The notes under the pieces: model-generated
What the model was told of the DNA's origin: nothing
What the model saw: the letters and a program-made list of their open reading frames with translations, nothing else
Databases searched by the model: none
Position numbers and translations under genes: made by a program
DNA from: Prasinococcaceae sp. CCMP 1430
Taxonomy: Eukaryota > Plantae > Prasinodermophyta
Reading direction: 5' to 3'
Assembly: GCA_013416795.1 (NCBI GenBank)
Contig: RQSC01001348.1
Location: 7,699 to 66,546 of the forward strand
DNA: 58,848 nt
Shown: positions 1-58,848 of the stretch, piece after piece
How positions within the stretch are numbered: the first letter of the stretch is position 1
Layout: each line of letters starts with the position of its first letter

Positions 1-58
1 TCCCCCCCAATCGATCCTACCCCCCCTCACCTCCCGTTGTCGTTTGCTGGGACCGCAG

Positions 59-406
59 AACGACGCGCTCGTGCGCACGCGCGGGGAGCTCATCAAGGAG
101 AACGTCCGTCTCGACAACGAGGTCGCGAGAGTCGCCGACGAGCTCGAAGCCGAGCGCGCGGAGAGGGCGACGGCTGCCGCTGCGGCCGAGCAGGCGCGCC
201 ACGACGTGGCGCAGCTGCAAAAAGAGCTTGCCGACGCAACGGCGAAGAAGAACGCCGCCAAGTCGGAAGCAAATCACTACAAGCAGCGCCCGGAGTTCGC
301 CCACCCTGGCCCGGGCTGGACGAACTCGGCGATGTTCGCGACCGCAGCTGCCGCGGCGGCCGCCGGTGCCTACGCGGCGTGCCACTTCACACGCCCACAG
401 AGATGA
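59..406 (+). CDS. 3' exon of a coiled-coil protein with a hydrophobic C-terminal tail (gene starts upstream of the window)
   Basis: Pyrimidine-rich tract and CAG acceptor at 56-58. Heptad-like E/A/R/K-rich helix (ENVRLDNEVARVADELEAER...), then an Ala-rich hydrophobic segment and TGA at 404-406. Confidence 0.55.
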   Translation, partial: NDALVRTRGELIKENVRLDNEVARVADELEAERAERATAAAAAEQARHDVAQLQKELADATAKKNAAKSEANHYKQRPEFAHPGPGWTNSAMFATAAAAAAAGAYAACHFTRPQR

Positions 407-547
407 AATGCGCCCACTCCTTTGCACCACGCGCGCAACGGCCACGCTCGCGCGTGCGGGCGCCCGCGCTCTCCATTGCTCGCACGCACCCTCGCGCCAC
501 CGCGCCCCCGCGCTCTCAGCCGCGCACCGCCCAATCACCCCAAAAAA

Positions 548-1837
548 TTACTCGGACGCGCCGCCGCCCTTTTGCACGCCCCCAGCCTCCGCGCCCTCTG
601 CGCGAGCCCGCGCATGCGCCCCCACCTGCAGCTCCGCCGCGTCCTCCTCCACCTCGAGCGCGAACGACGCGTTGTACGTCGCGCCGTCAGGCACCTCGCC
701 GCCATCGAGCGCGGCCTCGAATGTGGCTGCGGCCTCGGCCGCCTCCTCGCGCTCGAAGAGCGCGCGCAGGTCGTCGGAGGCCTCCGCTTCGAGCGCGTCC
801 TCGTCCTCCTGCGTCCACCCAGGGTTGAAGCTCACCTCTTCATCCTCGAGCTCCGCATGCAGCTCGGCGGCCCGGACCCCATCCCCACCGGCGTCGCCGC
901 CGTCCGCGAATTGCTGCCACGGATCGTCGAAGCCCACGGCGCGCTCGCCCGCAGCGAAGGCGGCGGCGCGCTCGGCGCGCCGCGCGGCGAAGGCGCTGCG
1001 CTGCGAGGAGGCCGCGAACTCGCGAAGCATGCGCGAGCGCGCGCGCAGGGCCTCGTCGTACTGCTCCGTCTGCGGGCTGGGCGCCAGTGCCTTCACCAGC
1101 AGGTCAAGCACCGCGTGGAGCATCACCTTCGAGCGCGTGTTGGCGGGTATAGGGTACATGAACCTCTTCGGATTGGTGTCGAGGTCCACCAGCCCCACCA
1201 CGGGCACGCCCATGAGCTCGCACTCCTGCAGCGCCGCGCGCGTGGTGGGCCCCATGTTCATGACGATCACGAGGTCGGGCTGCTTGAAGTCGCCCTTGCG
1301 GATGCCGCCGAAGCGCTTCTCCAGGCGTCGGTACAGCTGGCGCTCCTTCTTCTCCGCGGGCACCGCTCCCGCGTCGCGCTGCGCGAGGTACTCCGGCACG
1401 TTGCGCGTGACGAGGCTCCAGTTGGTGAGCATGCCACCCACCCACTTTGGCATGAAGCTCTGGCCGACCAGCCGCGCCGCGCGCAGCGTGAGCGGCGCCG
1501 CGTCCCTGTCGTCGTGCAGGAAGAGGACATGGGCGTCGGGTTTGTTGACGAGCAGCGCGTGCACGAACTGGAGCGCCGAGCGCAGCCCTTGCTCGCTCCG
1601 CTGCAGGTCAAGCACTGGCCGCCCGCCGTGGTAGCCTGCGACGAGCGACGTGTTCTCGCCGCGCACGTACGTGTCGCACACATCGGCGCCGGCGGCGCGC
1701 AGCGCGGGCGCGATCGAAGGGAAGGGGGGCGGCCTCCAGCGCGCAGAAGGCGGCGCGAGCGGCGGCTCAAGACCCGCGCCCGCCGCTGCCCCCTCCTCGG
1801 TCGCCGACGTCTGTAGGAGGCGTCCGCGTACAGCCAT
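548..1837 (-). CDS. rps2: Nuclear-encoded bacterial-type ribosomal protein S2 (uS2), probably mitochondrial, with an acidic C-terminal extension; a 5' exon may lie further upstream
   Basis: uS2 motifs KWVGGMLTNW, QPDLVIVMN, AALQECELMGVPVVGLVDLDTNP and YPIPANTRS. ATG at 1837. Confidence 0.85.
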   Translation of the reverse strand: MAVRGRLLQTSATEEGAAAGAGLEPPLAPPSARWRPPPFPSIAPALRAAGADVCDTYVRGENTSLVAGYHGGRPVLDLQRSEQGLRSALQFVHALLVNKPDAHVLFLHDDRDAAPLTLRAARLVGQSFMPKWVGGMLTNWSLVTRNVPEYLAQRDAGAVPAEKKERQLYRRLEKRFGGIRKGDFKQPDLVIVMNMGPTTRAALQECELMGVPVVGLVDLDTNPKRFMYPIPANTRSKVMLHAVLDLLVKALAPSPQTEQYDEALRARSRMLREFAASSQRSAFAARRAERAAAFAAGERAVGFDDPWQQFADGGDAGGDGVRAAELHAELEDEEVSFNPGWTQEDEDALEAEASDDLRALFEREEAAEAAATFEAALDGGEVPDGATYNASFALEVEEDAAELQVGAHARARAEGAEAGGVQKGGGASE

Positions 1838-1865
1838 GCCTGGCGCTCGGGCGCATGTAGCACGC

Positions 1866-1950
1866 TCGCGCGTACGCGTACGCGTACGCGTGACGCCAGC
1901 GCCTCCACCTGCGCCTGCGCCTGCGCCTGCGCCTGCGCCCGCGCCCGCGC
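1866..1950. repeat. Short tandem hexamer repeats (TACGCG)n and (CCTGCG)n upstream of rps2
   Basis: Seen directly: cgtacgcgtacgcgtacgcg and cctgcg repeated about six times. Confidence 0.8.
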
Positions 1951-2623
1951 CGCGCCGCAGCACGCAGCTCCACCCTGCCACCACCGACGGCGGCGGCCTC
2001 TTCCTCCCCTCCCCCACCACCCACCCACCCACTTATACACACTCTACGACGCGCGCTCGCGCCGCGCCGTGTGGCAGCAGGCGGCGCCGCCAGCCACCCC
2101 GCCGACGCCGACGACGGCAGCGGCGACGGCGACGCCGCAGCAACAGCCCCCGGGCCGCAAGGTTCGGGTTGAGGTGCGCCTGTACTATCAGATGGCATGC
2201 ACTACTGTACATGGCACGCGCACAATTAGGGTTCGGCTCATAGGGGACGCGCACGCGCAAGGCAAAACGCATTGTGCGGTTCGCTTTGAGGGTCTGCCAG
2301 GGGAAAGAAGCTTTCCTGTGGGTGAATTTGATTTCGTATGCGATGTATGAGTCTGGACGCGCGCGCGGATCTCGCCGGGACAAATCCGAAAACGCGCGGG
2401 GCTTGGCGAGGCCCGCCCCGCGCGCGCGCGCTCGAGCCCGACCCCGAACCTCCTAGGCCCCTATCATGCATTCAAAATGGTATTGTATACAAACCCTATT
2501 TGGGTGTGAACCTTTAAGGCGCGCGCGCGCGCTGCGGTCGCCCCGCAGCCTGCCGCGCGCGCGCCGGTCCTGCCCCCCAGCCGCAGCACGGCCACGCCGC
2601 TGAGTCGCGCCTCTGTGCGCGCG

Positions 2624-3509
2624 ATGCCACTGCTCAAGCTCCCCGGATCGCTCGCCCGCGCATCGGGCGCGAGCGTCGGCGAGACGCTACGCGAGGCGGA
2701 GGTGCTCGCGGCGGCGGCGACGGCGGGCGCTGGACTGGGTGGCGGCAGCGATGGCATGGGTGCGCTGGAGCTCCCGGCGGCAGCAGGACCCATCGTGCTG
2801 AGGAAAGGGCGTCGAGTCGGTGAGTGCCTCGCGCTCGCGCTCGCGCGCGCGCGGTGACCTCTCTCCCTCCCTCCCTCCCTCTATCTCTTTCACTCTCGCT
2901 CGCTCGCTCGTGCGGGCGGGCGCGCTCACCTTCCCTGCGCCGCACGGCTGGGTGCGTGAGCTGAAGGCGTGGCACTAGCGAGCGCTGCGGGTCGCAGCAC
3001 TTGCCAGAGTACTGCCTGACGCCGTCATTGCGCCCCAACGCCCACGATCCTCGCGCTGGCGCGGTGTCTGGTCGCGCTCGCCCTCTGTCGCGCGCGTAGA
3101 GCTCACGCCCGTCCTGGCTGAGGCGGATGACCCCGCCGCCTCCGCTGTCGAAATGCCGCGTGTGCGCATCGAGACACTGCGCGCTGCCTTCCCCCTACGC
3201 GAGGGACGATTCGCCCTCACCGAGGCCGAGCTCGGGCCCCCATGCGTAACGGCGGGCGGTGCGAAGAAGATCAAGAAGGACAAGAAGGCCAAAAAGGAGA
3301 AGAAAGCGGCGAAAAAGGCCGCCAAGCTCGCGCGCCAGCAGGCAGGCGCCGAGATGACCGCGACGCTCAACACCGCGGGCGAGCCCTCGCTCAACAGCAG
3401 CCAGCCGCCCGCGGCTGGTGGCGCGCTCGGCAAGCGCGGCCGTGACGACGCCGGCTCGGGGGCGGGCGGCGACGGCGATGCGGTCGACAGCAAGCGGCGG
3501 CGAGCATGA
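2624..3509 (+). CDS. Hypothetical two-exon protein with a Lys-rich (KKDKKAKKEKK) C-terminus and a terminal basic NLS-like motif
   Basis: ATG 2624, GTGAGT donor at 2820, open second exon ending KRRRA-TGA at 3509, TGTAA at 3521. Family not recognised. Confidence 0.45.
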
Positions 3510-3690
3510 TGCTCGGGGTGTGTAAGTTCCGGGGTGATAATATGTCGAATGCCCAAGTGCGCGCGGCTCCTGCGCATGCCTGCCCGATGCTCTGGTCTCA
3601 CAAATTAAGTTACGACGGCCGGGGTTGCGAGACCCCCTGGCCGCGTGCGTGCTGCTGGTAGGCTACAGGCGAGCGCGTGCTCCGCCGCGC

Positions 3691-4629
3691 TTACTTCGCC
3701 ATGGCGGCGCGCACGGCCTTGTTGCGCTTCACCTTGGCGACCATCGCCTTGTACCTGTCGAAGTCGGTCATCTTCATCTTCGCGGCCTTCTTCGCGATCT
3801 TCTTCCCCCAGTTCGACGCCGCGAAGGTGCCCTCAACGTCCGCGCTGTCCCACGCGGCCTTGAGCTCCTCCTTGCTCGGCGTCTTGCCCACGGTGATCAC
3901 CTGATCGGTGAGGCCCAGGCGCTTGAAGTTGGCCTGGGAGCGCACCATGCCCGGCGCATCGACGAGGCAGCGGTTCTGGTCGATGAAGTCGACGATCACC
4001 ACGAGCTTGCCGTAGTCAGGGCCGTAGTTGACCATGGCGACGCGGCCGAGCTCCACATAGCGGCGGAAAGGCTGCGTGGGGCGAAAAATCGCGCGCGTAC
4101 GCGTGTATGTAGGTGGGTGGGGCGGGGGGCGTGTCAGAGGGCGAGTTCACAGGCGAATGCCGCACGCGGTGCGCCCGAGGGACGCGCATCCTAGGCACAC
4201 GCCCGAGTGCGCAGGGAGCGGTAACTGCCGCTGCTGCCACCCGCTGCTGCCACCCGCGGCACCGGCCGCGGCGAGCGTTGCGCGCCGCGGCGAGCCGGCG
4301 GGCGGCNNNNNNNNNNNNNNNNNNNNNNNNNNNNNNNNNNNNNNNNNNNNNNNNNNNNNNNNNNNNNNNNNNNNNNNNNNNNNNNNNNNNNNNNNNNNNN
4401 NNNNNNNNNNNNNNNNNNNNNNNNNNNNNNNNNNNNNNNNNNNNNNNNNNNNNNNNNNNNNNNNNNNNNNNNNNNNNNNNNNNNNNNNNNNNNNNNNNNN
4501 NNNNNNNNNNNNNNNNNNNNCTGCATCACGCCGCGCGCGCAAGCGCCGAGCCCCCGCCGCACGCCGCCCGCTCCTCTCCTTCCCCTCCGCCGCCTCGCGC
4601 GCGGCGCGCGCGCTGCTGGGACGTACCAT
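3691..4629 (-). CDS. RPL14: 60S ribosomal protein L14 (eL14); first exon is only the ATG
   Basis: Exon 2 (3691-4071) reads PFRRYVELGRVAMVNYGPDYGKLVVIVDFIDQNRCLVDAP...MTDFDRYK. ATG|GTACGT at 4629-4621. Intron 4072-4626 spans an N-gap. Confidence 0.95.
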
Positions 4630-5177
4630 GGTCGCCACGGGTGGGTGTGCGGCGCGCGCGCGCTGTGGCAGTCGGCCGCCGGCGGCGGCTGGCGAGCCGC
4701 CGCCGCCCAAATGCATGCGCGTTTGACGTATTTCACGGATTTCGCCAAGCGATGGAGCGAAATCCGTCGAGTTTCTGTGCGAACCGACCTCGTGCCGCGA
4801 CGGCGTCGCGCGCGCGCGGACCGCGATCTCGCGAGCGGAGGCGCGCATGCACGTCAAATTGCATTCAAAGAAACATCCACGTTCGTTTTGACCTCGCGTC
4901 ATCCGCGTGCGCTTTTCGCGTCGCGTCGCGGTGCCTGCGGGTCACCACAGTCAAAAGCGCGGAAGCTGCGCATTTGCAAGCGCGAAATGCTCACAATTTG
5001 ATGGCAATAACCAAGGTGATAAAAAAATTCGCTCGGAGCCACCCATCGTGTGTGTGCATTCCGAGGGGCTCGAGGAGATTCAGAAAAAGGGAAGCGCAGT
5101 GCACCACAGCGCGCGCGGCGGGCACGCGCGCCGACGGCGGGGGGCGCGGCGCCCGCCNGGTGACGGGGGCGCGCGGA

Positions 5178-6469
5178 ATGGGGGGCGCGATGGGCGTTGC
5201 GGATGCCAAGGATGAGCCGCGCGAGGCCGGCGGCGCGGGCGGCGCGGGCGCGCCCGCACTTGCCGACGCGGTGACGGAGCGGCGAGCGCACAAGTGGCGC
5301 GCGATGATGGGGCCCGCCGGGGCCGACTGGCGCGTGTACGCGGAGCGCAAGCCCCTCAAGGTCAAGCGTCGGGTGCGCAAGGTGCGAGTGCGCGCGCGCG
5401 CGCGTGCGCACGTGTCCCGACGGGCGCGCACGAAACGTACCGCGGTGCCCACGTGTGTGCTGACCAGCGACGCCCCGCCTCGCCCCGCCCCACCCTCGCC
5501 ATGCCTCGCCGCGGCGCGGCGTGCGCGCGCAGGGCGTGCCCGACCAGCTGCGCGGGCTCGTCTGGCAGCTCATGTCCGGCAGCCGTGAGCTGCTGCTCGA
5601 GAATCGCGGAGTGTACGAGCAGCTCGTGTGCTACGAGCGCACGCCCGCGGAGCTCGAGATCATCCGTGACATCAGCCGGACCTTTCCGGGACACGTGTTC
5701 TACCGGCAGCGCCACGGACCGGGCCAGCGCTCGCTCTTCAACGTGCTCAAGGCGTACGCGGTGTACGACAGGGACCTCGGTTACACGCAGGTGAGCGCGC
5801 GCGTGCGCCCGGGGCCCTCGCGCGCCCGGGCGCGCTCGTCCCTCGGACGTGCGCGGTGGGAGCTCGCGGCTGACGCGACGTGTTCCCCATCGATGGCCGC
5901 GCGCGCGTGTGCGCGCCCTCGTTGCGCAGGGCATGGGCTTCGTGGCAGGCCTCCTGCTATTGTACATGAGCGAAGAGGACGCCTTCTGGACGCTCGTGGC
6001 GCTGATGAAGGGAAAGGTGCACACGCCTATGGAGGGGCTGTACCTCCCCGGCCTGCCGCTCATACAACAGTACTTGTACCAGTTCGATCGTTGCGTGGGG
6101 GCGCTCATGCCTCGGCTGTACGCGCACTTCCAGGCGGAGTGCATCCATCCCTCGATGTACGCCTCGCAGTGGTTTGTGACGGTGTTCGCGTATTCCTTCC
6201 CCTTCGACTTCGTGCTGCGCGTGTGGGACGTCTTCATGCTCGAGGGCATGAAGGTGGTCTTCCGCGTGGGACTGGCGCTCCTCTCCCTGCGACAGGAAGA
6301 GCTGCTCGCCCTTCCCTTCGAGCACCTCGTGCAGGCGCTGCGCAACGTGCCGCCTGAGCTTCTCGCTCAGCCGGACGACGTGCTGCGCGTGGCCCACGGC
6401 ATCCGGGTGTCGGACATGCTCGCGGGTTTCAAGAAGGACTACGCCGAGCAGCAGCTCGAGCAGCAGTAG
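5178..6469 (+). CDS. TBC-domain Rab GTPase-activating protein (EVI5/GYP-like), at least 3 exons; 5' end uncertain because of the N at 5158
   Basis: GVPDQLRGLVWQLMSG, IIRDISRTFPGH (Arg finger), YTQGMGF (Gln finger), EEDAFW, YASQWFVTVF and RVWDVFMLEG. Introns 5382-5532 and 5791-5929. Confidence 0.92.
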
Positions 6470-6611
6470 GTGTCGAGCGCGGACAACAGCTGCAGGCGCC
6501 CACGCGCGCGGATACGCCGCTGTTGTGCGGGCGCACAGACAGGCAGACGCGCGCGCGCGCACACACATACATACACACAAACACGCGCACATGCATACAC
6601 GCACGCGCACG

Positions 6612-6655
<44 letters not shown>

Positions 6656-6788
6656 GCCGCACAGCGTGGGAGAGCTGGCGCCACGCCCGCAGTAGCGGCG
6701 GGAACCTGTATTTGTACATGTCCATTTCGATATTGATACATTCGTGCCTGCGCGCCCACGGCGATCGCTTGTTGTGCGCGCGGCGCAC

Positions 6789-8020
6789 TCAACGGCCGCT
6801 GCCCTCGTCGCTGGCGTCGCTGCCGCCAAGCCCAACAAAGAGCGCGGCCAGCTTGAATTGCAGGTAGCCGAGCACCGCCAGGAAGAGCGCCTCCGGGCTA
6901 AGCTTCGCTGCGGGCCCGCCTTGTACGGCGAGCTGCGAGGCGGCCACCGTCGCCGCGAAGAGAGCGGCGATCGCGGCAGGGTCGATGCGTTCCGCAGCAC
7001 CCGAGAGCAACCCCATCTCACCGCTGGCGCTGGTGTCCTCGCTGGCGTCCTCGCTGGCGAGCTCGCTGCCGGCGTCTGCGCTGCCCGACTCGGGCGCGAT
7101 CTTGTCCACGCGCCGCTGCAGGCCCAGCAGGCCCAGCAGGCCCAGCAGGCCACCGGCAGCGAAAGCGGTGGCGTCGCCGACGCCAGCCAGTGCATACGCA
7201 GTCGCTGTACCTCCTGCAACAAGCGCCGCGGTGAGCGCCACGAGCCTCTTCTTTAGCTCGTCGTACTCGGCCAGGCTCTCCTCGCGCGCGGCAGCCAGCT
7301 CGTCCGGCGTGCGCGCGCGCCAGGGCACGGCCGCGGCCTCGGCGCCCTGCGCGGCGCGCGAGGCGAGGGAAAGCTGCGTGCACTCGCCCTCGTCGAGTGG
7401 GAAGGCGCCACGGAACAGATAGCTCGCACCCGCCTCGACCTCGACCTCGCCCGCGTCGCCGCCCGTCACAGGCGCCGTGACGATCACCTCGGTCATGTCC
7501 CACGCCCCGCGCTCGGCTCCGAGCCACACCGCCTTAATTTCGCCGAGCTCGCCGAGGCCATCGTGCGCGTCGCCGTCGCCCCAGTCGTCGCCTCCATTGA
7601 CGCGCAGCGCCACGCGCACCCCCCTGCCGCCGCGCTGGACGAGCGGCGCTCCTACGTTCGCGAAGCACGCCGCTCGCTCGCCGAGCAGGCACGCAAGGAG
7701 CCCCGCCGAGGGGTCGGCGAGCCCGCGTCCGCGAACCTCGAGCGTGTACGCGTCACGCGCGGGGGGGGCGCCCTCGGGCGGGGCGGGGGGTGATCGGGAG
7801 GGCGCGCACGCGCGCGCGTGTGTGTGGAGTGGGAGGGAGGGAGGGGGATGCGGTGTGGATGGTGCGTGTGCGCGGGCGGGCGGATCGGCGCGCGCGATCG
7901 ACGCACCGTGAGGGGGGCGCCGGCGCTGTCTCCGCAGCCGTCGGTGAAGAGCGTGTCGAGCCACTGCGCGTCGGCGGCGGCCGCGTACCCGCGCAGCGAC
8001 GCGCACCCGCGATGGGATCG
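6789..8020 (-). CDS. Uncharacterised plant/algal-type protein: PLAT/LH2-like beta domain plus a C-terminal multi-pass membrane region; 5' exon uncertain
   Basis: GLADPSAGLLACLLGE, LGEIKAVWLGAERGAW, SLAEYDELKKRLVAL, hydrophobic AFAAGGLLGLLGLLGLQRRVD and FLAVLGYLQFKLAAL. GTGCGT donor at 7906. Confidence 0.6.
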
Positions 8021-8611
8021 ATGACGAGCCCGCCTAGGCCCTCAGCCACACCCGCGCTCTGTGGCGCGCCCGCACCAGATATTTTCCTGCGAGTTTTCCC
8101 CCAGAGATCGACCATGCTCAATTCCAATTCGCGCGATCCGCAGGCTCACACAGGCACGCGCACATCCGAACCGTGTGTGAGGACAGGATGAACCGGGGTC
8201 GACGGCGGTGGCGACGGAGCTGCTAGGGTTAAGTTCCTGCCCACGGGGGGTTTCGCCCAGAGCTCACCCCGCGGCCATCGGTGGCCATCGCGATGTTAAC
8301 CCTAGTTGCGCCAATCACATACGGTATCCTAAACATGAACCGTAACCTCAGACGACGTAGGGGCGGGAGCGCGCGCGCGCACCGGTGCCCGCGGGGTGCG
8401 TGCTCCCCCCCCCTTCCCCCCAGGCGAGGCGGCCGAGGCCGCGAGGGTGGAGGCCGAGGCCGAAGACGACAAGGCGCGGCGGCGAGCGCGGTGCACGGCG
8501 GCGCCTGCAACAAAGAAGGTCTATGTATACACGGGGCGGACGGGGGCGCGCGGGGACGCGCCCGCGCGGGTGCGCTCGCGCCGCTCGCGGGGCGCTCGCT
8601 GGCGGCGCTCT

Positions 8612-9750
8612 TCAGAGCCTCGCCAGGATGTCCTGCGCGCCGCTGACGGTGAAAGCGCCGCCTTCCTCGAGGTTGAGGTGCTTCACCACGCTGTCTTCGA
8701 CCAGCATGGCGTAGCGCCGCGAGCGCACACCCAGGCCTTGCTCGTTGAGGTCGAGCTGCACGCCCAGGGCTTTTGCGAGCTTGGCGCTGCCGTCGGCGAG
8801 CATGAGCAGCGTGCCGTTCGGGTCGACGGTCTTGCCCCAGGCTGCCATCACAAAGGCGTCATTCACGCTCACGCACACACTGCGGGTGGGAAGGTAGGCG
8901 CGCGGATGGGTGCGAGCGAGCGAGCGCGCGCGCGGAGGGGGGGGGGGGGGGGGGGGGGGGCGGGGGAGCGAGCGCGAGCGCGCAGGCGCATTCACGCAGC
9001 GCTTGTCGTCAGCACACGCCAATACGAAGCAGAGCCGCATCGACTGGCGCACGCAGCAAGTGCATGCGAGCGCGCACAGCCGCGCAAGCTCTCGAGTAGC
9101 ACGCATCAGCAGAGCTGCTGCCACGCACATGTCGTCGACGCCCTTTTCGCGCAGCTTCGCAGCGTTCTCGACGAAACCCGGCACGTGTTTTGTGGAGCAC
9201 GTCGGAGTGAAAGCGCCGGGCACAGCGAAGAGCACCACCTTCTTGCCAGCGCACAGCGCCGCCGTTGAGACTGACTGCAACGCGCCCTCGCGGTCGAAGT
9301 ACTTAAGCTCGACGTCGGGTAGCGTGTCGCCCTCCCGAATGAGCGAGTGGCCGGATGCGGTCGCCGCCGCCCGAACGCTGCAGACGAGGAGAGGGCGAAT
9401 GTGCGCACGCGCGCGAGTGGTGCGGGCAAACACAGCGTGATGGGGAGAGGTGCACATCCGCGCGCCACAGATGGGGTGGGGAGAAGAGTGAATGCGACGG
9501 CAGCCAGCGCGTCAGAGACGGCGCGCACGTGGCTGCACGCAACCGCGCGCCCGGGAGCACACGCGGAAATGCAGGCGCGTACGCCCTCCCAGCGGTGCGC
9601 GCCGCGCGCCGCGCGGTGCTGGCGGACATTCGCGCGCCCCACGCACGTCTGCGTCCGCGCGCGCTTCTCGTGCGCCCTGGGCGCTCTCGTGCGAGTCCGC
9701 CCACGCGGCCTATCCACCGCCACCGCCGCGGCGGAGCGCGCGTAGGACAT
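8612..9750 (-). CDS. Type II peroxiredoxin (PrxII/Prx5 family), probably organelle-targeted; start uncertain
   Basis: KKVVLFAVPGAFTPTCSTKHVPGF, CVSVNDAFVMAAW, MLADGS and GLGVRSRRYAMLVED. Intron about 8881-9129; acceptor near 9378-9379. Confidence 0.9.
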
Positions 9751-9965
9751 GCGCTGCCCCGCGCGTCGCAGCGCGCGTGCGCGGAGTGGCGCACCCGCCC
9801 GAGGCTCCGGCCTCCAACATCCCAAACATCGCAGTTGTGCTGGGCCCGCCACAGGGCGCGCGCAACCCGCCGCGCCACACCCCGCGGCACTCAGCAGCGC
9901 TGCGCCGCGCCGCGGCACCCGTCCCGGGCCCCGCGGAGGCGTTGGGGCGCGCGGGCTCCAGCAGC

Positions 9966-9997
<32 letters not shown>

Positions 9998-10146
9998 CAG
10001 CCCCACCCCGCTCCCCACCCCCGGCACGCTCCCACGGGTACACACGCCCGCCCGCCCCCCCGCCCTGGACCGCCGCTGCCAACGTGCACGCGCGCGCGCG
10101 CAAGCAGAGATCGCCCCGCCTCCCCCACCCCCCCCGGGTGGACACG

Positions 10147-11711
10147 ATGGTGGTAGTAGAGTACAAGGGCCGCAGGCACACGTTCAAGCCCTCACCGAGC
10201 GCGCCGGCCTCCAAGCTGCTCGAGGCGGCACTCTCTGCGCCGCAGCTTGGCGCGCCGGGCCGCTCCGGCATCACAGGTGCGACTTCCCCACACACACGCC
10301 CGTCTGCGCGGCCATCTGGCGCTTGGTTGCTTGTACGTGCATGTGGGCGCGCCACTGACTGAGCCCGCGGCGGTCTCTGGCGTGTTTAACAGGCGGCGGC
10401 GAATGCAAAGCTTGGGGGCTACGCCGCGCGCCAGCTAGGCCGGCCGCGCGCCGCCCGGGTGCATCGGCGACTGCCCGGCGCGTGACTACAGAGATCGACC
10501 TGAGCGCACAATGGCGCATGTGCAACGTCGCGCCGACCGACAAGCTCGAGCTCTTCGAGCGCGCGGCTGGAGCACCGCCGGCAGCGCCGCAAGCGCGCAC
10601 GCGTCCACCCGCCATGCAACAGCAGCAGCAGCAGCAGGTGCAGCAGCAGGTGGCATCCGCTCCGGCGTTGGCAGACCCGCAGGCGCCCGTGCAGCAGATC
10701 CAGTGGGGCGCAGCGCCGTCGGAGCAGCAGCAGCGGCAATCGCAGCCGCAGCAGCCGCAGATTCCGTGGGGCCAGGCATCGCAGCAGCGCGCGGTCGAGC
10801 AGGAGCAGACGCAGCAGCAGCAGCAGCAGCAGATTCCGTGGGGAAGAGCGCCGCAATACGACGACCAGCACGCGGGGCAGGCCGAGGCGCAGCAGGGCCG
10901 GATCCCCTGGCCGGAGCCCTCCAAGGGCAGAGCGCCGGGAGAAGGTGTCGTGGCACCTGTAGCTGCGACGGAAGCGACGGCGGATGCGGAGGCCGCTGTT
11001 CCCCCACCCGCAGCTCCTTTGCGGACCGCCGCGGATAAGCGCATCGGGCGCGCGGTGCACGTTTTCGACGAGGGCGCGCTGGTGAGCGCGACCGCCGCTG
11101 CCGAGCGCGACGCCGAGCCCGACGACAGCTTCTTCGAGTTCACGCAGGAGGACCTTGCGAAATCCATGCGCCGCGACACGGGGCCCAAGTATCTCATGAC
11201 CGCCAAGATGCGTGAGCAGGCGATGGTGGAGAAAGCCTCACGTCTCGGCGCCACGCGCGTGCGCGTGGTCATGCCTGACCGCACTTGCGTCATGGCGGAC
11301 TTCGCACCGCTTGACACGCTTGCCGACCTGCACGAGTTCGCTGCAGGCATCCTCGAGCCAGGCACCGCTTTCGAGCTCTTCGTTGCGCCGCCGCGCAGGG
11401 TTCTCGCCGTGTCGGGCGCGACGCTCTACGCTGAGGGCCTCTGCCCCGCGGCTGCCGTGCGGGTGACCTCGACCGACGGCGCGCCGCTGTCGCTCAGGGC
11501 GGACGTGCGCGAGTGTGCGGGCCCGCCGCCGCCGCCGCCGCAGGCGTCCGCAGCGGAGGGGAAGCGCCAGCGCACGGCAGGAAGCAGTGGCGCTGGTGGC
11601 AGCGGCAGTGCCCGCAGCGTTGGAGGGGTTTCCCATGCGGGCCGCGCGGGCGGCGGCGCGGGTGCAGGCGCGAAGAAAGGGGTACCCAAGTGGCTCAAAC
11701 TCGGCAAATGA
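10147..11711 (+). CDS. ASPSCR1: ASPSCR1/TUG (PUX1-like) UBX-domain p97/CDC48 adaptor
   Basis: N-terminal TUG-UBL1-like segment (RRHTFKPSPSAPASKLLEAA...IDLSAQWRMCNV...KLEL), PDDSFFEFTQED, LMTAKMRE, UBX (TRVRVVMPD...FELFVAPPR...LYAEGLCPAA) and terminal PKWLK. GTGCGA donor at 10278. Confidence 0.78.
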
Positions 11712-11820
11712 CGCGGCGCATCGCAGGCGGGCCGCGGCGAGCGCTCTCCCCATTGCATGCGCTGTAACCTCGGGGAAAGCGCTCAAATGTTATTACAGAT
11801 CCGTTTGGCTGTGTGCTCGC

Positions 11821-12878
11821 TCATGCTGGCCTCCTGAGCTGCCAGAGCGCGTACGTAGCCTCCTCCTCGCCGTCGATGCTCGGGTGTGTGAGCAGCACCT
11901 CCATGGGTGCGGCATGCACGTAGCCGCGCGCCTCAAGCGTCCGCAGGAAGTCATCGAGCGAGATGCGGCCCGCTCGGCTCGCGACGAGCACCACGCCGCC
12001 CGGCCGCAGGCAGGCATCGACAGTGGCCGAGAGAGCGTCGATGGCGGCGGTGACTGCGAGGAGGCGGGAGGGGGCGCGGCGTCAGAATGCGCCCAGCCAC
12101 ATGCGTGCGAACGCCGACACGCCACGGATTGCCTTCTCGCGCGCGACGTACAGTAGTTGCAATCCGCCGCCAGGACGACGTCGCAGCCTGCCGTGCCTGC
12201 AGCGCGCGCCACGGCCGCGTCCGTCTCGCATGCAAACCAGTCAAGTTCGGTTGCTCGCATTGCGGCGAGGCGCGAGGCATCGAGCGGCCGCCGCACGGTC
12301 CCCTCGGCGATCGCGCCGCGCACGGCAGCAACGGCCTTGTCGTCGCAGTCGGTTGCGACGACCTCGGCAGCGCCTGCGAGCGCCGCGGCAAATGAAGGCA
12401 GTGCGGAGCCGCAACCGAGCTCGCACACGCGCAGGCCGGCCACTGCGCCGCGTGCGCGCTCGGTGAGGTGCCGGGCGAGCAGCAGCGCCGAGTCCCACAC
12501 GAAGACGCCGCTCGCGTCGACCTCGCAGCGCTCGCCGCCACCGATGTCGCGCGTGCGCCACACATGGCTGCGCTCGCGCCACGCTCGCTCGTACTCAGAT
12601 TCGAGACTCGCCTCGAAGGCCGCCGCAGCGCCCGCGCTACCCCAGGACGACGGCGATTGCAACGGCAACGGCGAAGGTGATGGCGACGCCGACGGCCCAA
12701 AACCGCCGCCGCCAGGGGCGCCAGCGCCGGCGCCGCTGCTCTCGCCCGCTGCCGCCGCGCTCGCCGGCACCGCGCAAGCACCCGGCGCCGCCCGCAGCCG
12801 CCGCCCGCGCCGGCGGGGGAACCGGCGGCGCGAGAGCCACACGCTGCGAAGCTGTGGATTTCGGTTGCAAATTGACAT
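11821..12878 (-). CDS. Lysine/histidine protein methyltransferase of the METTL21/METTL23 (Methyltransf_16) family, 2 exons
   Basis: GVFVWDSALLLARHL, RVCELGCGSALP, VATD, LDW and DVVLAADCNY. GTACGT...CAG intron near 12058-12151; last exon LRPGGVVLVA...RRPA-TGA. TGTAA at 11797-11793. Confidence 0.85.
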
Positions 12879-13147
12879 GCATCCATTTCACCCTTCAAAT
12901 GAACCACGAAATTAAACGTGCTTGCTTTTTGCATCATGATGGTGAGAGTCGAAAGCGCCGGCGGCGATGGCAGTTCCCCCGGGCGCGTTCCCCCGGCGGC
13001 GCACGCGCGGCCGCCACACGAGAGCCGGCGGGCGCGGCGGCGGCGGCACGCAGTGGCGGCCGCGCGGCGGCCGCGGCCGCCCGTGCCACCCGCCGGCCGA
13101 CGCGGCGCCTGCTCTGGCATACCTCCTCTCGGCGCGGCGCGCTCGCA

Positions 13148-14689
13148 ATGCACCTCCGCGTGGAGTGGGCGGCGAGCTGTGGGGCCGGTGTGAAGGACCT
13201 GGCTTGGGAGGGCGGAGGTGGCGGTGACGGCGTGCTCGTGGCGTGTATCGATGGCAGTGTGCGCCGCGCCGCCGTTGGGAACCGCAGCGGCTTCTTGGTG
13301 CTCGCGCAGGACCCGACGCGCAGCAGCGTGCGCGCGCTCTGCGTGGGCGCGGACGGCACGCTGTGCTACGCCACGATGGCGCGCTCGCTGGCACTCGGCG
13401 GGCGGGCGCATGCGCGCGCACACGTCGACTATATCACATCGCTCGTGCCGCTGCCCGCGGCGCGCAGCACACAGCCAGTGCTGGTAGCGACGGCCTCCGT
13501 GGACGGTAGCGTGAGCGTGTGGGCACCCTCCGCGAACGCGTGCGTGGGCACGGCTAGCACATGCGCTGGCGTGCGCTCCATGTCCGCGCTGGCCGAGTGC
13601 GGCGGTCTACCGCCGCGCGGCGATGCCAATGAGGTGATGGTCGCCTGTGGCGGCCGCGGTGGGCTGGTAGGCGTGTGGCTTGGCGGCGGGGAGGCCATGT
13701 GGACGGTGGTCGGGCACACCGCCGCGGTGATGTGCGTGGCATTCGTGGGCAGCGAGCAGGAGGCCACGGACGAGGCCGACGGCGAGACGGAGGGCGAGCT
13801 TGCGCGCACGAGGTGCCTAGTGGCCCTCACAATGACCAGCGGGGAGGCCGTCACGGCCTGGCTCAATGTCTCAAGCGCCAACAAGCAGAGTGGGCAAGCG
13901 GTCGCGCTCGAGGAGCATGCACGTATGGGTGGCCTTATCGACGCGACGTGTGCGCGCATGCGCGTGTGCCCCCCATCGTGCTTGGCGTCAGGAGGAGAGG
14001 ATTGCGTGGTGCGACTGTGGGGGTGGACAGACGGCGCGCCGCTCGCGGTGCTCGCAGGCTTCAACGCGCCGGTGGAATGCATGATATCTCGAGACGTAGA
14101 TGCGCGCGCAAATGGGCGCGCGGCTGTGGCAGTGGCCACGCTCGCTGGGGAGGTCAGCATGTGGGCGCAGAGGGAGGGCGAGGATGCTCACGTCGCCGAG
14201 GACGCATGCGCGGCGGCTATGCGCGCAGACCTCACTGCGACGGGACTAGCGCACGCGCGCGCGGCAGCTGTGAGCGCTGATGCCACCACAGCGGCAGGAG
14301 CGCTCCTCCTCGATTGTGCGTGGGCGTCTGAGGTCGCGGCAGCCGCCATGCTGCCCTTCGAAGCTGCCGACAACCTCGCACGGCGAGAATTCGAGTGCCC
14401 GGTGTGCCTCGGCGCTGTGGACACAGATGCGCCATGCGTGCAGCTCGCGTGCGGCCACGCTTTGCATGCGGCATGTGCGCTTCCCCTGATTGGCGAGCGG
14501 TGCCCACTATGCCGTGCGTTGTGTGCGAGCGGCTGCATCGGCGCCGGCACCACCGCGCAGGGTGTCGCGCGGCTTCTGTGCATGCGCGCCGACGCCGCAC
14601 GCGGAGAGAGGGTGCTGGTGGAGGCGCAGGGCCTGCGGCGCGAACTCGCAGCCGCGCGCTCGCGCTCGCCTTCTCCCAAGTTCTTCTGA
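13148..14689 (+). CDS. Intronless WD40-repeat protein with a C-terminal RING-H2 finger (putative E3 ligase)
   Basis: WD-type repeats AHVDYITSL...ATASVDGSVSVW, GHTAAVMCVAF and LASGGEDCVVRLW. RING-H2 CPVC...CGHALHAAC...CPLC. Confidence 0.75.
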   Translation: MHLRVEWAASCGAGVKDLAWEGGGGGDGVLVACIDGSVRRAAVGNRSGFLVLAQDPTRSSVRALCVGADGTLCYATMARSLALGGRAHARAHVDYITSLVPLPAARSTQPVLVATASVDGSVSVWAPSANACVGTASTCAGVRSMSALAECGGLPPRGDANEVMVACGGRGGLVGVWLGGGEAMWTVVGHTAAVMCVAFVGSEQEATDEADGETEGELARTRCLVALTMTSGEAVTAWLNVSSANKQSGQAVALEEHARMGGLIDATCARMRVCPPSCLASGGEDCVVRLWGWTDGAPLAVLAGFNAPVECMISRDVDARANGRAAVAVATLAGEVSMWAQREGEDAHVAEDACAAAMRADLTATGLAHARAAAVSADATTAAGALLLDCAWASEVAAAAMLPFEAADNLARREFECPVCLGAVDTDAPCVQLACGHALHAACALPLIGERCPLCRALCASGCIGAGTTAQGVARLLCMRADAARGERVLVEAQGLRRELAAARSRSPSPKFF

Positions 14690-14896
14690 GGCAGCACGCG
14701 AACGCCTCCGTGTACAGTATTAATTTTTTGCTACAGTACGAATGTCGCAAGTGTCTGCCGCGACGAGTTTGCAGCGGGGCCGCGGTGTGGACAGGCGGGC
14801 GGGCGGGCGGTTGTGGGCAAGGGGTGGGCTGGGGGGGGAAGCGGGCAGGATAGTATGGAAGTGGCTGTCGCATCATCGTCGCGAGCGCTCTCGTGT

Positions 14897-17800
14897 TTAG
14901 CGCAGGAGCACTCTCACGCCGCCCAAGCCATCGACGTCGTCGTCATTGGCGTCGGTGCATGACAGCGAGAGCTCGAGCGAGGTCGCATCTGGTGGTAGCG
15001 CTGTCTTGGCGATCGTCGCCAACAGCTCCAAAAGGTGCGTCGCCTTGCGCTCCTTGAGTTTGGGCGGCGCCATGAAGTCCATGAATAGAAGGCTGCTGCC
15101 GTACGACACCATTGACACCTCGATGCCGTACTTTTCCTCGAAGGTAGCGATCATCGCGCCGAGGGTGGCATCGCATGCGCGGAGGTCCACCTCGAGCTTG
15201 TCCCACACCGAGAAGACCTGCGTGCCCTTGGCGGTGGCCACGGCAGTGCCAGCCACGCGGCGCGGCACGCAGCACACGAGCGAGGGCAGCGCAGTGTTTG
15301 CAAAGCTGTCGCGCCGAACTGCCAGCCGCGCCCCAAGGATGGCCTTTAGGATCTCCACCGTGCCGAGAGCTGCAATGAGGGAAGTAGCCGGAGGAAGCGC
15401 CGGCGCCACCCCGGCGGCATCGCGCAGCACTTCGGCCCGCGTCGGCGGCGGGATGCGGTGATTGCGCGCGCGTAGCGCCGCGCACGCCTGCAGAAAATCC
15501 ACGTGCCAGCGCGCCCCCCCACGAGCGCGCGCGAGGGAGAGCGGCTTGAGGCGGAAGCCGACTAGCTCACCGGGCGATGGCAGTTCCTCCAGGAGCGCAG
15601 CGATGCGCGCTTCGACTGTGTCAGCCGCCTTTGTTCCTGCAACTTCAGCATCGGGGCCGTCTTCAATGGCCATCGACGAAGCTGACGCACTGAGGGGCAG
15701 AGTCTCGCTCGCGGGCGCCCCCATGTCGCCATCGGCGCTCGAGCCTCGGAGTGCACCGCGGACGGCCTCCTCGCCCGCGGTGCCATGCAGGCCATACACG
15801 TGCGCGCGCAGATTGGCCGCGGCACGCACAAAGCGGGCGTGCAATTCGTCGTTGGCATCCAGCGCAAGTGGCGTGGGGCAGCGCTTGACGCCAGCCCAAA
15901 ATGGCAGTCCTTCAGTCGTGAGCGAGTCTGGCCCAAACTTGGACAGCAGAGCGTTCACCGGTGCTTCAAAGAGCTCCTCGAAGAGCGCGGCTGCCCATGC
16001 TGCACACTCTTCGAGTGAGCGCGGCCGACTGCGCCCCAACGAGTCGCGCACGCCGCGTAGTGCTCCCTCCGCCGCCTCCGCACCGTTGCGCCCGCGCACG
16101 GCAGCAACGAATTCATCTCGCCCATGCGAGAGGTACTCGTTCACCGCGCGCGGGCGTCCGACGAAGATGTCCTCGAAGCGCTCGCGCGCCCACACGCTCG
16201 CGTGCGCCGGCAGGTACGGAAAGTTGTTCAGCACGCACAGCTGCGGCTGCGCGCGTCGCTCAGGCGGGTCAGTGCTGGCCGAGTAAGGCTCGCTCTCGAA
16301 GGGCACCGCGGAGGTCACTGAACCTAGTGCACCGTTCACACCCACGTCCACCAGATTTCGTGACTGACCGAGGCAGAGCGCGTCGGCCGCAAGACGCGCC
16401 GCAGCGCCCTCTGCACAGCTCGCGAGCACCGCTCCTTTCGTCGCCATCGCCAGGCGGACTGCGCGCAGGTCGCCGCTGCTCGCACCGCCTGATGCTGACA
16501 GAGAGGCGTCTACTGCATGCGCGCTGTGCAGTGGCGCGCACGGCCCAATGCTGCGCACAGCCTCCACCGCCGCCGCCGCCCGGGTGACGCTCTGATCGCC
16601 GATCGCGTGCAGCACCTGGCGGCTGAGATTGCATTCGTCCGCATCGTCTCCGTCGACGATGGTGAGATCCCCCCCGCGCGCGCCGTCCGCGCCCACGCCG
16701 AGCAGCGCGAGATTCTTGATCACCTCGCACCCCACCGCGGCGGCGCCGGCAACCACCACGCGAGCGCTCGCAAGCGCCGCGCGCGTGCCACCCCCAAGGA
16801 GTGCATCCTGCGCCGCGAGAGCCGGATGGATAGGCTGCGGCGAGGGTTCCTGCTCCGCAGACTGTGGCGCGTGCCCAACCTCAGACAGGAGTTCGGCCGC
16901 GTGGTAGGTGAACCACTGATGCAGCGGCTGGTGCACGCGCGTGACAGCCTTGACCGCCTCCGCGGCGGCCACCGCGCCAGCCACCGTGGCGACGGGTGGC
17001 AGCGCATAGCCAGCACCGTTGTTCTCCATCGCACAAGCAGCGCAGGCCGCCAGGGCCGCGATGCCGGGCGACGAGCCCCCAGCGCCATCGCCGCCCTCAC
17101 AGCCAGCCGAAGCATGCGTGCGCGCGAGCTCAAGGGGATTGCCACCGCGCGCGCAGTGTCGCAACACCGCGATCACCTCACGATCGGCGTCTGTGCTGAG
17201 GTCACCAAGCCTGCCAGGCGCAAGCGCCTCGTCGAGAGACACATGCGATCCGCACACGTTCCCTCGCACCTGCCGCAAGTAGCCGCTACCCGACACATAC
17301 GCTTGGGTGCCCGCCGCGGCGGCGGCCGCGACGCCACACCCGCCCTCGCATTGCACGAGCAGCGTCGCGCGGCCAGTGACGGTGCAGGGCAAAGGCCCGG
17401 CGGCGTTGAGGGCGGCACCAAGCTCAAGCGATTCTCCATCCGTGCCTGCAGCCTCAGCTGCGTTGGCGCCCTCTGCGTCAACGGATGCGCTCTCGCAGGC
17501 AACAAACTCGGCGAGATCGCCGTCCTCCAAGCCGTGGCCACCCTCGTCTGCAATGGTGACGGTGAGCGTCACGCTGCCGCCCGCGGCTGCTCCACCGGTA
17601 TCCGGCGTGGCATGGATGCTCTCAACTACACTCATGCGCGCGCTGGCGGATGCGTCTCCGTGTGACGCGATCGCAGGCCGCTCGTACTGGAAGCGCGCAC
17701 CGAAGTCGGCGAACACAGCACAGAGAGCGCCTCGTGCACACGCGGCGACATACGGCACGCCGTGCGTCCGGCAAATCGACGCGCGCGCGCGGCCTGTGTC

Positions 17801-18271
17801 ACCGAGTGCGGCGCCCGTGTCATCGCATGCCACCACGACGTCGATCCCCGCCAGCATGTCGCTCGTCAGCCCCACCGCCTCCATTCTCTCTGCTCCCTGT
17901 TGCCCCGGGTCGCCGGAGAGTACGTCGATGGTGCACGTGGGATCGAGCACCGCCAGGCGGGCGACGTAAGCTGCAACGGCGTCACCATCGGCATCGGCCC
18001 TGCGGGAGAGGAGCGTGCACGCGCGCGGCCTGCCGTTGAAGCTCAGCGCGACCCTGCCGACACCCGAGAGCACGAGCGCCGTGGCGGCCTCGGCGCCGGT
18101 CGCCTCACCTGCGCCAAGCACGAGAACGGCCGCACGGCGCGCGGCGAGTGGCGCGGCCTGGCCGAGCGCGAGTGCTATGCGCGCGTGCGCGAGCGGAACG
18201 TCCGAGGCGCCACCGCCGTCGACAGCACCATCGCCACCCGCCTCGCAATCCACCACCATCGGGGACGCCAT
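14897..18271 (-). CDS. Divergent, intronless ubiquitin-activating enzyme E1 (UBA1-like) with IAD, FCCH, AAD, SCCH and UFD domains
   Basis: GHGLEDGD (FCCH), QPLHQWF, GCEVIKNLALLG, NLSRQ, PFESEPYSASTDPP, catalytic PQLCVLNNFP...WARERF and UFD FSVWDKLEV...EKYGIEVSMVSYGSSLLF. Confidence 0.88.
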   Translation of the reverse strand: MASPMVVDCEAGGDGAVDGGGASDVPLAHARIALALGQAAPLAARRAAVLVLGAGEATGAEAATALVLSGVGRVALSFNGRPRACTLLSRRADADGDAVAAYVARLAVLDPTCTIDVLSGDPGQQGAERMEAVGLTSDMLAGIDVVVACDDTGAALGDTGRARASICRTHGVPYVAACARGALCAVFADFGARFQYERPAIASHGDASASARMSVVESIHATPDTGGAAAGGSVTLTVTIADEGGHGLEDGDLAEFVACESASVDAEGANAAEAAGTDGESLELGAALNAAGPLPCTVTGRATLLVQCEGGCGVAAAAAAGTQAYVSGSGYLRQVRGNVCGSHVSLDEALAPGRLGDLSTDADREVIAVLRHCARGGNPLELARTHASAGCEGGDGAGGSSPGIAALAACAACAMENNGAGYALPPVATVAGAVAAAEAVKAVTRVHQPLHQWFTYHAAELLSEVGHAPQSAEQEPSPQPIHPALAAQDALLGGGTRAALASARVVVAGAAAVGCEVIKNLALLGVGADGARGGDLTIVDGDDADECNLSRQVLHAIGDQSVTRAAAAVEAVRSIGPCAPLHSAHAVDASLSASGGASSGDLRAVRLAMATKGAVLASCAEGAAARLAADALCLGQSRNLVDVGVNGALGSVTSAVPFESEPYSASTDPPERRAQPQLCVLNNFPYLPAHASVWARERFEDIFVGRPRAVNEYLSHGRDEFVAAVRGRNGAEAAEGALRGVRDSLGRSRPRSLEECAAWAAALFEELFEAPVNALLSKFGPDSLTTEGLPFWAGVKRCPTPLALDANDELHARFVRAAANLRAHVYGLHGTAGEEAVRGALRGSSADGDMGAPASETLPLSASASSMAIEDGPDAEVAGTKAADTVEARIAALLEELPSPGELVGFRLKPLSLARARGGARWHVDFLQACAALRARNHRIPPPTRAEVLRDAAGVAPALPPATSLIAALGTVEILKAILGARLAVRRDSFANTALPSLVCCVPRRVAGTAVATAKGTQVFSVWDKLEVDLRACDATLGAMIATFEEKYGIEVSMVSYGSSLLFMDFMAPPKLKERKATHLLELLATIAKTALPPDATSLELSLSCTDANDDDVDGLGGVRVLLR

Positions 18272-19244
18272 GCGTGCGTGTGCGCGCACTCACCCGAGAC
18301 CGCGCGGAGGGCCGCCGCGTCGCCTCGGCCACACCTACCCCCGGGACGCTCCCACCTCTCCAACCGCTCAACACCACCCGTGTCACGCCCACGCGTGCGC
18401 CGCCCCTCGCACGTGCGATCCGCGCCGCCCCTCCCTCACTACCCCCGCGCGCCGCCCCTTGCGCGCTGCGCTGCCGCGGCGCAGCGCGCGGAGTGTGGTG
18501 CCGGGCAGCGCCACTTTTTCAAGGATGTGAGTGCGTCGGCGCGGATGTGGGCGAGGGCGCCGGGCGGGGGGGGGGGGGGGGGGGGGGGGACGGGGGGGTG
18601 AGAATTAGCCTGGGCGTGTAACGCACTGTTGTACATCGTCGTTTGCACGCGTGTACATGTGTGTGTGTGTGTGTGTGTGTGGTTGTGCGTGTCCGTGTGG
18701 GTGTGGCGCTGTGGCGCTAGAGGGTGCCCTGCGCGGCCGTAGCTCATGGCGGCGGGCGGCTCTCGGCTCGCAAGCCGGCCGGGCATGGCATGGCTGAGAC
18801 AAAGCGCGCCTCAGCGACGGCGGCGCAGCTCTGTCGGCCTCCGCGTCGCGCGGAGGACCTGCTCCCGCCGGGGGTGAGCGATCCGTTGGCGGACTCCGAG
18901 GGCGTGGGCACGCGCCAGGCGCGCGCGGTGGGTGGCGGTGGCGGACGGCATGGCACGCGCGACCTGGGGGCGGCGCGCTGGGAAGGAGAGGATGCTATTT
19001 TACTGGGCGCGCAGGGCGCGTGGGCGTGCACTCTGTCCCAAGGCTCTACGATAGAGGTACAGTGATGGGGAACGACGCGGCGACCCAGCTCGGCACGCCG
19101 GCGACCTAGCGCCTGCGGCCTGAGCCTGTGGGCACGAAGGCCCCGCCGTGGCGCGCAGCGGCGTAGCCTGCGCGCAGCCCTCGCACGAACGCGAGGACGT
19201 CCTCGGCCCGGCCGCTCTCGGCCCCGTCGGCGCCCCAGTCTTGC

Positions 19245-21476
19245 ATGAACAGCCGCACCTCTGCGAGCACCTGCGCGGCGGCGGCGGCGTGCGCGTCCTC
19301 CTCGCCGTCCGTGCCCTCGCTGGAGGTGTCCCCCGAAGCGATCGCTGCGGCCGCCGCGGCGGCGCCCGCCGAGCCGCCCCTGCGGCCCGACGTCTTGCGC
19401 ACGCCGCTGCGGCTGCCCGAGCGCCCCGAGCGCCCCGCGCGGATTGCGCCGCGCGCGCAGGGAGCGGCGCGGCGCCTGCCTGTGCAGGCGTCGGGTGTTG
19501 GGCTCGGCGTCCAGCGGGCTGACGAGCCGCCCGCCCTCCCAACAACCCCGTAACACCCCCTCGCCCCCGACCCCGTCCCCAATCCAACCGACCCCATCCC
19601 CAATCCTCGCCCACCCGCCCGCTGTCGTCCGCCCGCCTCCCTCCGACGCGCCGGGCGCGCCTCGCCGCCGCGCAGACACAGAGGTGGCGACCACCAAGGT
19701 CGCGACCGCCGCCGGCACGCTGGAGAAGGTCCTCGACCGCGTGTCGAGCACCCACGAGAACGGGCGGTGCCCCGCCGAGCGGCTACAGAACCTCGTGTTC
19801 GTCACGAGCGAGGTGGCGCCGTGGTCGAAGACGGGCGGGCTCGGCGACGTCTGCGGCAGCCTGCCGCCCGTGCTCGCGGCGCGCGGGCACCGCGTGATGG
19901 TGGTGGCGCCGCGATACGGCTGCTACGAGGACGCCATCGACACCGGGGTGGAGGTGACGATCTGGCTGAGCGGCGCACACCACACGGTGCGCTTCTTCCA
20001 CTGCCAGCGCGGCAACGTCGACTGGATCTTCGTCGACCACCCGGGCGCGTACCTGCGGGCCGGCAATCCCTACGGCGACGAGATGGGAACGTTCGGCGAC
20101 AACCAGTTCCGATTCACGCTGCTCTCCATGGCGGCGCTCGAGGCGCCGCTCGTGGTGCCCACGGGCAAGGACGGCCTTCCGTACGGCGACGACATCATGT
20201 TCGTCGCCAACGACTGGCAGGCGGCGCTCGTTCCGACGCTCCTCGCCACCAAGTACCGCCCCCACGGATGCTACTGGCAGGCGCGCACGCTGCTCATCAT
20301 CCACAACCTGGTGCGTGGCGTGGTTGCTGCGGTCGCTGAGCGCTCGCGGCGCGCCGTTGCCGCCGGCAGCCCGCACGCGCGCGCCGAGCCCGCGCGCGCC
20401 GAGCCCAAGCGCGCCGAACCCGCGCGTGCGACGCGCTGACACGCGAATGGCCGCGCTGCGCCCCCGGCGCCGGCTCCCAACAGTTTCACCAGGGCGTCTT
20501 CCCGCCCGGCACCTTCGGCGACCTGGGGCTGCCGCCCGAATGGTACGGCGCCCTCGAGTACCAGTACCCCGAGCACCAGCGGCAGGGCTCGTACGAGGAG
20601 GAGGGCAGGAGCCTCAACTACCTCAAGGCCGGCCTCACCACCGCCGATCGCATAGCGACCGTCTCGCCGGGCTACGCTTTGGAGATGACCTCGCCCCTCG
20701 GCGGCTGGGGGCTCGACGGCACCGCCGGCTCGCGCTGGGAGAAGCTCGACGGCGTGTTGAATGGCATCGACGAGAAGGAGTGGAACCCGGCCACGGACAA
20801 GCTCATCGCTGCCAACTACACGGCGCGTACCTACGCCAACGGAAAGGCGGAGTGCAAGGCGGCGCTGCAGCGTGAGATGGGGCTGCCGGAGAACCCGGAG
20901 GCGCCGCTGTGCATCTTCATCGGACGACTGGATCCGCAGAAGGGAGCCGACATTGTCATCGAGGCGGCGCCGTGGATCGCCGACCAGGGCGCGCAGCTTG
21001 TCATGTTGGGGACGGGGCAGACGCACCTTGAGCACGGCATGGCGGCAGCTGAACACGCGCGCAGGGACGCCGTGCGTGGTTACGTGGGCTTTAATGTCGC
21101 GCTCGCGCACCGCATGATGGCCGGGGCCGACATCTTGCTGATGCCCTCCCGCTTCGAGCCGTGTGGCCTCAATCAGCTCTTCGCGCTCAAGTACGGCACC
21201 GTGCCCATCGTGCATGCCACGGGCGGGCTGAGCGACAGCGTGCGCCACTTCAACCCCTTCGAAAACTCGGGCACCGGCTGGACCTTCGATGACTGCTGCA
21301 CCGACGCGCTCATCCACGCGACGGGCTGCGCCATCGACACATATCGCCGCTTCCCCGACAGCTGGAAGGGCATCTTGCGGCGCGGCATGGGGACCGACGT
21401 GAGCTGGCGGCAGGCCGCCGAGAAGTACGAGCAGCTCTTCGTTTGGGCCAAGGCAGACCTGCCGCAGTGCAGCTAA
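19245..21476 (+). CDS. SS1: Soluble starch synthase I (GT5), at least 3 exons; the N-terminal exon is uncertain and may start as far up as 18746
   Basis: SEVAPWSKTGGLGDV, NPYGD..GTFGDNQFRF, MFVANDWQAALVP.LLATKYRP, IHNL|FHQG, GRLDPQKG and MPSRFEPCGLNQL. Introns 19494-19675 and 20311-20483. Confidence 0.93.
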
Positions 21477-21823
21477 GCCGTCGCACTGGGCTGGCGCGGA
21501 CGCTCGAATGCTTGCGCACGACGTGCTCGCGCACGGTCGCCCCGTGCCAGCCGACCGTCTGCGCGCCAGCGCTCACCTTTTGACTAGCTACTGTCAGGTT
21601 TTGGCAGACAGCGCCCGGATGATCCGCAGGCGCGCCGGCACGAGTAACTATAATTGTGTACCAACCTCGACGCGGCGTGGCGCGGACGCACGTCAATGTC
21701 CTGCGTGCAAGCGTCGCGTGGTGACCGAATGTATGTGTACAGAGTAGCATAATTTGACAACATGCGCAGGACCGAGGGGCGCCAAGGTGGATGGGCACAC
21801 CCGCCGCTCCGCGCTCTCGCTGG

Positions 21824-22830
21824 CTATCGCGAGCCCCGGCCCTCGGCATCGGTGTCGGCGCCACCTCCGATGACGCAAGCGCCGACGATCAGCGCGCCTC
21901 CTGCGGCGCCATGTGCGCCGAGGCTCTCCCCGAGGAAGGCGGCTGCGAGCGCCGCAGCTGCCAGGGGCTGCGCCGAGTAGAAGAGGTTCGCGCGCGGCGC
22001 TGAGATGGCTCTCTGCGCGAAGCCCTGCGCCCAAACCGTGTATGCTGAGGGCACGACGCCGTTCCACGCCACCAATGCGCACACTGCGGCGATGGTGTGG
22101 GGCCCAGCCACAGCGAGCCCGTCGAGGGTCGGCACAACCTCAAATATGCCGAACGCCACGCCCGCGAGGACGACCGCCAGCGTGAGTGCGGCCTGCGTCG
22201 CGGCCTTCACCCACGCGAGCTCGAGTGGCACGCAGGCCGCCGCGAAGCCCTGCAGGCGCACGACATGCATGGCGAAGAAGGCGGCGCTCGTCAAGGCGAG
22301 TGCGTCGCCAAGCGCGTGGCCCGGGGGGAGTGCGGATGCGGGCGCCCCGCCGCCGCCGAAGGACAGCAACGCGATGCCGGAGGTTGCCATCGCGCACGCA
22401 AACCATGTGCGGCCGCTCACCGCGCGCCTGCACAGCGCCGCCTCGAGCATGGGCACGATCACCGTGGTCGCCTGCACGAGGAAGGCCACGCGGCTCGCCG
22501 TCGTGAGCGTGAGCGCGTACAGCTGCAGCGAAGAGCCCATGAATAGCCACGCGCCCAGCTCAGCACCGCCGCGTAGCGTGAACGCGCCGGGGAGCGCGGA
22601 GGGCGCAGGGAGCGATGCCCCGCGGCCCCCGGCGGTGCGCACCGCCCGTGCCGCGCATACCGCCGTGAGCGCCGCGAGCGACGCGGCCTGTATCCCCGCG
22701 TTGATCGCCGGCGGCGGTGGCGGGGGCACTCCCGCGGCGACAAATACGTTGAGCATAAGCACATTGACCACCGCCCACGTGCCCCACGCGAGGGGCACAC
22801 TGGTAAGCACCAGGGTCTCCGCGAGTGCGC

Positions 22831-22863
<33 letters not shown>

Positions 22864-22903
22864 GACGCAAGGCGGCCCCGGCCCCAACTCCCGACGCAAC
22901 CCT
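21824..22903 (-). CDS. EamA/DMT-superfamily transporter (two EamA repeats); 5' exon not resolved
   Basis: About ten hydrophobic helices; GAELGAWLFMGSSLQ, TTASRVAFL, GDALAL.SAAFFA and AQPL.AAALAAAFLGE. Confidence 0.85.
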
Positions 22904-23364
22904 CTGCGCACACACAAACGCACACAACAACGACACCCACGACACCAACGCACACCCACCACACCCCTTCCTCCTTCACCGCCCACCTCGCGCGCACGCA
23001 GTGGCACCGCCGCCGAACATACTGTAGTTCAAAACGCAAGCACGTGGTTTGGTTGGTGGTGCGTGTGTGCGTTCGGTGCGTTGGCACTCAGGCGGGGTCT
23101 GATCCGCGATGGCGGCGCGGCGAAAGCATCTGGCGATCGATTTCTGTCGCCGTGGATCATATTCGTGCTCAGACCGCGCGCACTTATTTCTTTTCGCGGA
23201 AGGACGCTTTTCGGGTCGAGCGCGGGAGCGGCGGTGGGCGCGCTTAGGGCGCGAGGGCGGCGAGGGCGGGGCGAGTGCTCTCTCGCGCGTGGAGTGGCGC
23301 GCGCCGCGCGGGCGGCGCGCGGCGGCGTGGCGCTCTGCTCGTGAAAGGGGGGGGGTGGGGGGGG

Positions 23365-23814
23365 ATGGGGGGCGATGGCGGCGTGCGCAACGGCGCGGGC
23401 GACGTGCCGCGTGATGCGCACGTGGTGATGTCGGTGCTGAAGTCGATGGGGGTGGAGGAGACGGACGACCGCGTCGTGCAGCAGCTGCTCGAATTCATGC
23501 ATCGTTACGTGGGCGAGGTCCTCGACGACGCGTGCGCGTACGCCGAGCACCGTGGCAGCACGGCGCGGGAGCTCGAGCTCGAGGACGTCAACCTCGCGGT
23601 GCAGACGCGCGTGAAGTTCGGCTTCTCGCAGCCGCCGCCGCGCGAGCAGCAGCTCGAATTCTCCGCGGCGCGCAACCGCGTCGTGCTGCCCACGCCGCCG
23701 CCGGCCGCCGCGAACGGAGTCGTGTTGCCCCCGGGAGGTGAGGGCACGCTGCTGTCTCCCAACTACCAGCTGAGGCCAGATGGCGGAGGGGGCGGCGCGG
23801 GCGCGGGGCCCTGA
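23365..23814 (+). CDS. TAF9: TFIID subunit 9 (histone fold)
   Basis: VPRDAHVVMSVLKSMGVEE.DDRVVQQLLEF.HRYVGEVLDDA...FSQPPPRE...RN..VLP...LLSPNYQL. TGTAA at 23892. Confidence 0.93.
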   Translation: MGGDGGVRNGAGDVPRDAHVVMSVLKSMGVEETDDRVVQQLLEFMHRYVGEVLDDACAYAEHRGSTARELELEDVNLAVQTRVKFGFSQPPPREQQLEFSAARNRVVLPTPPPAAANGVVLPPGGEGTLLSPNYQLRPDGGGGGAGAGP

Positions 23815-24105
23815 CCCATGCGCGCGCGGCGAGCGAGAGCTCGACGGAGCGGATGAGCCAGGAGCGACGCCGCGCCGGGGGGCGCTGTACATGTAAATGT
23901 GACTTTTGGAAAACGCGCCTTGCCCGCGCGCGTGCCCGTGTCTCGCGCATATGCGCCGGTCGGTGGAGGCCGCCGCGAGGTCGTTGACAGGTTCGTCGAG
24001 ACAGAGGGGGTGAGCACGCAATTGCGGTAGTCTGCGCGCGCAAGAGCGCGCGCCGAACGTCACAAAATGCTGTGCAGCGCGTCGTTGTTACGGGCGGTCG
24101 GCACT

Positions 24106-26782
24106 TCACGCGGAGACGGCGGCCATGCCGCCGGGCATCTCCTTGCGCTCGACCGGGGGCGGCAGCAGCTCGAAGTCCGGCGTGTTGGCCTCGACGGGCA
24201 CGGCAGGGTTTTCCAGCGCGATTCTCTCGAGGTCCGACCCCAGCAGATCGTCCGTCTCGAGCAGAGAGGCATACACGCGGTAGAGCGCCTGCCGCCGCTC
24301 GAGGAGCAGCGTCCACGCCTCGGCGAAGCCGTCCGAGAGGATGCCAACCACTGCCTCCTCGGCCATGGCGGCGGTGGCCTCGTCAGGGCGGTACGCCGCG
24401 CTCTCAGCCTCGACACTGTACGGGTTGTGGAGCAGGTCGGTGTCCTGAAAGGCGTGCGTCTTGGTGACCGCCGCCGAGTACGGCACCGGCGAGGTGAACG
24501 CCAGGAGGCCGAGGTCACTCATGCCCAGGCCGTATACCATGTCCCGCGCAGTGAGAGTGGCCGCCTCAAATGCTTTCGTGTGGGTCGTGGTGGTGCTCTC
24601 GCCAAACATGAGGCGCTCCGCCGCGTACCCAGCCAGGTTCACCGTCACGCGCTGGCGCAGCCGCGCCTCAGTCATGGCGAGATAGTCGTCATCCTCGCCG
24701 CGCGCAAACACCGTGCGGCTGAAGAGGTCACCCTGAGGCACGAGGCTCACGCGCTCCACCGCCTCCACAGGTGCCCCCCGGTCCAGGCGCAGCGCCGTGG
24801 CAACCAGCGCACGCCCCGCCTCGCCGGCGGCGATGCGCTGCTTGATGGGCGCCAGCCGAGGATTGGCGGTCGCGTCGAGCGGCTTCTGGCTGAGCCCCAT
24901 CGTCACGCGGTCGAGCGCCGTGTAAACGTCGCGCGCGGCAATCTCCTTCGCGCCCCGCCTGACCGCCATCAGGGCCGCTTCGTTCAGCAGATTGGCCAAG
25001 TCGGCGCCCGAGAACCCGCTCAGGTCCTTCGCCAGCTGATCGAGGTCGACGTCGGCGGCGAAGGGCTTGTTGCGCGCGTGCACCTTCAGGATCTGCGCGC
25101 GCCCGGCAGAAGTGGGCTTGGAGACGTTGACCTTGCGGTCGAAGCGCCCCGCGCGCAAAAGCGCGGGGTCGAGCATGTCCGCGCGGTTCGTGGCGCCCAC
25201 GAAGACCACGCCCGTTTCCTTGCTGAAGCCATCCATCTCGGTCAGCAGCTGGTTGAGCGTCTGCTCACGCTCCTCCGTGCCGCCGCCCTGCGACTTAAAC
25301 TGCTGCGTGGAGCGCTTGCCGCCCAGGGCGTCGAGCTCGTCCACGAAGATGACGCACGGCGTGTTGACACGCGCGCGCTTGAACAGATCGCGCACGCGCG
25401 CGGCGCCCACGCCCACGATGGCCTCCACGAACTCCGAGCCCGCCATGGAGAAGAACGGCACGCCCGCCTCACCGGCAATGGCCTTTGCAACAAGCGTTTT
25501 GCCCACCCCTGGCGGCCCCTCAAGTAGAATGCCCTTCGTGTGCGTGGCGCCAAGCGTGTCGTACTTGTCGGGGCTCTTGAGGAAGCTCACAACCTCCTTG
25601 AGCTCGTCCATAGTGTCTTCCATCCCTGCCACGTCCTCGAACTTGACGCCCGTCTTGCCCTCTTCCCGGATGCTCGCGCGCGACTGCGCAAAGTCGATCG
25701 CCTGAAATTGGTCCATGGGAATGCCCTGCTTGACGCGCAGACCGGCGATGACCACCATGAAGAGCGCCGCGGCAGACGCGAGGCTCACTCCGAGGATCTG
25801 CCACTCCTTGCCGCTGACCACCAGCCCTCGCACGCCGCCCATCTGCGCGTGGTAGTACACGGGCGTCTGTCCGGACTCGACCACGGCCTCAAGCATGTCC
25901 ACGTCGTAGTCGGAGACCACCTCGATGCCCGACGGCACCACGACCTTGTACGGCGCCTGTGTGCTGTCCTTGGGCGTTGCGTAGTACTTGCGCGGCTCTC
26001 GCTCGTTGGCCTGCCACACGTCAAGCCGCTTGAGGTTCGCCGTCGAGTCGCCCAAAGCCCTCATGAAAGCCACCCATTCCACCTCGGGCACGTCAGACCA
26101 TTTGGGTCGGCCCGCCGCCAGCACGCGCTCCGACGGCAGCACGGAGGAGTCCAGATCGCCCAGCGACTCCCGCTGCAGCTGCGTAAGTGTCACGCGGTCC
26201 TTGCGCGCCTCGCTCGCGGCCTTCTTCGCCTTCTTCTTCTTCTTCGCCTTGGCCTTCTCGCCGCCCCCCGCTGTCTTCGTGCGCACCTTCTTGGTGCCCG
26301 CCTCTGCGGGCGGCGACTCCGCGCCGGCGACCGCAGCGTCTGCGGCCGCCGCGCGCGCCGCATGCGGGCGCGCGGCGCGCGGGGCGGATTCCGCAATTGT
26401 ACGGGGGGATGCGAGAAATATGGAATCCACTTCGGATGATATATTGAATGTAATAAGCGGGTGCAAGGGCCGTGTGGATTCGCTGAAAGTGGAGTGGGTT
26501 CCGTGTGCCGAGGCGGGCGGGGAGGCGCGTCGTTGCCCCCACCCCGCCTGCCGCAGGCGTCGCACGCTGTGTGCCCGCCCCCGCGCCCGCTCGCACGCAC
26601 GCCATCTCCACCCCTCCCCTCCTCGCGCCCTTCCGCGGCGCGGGAGGGAGGAGAGGACCCCGGCGAAGTGCGAAGTGGGAAGCTCCAGGGAGGGGCCGGC
26701 AGGCAGCGCCGCAGGCGGCAGGCAGCCCCCGCAGGGCCCAGCGCGTGCGCGCGCGCGCTGTGGCGCCCGCCCACGCAAACAT
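24106..26782 (-). CDS. FTSHI1: Protease-inactive FtsH-like AAA ATPase resembling FtsHi1/ARC1, plastid-targeted; first exon and intron boundaries near 26340-26780 uncertain
   Basis: AIDFAQSRA...GVKFEDVAG, Walker A GPPGVGKT, Walker B IFVDELD, SRH ATNRADMLDPALLRAGRFDR. One TM segment; HEXXH replaced by GEAGR. Confidence 0.85.
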
Positions 26783-27514
26783 ATCCGCAGCAGCTCGCCT
26801 TTTTTTTTTTTAGGCTACGATGATTCCACGCGCGGACCCAATTTCGTCCATCCTTCCGTATCATAGGAATACGGAACGTCCTGAGGAGATCGAATTTGGC
26901 GCGCGCTTTTCTTTTTTTTTCTCTCGCGGGGGCGCGCGCGTCGATCGCGCGTCCTCAGGCGTGCTGCATGCTGCGAGCACAACCAAACCCTGACCCTAAT
27001 GAACGGCGTACCAAACCCTACCCTAACCCGGTTTTTTCGAGCCGGGCACATATGCCGGAACCGCGCGCGCGCCGCGCGCGCCGCGCGCGTTCGGAGAGGT
27101 CACTTTGCATCTCACCGCGTGGCGAGCCCAGCGGAGGCGCGCCGCGAAATGCGCGCGGCAGAACGCGTCCCAGCCGCTGAGCGTTTGGGGTAAGGGTTTT
27201 TTTTTTTCGAGCTTCCCGCACATCAGAACGCACGCGGCCGCCGCCGCCGCGGCGAGGGTTTTCGGCGCCCCGCGGCCGAGCCGCCGGCGCGCGGCCGCAG
27301 GAAGAAGGAAGCCAGCAGGGGCGTGTGTGGCAAGGTGGGGGGGGAGGAGGCGATCTCGCCGCGCAGGGCGGCTGCCCGCCGGTGCAGCGTCGGTGGCTTC
27401 GCCCCGAGGGCGCCGGCACCGCGCGGGCGCACGTGCCGGGGGCGTGGCGCGCGTGGGCCGACGCGGGGCGCCCACCGCTGTCTTAGACTATCAATTACAC
27501 ACGCGCCCGCCCAT

Positions 27515-28467
27515 CTACTCGACGGCGACGGTCATCTCCGCCGGCGCCGCGTCCTCGTCGCCGGGAAGCGAGAAGGTGCCGCGCGGCGCGCGGCAGCGGC
27601 GCGCCTTGTTGAGGTCGATGCCCGCCTCCTTGGCCATCGCCTTGAGGCCGCGCTTGCGCAGAGTCTTGATGGCCTCCGTGGAGATCTTGAGCTTAATGAA
27701 GCAGTTGCCCTCCGGGTACCTGTCGAGTGGAGGTGCGAGCGTGGACGGTCAGCGGGGGCACACGAATGCGCCAGATTTCTATTCCTGGCGCGGCAGGGGT
27801 TGGAAGAGGTTCCAAAGTGGCTGGTCCGCGCTTTCCCAGAGCTCCCCAGCGAGGCGAGGCACCGCCCACTCGCGCAGCGGCGCGCTGGCGCACACGCGCT
27901 CTCAACGCCACCCATCCTCGGCTCTTCGACAATGTCGGGCCGCCAGGGATCGGCAGCCGCGCTAGAGGCGCACGTGGCGTCGGAGCGCACGAGTGCAATG
28001 GCTTCGGCAGGCAAGCGCGGGTTGGCACCAAGCCCGGCGCGTCGCAAGAGCGCACCCAGCGCAGCCCGACCCCTTCGTGGGACATGTGCGCGCATTCGCG
28101 TCGTCGCCGGCGCCCGCGACGCACCAGATCTTCTTCCATTGCAAGTTCGGCTGCTGCAGCTTCTTGTTGCGCGTGTGCGAGAACGAGATGCTGTAGCCGT
28201 TGTTCGCCTTCTTGCCAGTCAGCTGGCACTGGCGCTTGGCTGCGGTGCCGCGATGGGTAGGCGGACGGGAGGAGAGATCGCAGCGACGGCGGACCGAGCA
28301 CAACGGCGGCGACGCGACAGCGGGGTGGTGGCGGCGAAGGCGGCGGGGGGTGTCAGCGGCACGCTACATCGCACGGCGTCCGCGCGGCGAGCGCAACCAC
28401 GTGCGCGCCGCGGGCGCAGCGCGGCCGTCCGGCGCACCACAAGAGTTCGCGCGAAAGGCGAGCCCAT
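27515..28467 (-). CDS. RPL28: Plastid 50S ribosomal protein L28 (bL28c); transit-peptide exon uncertain
   Basis: [38 protein letters not shown]|[35 protein letters not shown], cyanobacterial-type. Intron 27720-28124. TGTAA at 27499-27495. Confidence 0.9.
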
Positions 28468-29225
28468 CAAACGCAGTGCCCGAAACCCTCGTACACGCCA
28501 GGCGGCGCAGGAGCGGGCGGCGGGCGAGCGCGAGGGGGAGCAGACGCTCCCCGAGGGGCGGGCAATTGAGGGCCAGCTCCCACGTCGCGGCTCGCCCGAC
28601 GGCGCGCGCGTGGACCCCCTCCCGTCGCGCGCCCGCGCCCGCTCTCCGTCCTCAGCGCGCGCGCGCGCCAGNNNNNNNNNNNNNNNNNNNNNNNNNNNNN
28701 NNNNNNNNNNNNNNNNNNNNNNNNNNNNNNNNNNNNNNNNNNNNNNNNNNNNNNNNNNNNNNNNNCCCGCGCGCGCGACGCGGCGCGCGCGCGCGGCGTC
28801 GCATTTTGGGTTAGTAAAAGGGTCCATATTTGGGGCGATTCGGATGCGTTTTGACCTCGTGCGGCGGCGCGGCGGCTGGGGCCTCCGAGCGCGCGCGCGC
28901 GCGCGCGCGATCCGCCCCGCAGACCAGACGGGTGGCCCGAGGATTCCCCGCGCGGCGGGAATTCGGATCCCTCCCGTGCACGTTGCGACGTCAATCAGAA
29001 CTCCCCTCGAACCCGCAGAAGCAATTTCGAAGGAGGCTGCGATCCTCCCATCGAAGCAAATGGAGGGTTGCGGTTGAAATTTGGGGTAGGGTTTATTGTT
29101 TTTTTGGCGGCTCGCAGCACTGCACCGGTGTGGTGTCGTGCGCGCGCGCGCGCGCGGCAGCGGCGCGTCGGCACACCGCGCGCGCCGGGCGCCCCCGCCG
29201 CCCTTCTCCTCCCGCGCCGGGAGCG

Positions 29226-31228
29226 ATGGAGTTCGTCGTGCCCGAGGTGAGGGCTCGCGTGCGCGTCCGCGGGCGCGCGGAGGCGGCAGGGGGCGACGGC
29301 AGCGCGGGCGCCGCTGCCGATCGCGCGCGCGATTTTTTCCTCTGCGTTTGCCGTGCGTTGGCTTTGCGTGTTTCGCCGGCGGCGCGCTCGCGCAGGGTGT
29401 CTCCGGCGCCGCAGATGCTGCCGACGCCGCCGGCTGCGCGGCGCTGCGTCCCCGCCCGGCAGTAGCGCGCCGCGCGCCCGATGTATTCCCCAGCCAGCGC
29501 CGACGGCCGTCGCGCCGTGTGCTGACCTTGCCGCGCGACCCGCTCCCGTGGTTGCGACCCGCCGCGCGTCCGGCGCCGCCGCTCGCAACTTTTTTTTTCC
29601 CACGCCGCGGCCGCCGCCGCTGCTGCCGCCTGCCCGTCGCCTGCCCCCGCATCTCGGACGCTTCCCCGCGCCCGCGCCCTCCGCGCGTGACGCAGATCGA
29701 GGACAATGCGGGCGGCTGGGGGCCGATGAGCGTGCCCAAGGACTTCGAGGACGTGCCGTTCGCGCCGTTCTCCAAGGCCGAGCGCATTGGCCGCTGCGCA
29801 GACTTCACTGCGCAGGGCCGCGCGTACGCCGCGAACCGCTACCACCGCCGCGACGAGGGCGCGCCTGTGGAGACCGTGTTCAACTTCCAGGCCGAGCAGG
29901 ACGAGGCCGACTTCCACCTCGTCGACTCGAAGCCCGTTCAGCGTCCGACGTTCGCGCGCCGCCGCCCGCAGTTCCGCAGGCGCTTCAACGAGCAGGACGA
30001 CAAGGACATCACCGGCGCGGAGCGCGAGAAGCAGCGCCGCCAGTACGCCAAGGAGAAGAAGAAGCAGCACTGGGGCGCGTCGTACTGGAACCAGCTCGAG
30101 ACCCGCCAGCGCCAGACGCTGCAGTCGAGCGTGGAGATTCGCCCCGACTGGACGGTGGTCGAGCAGTTCGACTTCTCGACGCTCACCAAGCTGCAGCACA
30201 AGGTGGAGGATGGCGAGACGCTCAAGCGCTGCGGCACGCTCAAGGGGTACGAACGCTCGCTGGACCGCCTCACGCCCAAGTTCAACAAGGCGCTGCGCAA
30301 GACCGTCACGCGCGCGCCGCTCAAGGTGAGCACGTCGGACGACCCAGTCATCCAGAAGCTCGCGCGCGAGGGCAAGGGGAAGGTGTTCGCGACAGACTCG
30401 ATCATTTCGGCGATCATGTGCGCACCGCGCTCCAACTACTCGTGGGACGTCATCGCGCACCGCGTGGGCGACAAGCTCTTCTTCGACCGCCGCGACAAGG
30501 CCTTCGACAAGGTCACCGTCTCGGAGACCGCGCAGGGTCTGCCCGAGGAGGACCGCGAAAGCATCAACCACTCGGACAACCTCAAGGACGAGGCCACGCT
30601 CATCAACGCCAACTTCTTGGCGATGGCGCAGAGCGACACCGAGAAGTCCGTCAAGCTGGGTTCGTCGCATCCCTTCAAGGGCAAGGACGGCGTGGCGAAG
30701 ACGGGCTTCGCCTACCGCAAGTGGGACCTCGGCGAGGGCGTCGAGGTGGTGGTGCGCTGCGAGCTCGACGCGGCGATCAAGCAGAAGGGCTCCGAGCAGG
30801 TGCTCATGGTGCGCGCTCTCAACGAGTACGACTCGCGCGTGTCGGGCTCGGACTACCGCCAGAAACTCGAGAACCAGCGCGGCGCGGTGATTGCGACGGA
30901 GCTCAAGAACAATGCCAACAAGATCGCCAAGTGGACTGCGCAGGCGCTGCTCGGCGAGCAGGACCTCATGAAGCTTGGCTTCGTGTCGCGCTCGCACCCG
31001 CGCTCCAACGCCGCGCACGAGGTGCTGTCCACTCAGATGTACAAGCCCAAGGATTTCGCGCAGCAGATCAACCTCAGCACGGGCAACATGTGGGGCATTA
31101 CCAAGCACATCGTGGACGCGTGCATGGCGCTGCCCGAGGGCAAGTACCTCATCGTGAAGGACCCCAACAAGACCATCCTCCGGATGTACGATGTGCCGCA
31201 CAATGCGTTCCAGGACGACTACGAATAG
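29226..31228 (+). CDS. EIF3D: Eukaryotic translation initiation factor 3 subunit D
   Basis: Exon 1 MEFVVPE|GTGAGG, intron 29247-29695, then DNAGGWGP, DVPFAPFSKAERIG, SSVEIRPDW, RSNYSWD and WTAQALL. Confidence 0.96.
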
Positions 31229-31493
31229 GCGCGAGCGCAGACGCACTCCGCGCATCGGCGGATCCGAGCCGAGTGACGCGGAGGCGCAGGCAGGGGGTGG
31301 TTAATGAAGGCGGCGAGGCGGCGTGTAATTGCGGTGCCGCACCCGGCGTTGTACACATCCTCGCGCAGTCGCGCGCAACGGCGCGCGCGCCCCCGTGCGC
31401 GCCCCGTTGCTGTCCGACGCGCTGGATTCGGGATTGCGTTACATGCAGCGTAGCAGTGGACCGGCCAACGCGCCCCTCATCGGCGTGCATGCG

Positions 31494-32672
31494 TCAGCGC
31501 TTCACAAAAACGTACAGCCCCTGGCTGTCGTTCCAGCTGACTGGAAGGCGCGCCTCGTGCACCAGCTCGAAAGCGCCGGTGGCGAGCATGGCCTCGCAGC
31601 GATAGTCGACCACCGCCGCGTCGACGGGCAGCTCCGCCGCCAGTTTTGCCGCCGCAGCCGCCACGAGTGGCTCGTCCCAGCACTGGCTCGCGAGCACGAC
31701 GGCGGACGCCCGGGACACGTCGCTGCGCATGAGGTCTCCGCATTCGAGCGTCGCGCGGCCGGCCAGCGCGTGCGCCTCGCGAAGCGCCACGCCGCGCGCG
31801 ACGGCGTCGAGCGCGGGGAGGAGCTCGACGCCACGCGCGCGGCAGCCGAGACCCAGCGCCGCGTAGAACACCATCCAGCCCACCGATGACCCCCACACGA
31901 CGATCTCTGCCCCGCGGTCTTCCGCGCCCCCGCCGCCGCCCGCTCGCATTGCCGCCAGCGCGAGCGCGCCGCACTGCGCGAAGAGCGACGCGAAGCTCGA
32001 GAACGGCGTCGAGCCGTACGCGAAGTTATCGCGAGAGTAGCTGCTACCTCCGCCGATGCTGCCGCGCGAGCCACACGCCGCCAGCTCGTCGCCGGGCGCG
32101 CGCTCCAAGGCGGCGCTCTGTGCCGCGCGCGCCAGGCCCGCGTGGAAGTCCACTCGCGCCTCGACGGCGCGCAGCGCGCGAACGATGCCGCGCAGTGCCT
32201 CCGCGTCAGCGGCGCGGCCGGCGGCGCACACGGCGGCGAGCGCGGCCTCGTCGGCGGCAGAGAGGGGAGGAGGTGCCGCGGTCGACGCCTCCTCTGCGCC
32301 CGCCGCCTCCATCGCTCCGGCGGGATCGACGCGGGCCGCGACGCGCCGAACGGCGTCCAAGCCTCGCTCCCAGCGCTCGAGCGCCCCGCTGTCGACCTCG
32401 CCAACCTCGCCGGCCGCGTCGTTGCCGCCCATCTCGCTCGGCGCAACGCACCGCAGGACCTCGTCCGCGAGCGAGCGGGCGCGCTCGAGGGCGGCCAGCG
32501 CCGCGCCTTGTCGCTTGCGCCGCGCGGTGGCGCCTTCCCCTCCACTGCCGCCGCCACCGCCGCTGCTGCCGTCCGCAGCCGCCGCGCGCGCGTCCAGCGC
32601 CGCGCGCTGCAGCCGCGCCACGAGCAAGCGCAGCTCGTCGAGCACCGCCGCCGCCGCAGCGGCGAGCGCCAT
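31494..32672 (-). CDS. Class I SAM-dependent methyltransferase-like protein (DOT1-like motif order)
   Basis: FAYGST, VVWGSSVG, RGVELL, ECGDLM, VVLASQCWD and VSW in an intronless ORF with its own ATG. TGTAA at 31443-31439. Confidence 0.65.
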   Translation of the reverse strand: MALAAAAAAVLDELRLLVARLQRAALDARAAAADGSSGGGGGSGGEGATARRKRQGAALAALERARSLADEVLRCVAPSEMGGNDAAGEVGEVDSGALERWERGLDAVRRVAARVDPAGAMEAAGAEEASTAAPPPLSAADEAALAAVCAAGRAADAEALRGIVRALRAVEARVDFHAGLARAAQSAALERAPGDELAACGSRGSIGGGSSYSRDNFAYGSTPFSSFASLFAQCGALALAAMRAGGGGGAEDRGAEIVVWGSSVGWMVFYAALGLGCRARGVELLPALDAVARGVALREAHALAGRATLECGDLMRSDVSRASAVVLASQCWDEPLVAAAAAKLAAELPVDAAVVDYRCEAMLATGAFELVHEARLPVSWNDSQGLYVFVKR

Positions 32673-32689
32673 CGCCAGCTTCTACCTCC

Positions 32690-32900
32690 GCCCCCGCCCT
32701 GGCCTCCCACCCCCACCTCCAGCCCCTGCCTCGCGCGTCCCTGCCTCCAGCCCTTGCCTCCACCCTTGCCTCCGCCTCCGCCTCCGCCTCTGCCCCTGCC
32801 CCTGCCTCTACCTCTGCCTCTGCCTCTGCCGCCGTCCCCGACTCTGTCCCTGGCTCTGCCCCTGCCTGTGCCACCGCCTCCACCTCAGCCCCTGCCAGCC
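32690..32900. repeat. Degenerate hexamer minisatellite (TGCCTC/TGCCCC/CGCCTC)n upstream of the methyltransferase
   Basis: Seen directly: ccctgcctc, cgcctc and tgcctc units in tandem. Confidence 0.75.
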
Positions 32901-33328
32901 CCGCGCCCCCGCGGCCTGACGCGCGCGCGCGCGCCGCGTGTGGCGTGCGTTCGCGCGCGCGCGCGCGGCGGGAAAGGACGGCTCATATGAGAACGCATCG
33001 GATGCGTCTGAATGTGAACCGCCCACAAAACCCAAAAGAATTTGAATTCTAACCCGAACCAGACCAATTCGCATCCGGGCGCGCGCATCCCGCCAATACG
33101 TGCTTTTTGATGGTGTCGGCGGTTGCCTGGCAGATATGGGATTTTATCCGTACGCGTGGCGAGCGGCGCTGCGGGCGTCGACACGGCCGACGCCGGCATG
33201 CGGCGCAGGCCTGGGCGCGCCACACCGCACATACCACACGCGCGGCGTCGCGATGCAGCGTGCGCGCGCGCTGCGCGCTCGCGCGAATTGCCCAGCGCCC
33301 GCCGGCGGCGGCGCGCCGCGCCGCGGCC

Positions 33329-34093
33329 ATGGCGCGCGCAGCAGCACGCGCGTCCCTAGGGGCCCGCGCGCGCCTGACAACCACTGACATGCTTGCTGCA
33401 CACACACACACACACACACCAGCGTCGTGTGCCGCGCCCAGGCGGACAGCGCGCCCGCGACGCCCTCCTGGGTACCCGGCCCGGCCAAGCCCGCGTACGA
33501 GGTGATCGCTGGCGACAGCCTGACGCTCAAGGATGTGCTCCCCGCGCAGGCGATGGAGATCATCGAGAGCAAGGACTTCAAGGACAACACCGGCTTTGTG
33601 CCGATGGCCGAGACCGTCAACGGCCGCGCGGCCATGTGGGCGTTCCTCACCGGCGTGTTCGCCGAGATCGGCTCTGGCGACACCGTGATGCAGCAGTTCG
33701 CGTCCTGCCCGGTACGTCGCGCACGGGATCGGGGCGGCTTGTAGGCACGCGAATGCACGATACGCAAGCTGAGCCTGCAGAAGTGCCGCCAGGCTCTCGC
33801 ACGCTTTCCGCACACACTGTGTGTGCGTGTGTGTGTGCTTCTGTGTGCGCAGTCGCTGACGCCCAGCTCAACGCCCGCGCGCCCCACAGCGCGAGGTCAT
33901 CATTGCGATGAGCCTGATCACCGCAGGCTCCATCATCGCGAAGAACAACGGCGTCGCGGCGGACAACACCGACCAGAACCCGGCGCCCACCCTGCTGACG
34001 CCCGCCGTGGAGCAGTTCAACGGCCGCGCGTCCATGGTCGGCCTCGCCGCGCTCATTTCGGTGGAGGTGCTCAAGGGATCGGCGCTCTTCTAA
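33329..34093 (+). CDS. ELIP: Early light-induced protein (ELIP/CBR, three-helix LHC-like family); start uncertain
   Basis: Two LHC motifs, AETVNGRAAM and VEQFNGRASMVG. Intron 33712-33889 region (GTACGT...CAG). TGTAA at 34177. Confidence 0.88.
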
Positions 34094-34301
34094 GCGGCGC
34101 GCCGCAGCAAGAACGTGCTCGCGCGAGCGTACGCGCGTGCGTGCGTGCGAGCGCGCACGCGGGCGCGCTCCCCACTTGTAAATGCTAGCTATTCTGGTGC
34201 GCTCTCGAAGCCGACTCCGCGCGCGCGACGCTCGCTCCCCGGCCGCGCGTTTCGCAGCACGCGCGCCTCCTCCCCCCTCCCCCGGGCTCCTCCCGCACAA
34301 C

Positions 34302-34415
34302 CGCAGCATCATCATCATCAGCAGCATCATCAGCATCATCATCATCACCACCAGCGGCAGCAACGTCAGCAGCGGCAGCAGCAGCGGCATCGCCGCCGCG
34401 GCCGCCGCCGCCGCT
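34302..34415. repeat. Compound trinucleotide repeat (CAT/CAG/CAC/GCC)
   Basis: Seen directly: catcatcatcagcagcatcatcag...cagcggcagc...gccgccgccgcc. Confidence 0.8.
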
Positions 34416-35518
34416 TGTCGCGTTCGAAAATTCGAAAAACGAACCCTGTCAATATAAACCGTAATACGACTCGTGTGCTGCACCGAATTCAACACAGTCA
34501 AATCGAGACCCACAGAGGCCCACAAGCGCGCTGCAACCGTAACCCCAAATCCTGAACCCTACACACGTGTATTCCGAACCTCAAAAAAAAAGTGTGTGTG
34601 TGTGCGGGAAAACGGCGCCGCCGCCGCCGCGGCCACTCCCACCCCCCCACACAACGCAGAGGGGAGGGGCAGGGGCGCGTGCGACGTCCCACACGCGCGC
34701 CCCGCGCGCCCCTCGGCGGCGGCCTCCCCGAGGCGCTGCCCCCATATCCCCCCCCCATCCCCCCCCCGTCGCGGCCCGCGCGCAGGGGCCCGGCCCGCGC
34801 NNNNNNNNNNNNNNNNNNNNNNNNNNNNNNNNNNNNNNNNNNNNNNNNNNNNNNNNNNNNNNNNNNNNNNNNNNNNNNNNNNNNNNNNNNNNNNNNNNNN
34901 NNNNNNNNNNNNNNNNNNNNNNNNNNNNNNNNNNNNNNNNNNNNNNNNNNNNNNNNNNNNNNNNNNNNNNNNNNNNNNNNNNNNNNNNNNNNNNNNNNNN
35001 NNNNNNNNNNNNNNNNNNNNNNNNNNNNNNNNNNNNNNNNNNNNNNNNNNNNNNNNNNNNNNNNNNNNNNNNNNNNNNNNNNNNNNNNNNNNNNNNNNNN
35101 NNNNNNNNNNNNNNNNNNNNNNNNNNNNNNNNNNNNNNNNNNNNNNNNNNNNNNNNNNNNNNNNNNNNNNNNNNNNNNNNNNNNNNNNNNNNNNNNNNNN
35201 NNNNNNNNNNNNNNNNNNNNNNNNNNNNNNNNNNNNNNNNNNNNNNNNNNNNNNNNNNNNNNNNNNNNNNNNNNNNNNNNNNNNNNNNNNNNNNNNNNNN
35301 NNNNNNNNNNNNNNNNNNNNNNNNNNNNNNNNNNNNNNNNNNNNNNNNNNNNNNNNNNNNNNCGCGCGGCCCCTGCCGCGGACCCCATGAGCGCGTCGCC
35401 CGCGCGGCACGCGCTCCCCCCCCTGCGCGCGCGCGCGCTGTGGCGCCAACGAGGCACACAGCGCCCTCGTCTCCCCAACTTAAACCCTCTCACACCTAAA
35501 ACAGAACCCAAAACAGAA

Positions 35519-35578
35519 GACACACACACACACACACACGCCGCCGAGGCACTGATTGCGTCAATGAGTGCTTGACTT

Positions 35579-35658
<80 letters not shown>

Positions 35659-35659
35659 N
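35519..35659. repeat. (CA)n microsatellites; similar tracts at about 6570-6652, 18659-18681, 50042-50108 and 58600-58790
   Basis: Seen directly. Confidence 0.95.
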
Positions 35660-35893
35660 GCACTGGCACCTGCCCGAGCTCGCTACGGTAGATCTAGAGA
35701 CGAACCTGAATCTACCTGGAGAGCCCCAACTGTGGCGGCTCGCGCGATCGCAAACGCGTCCGCAAAAATGGCGGCTGGCGGGCGTCGCGCCACACCTCCC
35801 CGCTCTGACCCCCGGCGCCTGCCGCGCCCCGCCCGCGCGGCTTGCGGTGGCGCGTGGCGCCTTCGAGCTCCTGCACCGAGACTTCGCCGGCCG

Positions 35894-37609
35894 ATGACGA
35901 GGGCGCGCGGCGCCCCCGCCGCGGCGGGCCCGCTGCCCCCGCTCCTGTTGGCCGCGGCCGCGTTGGCCGTCGCGTTGCCGGTAGGGTTGGCGCAGGGCTC
36001 CGAGTCGGCCAACGTCAGCGCGATCGCGGGCGAGGACCTCGAGCCCTCGGCGGTGGTCTGGACGCCGCGCGCGCCGCTGCCGGCGCCGCTGTCGGACTTC
36101 TCGGCGACGCGCGTCCGCGCGCGGAGCGCCTCGCCGTACTCTACTACCGCCGCAGATGCGGGCAGCGGCGGCGACTACCTGATCGCCATTGTCGGCGGCT
36201 GCGACGGCGACCAGTCGCTCGTGTGCGAGGACGAGGATGCCCAGGTGGGGTGCTTCTTCGTGTGCCCGCACGCGACGGACGCCGTAGCGCTCTACCATCC
36301 TGCAATGGACAAGTATTTCGTGTCCGAGTCGGAGACAGCGCCCGACAGCGGCACGAACGACACGGCGATGTCGGGCGCTGAGGGCCAAAACGGCAGTAGC
36401 GACGATGGTACTGCGGTGGGCGCGAGCGCCGGTACGGTCGCGCGCGCTCCGGTGGCGCGGCTGAGGCACGCCGCCGCCGCCGTGCTTGGCGGCGAGTTGC
36501 TCGTCGTTGCGGGAGGGCGCACCGCCGACACCGATGAGCTCATCACCGCGATCGACGTCTTCAACGCGAGCAGCGGCACGTGGGCGGAGCCCTCGCCCAT
36601 CACCAACTGGACGGGTGCCACGAGCGATCTTGGCATGTTCGCACTGGACGACTGGCCCGCGCCCGGCGCAGCGACTGCCGTCGCGCTCGCTGGGTACGAC
36701 GCCGGCTACGAGGCGCTCCCTGACGCACAGGAGTTCGTGCTGGCGCCCGCGTCGGACCTGTCCTCCGTGCTGCCGCCAGGCACCGAGGTCCTGGCGACCT
36801 CGGAGCCCTTCACAGTCGGCGGCGCGGGCGCCCCCGCGCTGGCGCTCGCGTGGGTTCGCATGCCAGCGCAAGCGGGTGGCGTGCCGGACCTCCCCGACGC
36901 CGGGCGCGGCGACATCACGGTCGCTCAGGCGCCGCCCGTCGAGGAGGGCGTCCAAGCGATGGCAGTGGCCATCGGTGGCTACGTGGCGGGCGATTTCTGC
37001 AGCCCCGTCGCGACCGTGGACGCATTTGTGCCCTTTCCGACCGTGGCGGCGGCGACGAGCTCCGCAGGTGTTTGGGTATCGCTGCCCCCGCTCACGCACC
37101 CGCGTGCCGACGCCGCCGCCGGATGGGCGGACGGACGGCTGTTTGTCGCGGGCGGCGAAGGGACGCGCGAGTGCGCCGAGTTCTCGCTCGCGACCGATCA
37201 CGTCGAGGAGTGGACGCCACCAGTCGACTCCTTGCTCAACGCGAGCACCGCGTCGCTAGCCGCGTGGCGCGACGCGGGCGACTTTCCGGGCGAGCGCTTC
37301 CGATTCGCTGGCGCCAGCACGGAGAGCGCTCTGTTCTTGTTCGGCGGGCAAGCCAAGTTCGATGAGGCCTCGGGGACGTATCCACTCACCGAGGATGTTG
37401 TGGAGTTCCAAGAGGGATGCCCGTCCTTGCCGGGCAGCGGCGACGTCAACGGCGACTCTCAGGTGGACCTGACGGATCTCCAGGAGGCAGCCAAGCACGT
37501 GGCAAGCGCGCTTATCCCCAAATGCGTCCTATTCGCCGCAGATCTCGACGCGAACGGCGTGCTCGATGCTGCTGATCTCGCGATGCTGCAGGTCATCGTG
37601 CAAGAATGA
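35894..37609 (+). CDS. Secreted six-blade kelch-repeat protein with a C-terminal type I dockerin-like domain; intronless
   Basis: Signal peptide LLLAAAALAVALPVGLAQG. Six kelch blades (IVGGCD, VAGGRT, LAGYD, IGGYV, VAGGEG, LFGGQ) with W-x-P motifs. Tail GDVNGDSQVDLTDLQ...ADLDANGVLDAADLAML. TGTAA at 37789. Confidence 0.85.
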   Translation: MTRARGAPAAAGPLPPLLLAAAALAVALPVGLAQGSESANVSAIAGEDLEPSAVVWTPRAPLPAPLSDFSATRVRARSASPYSTTAADAGSGGDYLIAIVGGCDGDQSLVCEDEDAQVGCFFVCPHATDAVALYHPAMDKYFVSESETAPDSGTNDTAMSGAEGQNGSSDDGTAVGASAGTVARAPVARLRHAAAAVLGGELLVVAGGRTADTDELITAIDVFNASSGTWAEPSPITNWTGATSDLGMFALDDWPAPGAATAVALAGYDAGYEALPDAQEFVLAPASDLSSVLPPGTEVLATSEPFTVGGAGAPALALAWVRMPAQAGGVPDLPDAGRGDITVAQAPPVEEGVQAMAVAIGGYVAGDFCSPVATVDAFVPFPTVAAATSSAGVWVSLPPLTHPRADAAAGWADGRLFVAGGEGTRECAEFSLATDHVEEWTPPVDSLLNASTASLAAWRDAGDFPGERFRFAGASTESALFLFGGQAKFDEASGTYPLTEDVVEFQEGCPSLPGSGDVNGDSQVDLTDLQEAAKHVASALIPKCVLFAADLDANGVLDAADLAMLQVIVQE

Positions 37610-37832
37610 GCTCTGTTGAGTCAAGGCCAACGTGAAGCGTGCAAGCGGGGTGCTCTCTCAATCACGACGCAGCGTGTGTCCCACACGCGGGCGCCTCTAC
37701 GTGTTGGCAGCCAGCTCAACCGATGCAAGCTGCGGCTGGCGAGGGGACCTAAGAGATACGGCCCACGTCGACGCTACAACTACAGTACTGTAATGAAAGC
37801 CGTACAATTACAAGATCGATCGTTTGGACAAG

Positions 37833-39146
37833 TTACTGTCGCTTCAAGTTGCGGCCAGCGCCCACTGCGTCGCGCCCACCACCCACTGCCTCGTTGACGT
37901 ACTGCCCTGATACAAATGCCGCCCAGAACAATCCCGCTTGCGCGGTTGGCGATGCCGCAGCTTGCACAAGGGCAGGCCCGGGACAAGCCCCGAGGAGCCC
38001 CCAACCCACGCCAAACACCGCCGCACCCGCCAACAGGCGCGCGCTGACGTCGCCATTGTCGCCTGCGGTCGGGCCAAACTTGACCTCGTACGCGCCACCG
38101 CAGGTAGAGCCACTGCACGCCCGCCCCGCGCGCTGGTTTCGCATGATGATGGCGAAGGCCGGCGTGATGATGGCGAGCGCACCACCCATGACGAACATGA
38201 GGCTCGCATCGAAGTGAGGGGTGAGGGGCGAAAGGAAGCCAATGACCTGCGTGGGGTGGGTGGGTGAGAGCACTCCGAGTCAACGGATCGCAAGCCGGCG
38301 GGCGTCTGCGAATGACACGCATCGGAACCATGCACCCGCGCGCTCCGGGTGCTGCGCGCGCTCACCTTGCTAGGATTCGGCATGCCAGAGAGGACAAGCC
38401 CCGCGCCAAAGGTGGCGCCAAACGCCCCGTCAGCGACATCGTTCATGACTGCCTTGGTCGCCGCCGAGGGCGTGCCCTTGGCGATGGCACCCGCCACAAG
38501 GGGGACCGCGGTTGTCACGGCGAGTGCGGCGGCAGCGAGCGCATAGAACCCCTTCGAGGGCATCGACAGGCCCTGCGCGGTAGACATTCCCAGCGCCCCG
38601 GCTGTGCCTGACAAGAGCGACGCCGCAACTCCCGTTGCCATGAAGGTGCACGTCGCGAGGATCGAGCGCAGACTCAATCGACCAATACCTGCCAATGACA
38701 CGCGTCCGTGAATGTGCACGTGGAAAACATCGGGCGCGCGCACACGCGCGTCAGCGCACGCGCGCGAGAGCGCACGGCAGGGAATGCCTACCTCGTTCGC
38801 CAGCGCACGCACCGCACAGTCCGTGGCCCGACGTGCAACCGTTGCTCATTGCTGTGCCAAAGCAGACGCACGCCCCCGCAGCGAGCACGCGCGCGAGGCT
38901 CGCCGTCGGCACGATCTCCAGGAGCTCGGGCGTCAGCGCGGCTGCGGCGCGGCCGGATGCGAGAATGCCGACGACGAGCGCCATCTGGCCCCGCGAGCTG
39001 GGCCGGAAGGGCTCCAGCGCGGCGCCCTTGACGGCGCCGGCGATGCCCGTAATCCTGCCGCTGAGCTTCATTCTGCCGACCACCGTCGCGGCGAGCACCG
39101 CGCCCCCGAGCAGCGCCTGCACGGGCGTGAAGGCGAGCGCGTACAT
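37833..39146 (-). CDS. YeeE/YedE-family (sulfur/thiosulfate transport type) membrane protein with two fused halves, 3 exons
   Basis: ALLGG...GRITGIAG, FGTAMSNGCTSGHGLCG|IGRLSLRS, FGAGLVLSGM.NPSK|VIGFL, D.SLMFVMGGA and FGVGWGL.GACPGP. TGTAA at 37812-37808. Confidence 0.9.
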
Positions 39147-39514
39147 CTCCACTGCCAGCGCGCGAGGCGCGGTCCGCAAGGCCCGCCCGCGCGCGGCGGC
39201 CGCTCGCCGGACGCGCCCGCGCCGCGCCGCGCTGAAGTGGCGCCCACATCCACGCGCACGGCGTTCGGGGAACAGGGCGATGTCAAGGTTTGTGTTGCCG
39301 TGTTATTTAGGGATAGTTCTGCAAAGTAGGGTTTGCGTGAGAGTCAGCACTGAGTCTCCCGTGGGTATTGTGCACGTCAGAACGCATGCGGATTGCGCAT
39401 TTGGGCAGGCAGCGAGCGGCGCGCGCCACAGCGGGCGCGGCGCCCCTCCCTCCCCCCTCCCCCCCCCCTCCTCTGCCCATACCGTCCCCTCCCTTCATCG
39501 CCGCGCGCGGCGCG

Positions 39515-40724
39515 ATGGGGATGGCGGTGGCGTACCTGACCCTGTACAACTCGGTGCTCTGCGTGGGATGGTGCGCGGCGCGAGGCGGCGACGGCTGTTA
39601 GGGCTGCCGCTGCGGCGCGGCGGCGCGGCCGGGCCGAGCTGACGCACACCCGCGCGTGCGCGTGCGCTGGACGCCGCCTTCCTGCCGCCTCTTCTCCTCG
39701 CAACCCCTCGCCTCGGCCGATGGGACGTGGTAGGACGTACGTGCTGTACCTCACCATCGAGACGGTCCTCTCCGGCGCGGGCCCATCGGCAGTGTACCCG
39801 CGCACGGTGGACGTGCTGCAGCCCGTGCAGACTGCTGCCATCATGGAGGTCCTGCACTGCATGGTGGGCATCGTGCGCTCGGGGGTGGTCACCACAGCGG
39901 TGCAAGTTGCGTCGCGCCTGGGCATCCTGTGGGGCGTCTTGTACACCACACCGGAGGTGCAGGGAAACCCGGCGATTGTGTCGCTGCTTGCCGCGTGGGC
40001 GCTCACCGAACCAATCCGCTACTCGTTCTACACCTTTCAGCTGCTCAAACTGCCGGTGCCCGCGCCGCTGCTCTGGATCAGGTACTCGCTATTCATCATC
40101 GCATACCCGGTGCGTGCGCCAAACCAAACGCAAAGGGCATCCGCCTGCCTGCCCGCGCATCGACAGCTGTGCGTCCGTGCCTGCATGTGCGCCCTGAGGA
40201 CTCCACACACCGCAGCGCGCGCGCGGATACGCGGACCTCGCGCCGCACACGCGCCACTGCCTGGCGACCAACCGCTAACATTCGTACGCACGACGCACTC
40301 ATGCAGGTGGGCATCACCTCGGAGGTCGTGTTGGCGGTGTCTGCGCTGCCGCACATCCGTGCGGCTGTCGCCGCCACGGGCATGCTCAGCGTGTCGCTGC
40401 CGAACGCTTGGAATTTCGGCTTCGACTTCTACTGGGCGGCGGTCGTTGCGACCATGCTGTACGTGCCTGGCGCGCCCTTCCTGTATGTACGTGATGCCAG
40501 CGGGCTCGGACCGCTCACATTGCGCGCTTCCGCCTCCGTGTTTGCTATGCGCTGCCCCGCGCCTCGTGACAGTGCCCCCAGCCCCCCGGCGCATCAACAC
40601 ACAGCGCGTGCGCCTCGCTGACAGAATTGGCCGCGCCACGTATCTCGGCGCGAGCCGAATCCACCAACAGACCCACATGCTCAAACAGCGCAAGTCCAAG
40701 CTCTCAAAGGTCAAGACCGCGTAG
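39515..40724 (+). CDS. PAS2: Very-long-chain 3-hydroxyacyl-CoA dehydratase (PAS2/PHS1/HACD), 4 exons
   Basis: YLTLYN, QTAAIMEVLH, TT..QVASRL, AWALTEPIRYSFY, W.RYSLFI..YP|VGITSE, and terminal HMLKQRK..LSKVKTA. Confidence 0.93.
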
Positions 40725-40764
40725 CGGCTTATAATGGCGTATTCTTTGTGCTCACGCGGCACTG

Positions 40765-42161
40765 CTATAGCCGCATGATGACGTCCGTGTCGCACGCGGT
40801 GCCCGCGGTGGAGCTCATGGCGTGCACGCAGGCCTCGCGTTTGGCGGCGGCGCTCAGCGGATCCCGCGCGTGCGCAAGCGCGTACGCCACCGTGTCGCGT
40901 AGCTGTAGCGTCTCGCGATATCGAACGCACGCCGCGCGCAACGTGGCTGTCGCCTTCGCGTCGACGAAAGCGCCACCAGCAGCGACGGCCTGCAGCGGAC
41001 CGCGACGATTCGTGTCGGGATTGGATGGCAAATGAGCGGGCGCACGCGAGCGCGTGAGCGTCAGTGGGCGGTCAACGCACGGTCGCGCCCGCCCGCCCGC
41101 CGGCCGATACACGCACCTCTTGGTGCTCCTCCATGTGTCGCACCGCGAAGCCTCCCGCACCGTCGGCGTCGCCGCCCGCCAGCACGACGTAGTCCTGTAG
41201 CGAGAGGCACGCGTTCGACCACGCGATGTCCGACGAAACCACCTCATAGCGCGCATCAGCCCGCATCGATGCACCGTCGGGGCGCGCACGCATCTGCTTG
41301 TACGCCTGAGGGGGGGGCGCGACGTCCATGCGCTGGCGTTAGCGTCCGGTCGAGCGCGGAACTCAACATCTGAGGATGCGCACAGCGGCGCGCCGGAGCA
41401 CTCACCTCCACTTGCAACGCGGCAGTCACGCCCTCGCACATCATGCAGCCGAGCAATGGAGAGCCGAGCTCGGCGTCCGTGATCGTGCCCACGGCGTCGA
41501 CAGCAACGTCGCGCAGGAGGCGCCGGTGCTGTTCGTTCGGGACCTCATATCCGCGCACGCCCGCGTGCATCTCGGCGTAAGACACACTTCTCTCCGCCTC
41601 ACGCGAGAACTCCGCGGTGTCCGCGGGGCCGTCCGCGGCGGAGCCGACCGCGGCGAGGTGCGCAGCAAGTGCGTCGGCGGACATATCAGCGGCGTCAGGT
41701 GCGCTCCAGTCCCTCTTGCCCGCGCTCGCGAGCACCTCGGGAGGCACCCCAAGCCGCGCAATGCGCAGCTGACCGTCGTCGCCCGAGCGCTCCACACGCG
41801 CCGAGTTCGCCTCGCGCAGCGCGCGTTCGCGCTCCGCCTGCGCAGCCCGCGCGGCAGTCACCGCTCGCGCCCGCTCGCCCAGGACGCGGGTCAGGCTCTC
41901 CCTGCGCGGCGCTCCTGCCGCTGACGCGCCCGGCGTCGAGCACGTCCCGCGCGGGCCGGGCACGCACCCCTCGCGCGCCCCGCCGCGCGCGCCATACTGC
42001 TGCTGCTCCTGCTGCTGCTGCTGCTGCTGCTGCGATCCCTGCAGCTGCTGGCTCTGCTGTGGCTCTTGCTGCTGCTGCGTGCTGGCCACCGCACCGGCGA
42101 GCAGAAGCGCGAGCAGCGTCCACGCCGCCGCTCGTCCACCCACGCGCGTGCGCTGCGCCAT
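40765..42161 (-). CDS. Secreted Gln-rich protein with a saposin-like/Canopy (DUF3456-like) six-Cys domain, 3 exons
   Basis: Signal peptide WTLLALLLAGAVAS and a poly-Q stretch. CMMC followed by four further spaced Cys, across two GT-AG introns that keep the frame. Confidence 0.55.
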
Positions 42162-42636
42162 CCGCCCCTCCCCAGAGCGATCGCTCGCCCGCTCGCCAGC
42201 GCGCGCTGCACGTAGCGCGCGCGCCCCGTGTGACGCGCACCCCCTTCTCCCTCCCCGTCGGCCCCGCGGTCCGACCGAGCCCATTCGCCCTTCTCGCCCT
42301 CTCCGCCCCCCTCTTCGGCCCCCCAACCCCCTCCGTACACTGCACCCACCCCACCCTCACTGGCCACACACCCCCGCCTGCGTCTGCGCGCGCCAGGTGG
42401 GCGCAGCGAGGCGCGCTCGGGGAACGACCCCCTATTTATTACAATGTTGTGAATGTGAAGGGGGAGCGCCGCGCCGCCGTCTTGCGCGTTGCGCCCCGCC
42501 GCGAGCGAGCGCGGGGGATGCGCGCGCGCGCTGGTGATGAGCACGGCGGCGGGCCTGGTGTACAAATTCGTGATCTTATTGTGTAGGGCGTCACGCGCAG
42601 CGTGTGAAGCGCGGTCGCGCGTGTTGCGTGCGGTGG

Positions 42637-44159
42637 CTAGAGCGTGTTGCCGAGTCCCACTGTGGAGAACTTGGACAGCAGCAGCTTGCGTGCGTCCTCG
42701 GCACCGGCTTCCTCAGGGTCGAGTTTGGTTCCAGCGTTGAGAGAGGACATTGCGCTCGAGGTTGTGCAGCGGCCGAACGGCTCCGACACAACAGGCGCGG
42801 TTGAGGTGGGCGCGGGGCCTGCGGAACAGAGGCAGAGAGACGGGTGCAAGCAGGGGAGACACAGGGCCATGTCAGACCAGCGGTCGGGCGTTCGAGCAAG
42901 CAATCACGCGCGCACGCGCGCGTGCGTGTCACGCACCCTCATCGCGCGTGTAGAAGAGTAGGTAGCCATGCTCTGAATTGCCAGGCACATTGTCTCCGCT
43001 GGCGCCGTAGTACTGCTCGAGCGCGTCCTCATCGACGATCTCGACGCTCTCGTCATCGAACAGCAGCCATCGGCCCTGGGATTCGACAAGGCACACGTAG
43101 TGACCGTGGTTCGGACCCGAACCGATGTGGACCACCACCGCAAAGAGCGAGTAGCCGGCCTCGGCGCCCTCCGCATTCACGGCCGTGTTGAACAGGCGAA
43201 GCTCGTTGGGGAACACCACGCGGTGTGAGAGCTTCTTCATCCGGCCGAGCGACTCGATGAACTGGCCGGTGGCAACGGCGCGTGCGGTTGCTTGCGCGCG
43301 TCAGCCACGGATCCACAGCGCTCGCTCGCGCACACGCGGCACACGCGCTGGGAGCGTCAGGTCCACGCACCTTGAATCGCTTCAAGTGCAGGCAGAGGAC
43401 CTGCGGCGTCTTCTTGATGCGCAGCCTCTTCTGCGCCTCTTGGTAGGTGCAGCACGTGTCGCAGCAGAACTTCTCGTCACCCGAGAGCGTCTCAGTCTTC
43501 GAAAAGCTCTTGAGACACGCGGTGACGCTCGAGTCGGCGTCGATGTCGATGGACAGGTCCAGGAAGCTCTCGTCGCGACTTGTCACGCTCTCGCAGAACA
43601 TGCAGCGCGTCTCGTTGGTGAGCACGCCCTCAAAGAGCTCGTGAATGAAGGTCTTCGGCGCGGCCGGCTCGTCGGCATCGGCGCCACCGCCGGGCGACGG
43701 CGCTTGCGCGCCCGCCGCGCCCCCGCCCCCGCGCCGCTCGCGGGCGGCCTTCTCCTGCTTCTCGAGCAGCTCGGCGAGTTCGTTGAGCAGGTAGTTGACG
43801 AACTCGTGCGCGTCCTGGTGCATGTACCCGCTGAAGAGCTCGTTGTCCCTCTTGAGCCGGTGCACGAACTTTCTGGGCGCAATGACGCCCGTGCGCTTCT
43901 TCGAGGAGGCGATCTGCGCCACGAGGTCCGCCAGGCACGTGAGCAGGCTCTCCGGGGGTCGCTCCGAGCTCGGCAGCTCCTCTATGGCCTCGTGGTAGCG
44001 CAGGAGCCGCTCGCGGAACGGCCTGCAGAACATGAGCGCCTGGAGGACCGAGTTGCAGTAGCACGTGTTGCCGAAGTTCTCCAGGCCGAAGTAGCGCTCT
44101 TCGCCGTCCCCGGAGGACTCCGCGAGCGCCTTCTCGAGCTTGCTGCTCGACGTGCCCAT
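42637..44159 (-). CDS. Ubiquitin-specific protease of the USP12/USP46 (plant UBP3/4) type, 3 exons
   Basis: MG start, [18 protein letters not shown] Cys box, [18 protein letters not shown] and His box [12 protein letters not shown]...FDD. Introns about 43262-43368 and 42819-42932; the last exon gives a unique C-terminal tail. Confidence 0.95.
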
Positions 44160-44977
44160 GGTGGCCGGGCGCGCGCGCGCCGGCACGCGCGCGCGCCCGC
44201 CGCGCGCCGCCCAGGGGCTCGAGAGGCACACACACACGCACGCACGAAAGAAAAGCCCACCGGGGGGCAGCGCCCGCCGCGAGCGCGCCCGCTCCGAGCC
44301 CGAGCCTCCCAGCAGGCGACGTGCGGCGTCGCAGGCTCCCTCGGCTCCCCCCTCTCCGCCCCCCTCCCCTCCCCCCCCGCGCAGCGCGCCGCCGCGCNNN
44401 NNNNNNNNNNNNNNNNNNNNNNNNNNNNNNNNNNNNNNNNNNNNNNNNNNNNNNNNNNNNNNNNNNNNNNNNNNNNNNNNNNNNNNNNNNNNNNNNNNNN
44501 NNNNNNNNNNNNNNNNNNNNNNNNNNNNNNNNNNNNNNNNNNNNNNNNNNNNNNNNNNNNNNNNNNNNNNNNNNNNNNNNNNNNNNNNNNNNNNNNNNNN
44601 NNNNNNNNNNNNNNNNNNNNNNNNNNNNNNNNNNNNNNNNNNNNNNNNNNNNNNNNNNNNNNNNNNNNNNNNNNNNNNNNNNNNNNNNNNNNNNNNNNNN
44701 NNNNNNNNNNNNNNNNNNNNNNNNNNNNNNNNNNNNNNNNNNNNNNNNNNNNNNNNNNNNNNNNNNNNNNNNNNNNNNNNNNNNNNNNNNNNNNNNNNNN
44801 NNNNNNNNNNNNNNNNNNNNNNNNNNNNNNNNNNNNNNNNNNNNNNNNNNNNNNNNNNNNNNNNNNNNNNNNNNNNNNNNNNNNNNNNNNNNNNNNNNNN
44901 NNNNNNNNNNNNNNNNNNNNNNNNNNNNNNNNNNNNNNNNNNNNNNNNNNNNNNNNNNNNNNNNNNNNNNNNNNNNN

Positions 44978-45165
44978 GCCGCGCTGCCGCCGCGGGCGCC
45001 TCTCGCGCGCTCTCCGCGTCGGCGGCGTCGGCGGCGTCTGCTGGCGGCGACTACGACGTCGTCGTCGTTGGCGGCGGGCCGGGCGGGTACGTGGCGGCGA
45101 TCAAGGCGGCCCAGCTGGGGCTCAAGACGGCGTGTGTGGAGGGACGCGGTACGCTCGGCGGCACC

Positions 45166-45201
<36 letters not shown>

Positions 45202-46668
45202 CTGCACACGTCGCACATGTACCACCAGGCCAAGGCGGACTTCGCCAAGCACGGCATCAAGATCGCCGGCGACATCGAGATCGACGTGCCCGCCATGATC
45301 AAGCACAAGGCCAAGGCGGTCACGGGCCTCACCAAGGGTATTGAGGGCCTCTTCAAGAAGAACAAGGTCACCTACGTGAAGGGCTGGGGCAAGCTCAACG
45401 CCGGCAACGCCGTGTCCGTCGCGCTCAACGACGGCGGCGAGGAGACCCTGAACGCCAAGAACGTCATCCTTGCCACGGGCTCCGCCGTCGCCAACCTGCC
45501 GGGCGTGCCCATCGACGAGGAGCAGATCGTGTCGTCCACGGGAGCGCTCGAGCTGCAGGAGGTGCCCAAGAGGCTGGTGGTCATCGGCGGCGGGTACATC
45601 GGCCTGGAGATGGGCTCCGTGTGGAGCCGCCTCGGCTCGGAGGTCACCGTCGTCGAGTTCCTGCCCAACATCGTGCCCACCATGGACGGCGAGATCCGCA
45701 AGGCCTTCCAGCGCTCGCTCACCAAGCAGGGCATGAAGTTCAAGCTCTCCACGAAGATCACTGGCGCCGAGAAGAACGCCGACGGCAGCGTGCGCCTGAG
45801 CATGGAGCCCTCCAAGGGCGGCGAGACGGAGACGATGGATGTGGACGTGGTGCTCGTGTCCGTGGGCCGCACCCCGTACACGGAGGGGCTCGGCCTGGAG
45901 GAGGCGGGCGTGCAGCTGGACGCGCGCGGCCGCGTGCAGGTTGACGGCAAGTTCCAGACGAGCGTGCCGGGCGTGTATGCCATCGGCGACATTATTGAGG
46001 GCCCCATGCTGGCGCACAAGGCCGAGGAGGACGGCATCGCGGCCGTGGAGAACATCGCCGGCAAGGTGGGCCACGTCAACTACGACACGGTGCCCTCCAT
46101 CGTCTACACGCACCCCGAGGTGGCCTCCGTGGGCCTCACCGAGGAGCAGGTCAAGGAGAGCGGCGTGGCGTACAACGTGGGCAAGTTCCCCTTCATGGCC
46201 AACTCGCGCGCCAAGACCAACGACGACTTCGACGGCATGGTCAAGTTCCTTGCCGACAAGGAGACCGACAAGATCCTCGGAGTCACCATCATGGGCCCCA
46301 ACGCGGGCGAGCTCATCCACGAGTGCTGCATCGCCATTGAATACGGCGGTGCCTCGGAGGACATCGCTAGGGTGTGCCACGGACATCCGACGCTTGCCGA
46401 GGTGAGGACGCGCGCGCGCGCGTGCCTGTGGGGTGTGTGCGTGCGTGCGTGCCTGGGGCGCGCGTGTATACCTGGTGGGTTTGCGTGAGTGTGCGGGCGT
46501 GCCCGCGTAGGCGCTCGGCGACGCGGCACCGCTCGCACCGCCGCCGGTGCTGACGCCTCTGGCGCGCGCGCGCACACACACACACACAAACAAACACATG
46601 CGCACACGCGCTCGCAGGCCGTCAAGGAGGCTGCCATGGCGACCCATTCCAAGCCCATCCACATGTAA
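44978..46668 (+). CDS. LPD1: Mitochondrial dihydrolipoyl dehydrogenase (E3); 5' end lies in the N-gap
   Basis: VVGGGPGGYVAAIKAAQLG, GGTCLNVGCIPSKALL, GGGYIGLEMG, MLAHKAEEDG and CHGHPTLAE|AVKEAAMA. Intron 46402-46617. Confidence 0.96.
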
Positions 46669-46880
46669 GGGGGCACTCCGCCATTTTTGACCAGGTCCGC
46701 AGGCCGCGGTGCCTCGCACTCACCACGTCTGCGCGCGCGCGCTCGAGTGTGCACGCGTGTATTTGTGCGCTTGCGTCGCACACACGCGCGCGCGTGCACG
46801 CGAGCGCAGCGCGCGTGGCGTTTGCGTGGAGGTCTCTCAACGCCCGTAGCCTTACGACGCGCCGGTGCCAGGCAGCGCGC

Positions 46881-47351
46881 TCAGTCGTCGTCTTGGAACT
46901 GGTGGGCACGCGCGGGCGCCGCGCTCGCGTCAGCGGGTGGGCAGCGAGCGCGCGGCCCGCGCGCTCGCGCGCGAAGCCAGATCGGACACACGCATACACG
47001 CACGCGCGCGCCTGTGCGCACAGACGTGCACTATATACGCACACACACACAGACACCGTATGCACTCACAGGCGAGCGCGGGCGGCACGAAAGCGCGCCT
47101 GCACTCCCCCGCCTCCAATCGGGCGCGCGCGCGCGCGCGCAACCCACCTCGCGGCTGTCGAGATAGCGCTTGGGACGCATCTCCTTCAGCTCCTCCTGGG
47201 AAAGCGTCTCACCGGTCGTCTCGAGCGTCTCGCGGTTGAGGCGGCGCACCTCCTCGAGGCGCTGTTCGTCGCGCTCCTCCATCTTCATGAAGAAGATGGG
47301 CACGCCCAGGCCCAGCGCCAGCCCGCCCACGCCCACGGCCACACCAACGGC
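46881..47351 (-). CDS. Small single-pass membrane protein with a charged C-terminus (5' exon not resolved)
   Basis: TM AVGVAVGVGGLALGLGVPIFF, then EERDEQRLEEVRRLNRE...MRPKRYLDSRE|FQDDD. Clean GTGGGT donor at 47147 and CAG acceptor at 46899. Confidence 0.65.
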
Positions 47352-47974
47352 CTGCCGCGCGTGCACACACGTTCGCGAGCATGTGTGCGTTCGCGCGTGC
47401 GTGCGAGTGGGCGTGTGCGCGTGTGGGTGTGTGTGGTGTGTGGACGCGCACGCGAGTGTATGCGTGCGCATGGGCATGATGTGATAGCGTGCGTGCGAGA
47501 GAGAAGGAGAAGAGAGGGAGAGGGGCCAGTGCGGAGGTGGGCGCAGCGGCGCGGCGCGCACCATCGGGTGTTTGTGCGCGGGCGATCGCGCGTGTCAGCG
47601 CGTTGCGTGGGATCCCGAAAATTCTCATCCGCCCTACCCAGGCGCGGAGTCGGTCGGTCGGGTTGGTGGGATGTCAATCAGACATCGGTCGGATTCGGTC
47701 GCCCGGCGCCGGCCCGTGGGGGTGGGGATGTCGGATGCTCGATCGATCGATCGGATCGAGCTGCTCTGTCGATCTGTCGGTCTTCCGCCGCGCGCGTTCA
47801 TCGATCGGATAGACCGAATTTGCGGTTCGCATCCTGTCCACTCGGTCGGTCGGTCGGGCCTGCCCCACCAACCAACCAACGACACCAACAAAAACGACTT
47901 CGCGCGCGCACGCACGACCGCCGGAATTCGCGGCGGCCGGCCGCGGGGACGCGCGCGCTCGCGGTCCTCGGGCG

Positions 47975-49882
47975 ATGGCGGGCGGCGGCGGCGGGGTTTC
48001 CCGGAGGGCGGTTTCGAGGAAGGACGTTCCGAGGTTTTTGGCGGGGCGTTGCCGGCGGCCCGATCGCGCGCGCGCGCGCGCTGCCGCGGCCGCGCTGACT
48101 CAGCGCGCGAGCGCGCGCGCAGCGGCAGGAGAGGGGGAAGGGCCCCGGCTTCGGNCGCCTCGCCGCCGCCGCAGCAGCCGCCCGGGCCGCCGGCAGGGAC
48201 GCAGCCGCGGCAGCCGCCGCTGCCAAATCGGCCGCCAATTGGCCTCACGAGCGTGAGGCTCCGTGGGGGTGGCTCGCCCCGCGCGTCGCTCGGCGTTGTC
48301 ACGACCGCTGAGACCGCGCGGCTCGCCGCGAACGCCAGGTGCGAGCGCGTGCGCCCAGACCCGGCACCCGCAACGCACGTGATCGGGTGCCCGCGTGTCT
48401 TGTGTGCCTCCGCAACAGCTGACGCGCGCCCTTGCGCGGAATGGCACGTGCAGGCCGTCGACCCTGCCTGGCGGGGCTCCTACCCTGTCGTTTTCGCGAC
48501 GAGCCGAAGCGCGGCGTGAGGCCGACTTGCGCGTGCGCGTGTGGGACGCCGACTGGACGCGCGAGGCAGCCTCGGAGGCAGGAAACGCAGCGGCGGGCAA
48601 GGGAGCGCAAGCGCGTCGAAGGACGTGCAGCGCGGTGGTCAAAGAGTATTCCGCAGCCGCGCGTTTTCTCGGCGAAGCCGAGGTGCGCGCGTGCGAGGCG
48701 TTGCTGAGCGGTGCGCATGCTCGCGAAAGTCGCCAGTGCGAGCTCGCGTTCCCGTCGGCGGGCGTGCTCGGTTGGGAGCCTCCGCTTGCGCCGCTCGTGG
48801 GTGCCTTCGAGGCGCCAGCGCGCGGGCGATGGTACGGTGCCACAGATGACATCGATGCCGACGCCGAGGCCAACAGCTTGTGGCTGGTCTACAACGAACG
48901 CGCGTCGGCGCTGCACGCGCCGCCAGTGACGCTGCTTGAGGCGGCGCGCGCATCGCGCGAGGCGCTGGCCGCCTTGCAGGAGCGACGCACGGCTGCGCGG
49001 GGCGAGCGCCCGGCCGGTGAGGCGCGCGATGGGCCGCGGTCGGCGCTCGGGCGTGCGCGAGATGGGCTGGCTGAGGACGCCGCGCGCCGTCGCTGTGCCG
49101 ACTGGGTGTCGCTCGGATGCGGCGCGCTGGCGTGGGCGCATGCGCGCGGCGTGGCGCACGGCGCGCTCGGACCAGAATCGCTGCTCTACTCTTCGCCGGC
49201 GGATGCCGCGTGCGCCGCACGCGCCGCGACGGCGAGCGACCCGCATGCCGGTCCGTGTGCTCCGCCGGGCCGCCTGGAGCTCACCAACCTCGGGTTCGCG
49301 TCGGTGGGCGGTGGCGATGCGGAGCACTCCGAGGCCCTCGCGGCCGACTCGCGGCGGCTCGGCGCGGCGCTCGCGCAGTGTGTGGTCGAGGCGCTGCTGC
49401 TGCCGCCGGGGCCTTTTCTACCGAACGGGCGGCGGCGCACCGATGACGACCCCGACGAGGAGCTGGAGATAATAGCCGAGGCGACACGCGCCCTGCTCGG
49501 CGACGGCGTGACCGTGCCCGACCCCGATGTGCAAGCCTTTGAATCCTTCGCCGCGTCGCGGCCCCGCTGGACGCGCGCGCGCGCCTTCCTCGATGCCGGG
49601 GGCTCGCGCAGCGGCTGGCGGGCGATCGAGCTGCTGGCCTGCGCGCGAGCGCCGCCGGCGACAGTCGCGCGTGGCGCGGCCGTCGAACTGCGCGCCTACC
49701 ACTACGCAAACTCCGCCGTCGACGCCGTCGACCAGGGTGGCGACCGAGCCCGCGACGACCCGGTGGACGCCGGCGGAGACGGCGCCGCCGACGGCGTTGG
49801 GGGGGGCGCGGCGCTCGGCGGCGGGCTGCGGCTGCCGCCGCCCCTCCTGGCGGCGCTCGACGCCCTCGCGCTCGGCACGTGA
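47975..49882 (+). CDS. Protein-kinase-fold protein with a degenerate active site (probable pseudokinase); start uncertain because of the N at 48155
   Basis: AVVKEY (beta3 Lys), GEAEV (alphaC Glu), LWLVY, GVAHGALGPESLL (no HRD) and LELTNLGFA (no DFG). Intron 48339-48453 region. Confidence 0.6.
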
Positions 49883-50065
49883 CCGGCCGCACCCTCCGCG
49901 CTCCCACCCCTGTACAGTACTGTGCGTAACGCAAGCACCGCGCACCCGCTCTCGGTGCTGGTGAAATTTGGTTTCGATCCTGGAATAATTAGGGTGTAGG
50001 GTTTGTTCGGAAATCAATGCTTTTTTATAGGAGCGTGTGGGTGCAGGTGTGTGTGTGTTGTGTGG

Positions 50066-50106
<41 letters not shown>

Positions 50107-50122
50107 GTGGTGTCACACACAC

Positions 50123-51561
50123 ATGCAAGCGGCCGGCGGCGGGCCGGCCGACCTCGAGCGCTTCGCCGCGGCGGTGCTCGCCGACTCGGTGGACGCCGTC
50201 ACGTCGCGCGCGATGTGCGGCGCGCTCGTCCAGGGAATCACCACGGCGGGCCTGCCGGCGGACGCACACAAGGTGAGCTTGTGGCGCGTGCGTGCGTGCC
50301 CTCGCGTGCGGGGGAGTGCAGGGCCTGGAGCTTGCACGTGGCTGTCGGATCTGCCCGCCTGCCGACGCTCTGCTTCTCGCTGACGCGCGCGCGCGCGGCC
50401 CGCCTCGTCGTGTACACAGGTGGCGGCCGAGGCCACGCTGGCGCTGCTCGCACCACGCGCGGTGAGCTTCCTCGCGGAAACCAACTCGTTGCGGCAGCAG
50501 CTGAGCTCGCTGCTCGAGGCGGAGGAGGAGTGGTCGCGCGCGGCGGCGGTGCTCAGCGGCATTGACCTCGACAGCGGCACGACGGACGCCAACCGTGAGC
50601 GCCGCGAGGCGGACAAGCTACGCACCGAGGTGCACATCGCGCGGCTCTACCTGGAGGACGATGACCCGGCGCAGGCCGAGGCGCACGTCCGGCGCGCCGC
50701 CGCGCTGGTCGCGGGCAGCGCCGACGAGCTGCTGCAGCTGCAGTACAGCACGTGTCACGCCCGCGTGCTCGACGCGCAGCGCAGGTTCCTGGAGGCGTCG
50801 CTCGCGTACTACGCCGTCAGCAAGAAAGTGTCAGTGACCGACGGCGATGGGAATCGACTCGAGCAGGACGAGGCCGAGCAGCAGACGGCGCTCACGCAGG
50901 CCACCACGTGTGCCATCCTCGCGCCGGCGGGCCCGCAGCGCAGCCGCATACTCGCCACGCTCTACAAGGACGAGCGCTGCGCAAAGCTGCCCTCGTACGC
51001 GCTGCTCGAGAAGGTGCACCTGGAGCGCATGCTGCGGCCCGCCGAGGTCGAATCCTTCACGCAGACCCTCCGGCCGCATCAGATGGCCGTGCGCGGCGAC
51101 GGCACGCGCGTGCACGAGCGCGCGGTGGTCGAACACAATCTTCTGGCCGCGTCGACGCTGTACACCAACATCAGCTTCGGCGAGCTGGGCTCGCTGCTGG
51201 GGACGACGGCCGAGGCCGCCGAGAGCATCGCCGCTCGAATGGTAATCGAGGACCGCATGCGCGCGTCCATCGACCAGGTTGACGGCTATATACACTTCAT
51301 GCCCGACGTGCGTGCGTGCGCGGCATGCGCGGCCTGCGCGCGCGCGAGCGCATGCGCCCGTGCCTCCGTGCGCGCGATGTTGCGATCGCGGGCACCCGAC
51401 TGACGCGTTTGACGCGCGCGAATGTTCGCGGGGGCGCCCAGGTGGAGGAGCTCTCGCTGTGGGATGCGCAGATCCAAGATGTGTGCGCAGCAGTGAACGA
51501 CGTGCTCGACGAGGCGGTGGCCAAAGGCCTCGTGGGCGACGACAGCGTCGCGATGGCGTAG
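50123..51561 (+). CDS. CSN4: COP9 signalosome subunit 4, 3 exons; the N-terminus may be incomplete
   Basis: PRAVSF, EEEWSRAAAVLSGIDLDSG, IARLYLEDDD, LAPAGPQRSRILATLYKDER, AVVEHNLLAAS.LYTNISF and WDAQIQDVC. TGTAA at 51597. Confidence 0.93.
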
Positions 51562-51873
51562 GGCCGACGCCGGAGCTCGCGCGTTAGGTTGTACAGTGTA
51601 ACACCTGCTGTGAATTCATACGAGCCATCCTGTGGCCTAGCCAGCAGCGATCTTTCGCACCGACGGCCATCGAGGCGTGCGCACCTCCTGTTCGCGTCCG
51701 GCCGCCCGCTCGCTCGCTCGCGCGCGCGCAGTCGGTGCGCGACAAGTGGACACCCACTGCCGAGGCCGACGGCGCGGACCGACCTGTGCATGCCATGTGT
51801 TAACAAAGATGTGTTTGTTAAGAGGGCCCGTTGCTGCGTTCACGCGTGGTGCGTCATTAAGCTGCGCATGCGC

Positions 51874-52395
51874 TTACATGCAGAGGTTGGGGCGCTTGCC
51901 CTTGTACACCATGCGCACGGTCTTGGACGAAGGCCTCATCTTCTGCTGCACGAGCGGGAACTTGAGGCTGGCGTCCATGAACTGCAGCGTGTTGACGCGC
52001 TTGACGCGGTCGTCGGGGATGGTCGCGGTCTTGATGATCTGGAGCGACGCGAAGCGCACGCGGTGGCGGCTGCCCATCTCGTCGTACATCTGCTCGACGG
52101 CGCCGTTGAGCGTGGTGTCGCGGTACTCCTTGTACATGTTGTGCTCGCCCGAGCGCGAGGTGAAGCGCACCCAGATGCCGTAGTTCTGCACGGTCGAGGC
52201 GTCCTCCTCGAAGATCTCGTTGCACGCGATGATCTGGCCGTTGGCCTTCTTCACCTTGGTGAGCATCGACATGAAGTACCAGAACTTCGAGCGCGCGCGC
52301 ACGGCGTCCGTCGACCACATCTTCATGCGGTAGAGCTTGGGGGACGGCTCAGCCTCGGTGGGCGTGTGGCGGCCCACGATCTGGTACTGGTGGTA
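51874..52395 (-). CDS. RPL18A: 60S ribosomal protein L18a (eL20), main exon; the first exon is probably in the gap 52655-53156
   Basis: [16 protein letters not shown]...[42 protein letters not shown] and KFPL. Confidence 0.96.
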
Positions 52396-54453
52396 CTGCG
52401 GGAAGCGCCGTCCAAGTCGCGATTCCGAGCGGCGCGACGCAGGCGACCGCGGCGGCACGAGGCGACGGCGCGGGGCACCGCGGCGAAGGGGGGCGGCCAA
52501 GGCAGGAATACGCAGCGGCGGAGTCAGCACACACTCGTCACGCGCACGCGCGCGGCGCGGGCGCACGCAGCAACACGCGGTCCCGCCCCTCCGCGCCTAA
52601 GCCGCCGGTGGAGCGCGCGCGCCCCACCGGCGCTCGGCGCTCGGCGCTCGGCGCNNNNNNNNNNNNNNNNNNNNNNNNNNNNNNNNNNNNNNNNNNNNNN
52701 NNNNNNNNNNNNNNNNNNNNNNNNNNNNNNNNNNNNNNNNNNNNNNNNNNNNNNNNNNNNNNNNNNNNNNNNNNNNNNNNNNNNNNNNNNNNNNNNNNNN
52801 NNNNNNNNNNNNNNNNNNNNNNNNNNNNNNNNNNNNNNNNNNNNNNNNNNNNNNNNNNNNNNNNNNNNNNNNNNNNNNNNNNNNNNNNNNNNNNNNNNNN
52901 NNNNNNNNNNNNNNNNNNNNNNNNNNNNNNNNNNNNNNNNNNNNNNNNNNNNNNNNNNNNNNNNNNNNNNNNNNNNNNNNNNNNNNNNNNNNNNNNNNNN
53001 NNNNNNNNNNNNNNNNNNNNNNNNNNNNNNNNNNNNNNNNNNNNNNNNNNNNNNNNNNNNNNNNNNNNNNNNNNNNNNNNNNNNNNNNNNNNNNNNNNNN
53101 NNNNNNNNNNNNNNNNNNNNNNNNNNNNNNNNNNNNNNNNNNNNNNNNNNNNNNNNCCCGCGCGCTCCGCCCCCGCCCGCGCGGCGCGCGCAGCCGCCGC
53201 CCGCGAAATCCACACAGAAAATATATTTGTATTCCGTCTAATTATTCATATAACGTCATTTGACACGAAGAAAAAAGTCGGTTTAGATATATTTGGATCG
53301 TCACTTTCCATACATTCGGACGCGTTTGGCCGGCGGCGGCGTGGCTCCCGCCGCCCCCTCCCCGCCGCGTGCGATTTGACCTCCCGACGCCCCCGCGCGT
53401 GGCGCCTGACCTCCGCGCCCAAAAAAGTAAAGGCAGGACCCTGCGCCCCTCAGATCACGCATCTCTCGCGACTAAATGGCTTCAAAACGTGAATGTGTAC
53501 AATACTACGTTCAGAAGAGATTAACTTTCCGGGGATGAAATGGAAGGAGACCCAAAATGAGGGGATTAGGGTTCTGCGACGCATAATGCATGCCATCATG
53601 ATGATACAGTGTGAGTACACCTATGTTTTTTGACGGCGTTTCCGGTCGAAAAATGCGGGGCCAAAAAAAAAACGAGGGAGGGCCGCGAGCTGCTGCCGCG
53701 GCGACTCCCCGACTCGCGGCCCGGCCGGGAGCGGGGCCGCGACCCCTAAGAGTCGCCCCGCGAGCGCGCGTCCACACCTGGGCAGCGAGGCGCACCCCGG
53801 GGCTGCGCCGCCCCACCCCGCTCATTTTCGGTGGTAGTAGTATTTATTTTTCGGAATTCAGCCACTGAATGTTCTCACGTGCGTAGGAGTGTGCAGAACA
53901 CAATTGGCGGAGACCCAAAAGTCGGCGGCGCGCGCGCGCCACACACACGCCGACGAACGGTAGTTGGAATTTTTGTGGAATCCCAATACGGAATCCTAAC
54001 ACAAATGGATTCCATTTCTGAGTTGATGTGTTTACACGTAATGGATTCCACTTCGCGCGAGCGGATCGGCCGCGCGCGATACGGGGGTGCGGGACGGTTA
54101 CGGCGGCGGCGCGCGGCGCGCGGGCGGCGGCGNNNNNNNNNNNNNNNNNNNNNNNNNNNNNNNNNNNNNNNNNNNNNNNNNNNNNNNNNNNNNNNNNNNN
54201 NNNNNNNNNNNNNNNNNNNNNNNNNNNNNNNNNNNNNNNNNNNNNNNNNNNNNNNNNNNNNNNNNNNNNNNNNNNNNNNNNNNNNNNNNNNNNNNNNNNN
54301 NNNNNNNNNNNNNNNNNNNNNNNNNNNNNNNNNNNNNNNNNNNNNNNNNNNNNNNNNNNNNNNNNNNNNNNNNNNNNNNNNNNNNNNNNNNNNNNGGCGG
54401 CGGCGCGCGCGGCGCGCGCGGACACGGGCGCGGAGAGCTCGGCCGTCGCTCGC

Positions 54454-55020
54454 TCACTGCGCGGGCGGCGGCGGCAGGGGCTTGCCGGCCATCGCGTAGA
54501 GCAGCGGCGGGCCGACGGTCGGCATGTAGCCGGCGGTGTTGGCGTCGGGGTTGGTCTGCAGCTCGCCAGTGTACTCGATGCTGCACACCTTGCCATCGGC
54601 GTCGAAGGAGTAGTAGCCGATCTCGACGTCGAGCACGGCGCCCGCGCCGGAGAGCAGCGGGCTGTCCTTGGGCACCTCGTCGAGCTTAATCTCGGGGAAG
54701 GGCCCGACGGCGGGGATGTCGCCCTTGAGCACGCCGGTGGTCTGCTGCGAGCCGATCTTGACGCGGCCGTCGGGCAGCACCTCGATGAAGGCGTTGGTCC
54801 ACTTCCAGTCCGGGAAGGCCTTGGCCATCCCGACGGCGGTGCACCAGCCGAAGAAGGCGTCCACGGGCATCACCTTGCCGCCGTGGGTGAACGTGCAGTC
54901 CGCGCTGCACGAGGCCCCGTACGTGCCGTCCCACGCGCTCGTCATGAAGGACTCGACCACCTTGATCTTGTCCATCGCTGGGGACGACGCCGAGGAGGGG
55001 CCGGAGCAGATGTTTCCCAT
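54454..55020 (-). CDS. Small protein with a predicted N-acylation start (MGNICS) and a SnoaL/NTF2-like region
   Basis: Intronless ATG-to-TGA ORF with strong GC3 codon bias. ADCTFTH...AFPDWKWT...YYSFDADGKVCSIEY resembles the SnoaL-like pattern; the fold call is inference. Confidence 0.7.
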   Translation of the reverse strand: MGNICSGPSSASSPAMDKIKVVESFMTSAWDGTYGASCSADCTFTHGGKVMPVDAFFGWCTAVGMAKAFPDWKWTNAFIEVLPDGRVKIGSQQTTGVLKGDIPAVGPFPEIKLDEVPKDSPLLSGAGAVLDVEIGYYSFDADGKVCSIEYTGELQTNPDANTAGYMPTVGPPLLYAMAGKPLPPPPAQ

Positions 55021-56368
55021 TCACCTGCGCGAGGAGAGGCACTTGCTGGCTGGCTGCTGGGGCGGCGCGGGAGCGGTGGGGAGGACGTGGGGGGGGGCGA
55101 TGACGGCGGCGCGTCGTCAGCACGCGGCAGCGCGCGGCAGCGGCCCGGCACGCGGGCCGTCGCCCGCGACCGCGGCACGCGCAGCGCGNNNNNNNNNNNN
55201 NNNNNNNNNNNNNNNNNNNNNNNNNNNNNNNNNNNNNNNNNNNNNNNNNNNNNNNNNNNNNNNNNNNNNNNNNNNNNNNNNNNNNNNNNNNNNNNNNNNN
55301 NNNNNNNNNNNNNNNNNNNNNNNNNNNNNNNNNNNNNNNNNNNNNNNNNNNNNNNNNNNNNNNNNNNNNNNNNNNNNNNNNNNNNNNNNNNNNNNNNNNN
55401 NNNNNNNNNNNNNNNNNNNNNNNNNNNNNNNNNNNNNNNNNNNNNNNNNNNNNNNNNNNNNNNNNNNNNNNNNNNNNNNNNNNNNNNNNNNNNNNNNNNN
55501 NNNNNNNNNNNNNNNNNNNNNNNNNNNNNNNNNNNNNNNNNNNNNNNNNNNNNNNNNNNNNNNNNNNNNNNNNNNNNNNNNNNNNNNNNNNNNNNNNNNN
55601 NNNNNNNNNNNNNNNNNNNNNNNNNNNNNNNNNNNNNNNNNNNNNNNNNNNNNNNNNNNNNNNNNNNNNNNNNNNNNNNNNNNNNNNNNNNNNNNNNNNN
55701 NNNNNNNNNNNNNNNNNNNNNNNNNNNNNNNNNNNNNNNNNNNNNNNNNNNNNNNNNNNNNNNNNNNNNNNNNNNNNNNNNNNNNNNNNNNNNNNNNNNN
55801 NNNNNNNNNNNNNNNNNNNNNNNNNNNNNNNNNNNNNNNNNNNNNNNNNNNNNNNNNNNNNNNNNNNNNNNNNNNNNNNNNNNNNNNNNNNNNNNNNNNN
55901 NNNNNNNNNNNNNNNNNNNNNNNNNNNNNNNNNNNNNNNNNNNNNNNNNNNNNNNNNNNNNNNNNNNNNNNNNNNNNNNNNNNNNNNNNNNNNNNNNNNN
56001 NNNNNNNNNNNNNNNNNNNNNNNNNNNNNNNNNNNNNNNNNNNNNNNNNNNNNNNNNNNNNNNNNNNNNNNNNNNNNNNNNNNNNNNNNNNNNNNNNNNN
56101 NNNNNNNNNNNNNNNNNNNNNNNNNNNNNNNNNGGGCGGGCGCGCGAGCGCGCGCGCAGGCGCCCTCTCCGCTCGCACGCCCCTCGCCCCTCTCCCCCGC
56201 TCCGCCCCGGCGCGGCCTAGGGGAGGGGGGGGGAGGGGCCGCGGCGCGCCTCTCTCCCCGCCCCGCTCAGGCGAGGCCAAGGAGGGGGGGAAGCCGAAGG
56301 GGCGCGTGCGGGGGCGGCGCCGCAAAGGGGTCCAGCGCCTGCTCCTCTGCGACCCCTCGCGGGGCGCG

Positions 56369-57860
56369 ATGGAGAACGGCGCCGAAAACCACCGCGGCGG
56401 GCCGATGTTCCCGGGCGGCCAGCCGCACGCGGGGGGCGGCGAGGGAATGGTGCAGCAGCACGGCGGCATGGAGGCGCTGCCGCTGCCGCTCCTCGCCGAC
56501 GGGGTGGGCCCGCACGGCGGCGGCCCCGCGGGCGGGGGCGACATTGGGCGCGGGCGCGTGCACTCGTACAACGCCGAGGAGCTGCGCATGCTCCTCGGCT
56601 CGGGGCAGGGCGCGATGGACATGCACGGCATGGGCGTCCCGCCGGGGCACCCGCACGCGATGGGCATGCCGCCCTCGAGCGCCCCGCAGGGCGTGAACGG
56701 GCACAACAGCGAGCACGCCGCCGTCGCCGCCGCCCAGGCCGCTGCGGCGGCCGTGGCGATTAGCCAACGGCAGCAGCAGGTGGGCGCGCCCGCGCCCCTC
56801 GCGCTGAGCGGTGACAGCGCGCACGGTCCCATGGACGCGCACGCGCACGTCCCGCGGCAGATGGCCGGCCCGCCCATCGACGAACTCGGCCTCCAGTTCC
56901 TGCCGCTGGTGGGCGGACCGCCCCTCGGCGGGGTGGGCGGGATGGCGCACGCGCAGGCGTCGCACCCGCCGCCGCAGTACGACGCGGCGCTCGGCGCGAT
57001 CGCCGCGACCGCGGACGGCTTCCTGGCGTCCAGCCCCATTCGGCCGGCGGGCCCCGCGGCCGATGCGAACGCGGTGAACGCCNGGAGCGGGCGCCGCTGG
57101 CGTGAGCGTGAGCCCGGCGGCCACGGCGAGCCTGTCCGGCGGGTCCGCGGGCGACCTGGCGGCGCTGCGCGAGCGGAGCCCGTCCGAGGACGCCCTGGCG
57201 CCTGCCCGCGCGGTGCCGAGCCCGCAAGTGAGCGGCTCGGCCGAGCCGGTGGTCACCATCGACGAGGGCTCGTCGCCGGAAACGCTCTTCATCAAGGTGG
57301 TGTGTCCGGACCGGCGGGGCGTCCTGCACGCTATCCTCAACGTGATGAAGCGGCTGTCGCTCGACGTGACGCGCGCGGTGATCGCCACGCCCGCGTGCGG
57401 CAACATCGACGACACCTTCGAGGTCGTCCAGACGCAGCCCGTGCCGCAGGAGAGGATCCGCGAGCAGGTGACCGCGGCGCTCTCGGCGCTCATCGACGGC
57501 AGCTACCAGGAGAGCGAGTACGAGGTCGTGATGGCGCAGCTCGGCAAGCGCACCAAGCCCGAGCCCGTCCGGAGTGCCGACGACGCGGCCGCCGCCGCAG
57601 ACGACGCGGCCGCGGCCGCGGCGCCGGTGGACAGGACCTCCGTCGACGCGCCCCCGCCGGCGGCCGCCGCGCTCACGCCGAGCTCGTCGACGGCGCCGAT
57701 CGCCGCGGCGCCGCCGGCAGCTTCGCCACGGCCGGACGTGCCCGCCGAGGCTGAGGCGGTCGTCAAGATGGAGACGGCGGAGGAGGAGGAGGCGAAGGAA
57801 CCCGCGGGCGCGGAGCCCGCGAGCGAACCCAGCGGGCAGCCCGACGGCGCCACCGCGTGA
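56369..57860 (+). CDS. Low-complexity (G/P/A/H/Q-rich) protein with a C-terminal ACT-like domain, interrupted by an N at 57083
   Basis: IKVVCPDRRGVLHAILNVMKRLSLDVTRAVI...DDTFEV is an ACT-type motif. The frame changes across the single N. Confidence 0.6.
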
Positions 57861-58195
57861 GGGCGCGCGGGCGCGCGCGAGAGGGCATACAGGTCGGAGG
57901 CCCGGTCCGCGGAGGGAGCGCGGGGCACGGGGGAGGAGGTGGGAGATCGGCGCCGCGCGCGGGGGTCGGCGGACGACCCACATGAGATCGCCTCGGCACG
58001 CCGCCCCTGTCGCCCCCGCGCGTATAAAGACGGCGCGCACCGCCTGTGCACACACATCCGGGGCCCTCTCAGGCCGCCCGTTCCACCCCGCCGCCTCCTG
58101 GCGCGCGCGCAGCAGCAGCAGCAGCGCCTCGCGCTCCGCCCTGCGCTCTGCCCGCGCGCGCACGCGCGGGTGCCCCTTCGCCTCCCCCAGGGGCC

Positions 58196-58198
<3 letters not shown>

Positions 58199-58238
<40 letters not shown>
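58199..58238. repeat. Poly-T tract (40 nt); poly-G/C tracts also at about 8935-8960, 9969-9998 and 18565-18590
   Basis: Seen directly. Confidence 0.95.
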
Positions 58239-58848
58239 CGGCGCGCGCCTCTGCTGCGCGCTGGGCTCGGATGCTCGCGCGTCCGCAGCGCCGCGCCGAA
58301 AGCGAAAGCGACGGATCCGCCACGCAGTCACATCGCATGCGAAAAAGGGGATTTACGACAAAACCCGCGATACGAAACGCTAAAAAACGCGCCGGGGGCC
58401 GCTTCGATTTCGGCCCGGGCTTCGAAACGGATATTTTGCGTTTTCTGAATGCGAAGAAAAACCCCGAATTCATAAATTCGGTCCGAAAGACCATCAAAAC
58501 GCATTGGGGGGGAGCGCTTCCGTTTCGGGGCGCGCGCGCGCGCGCAGCACCTTATCTCAAGCGGCGCGCGAACGGGTTGTGTGGCGGTTAGAGGTTGTGA
58601 GTGTGCGTGTGCGTGTGCGTGTGCGTGTGTGCGTGTGCGCGTGTGTGTGCGTGTGCGTGTGTGTGCGTGCGCGCGCGTGTGTGTGTGTGTGCGTGTGTGC
58701 GTGCGTGTGTGTGTGTGTGTGTGTGCGCGCGCGCGCGCGATTGTGTGTGTGTGTGTGTGTGTAGACAGTGTGTGTGTGCGCACGCGCGCTCGGCGCGCGT
58801 CGTGCCACACCGCGCGCCGCGGCCGTTACGCTCGCGCGCGCGCGATGG

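What the first reader, a model, noticed from the sequence alone, without database searches (positions are those of the whole stretch)
14897..18271. Full-length UBA1-like E1 with intact catalytic Cys and UFD but an apparently degenerate adenylation site
Seen, aligned by eye to canonical UBA1: the ATP-binding GAGAIG is GAAAVG (about 16730-16750). DMDTIEKSNLNRQ is DGDDADECNLSRQ. The ATP-contacting Lys (VTKLKS) maps to VTRAAA. The Mg2+-binding ALDN motif is replaced by SCAE. The YSRQ motifs are eroded. Yet the thioester Cys region (PQLCVLNNFP...WARERF, Cys at 16235-16237) and the E2-binding UFD are well conserved, and the 1124-codon ORF is uninterrupted. Established: E1s need adenylation to charge the Cys, and UBA1 is normally highly conserved. 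Inference: this is a second, neofunctionalised paralogue. It could be a pseudo-E1 that scaffolds or sequesters E2s, a trans-thiolation relay, or an E1 for an unusual ubiquitin-like modifier.
Basis: partly seen in the sequence, partly recalled or inferred. Interest (0 to 1): 0.7.

Follow-up and report, generated by a model that had tools for sequence, protein, structure and literature searches.

The report
Divergent second-type ubiquitin E1 in Prasinoderma
This marine green alga expresses an intact but very divergent relative of the enzyme that starts ubiquitin tagging; three of its normally invariant ATP/magnesium-site residues carry mild substitutions, so the site is altered rather than lost, and it belongs to a little-studied algal side branch of the E1 family.

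Summary
The gene is real. It is an intronless, expressed 1124-codon ORF (window 14897-18271, minus strand) in Prasinoderma, and it is predicted to fold as a full six-domain UBA1.

In a 124-sequence alignment only three invariant pocket residues differ, and all three changes are conservative:
- G511A, the second Gly of GxGxxG (human G477)
- K564R (human K528)

D540, D542, N548, R551, Q552, the Arg finger and Cys679 are kept. All 14 Prasinoderma haplotypes carry A/R/E. A 55%-identical orthologue keeps G/K/D. The Prasinococcus orthologue has other changes.

The protein lies outside the well-supported canonical UBA1 clade. It sits with divergent E1s of streptophyte algae, Cymbomonas, a haptophyte and metagenomes. 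In these proteins the Cys domain and the UFD are better conserved than the adenylation core, the reverse of all 406 canonical pairs.

My best reading (confidence 0.5) is a specialised E1 that is still catalytic and works with a dedicated E2. A pseudo-E1 is not excluded. I could not show that the genome also has a canonical UBA1.

The parts
14833..18343 (-). Transcribed unit (mRNA extent)
   Evidence: Contigs from two independent transcript-like runs (X1, X2) begin and end at 14833/14839 and 18343/18341. They show no joints, and the flanks have no coverage.
14897..18271 (-). Coding sequence, 1124 aa plus stop, no intron
   Evidence: ORF list. The MMETSP/UniRef protein P0309 is identical over all 1124 aa.
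17672..18199 (-). N-terminal inactive adenylation domain (about residues 25-200), keeps the Arg finger R31
   Evidence: AlphaFold model pLDDT about 90, Foldseek alignment to UBA1, and alignment. pN/pS is about 1.3 here.
16832..17671 (-). FCCH-like beta barrel, helical bundle and C-terminal part of the inactive domain (about residues 201-480)
   Evidence: Pfam does not detect it. It is predicted folded and superposes on UBA1.
16247..16831 (-). Active adenylation domain, N lobe (residues 481-675)
   Evidence: ThiF match and motif alignment.
16739..16741 (-). Ala511 codon GCC at the second Gly of GxGxxG (human G477)
   Evidence: G in 122 of 122 other representatives.
16580..16582 (-). Arg564 codon CGG at the ATP-contacting Lys (human K528)
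   Evidence: K in 119 of 123 other representatives.
16409..16411 (-). Glu621 codon GAG at the Mg-binding Asp (human D576)
   Evidence: D in 122 of 123 other representatives.
15422..16246 (-). SCCH domain with catalytic Cys679 (16235-16237)
   Evidence: PF10585, 166 bits. 68% identical to the orthologue P0002.
14900..15211 (-). Ubiquitin-fold domain (E2-binding), residues 1021-1124
   Evidence: PF09358, 74 bits. 67% identical to P0002.

Best explanation
The gene encodes a specialised, non-canonical UBA1-type E1 that is probably still catalytic. It has the complete six-domain E1 architecture and the thioester Cys. Its ATP/Mg pocket keeps most ligands, but in the Prasinoderma lineage three of them carry the mildest possible replacements (Gly to Ala, Lys to Arg, Asp to Glu).

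It belongs to a set of divergent UBA1-like proteins in green algae and in algae with complex plastids. In that set, selection acts hardest on the Cys domain and on the E2-docking UFD, and less on the adenylation core.

Inferred mechanism: it binds ATP-Mg and a ubiquitin-type C-terminal tail, adenylates that tail (perhaps slowly or with altered metal or nucleotide handling), forms the Cys679 thioester, and hands the modifier to one dedicated E2 recognised by its conserved UFD. This is analogous to the UBA6-USE1 pair or the plastid sUba1-sUbc pair.

Shown here: fold, residues, expression, selection, and position outside canonical UBA1. Inferred: catalytic activity, a dedicated E2, and the presence of a separate housekeeping UBA1 in the same genome.
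For: - **Architecture.** AlphaFold mean pLDDT 82.5 and pTM 0.89. Full-length superposition on human and yeast UBA1 with TM 0.75/0.85.
- **Pocket.** Only G511A, K564R and D621E deviate. D540, D542, N548, R551, Q552, R626, R31 and C679 are kept.
- **Fixed, not an error.** All 14 Prasinoderma sequences, including Tara Oceans metagenome contigs and the MMETSP transcript, carry A/R/E.
- **Orthologues.** P0002 (55% identical) keeps G/K/D. The Prasinococcus protein P0166 has N548S, R551Q and K564R.
- **Arg/Glu pair recurs.** It also occurs in Mesostigma. These are the only two Glu among 124 representatives, and both sit with Arg. That fits a coupled, tolerated change.
- **Selection.** pN/pS is 0.24 in the adenylation lobe and 0.24-0.47 for whole-gene pairs.
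- **Expression.** Transcript-bounded contigs in two studies, metatranscriptome fragments, and an identical MMETSP protein.
- **Position.** Outside the canonical clade (SH-aLRT 100). AU tests p = 5e-5 and p = 0.006.
- **Inverted constraint.** Adenylation-lobe identity minus the mean of SCCH and UFD identity is -3.6 to -22 in 10 non-canonical pairs. It is +6 to +36 in all 406 canonical pairs.
- **Precedent.** Specialised UBA1 paralogues with their own E2 and ubiquitin-like protein are described in PMC12412216, PMC3045029 and PMC12065787.
Against: - The second Gly of GxGxxG is invariant in every other family member examined. Three changes in one pocket could abolish or cripple adenylation.
- Most non-canonical relatives have lost one or more adenylation residues. 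The chemistry may be dispensable across the whole set.
- pN/pS of 0.24-0.47 is weak constraint for an E1, and the N-terminal 200 residues evolve almost neutrally.
- I identified no E2 or modifier partner.
- I found no canonical UBA1 of this genome with the tools available.
- The tree is unrooted and the branches are long. 'Outside the canonical clade' could partly reflect accelerated evolution.
Confidence: 0.5

Rival explanations
1. Pseudo-E1. The adenylation site is catalytically dead, and the protein is kept for its Cys domain and UFD. It would act as an E2 scaffold or sequestering factor, or as a relay charged in trans by another E1.
For: - G511A hits a position that is Gly in 122 of 122 relatives, and K564R and D621E fall in the same pocket.
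- The adenylation lobe is the least conserved catalytic part in this clade, and SCCH and UFD are the most conserved.
- Relatives show radical losses: R551 to T, S, N or Q, Q552 to G, and D542 to A, K or C.
Against: - The three changes are the most conservative possible, and every other ligand is retained.
- The sister species keeps a fully canonical pocket.
- The adenylation lobe is still under purifying selection, pN/pS 0.24.
- Family members that look truly dead (P0080, P0083, P0118, P0123, P0149) have also lost the Cys. This protein has not.
Confidence: 0.25
2. It is the only UBA1 of Prasinoderma. On this reading it is a fast-evolving, compositionally skewed orthologue that does the housekeeping ubiquitin activation.
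For: - I could not retrieve a canonical UBA1 from this genome.
- The protein is 20% Ala from a genome of about 69% GC, which inflates divergence.
- Two of three residues I recall as contacting ubiquitin Arg72 are conserved (S666, D668). That assignment is from memory.
Against: - TIGR01408 gives 361 bits against a cut-off of 750, whereas other algal UBA1s score 1000-1600.
- AU tests reject a position with green canonical UBA1 or inside the canonical clade.
- The inverted domain conservation is shared with the other non-canonical proteins. Haptophytes, one lineage in this set, are reported to have both a host and a plastid Uba1 (PMC3045029).
- pN/pS is too high for an essential single-copy E1.
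Confidence: 0.1
3. A decaying, functionless duplicate.
For: Constraint is relaxed overall, and pN/pS is about 1.3 in residues 1-200.
Against: - The 1120-1124-codon ORF is intact in 14 haplotypes and in two more species.
- It is expressed.
- pN/pS is 0.24-0.43 in every domain beyond residue 200.
- The fold is predicted with confidence.
Confidence: 0.03

Closest known systems
Canonical UBA1 (human UBA1, yeast Uba1; TIGR01408)
   Same: It has the same six-domain fold (TM 0.75/0.85). It has the catalytic Cys in the SCCH domain, a UFD, and most ATP/Mg ligands.
   Different: - Only 25-31% identical over the full length.
- Below the curated model cut-off (361 bits against 750).
- Pfam does not recognise the FCCH or 4HB domains.
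- Carries G477A, K528R and D576E (human numbering).
- Lies outside the canonical clade.
- The adenylation lobe is less conserved than SCCH and UFD.
SELMA / apicoplast sUba1 (E1AP) of algae with complex red plastids
   Same: It is a divergent UBA1 paralogue that exists beside a host UBA1 and works with its own E2 and ubiquitin-like protein (PMC12412216, PMC3045029, PMC12065787). The window protein falls among divergent sequences that include a haptophyte protein (P0016).
   Different: - It has no N-terminal targeting extension. The inactive domain starts near residue 25.
- The organism has a primary plastid.
- The grouping is model-dependent: starred under LG+G4 and unresolved under the mixture model.
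- I did not verify that P0016 and the metagenomic proteins are sUba1.
Divergent UBA1-like proteins of Chlorokybus, Mesostigma, Spirogloea, Mesotaenium and Cymbomonas (P0005, P0155, P0006, P0008, P0188)
   Same: They are green-lineage proteins that lie outside the canonical clade. They show the same inverted conservation, and substitutions at adenylation residues are frequent. Mesostigma shares the Arg/Glu pair.
   Different: - Less divergent. P0005 passes TIGR01408 with 1008 bits, and FCCH and 4HB are detectable.
- An AU test under LG+G4 disfavours an exclusive clade with the Prasinoderma group (p = 0.009).
UBA6 and UBA7 (vertebrate specialised E1s)
   Same: They share the concept of a second UBA1-type E1 with a dedicated E2.
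   Different: UBA7 lies inside the canonical clade, and UBA6 scores lower than UBA1 against this protein (215 against 307 bits). They are not orthologues.

Membership tests
Canonical UBA1 (TIGR01408 Ube1) | Score above the curated whole-protein cut-off of 750 bits | tested here: not met
   361 bits. The orthologues score 428 and 443. Wollemia UBA1 scores 1595.
Canonical UBA1 (TIGR01408 Ube1) | Six-domain architecture IAD-FCCH-4HB-AAD-SCCH-UFD | tested here: met
   AlphaFold pTM 0.89. Full-length Foldseek match to UBA1 structures. Pfam sees only ThiF, SCCH and UFD.
Canonical UBA1 (TIGR01408 Ube1) | Invariant ATP/Mg residues (GxGxxG; human D504, D506, N512, R515, Q516, K528, D576) | tested here: not met
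   Three of these residues are substituted conservatively: G477A, K528R and D576E. The rest are kept.
Canonical UBA1 (TIGR01408 Ube1) | Catalytic Cys in the SCCH domain | tested here: met
   Cys679 is in the conserved segment P-x-L-C-V-L-N-N-F-P.
Canonical UBA1 (TIGR01408 Ube1) | Branches within the clade of eukaryotic UBA1 orthologues | tested here: not met
   The canonical clade has SH-aLRT 100 and excludes it. AU p = 0.006 and p = 5e-5.
Canonical UBA1 (TIGR01408 Ube1) | ATP-dependent ubiquitin adenylation and thioester formation | not testable with these tools
   This needs a biochemical assay.
SELMA sUba1 / apicoplast E1 | N-terminal bipartite targeting signal and a host with a complex plastid | tested here: not met
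   The Arg-finger motif is at residue 31, and the transcript 5' end is 72 nt upstream of the ATG. The organism is Prasinoderma, a green alga.
SELMA sUba1 / apicoplast E1 | Phylogenetic grouping with sUba1 sequences | tested here: inconclusive
   It groups with the Diacronema and metagenomic proteins under LG+G4 (97) and is unresolved under C20. No verified sUba1 sequence was in the set.
Catalytically dead pseudo-E1 | Loss of the catalytic Cys or radical replacement of ATP/Mg ligands | tested here: not met
   The Cys is kept and the substitutions are conservative. Five other family members show the dead pattern, with both the Cys and the Arg lost.

The most novel reading that the evidence does not exclude
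Prasinoderma, Prasinococcus, early streptophyte algae and Cymbomonas retain an ancient second, cytosolic ubiquitin-type E1 lineage that has not been described. It would be the free-living counterpart of the plastid sUba1 of algae with complex plastids. It would serve one dedicated E2 or modifier, and its adenylation chemistry would be remodelled repeatedly (the Arg/Glu pair arose twice) while the Cys and UFD modules stay fixed.
Probability: 0.25. Interest if true: 0.7.

Novelty: new variant of a known kind. Interest (0 to 1): 0.5.

Why it matters
E1 enzymes are textbook examples of invariant active sites. This natural, expressed and selected E1 carries Ala, Arg and Glu at three positions that are essentially invariant, and its sister species carries the canonical residues. 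That pair is a ready-made experiment on how much the adenylation pocket tolerates.

The wider pattern could point to an unrecognised dedicated E1-E2 pathway in early-diverging green algae. The pattern is a set of algal UBA1-like proteins whose E2-docking and Cys domains are more constrained than their adenylation core. It could also bear on where the plastid-import E1 of complex algae came from.

If the protein turns out to be an ordinary, slightly slow E1, the interest is modest.

Tried and rejected
- **Word-index protein searches.** Searches with the window protein and with the Prasinococcus orthologue returned almost nothing beyond their own clusters, because the candidate cap filled up.
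- **Search for the alga's canonical UBA1.** A search seeded with a GC-rich canonical UBA1 (P0035) returned stramenopile-like and unlabelled proteins, none from Prasinoderma.
- **GC-rich candidates.** I examined P0065, P0143, P0193 and P0192 by contig, sample, GC3 and codon usage. None could be tied to Prasinoderma, and GC3 proved a poor discriminator.
- **JGI metagenome scan.** It found only an unrelated canonical UBA1 from an AT-rich eukaryote.
- **Earlier scan notes and paper supplements.** The scan's notes on this genome and the genome paper's supplements mention no UBA1.
- **Second E1 in the window.** There is none.
- **Synteny.** The neighbouring WD40-RING gene is not conserved next to the orthologue.
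- **AU tests under the mixture model.** They did not finish on 47 rows, so the reported tests use LG+G4 on 24 rows.
- **Low-GC stretches.** I considered them a possible feature and rejected that. They are runs of N.
- **Protein-atlas searches.** They gave only generic UBA1 clusters.
Full report
**The gene**

Window 14897-18289 (minus strand) is one open frame. The ATG at 18271 gives 1124 codons. No other frame in this 69% GC region exceeds about 380 codons. Pfam finds ThiF, UBA_E1_SCCH and E1_UFD, and the best solved relative is human UBA1 at E = 2.6e-90. No assembly gap lies in the gene. The window's low-GC bins are runs of N located elsewhere. There is no second E1 in the window.

**Organism and expression**

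Earlier notes of this scan name the genome Prasinoderma coloniale. I confirmed the genus independently: the 90% cluster of this protein contains a UniRef/MMETSP entry labelled Prasinoderma, and it also holds an MMETSP protein identical to the window protein over 1124 residues.

Contigs from two small transcript-like runs, from different studies, cover 14833/14839 to 18343/18341 with no joints. They leave both flanks uncovered, including the 3' end of the neighbouring gene. Two marine metatranscriptomes hold fragments. The gene is therefore transcribed and intronless, with short UTRs.

**Checking the motifs**

I aligned the protein with 123 representatives from an exhaustive HMMER search. The human numbering below comes from the alignment.

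| Position (window) | Human residue | State here | State in other representatives |
|---|---|---|---|
| 511, second Gly of GxGxxG | G477 | Ala | G in 122 of 122 |
| 564 | K528 | Arg | K in 119 of 123 |
| 621, Mg-binding | D576 | Glu | D in 122 of 123 |

The orthologue P0002 fixes the register as C-A-E-G against C-T-D-T against A-L-D-N. D540, D542, N548, L549, R551 and Q552 (human D504, D506, N512, L513, R515, Q516), R626, the inactive-domain Arg finger (R31) and Cys679 are all retained. The codons are GCC, CGG and GAG. All 14 Prasinoderma-type sequences carry Ala/Arg/Glu. These include Tara Oceans metagenome contigs and a Logan contig.

**Orthologues**

Only two other 50%-identity clusters are close.
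- P0002 (55% identical) comes from intronless marine metagenome contigs. It keeps Gly, Lys and Asp.
- P0038/P0166 is from Prasinococcus capsulatus. It has N548S, R551Q and K564R.

The three share a two-residue insertion before the Cys and the motif C-V-[LI]-N-N-F-P-Y. All three fall below the TIGR01408 cut-off (361, 428 and 443 bits against 750). A Chlorokybus relative and two canonical green UBA1s pass it. Pfam does not detect FCCH or 4HB in these three.

**Fold**

An AlphaFold model built on an 89-sequence alignment has mean pLDDT 82.5 and pTM 0.89. The N-terminal half is confidently folded. The model superposes over its full length on human and yeast UBA1, with TM 0.75/0.85. The six-domain architecture is therefore intact.

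**Phylogeny**

In three trees the canonical UBA1s form a clade with SH-aLRT 100 that excludes the window protein. That clade contains a conifer, two other green-type proteins, red algae, an oomycete, a heterolobosean, and animal UBA1 and UBA7.

Outside it, with the window protein, lie:
- divergent proteins of Chlorokybus, Mesostigma, Spirogloea, Mesotaenium and Cymbomonas;
- a protein of the haptophyte Diacronema;
- several metagenomic proteins (names).

AU tests under LG+G4 on 24 rows give these results:
- With green canonical UBA1: rejected, p = 5e-5.
- Inside the canonical side: rejected, p = 0.006.
- In an exclusive clade with the other green divergent proteins: rejected, p = 0.009.

Under the C20 mixture model the relations among the divergent groups are unresolved. 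The trees are unrooted and the branches are long. The age of the split is therefore open, and some artefact from accelerated evolution cannot be excluded.

Published work describes old paralogy in Uba1 and a divergent plastid sUba1 in algae with complex plastids (PMC12412216, PMC3045029). I did not verify that the haptophyte or metagenomic proteins here are sUba1. The window protein has no room for a targeting peptide.

**Shift of constraint**

For 406 pairs of canonical UBA1s, the adenylation N-lobe is more conserved than the mean of SCCH and UFD in every pair (+6 to +36 points, mean +21). For all 10 pairs among the divergent proteins it is less conserved (-3.6 to -22). Between the window protein and P0002 the figures are 49% for the adenylation lobe, 68% for SCCH and 67% for UFD.

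Fourteen of the 124 representatives deviate at one or more of twelve normally conserved catalytic positions (ATP/Mg ligands and the catalytic Cys). Nine of them belong to this divergent set. The other five have also lost the catalytic Cys. The Arg/Glu pair recurs in Mesostigma.

**Selection**

Five Prasinoderma haplotypes give pairwise dN/dS of 0.24-0.47. By domain, pN/pS is about 1.3 for residues 1-200 and 0.24-0.43 elsewhere, with 0.24 in the adenylation lobe. The counts are small, and pairs are not independent.

**Interpretation**

The conservative nature of the three changes argues for an altered but working pocket. So do the retention of all other ligands and the Cys, the canonical pocket in the sister species, and the purifying selection on the lobe. 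The strong conservation of the UFD and SCCH suggests a dedicated E2.

A dead adenylation site is the main rival, because the second Gly is otherwise invariant and the clade tolerates further losses.

No tool here searches the rest of the genome, and my indirect attempts failed.

Noticed in passing
window 12677-14689 (+): A WD40 repeat protein ending in a RING-H2 finger (PF13639, 31 bits), a likely E3 ligase. It converges on the 3' end of the E1 gene. It is not next to the orthologue on contig L001.
   Followed up: partly
window 19444-20439 (+): A starch-synthase-like ORF (K-T-G-G-L motif) upstream of the E1 gene. It is probably part of a longer gene.
   Followed up: no
window 4307-4520, 28672-28765, 34801-35362, 44398-44977, 52655-53156, 54133-54395, 55189-56133: Seven runs of N (3164 bases in total). 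They explain the apparent low-GC islands of the window and are assembly gaps, not biology.
   Followed up: yes
proteins P0080, P0083, P0118, P0123, P0149: Five UBA1-family representatives lack both the catalytic Cys and the Arg of the N-L-x-R-Q motif. They look like truly dead E1s. I did not look up their origin.
   Followed up: no
protein P0155/P0007 (Mesostigma viride): It shares the Lys-to-Arg and Asp-to-Glu pair with the window protein, and it has also lost D542, N548 and R551. This is an independent recurrence of the Arg/Glu pair.
   Followed up: partly
L011 (Tara contig), proteins P0311 and P0312: These haplotypes carry Cys515Phe immediately after the Gly loop, at the Cys of the GxGxxG-C-E motif. 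That Cys is common across the family.
   Followed up: no
window 17672-18271 (residues 1-200): The N-terminal inactive adenylation domain shows pN/pS of about 1.3 among haplotypes, against 0.24-0.43 for the rest of the protein. The counts are small.
   Followed up: partly
L015 9337-12466: The metagenomic relative P0022 (821 aa) is a truncated gene call. A ThiF-bearing fragment lies just upstream, so the gene probably has an intron and a full-length product.
   Followed up: no
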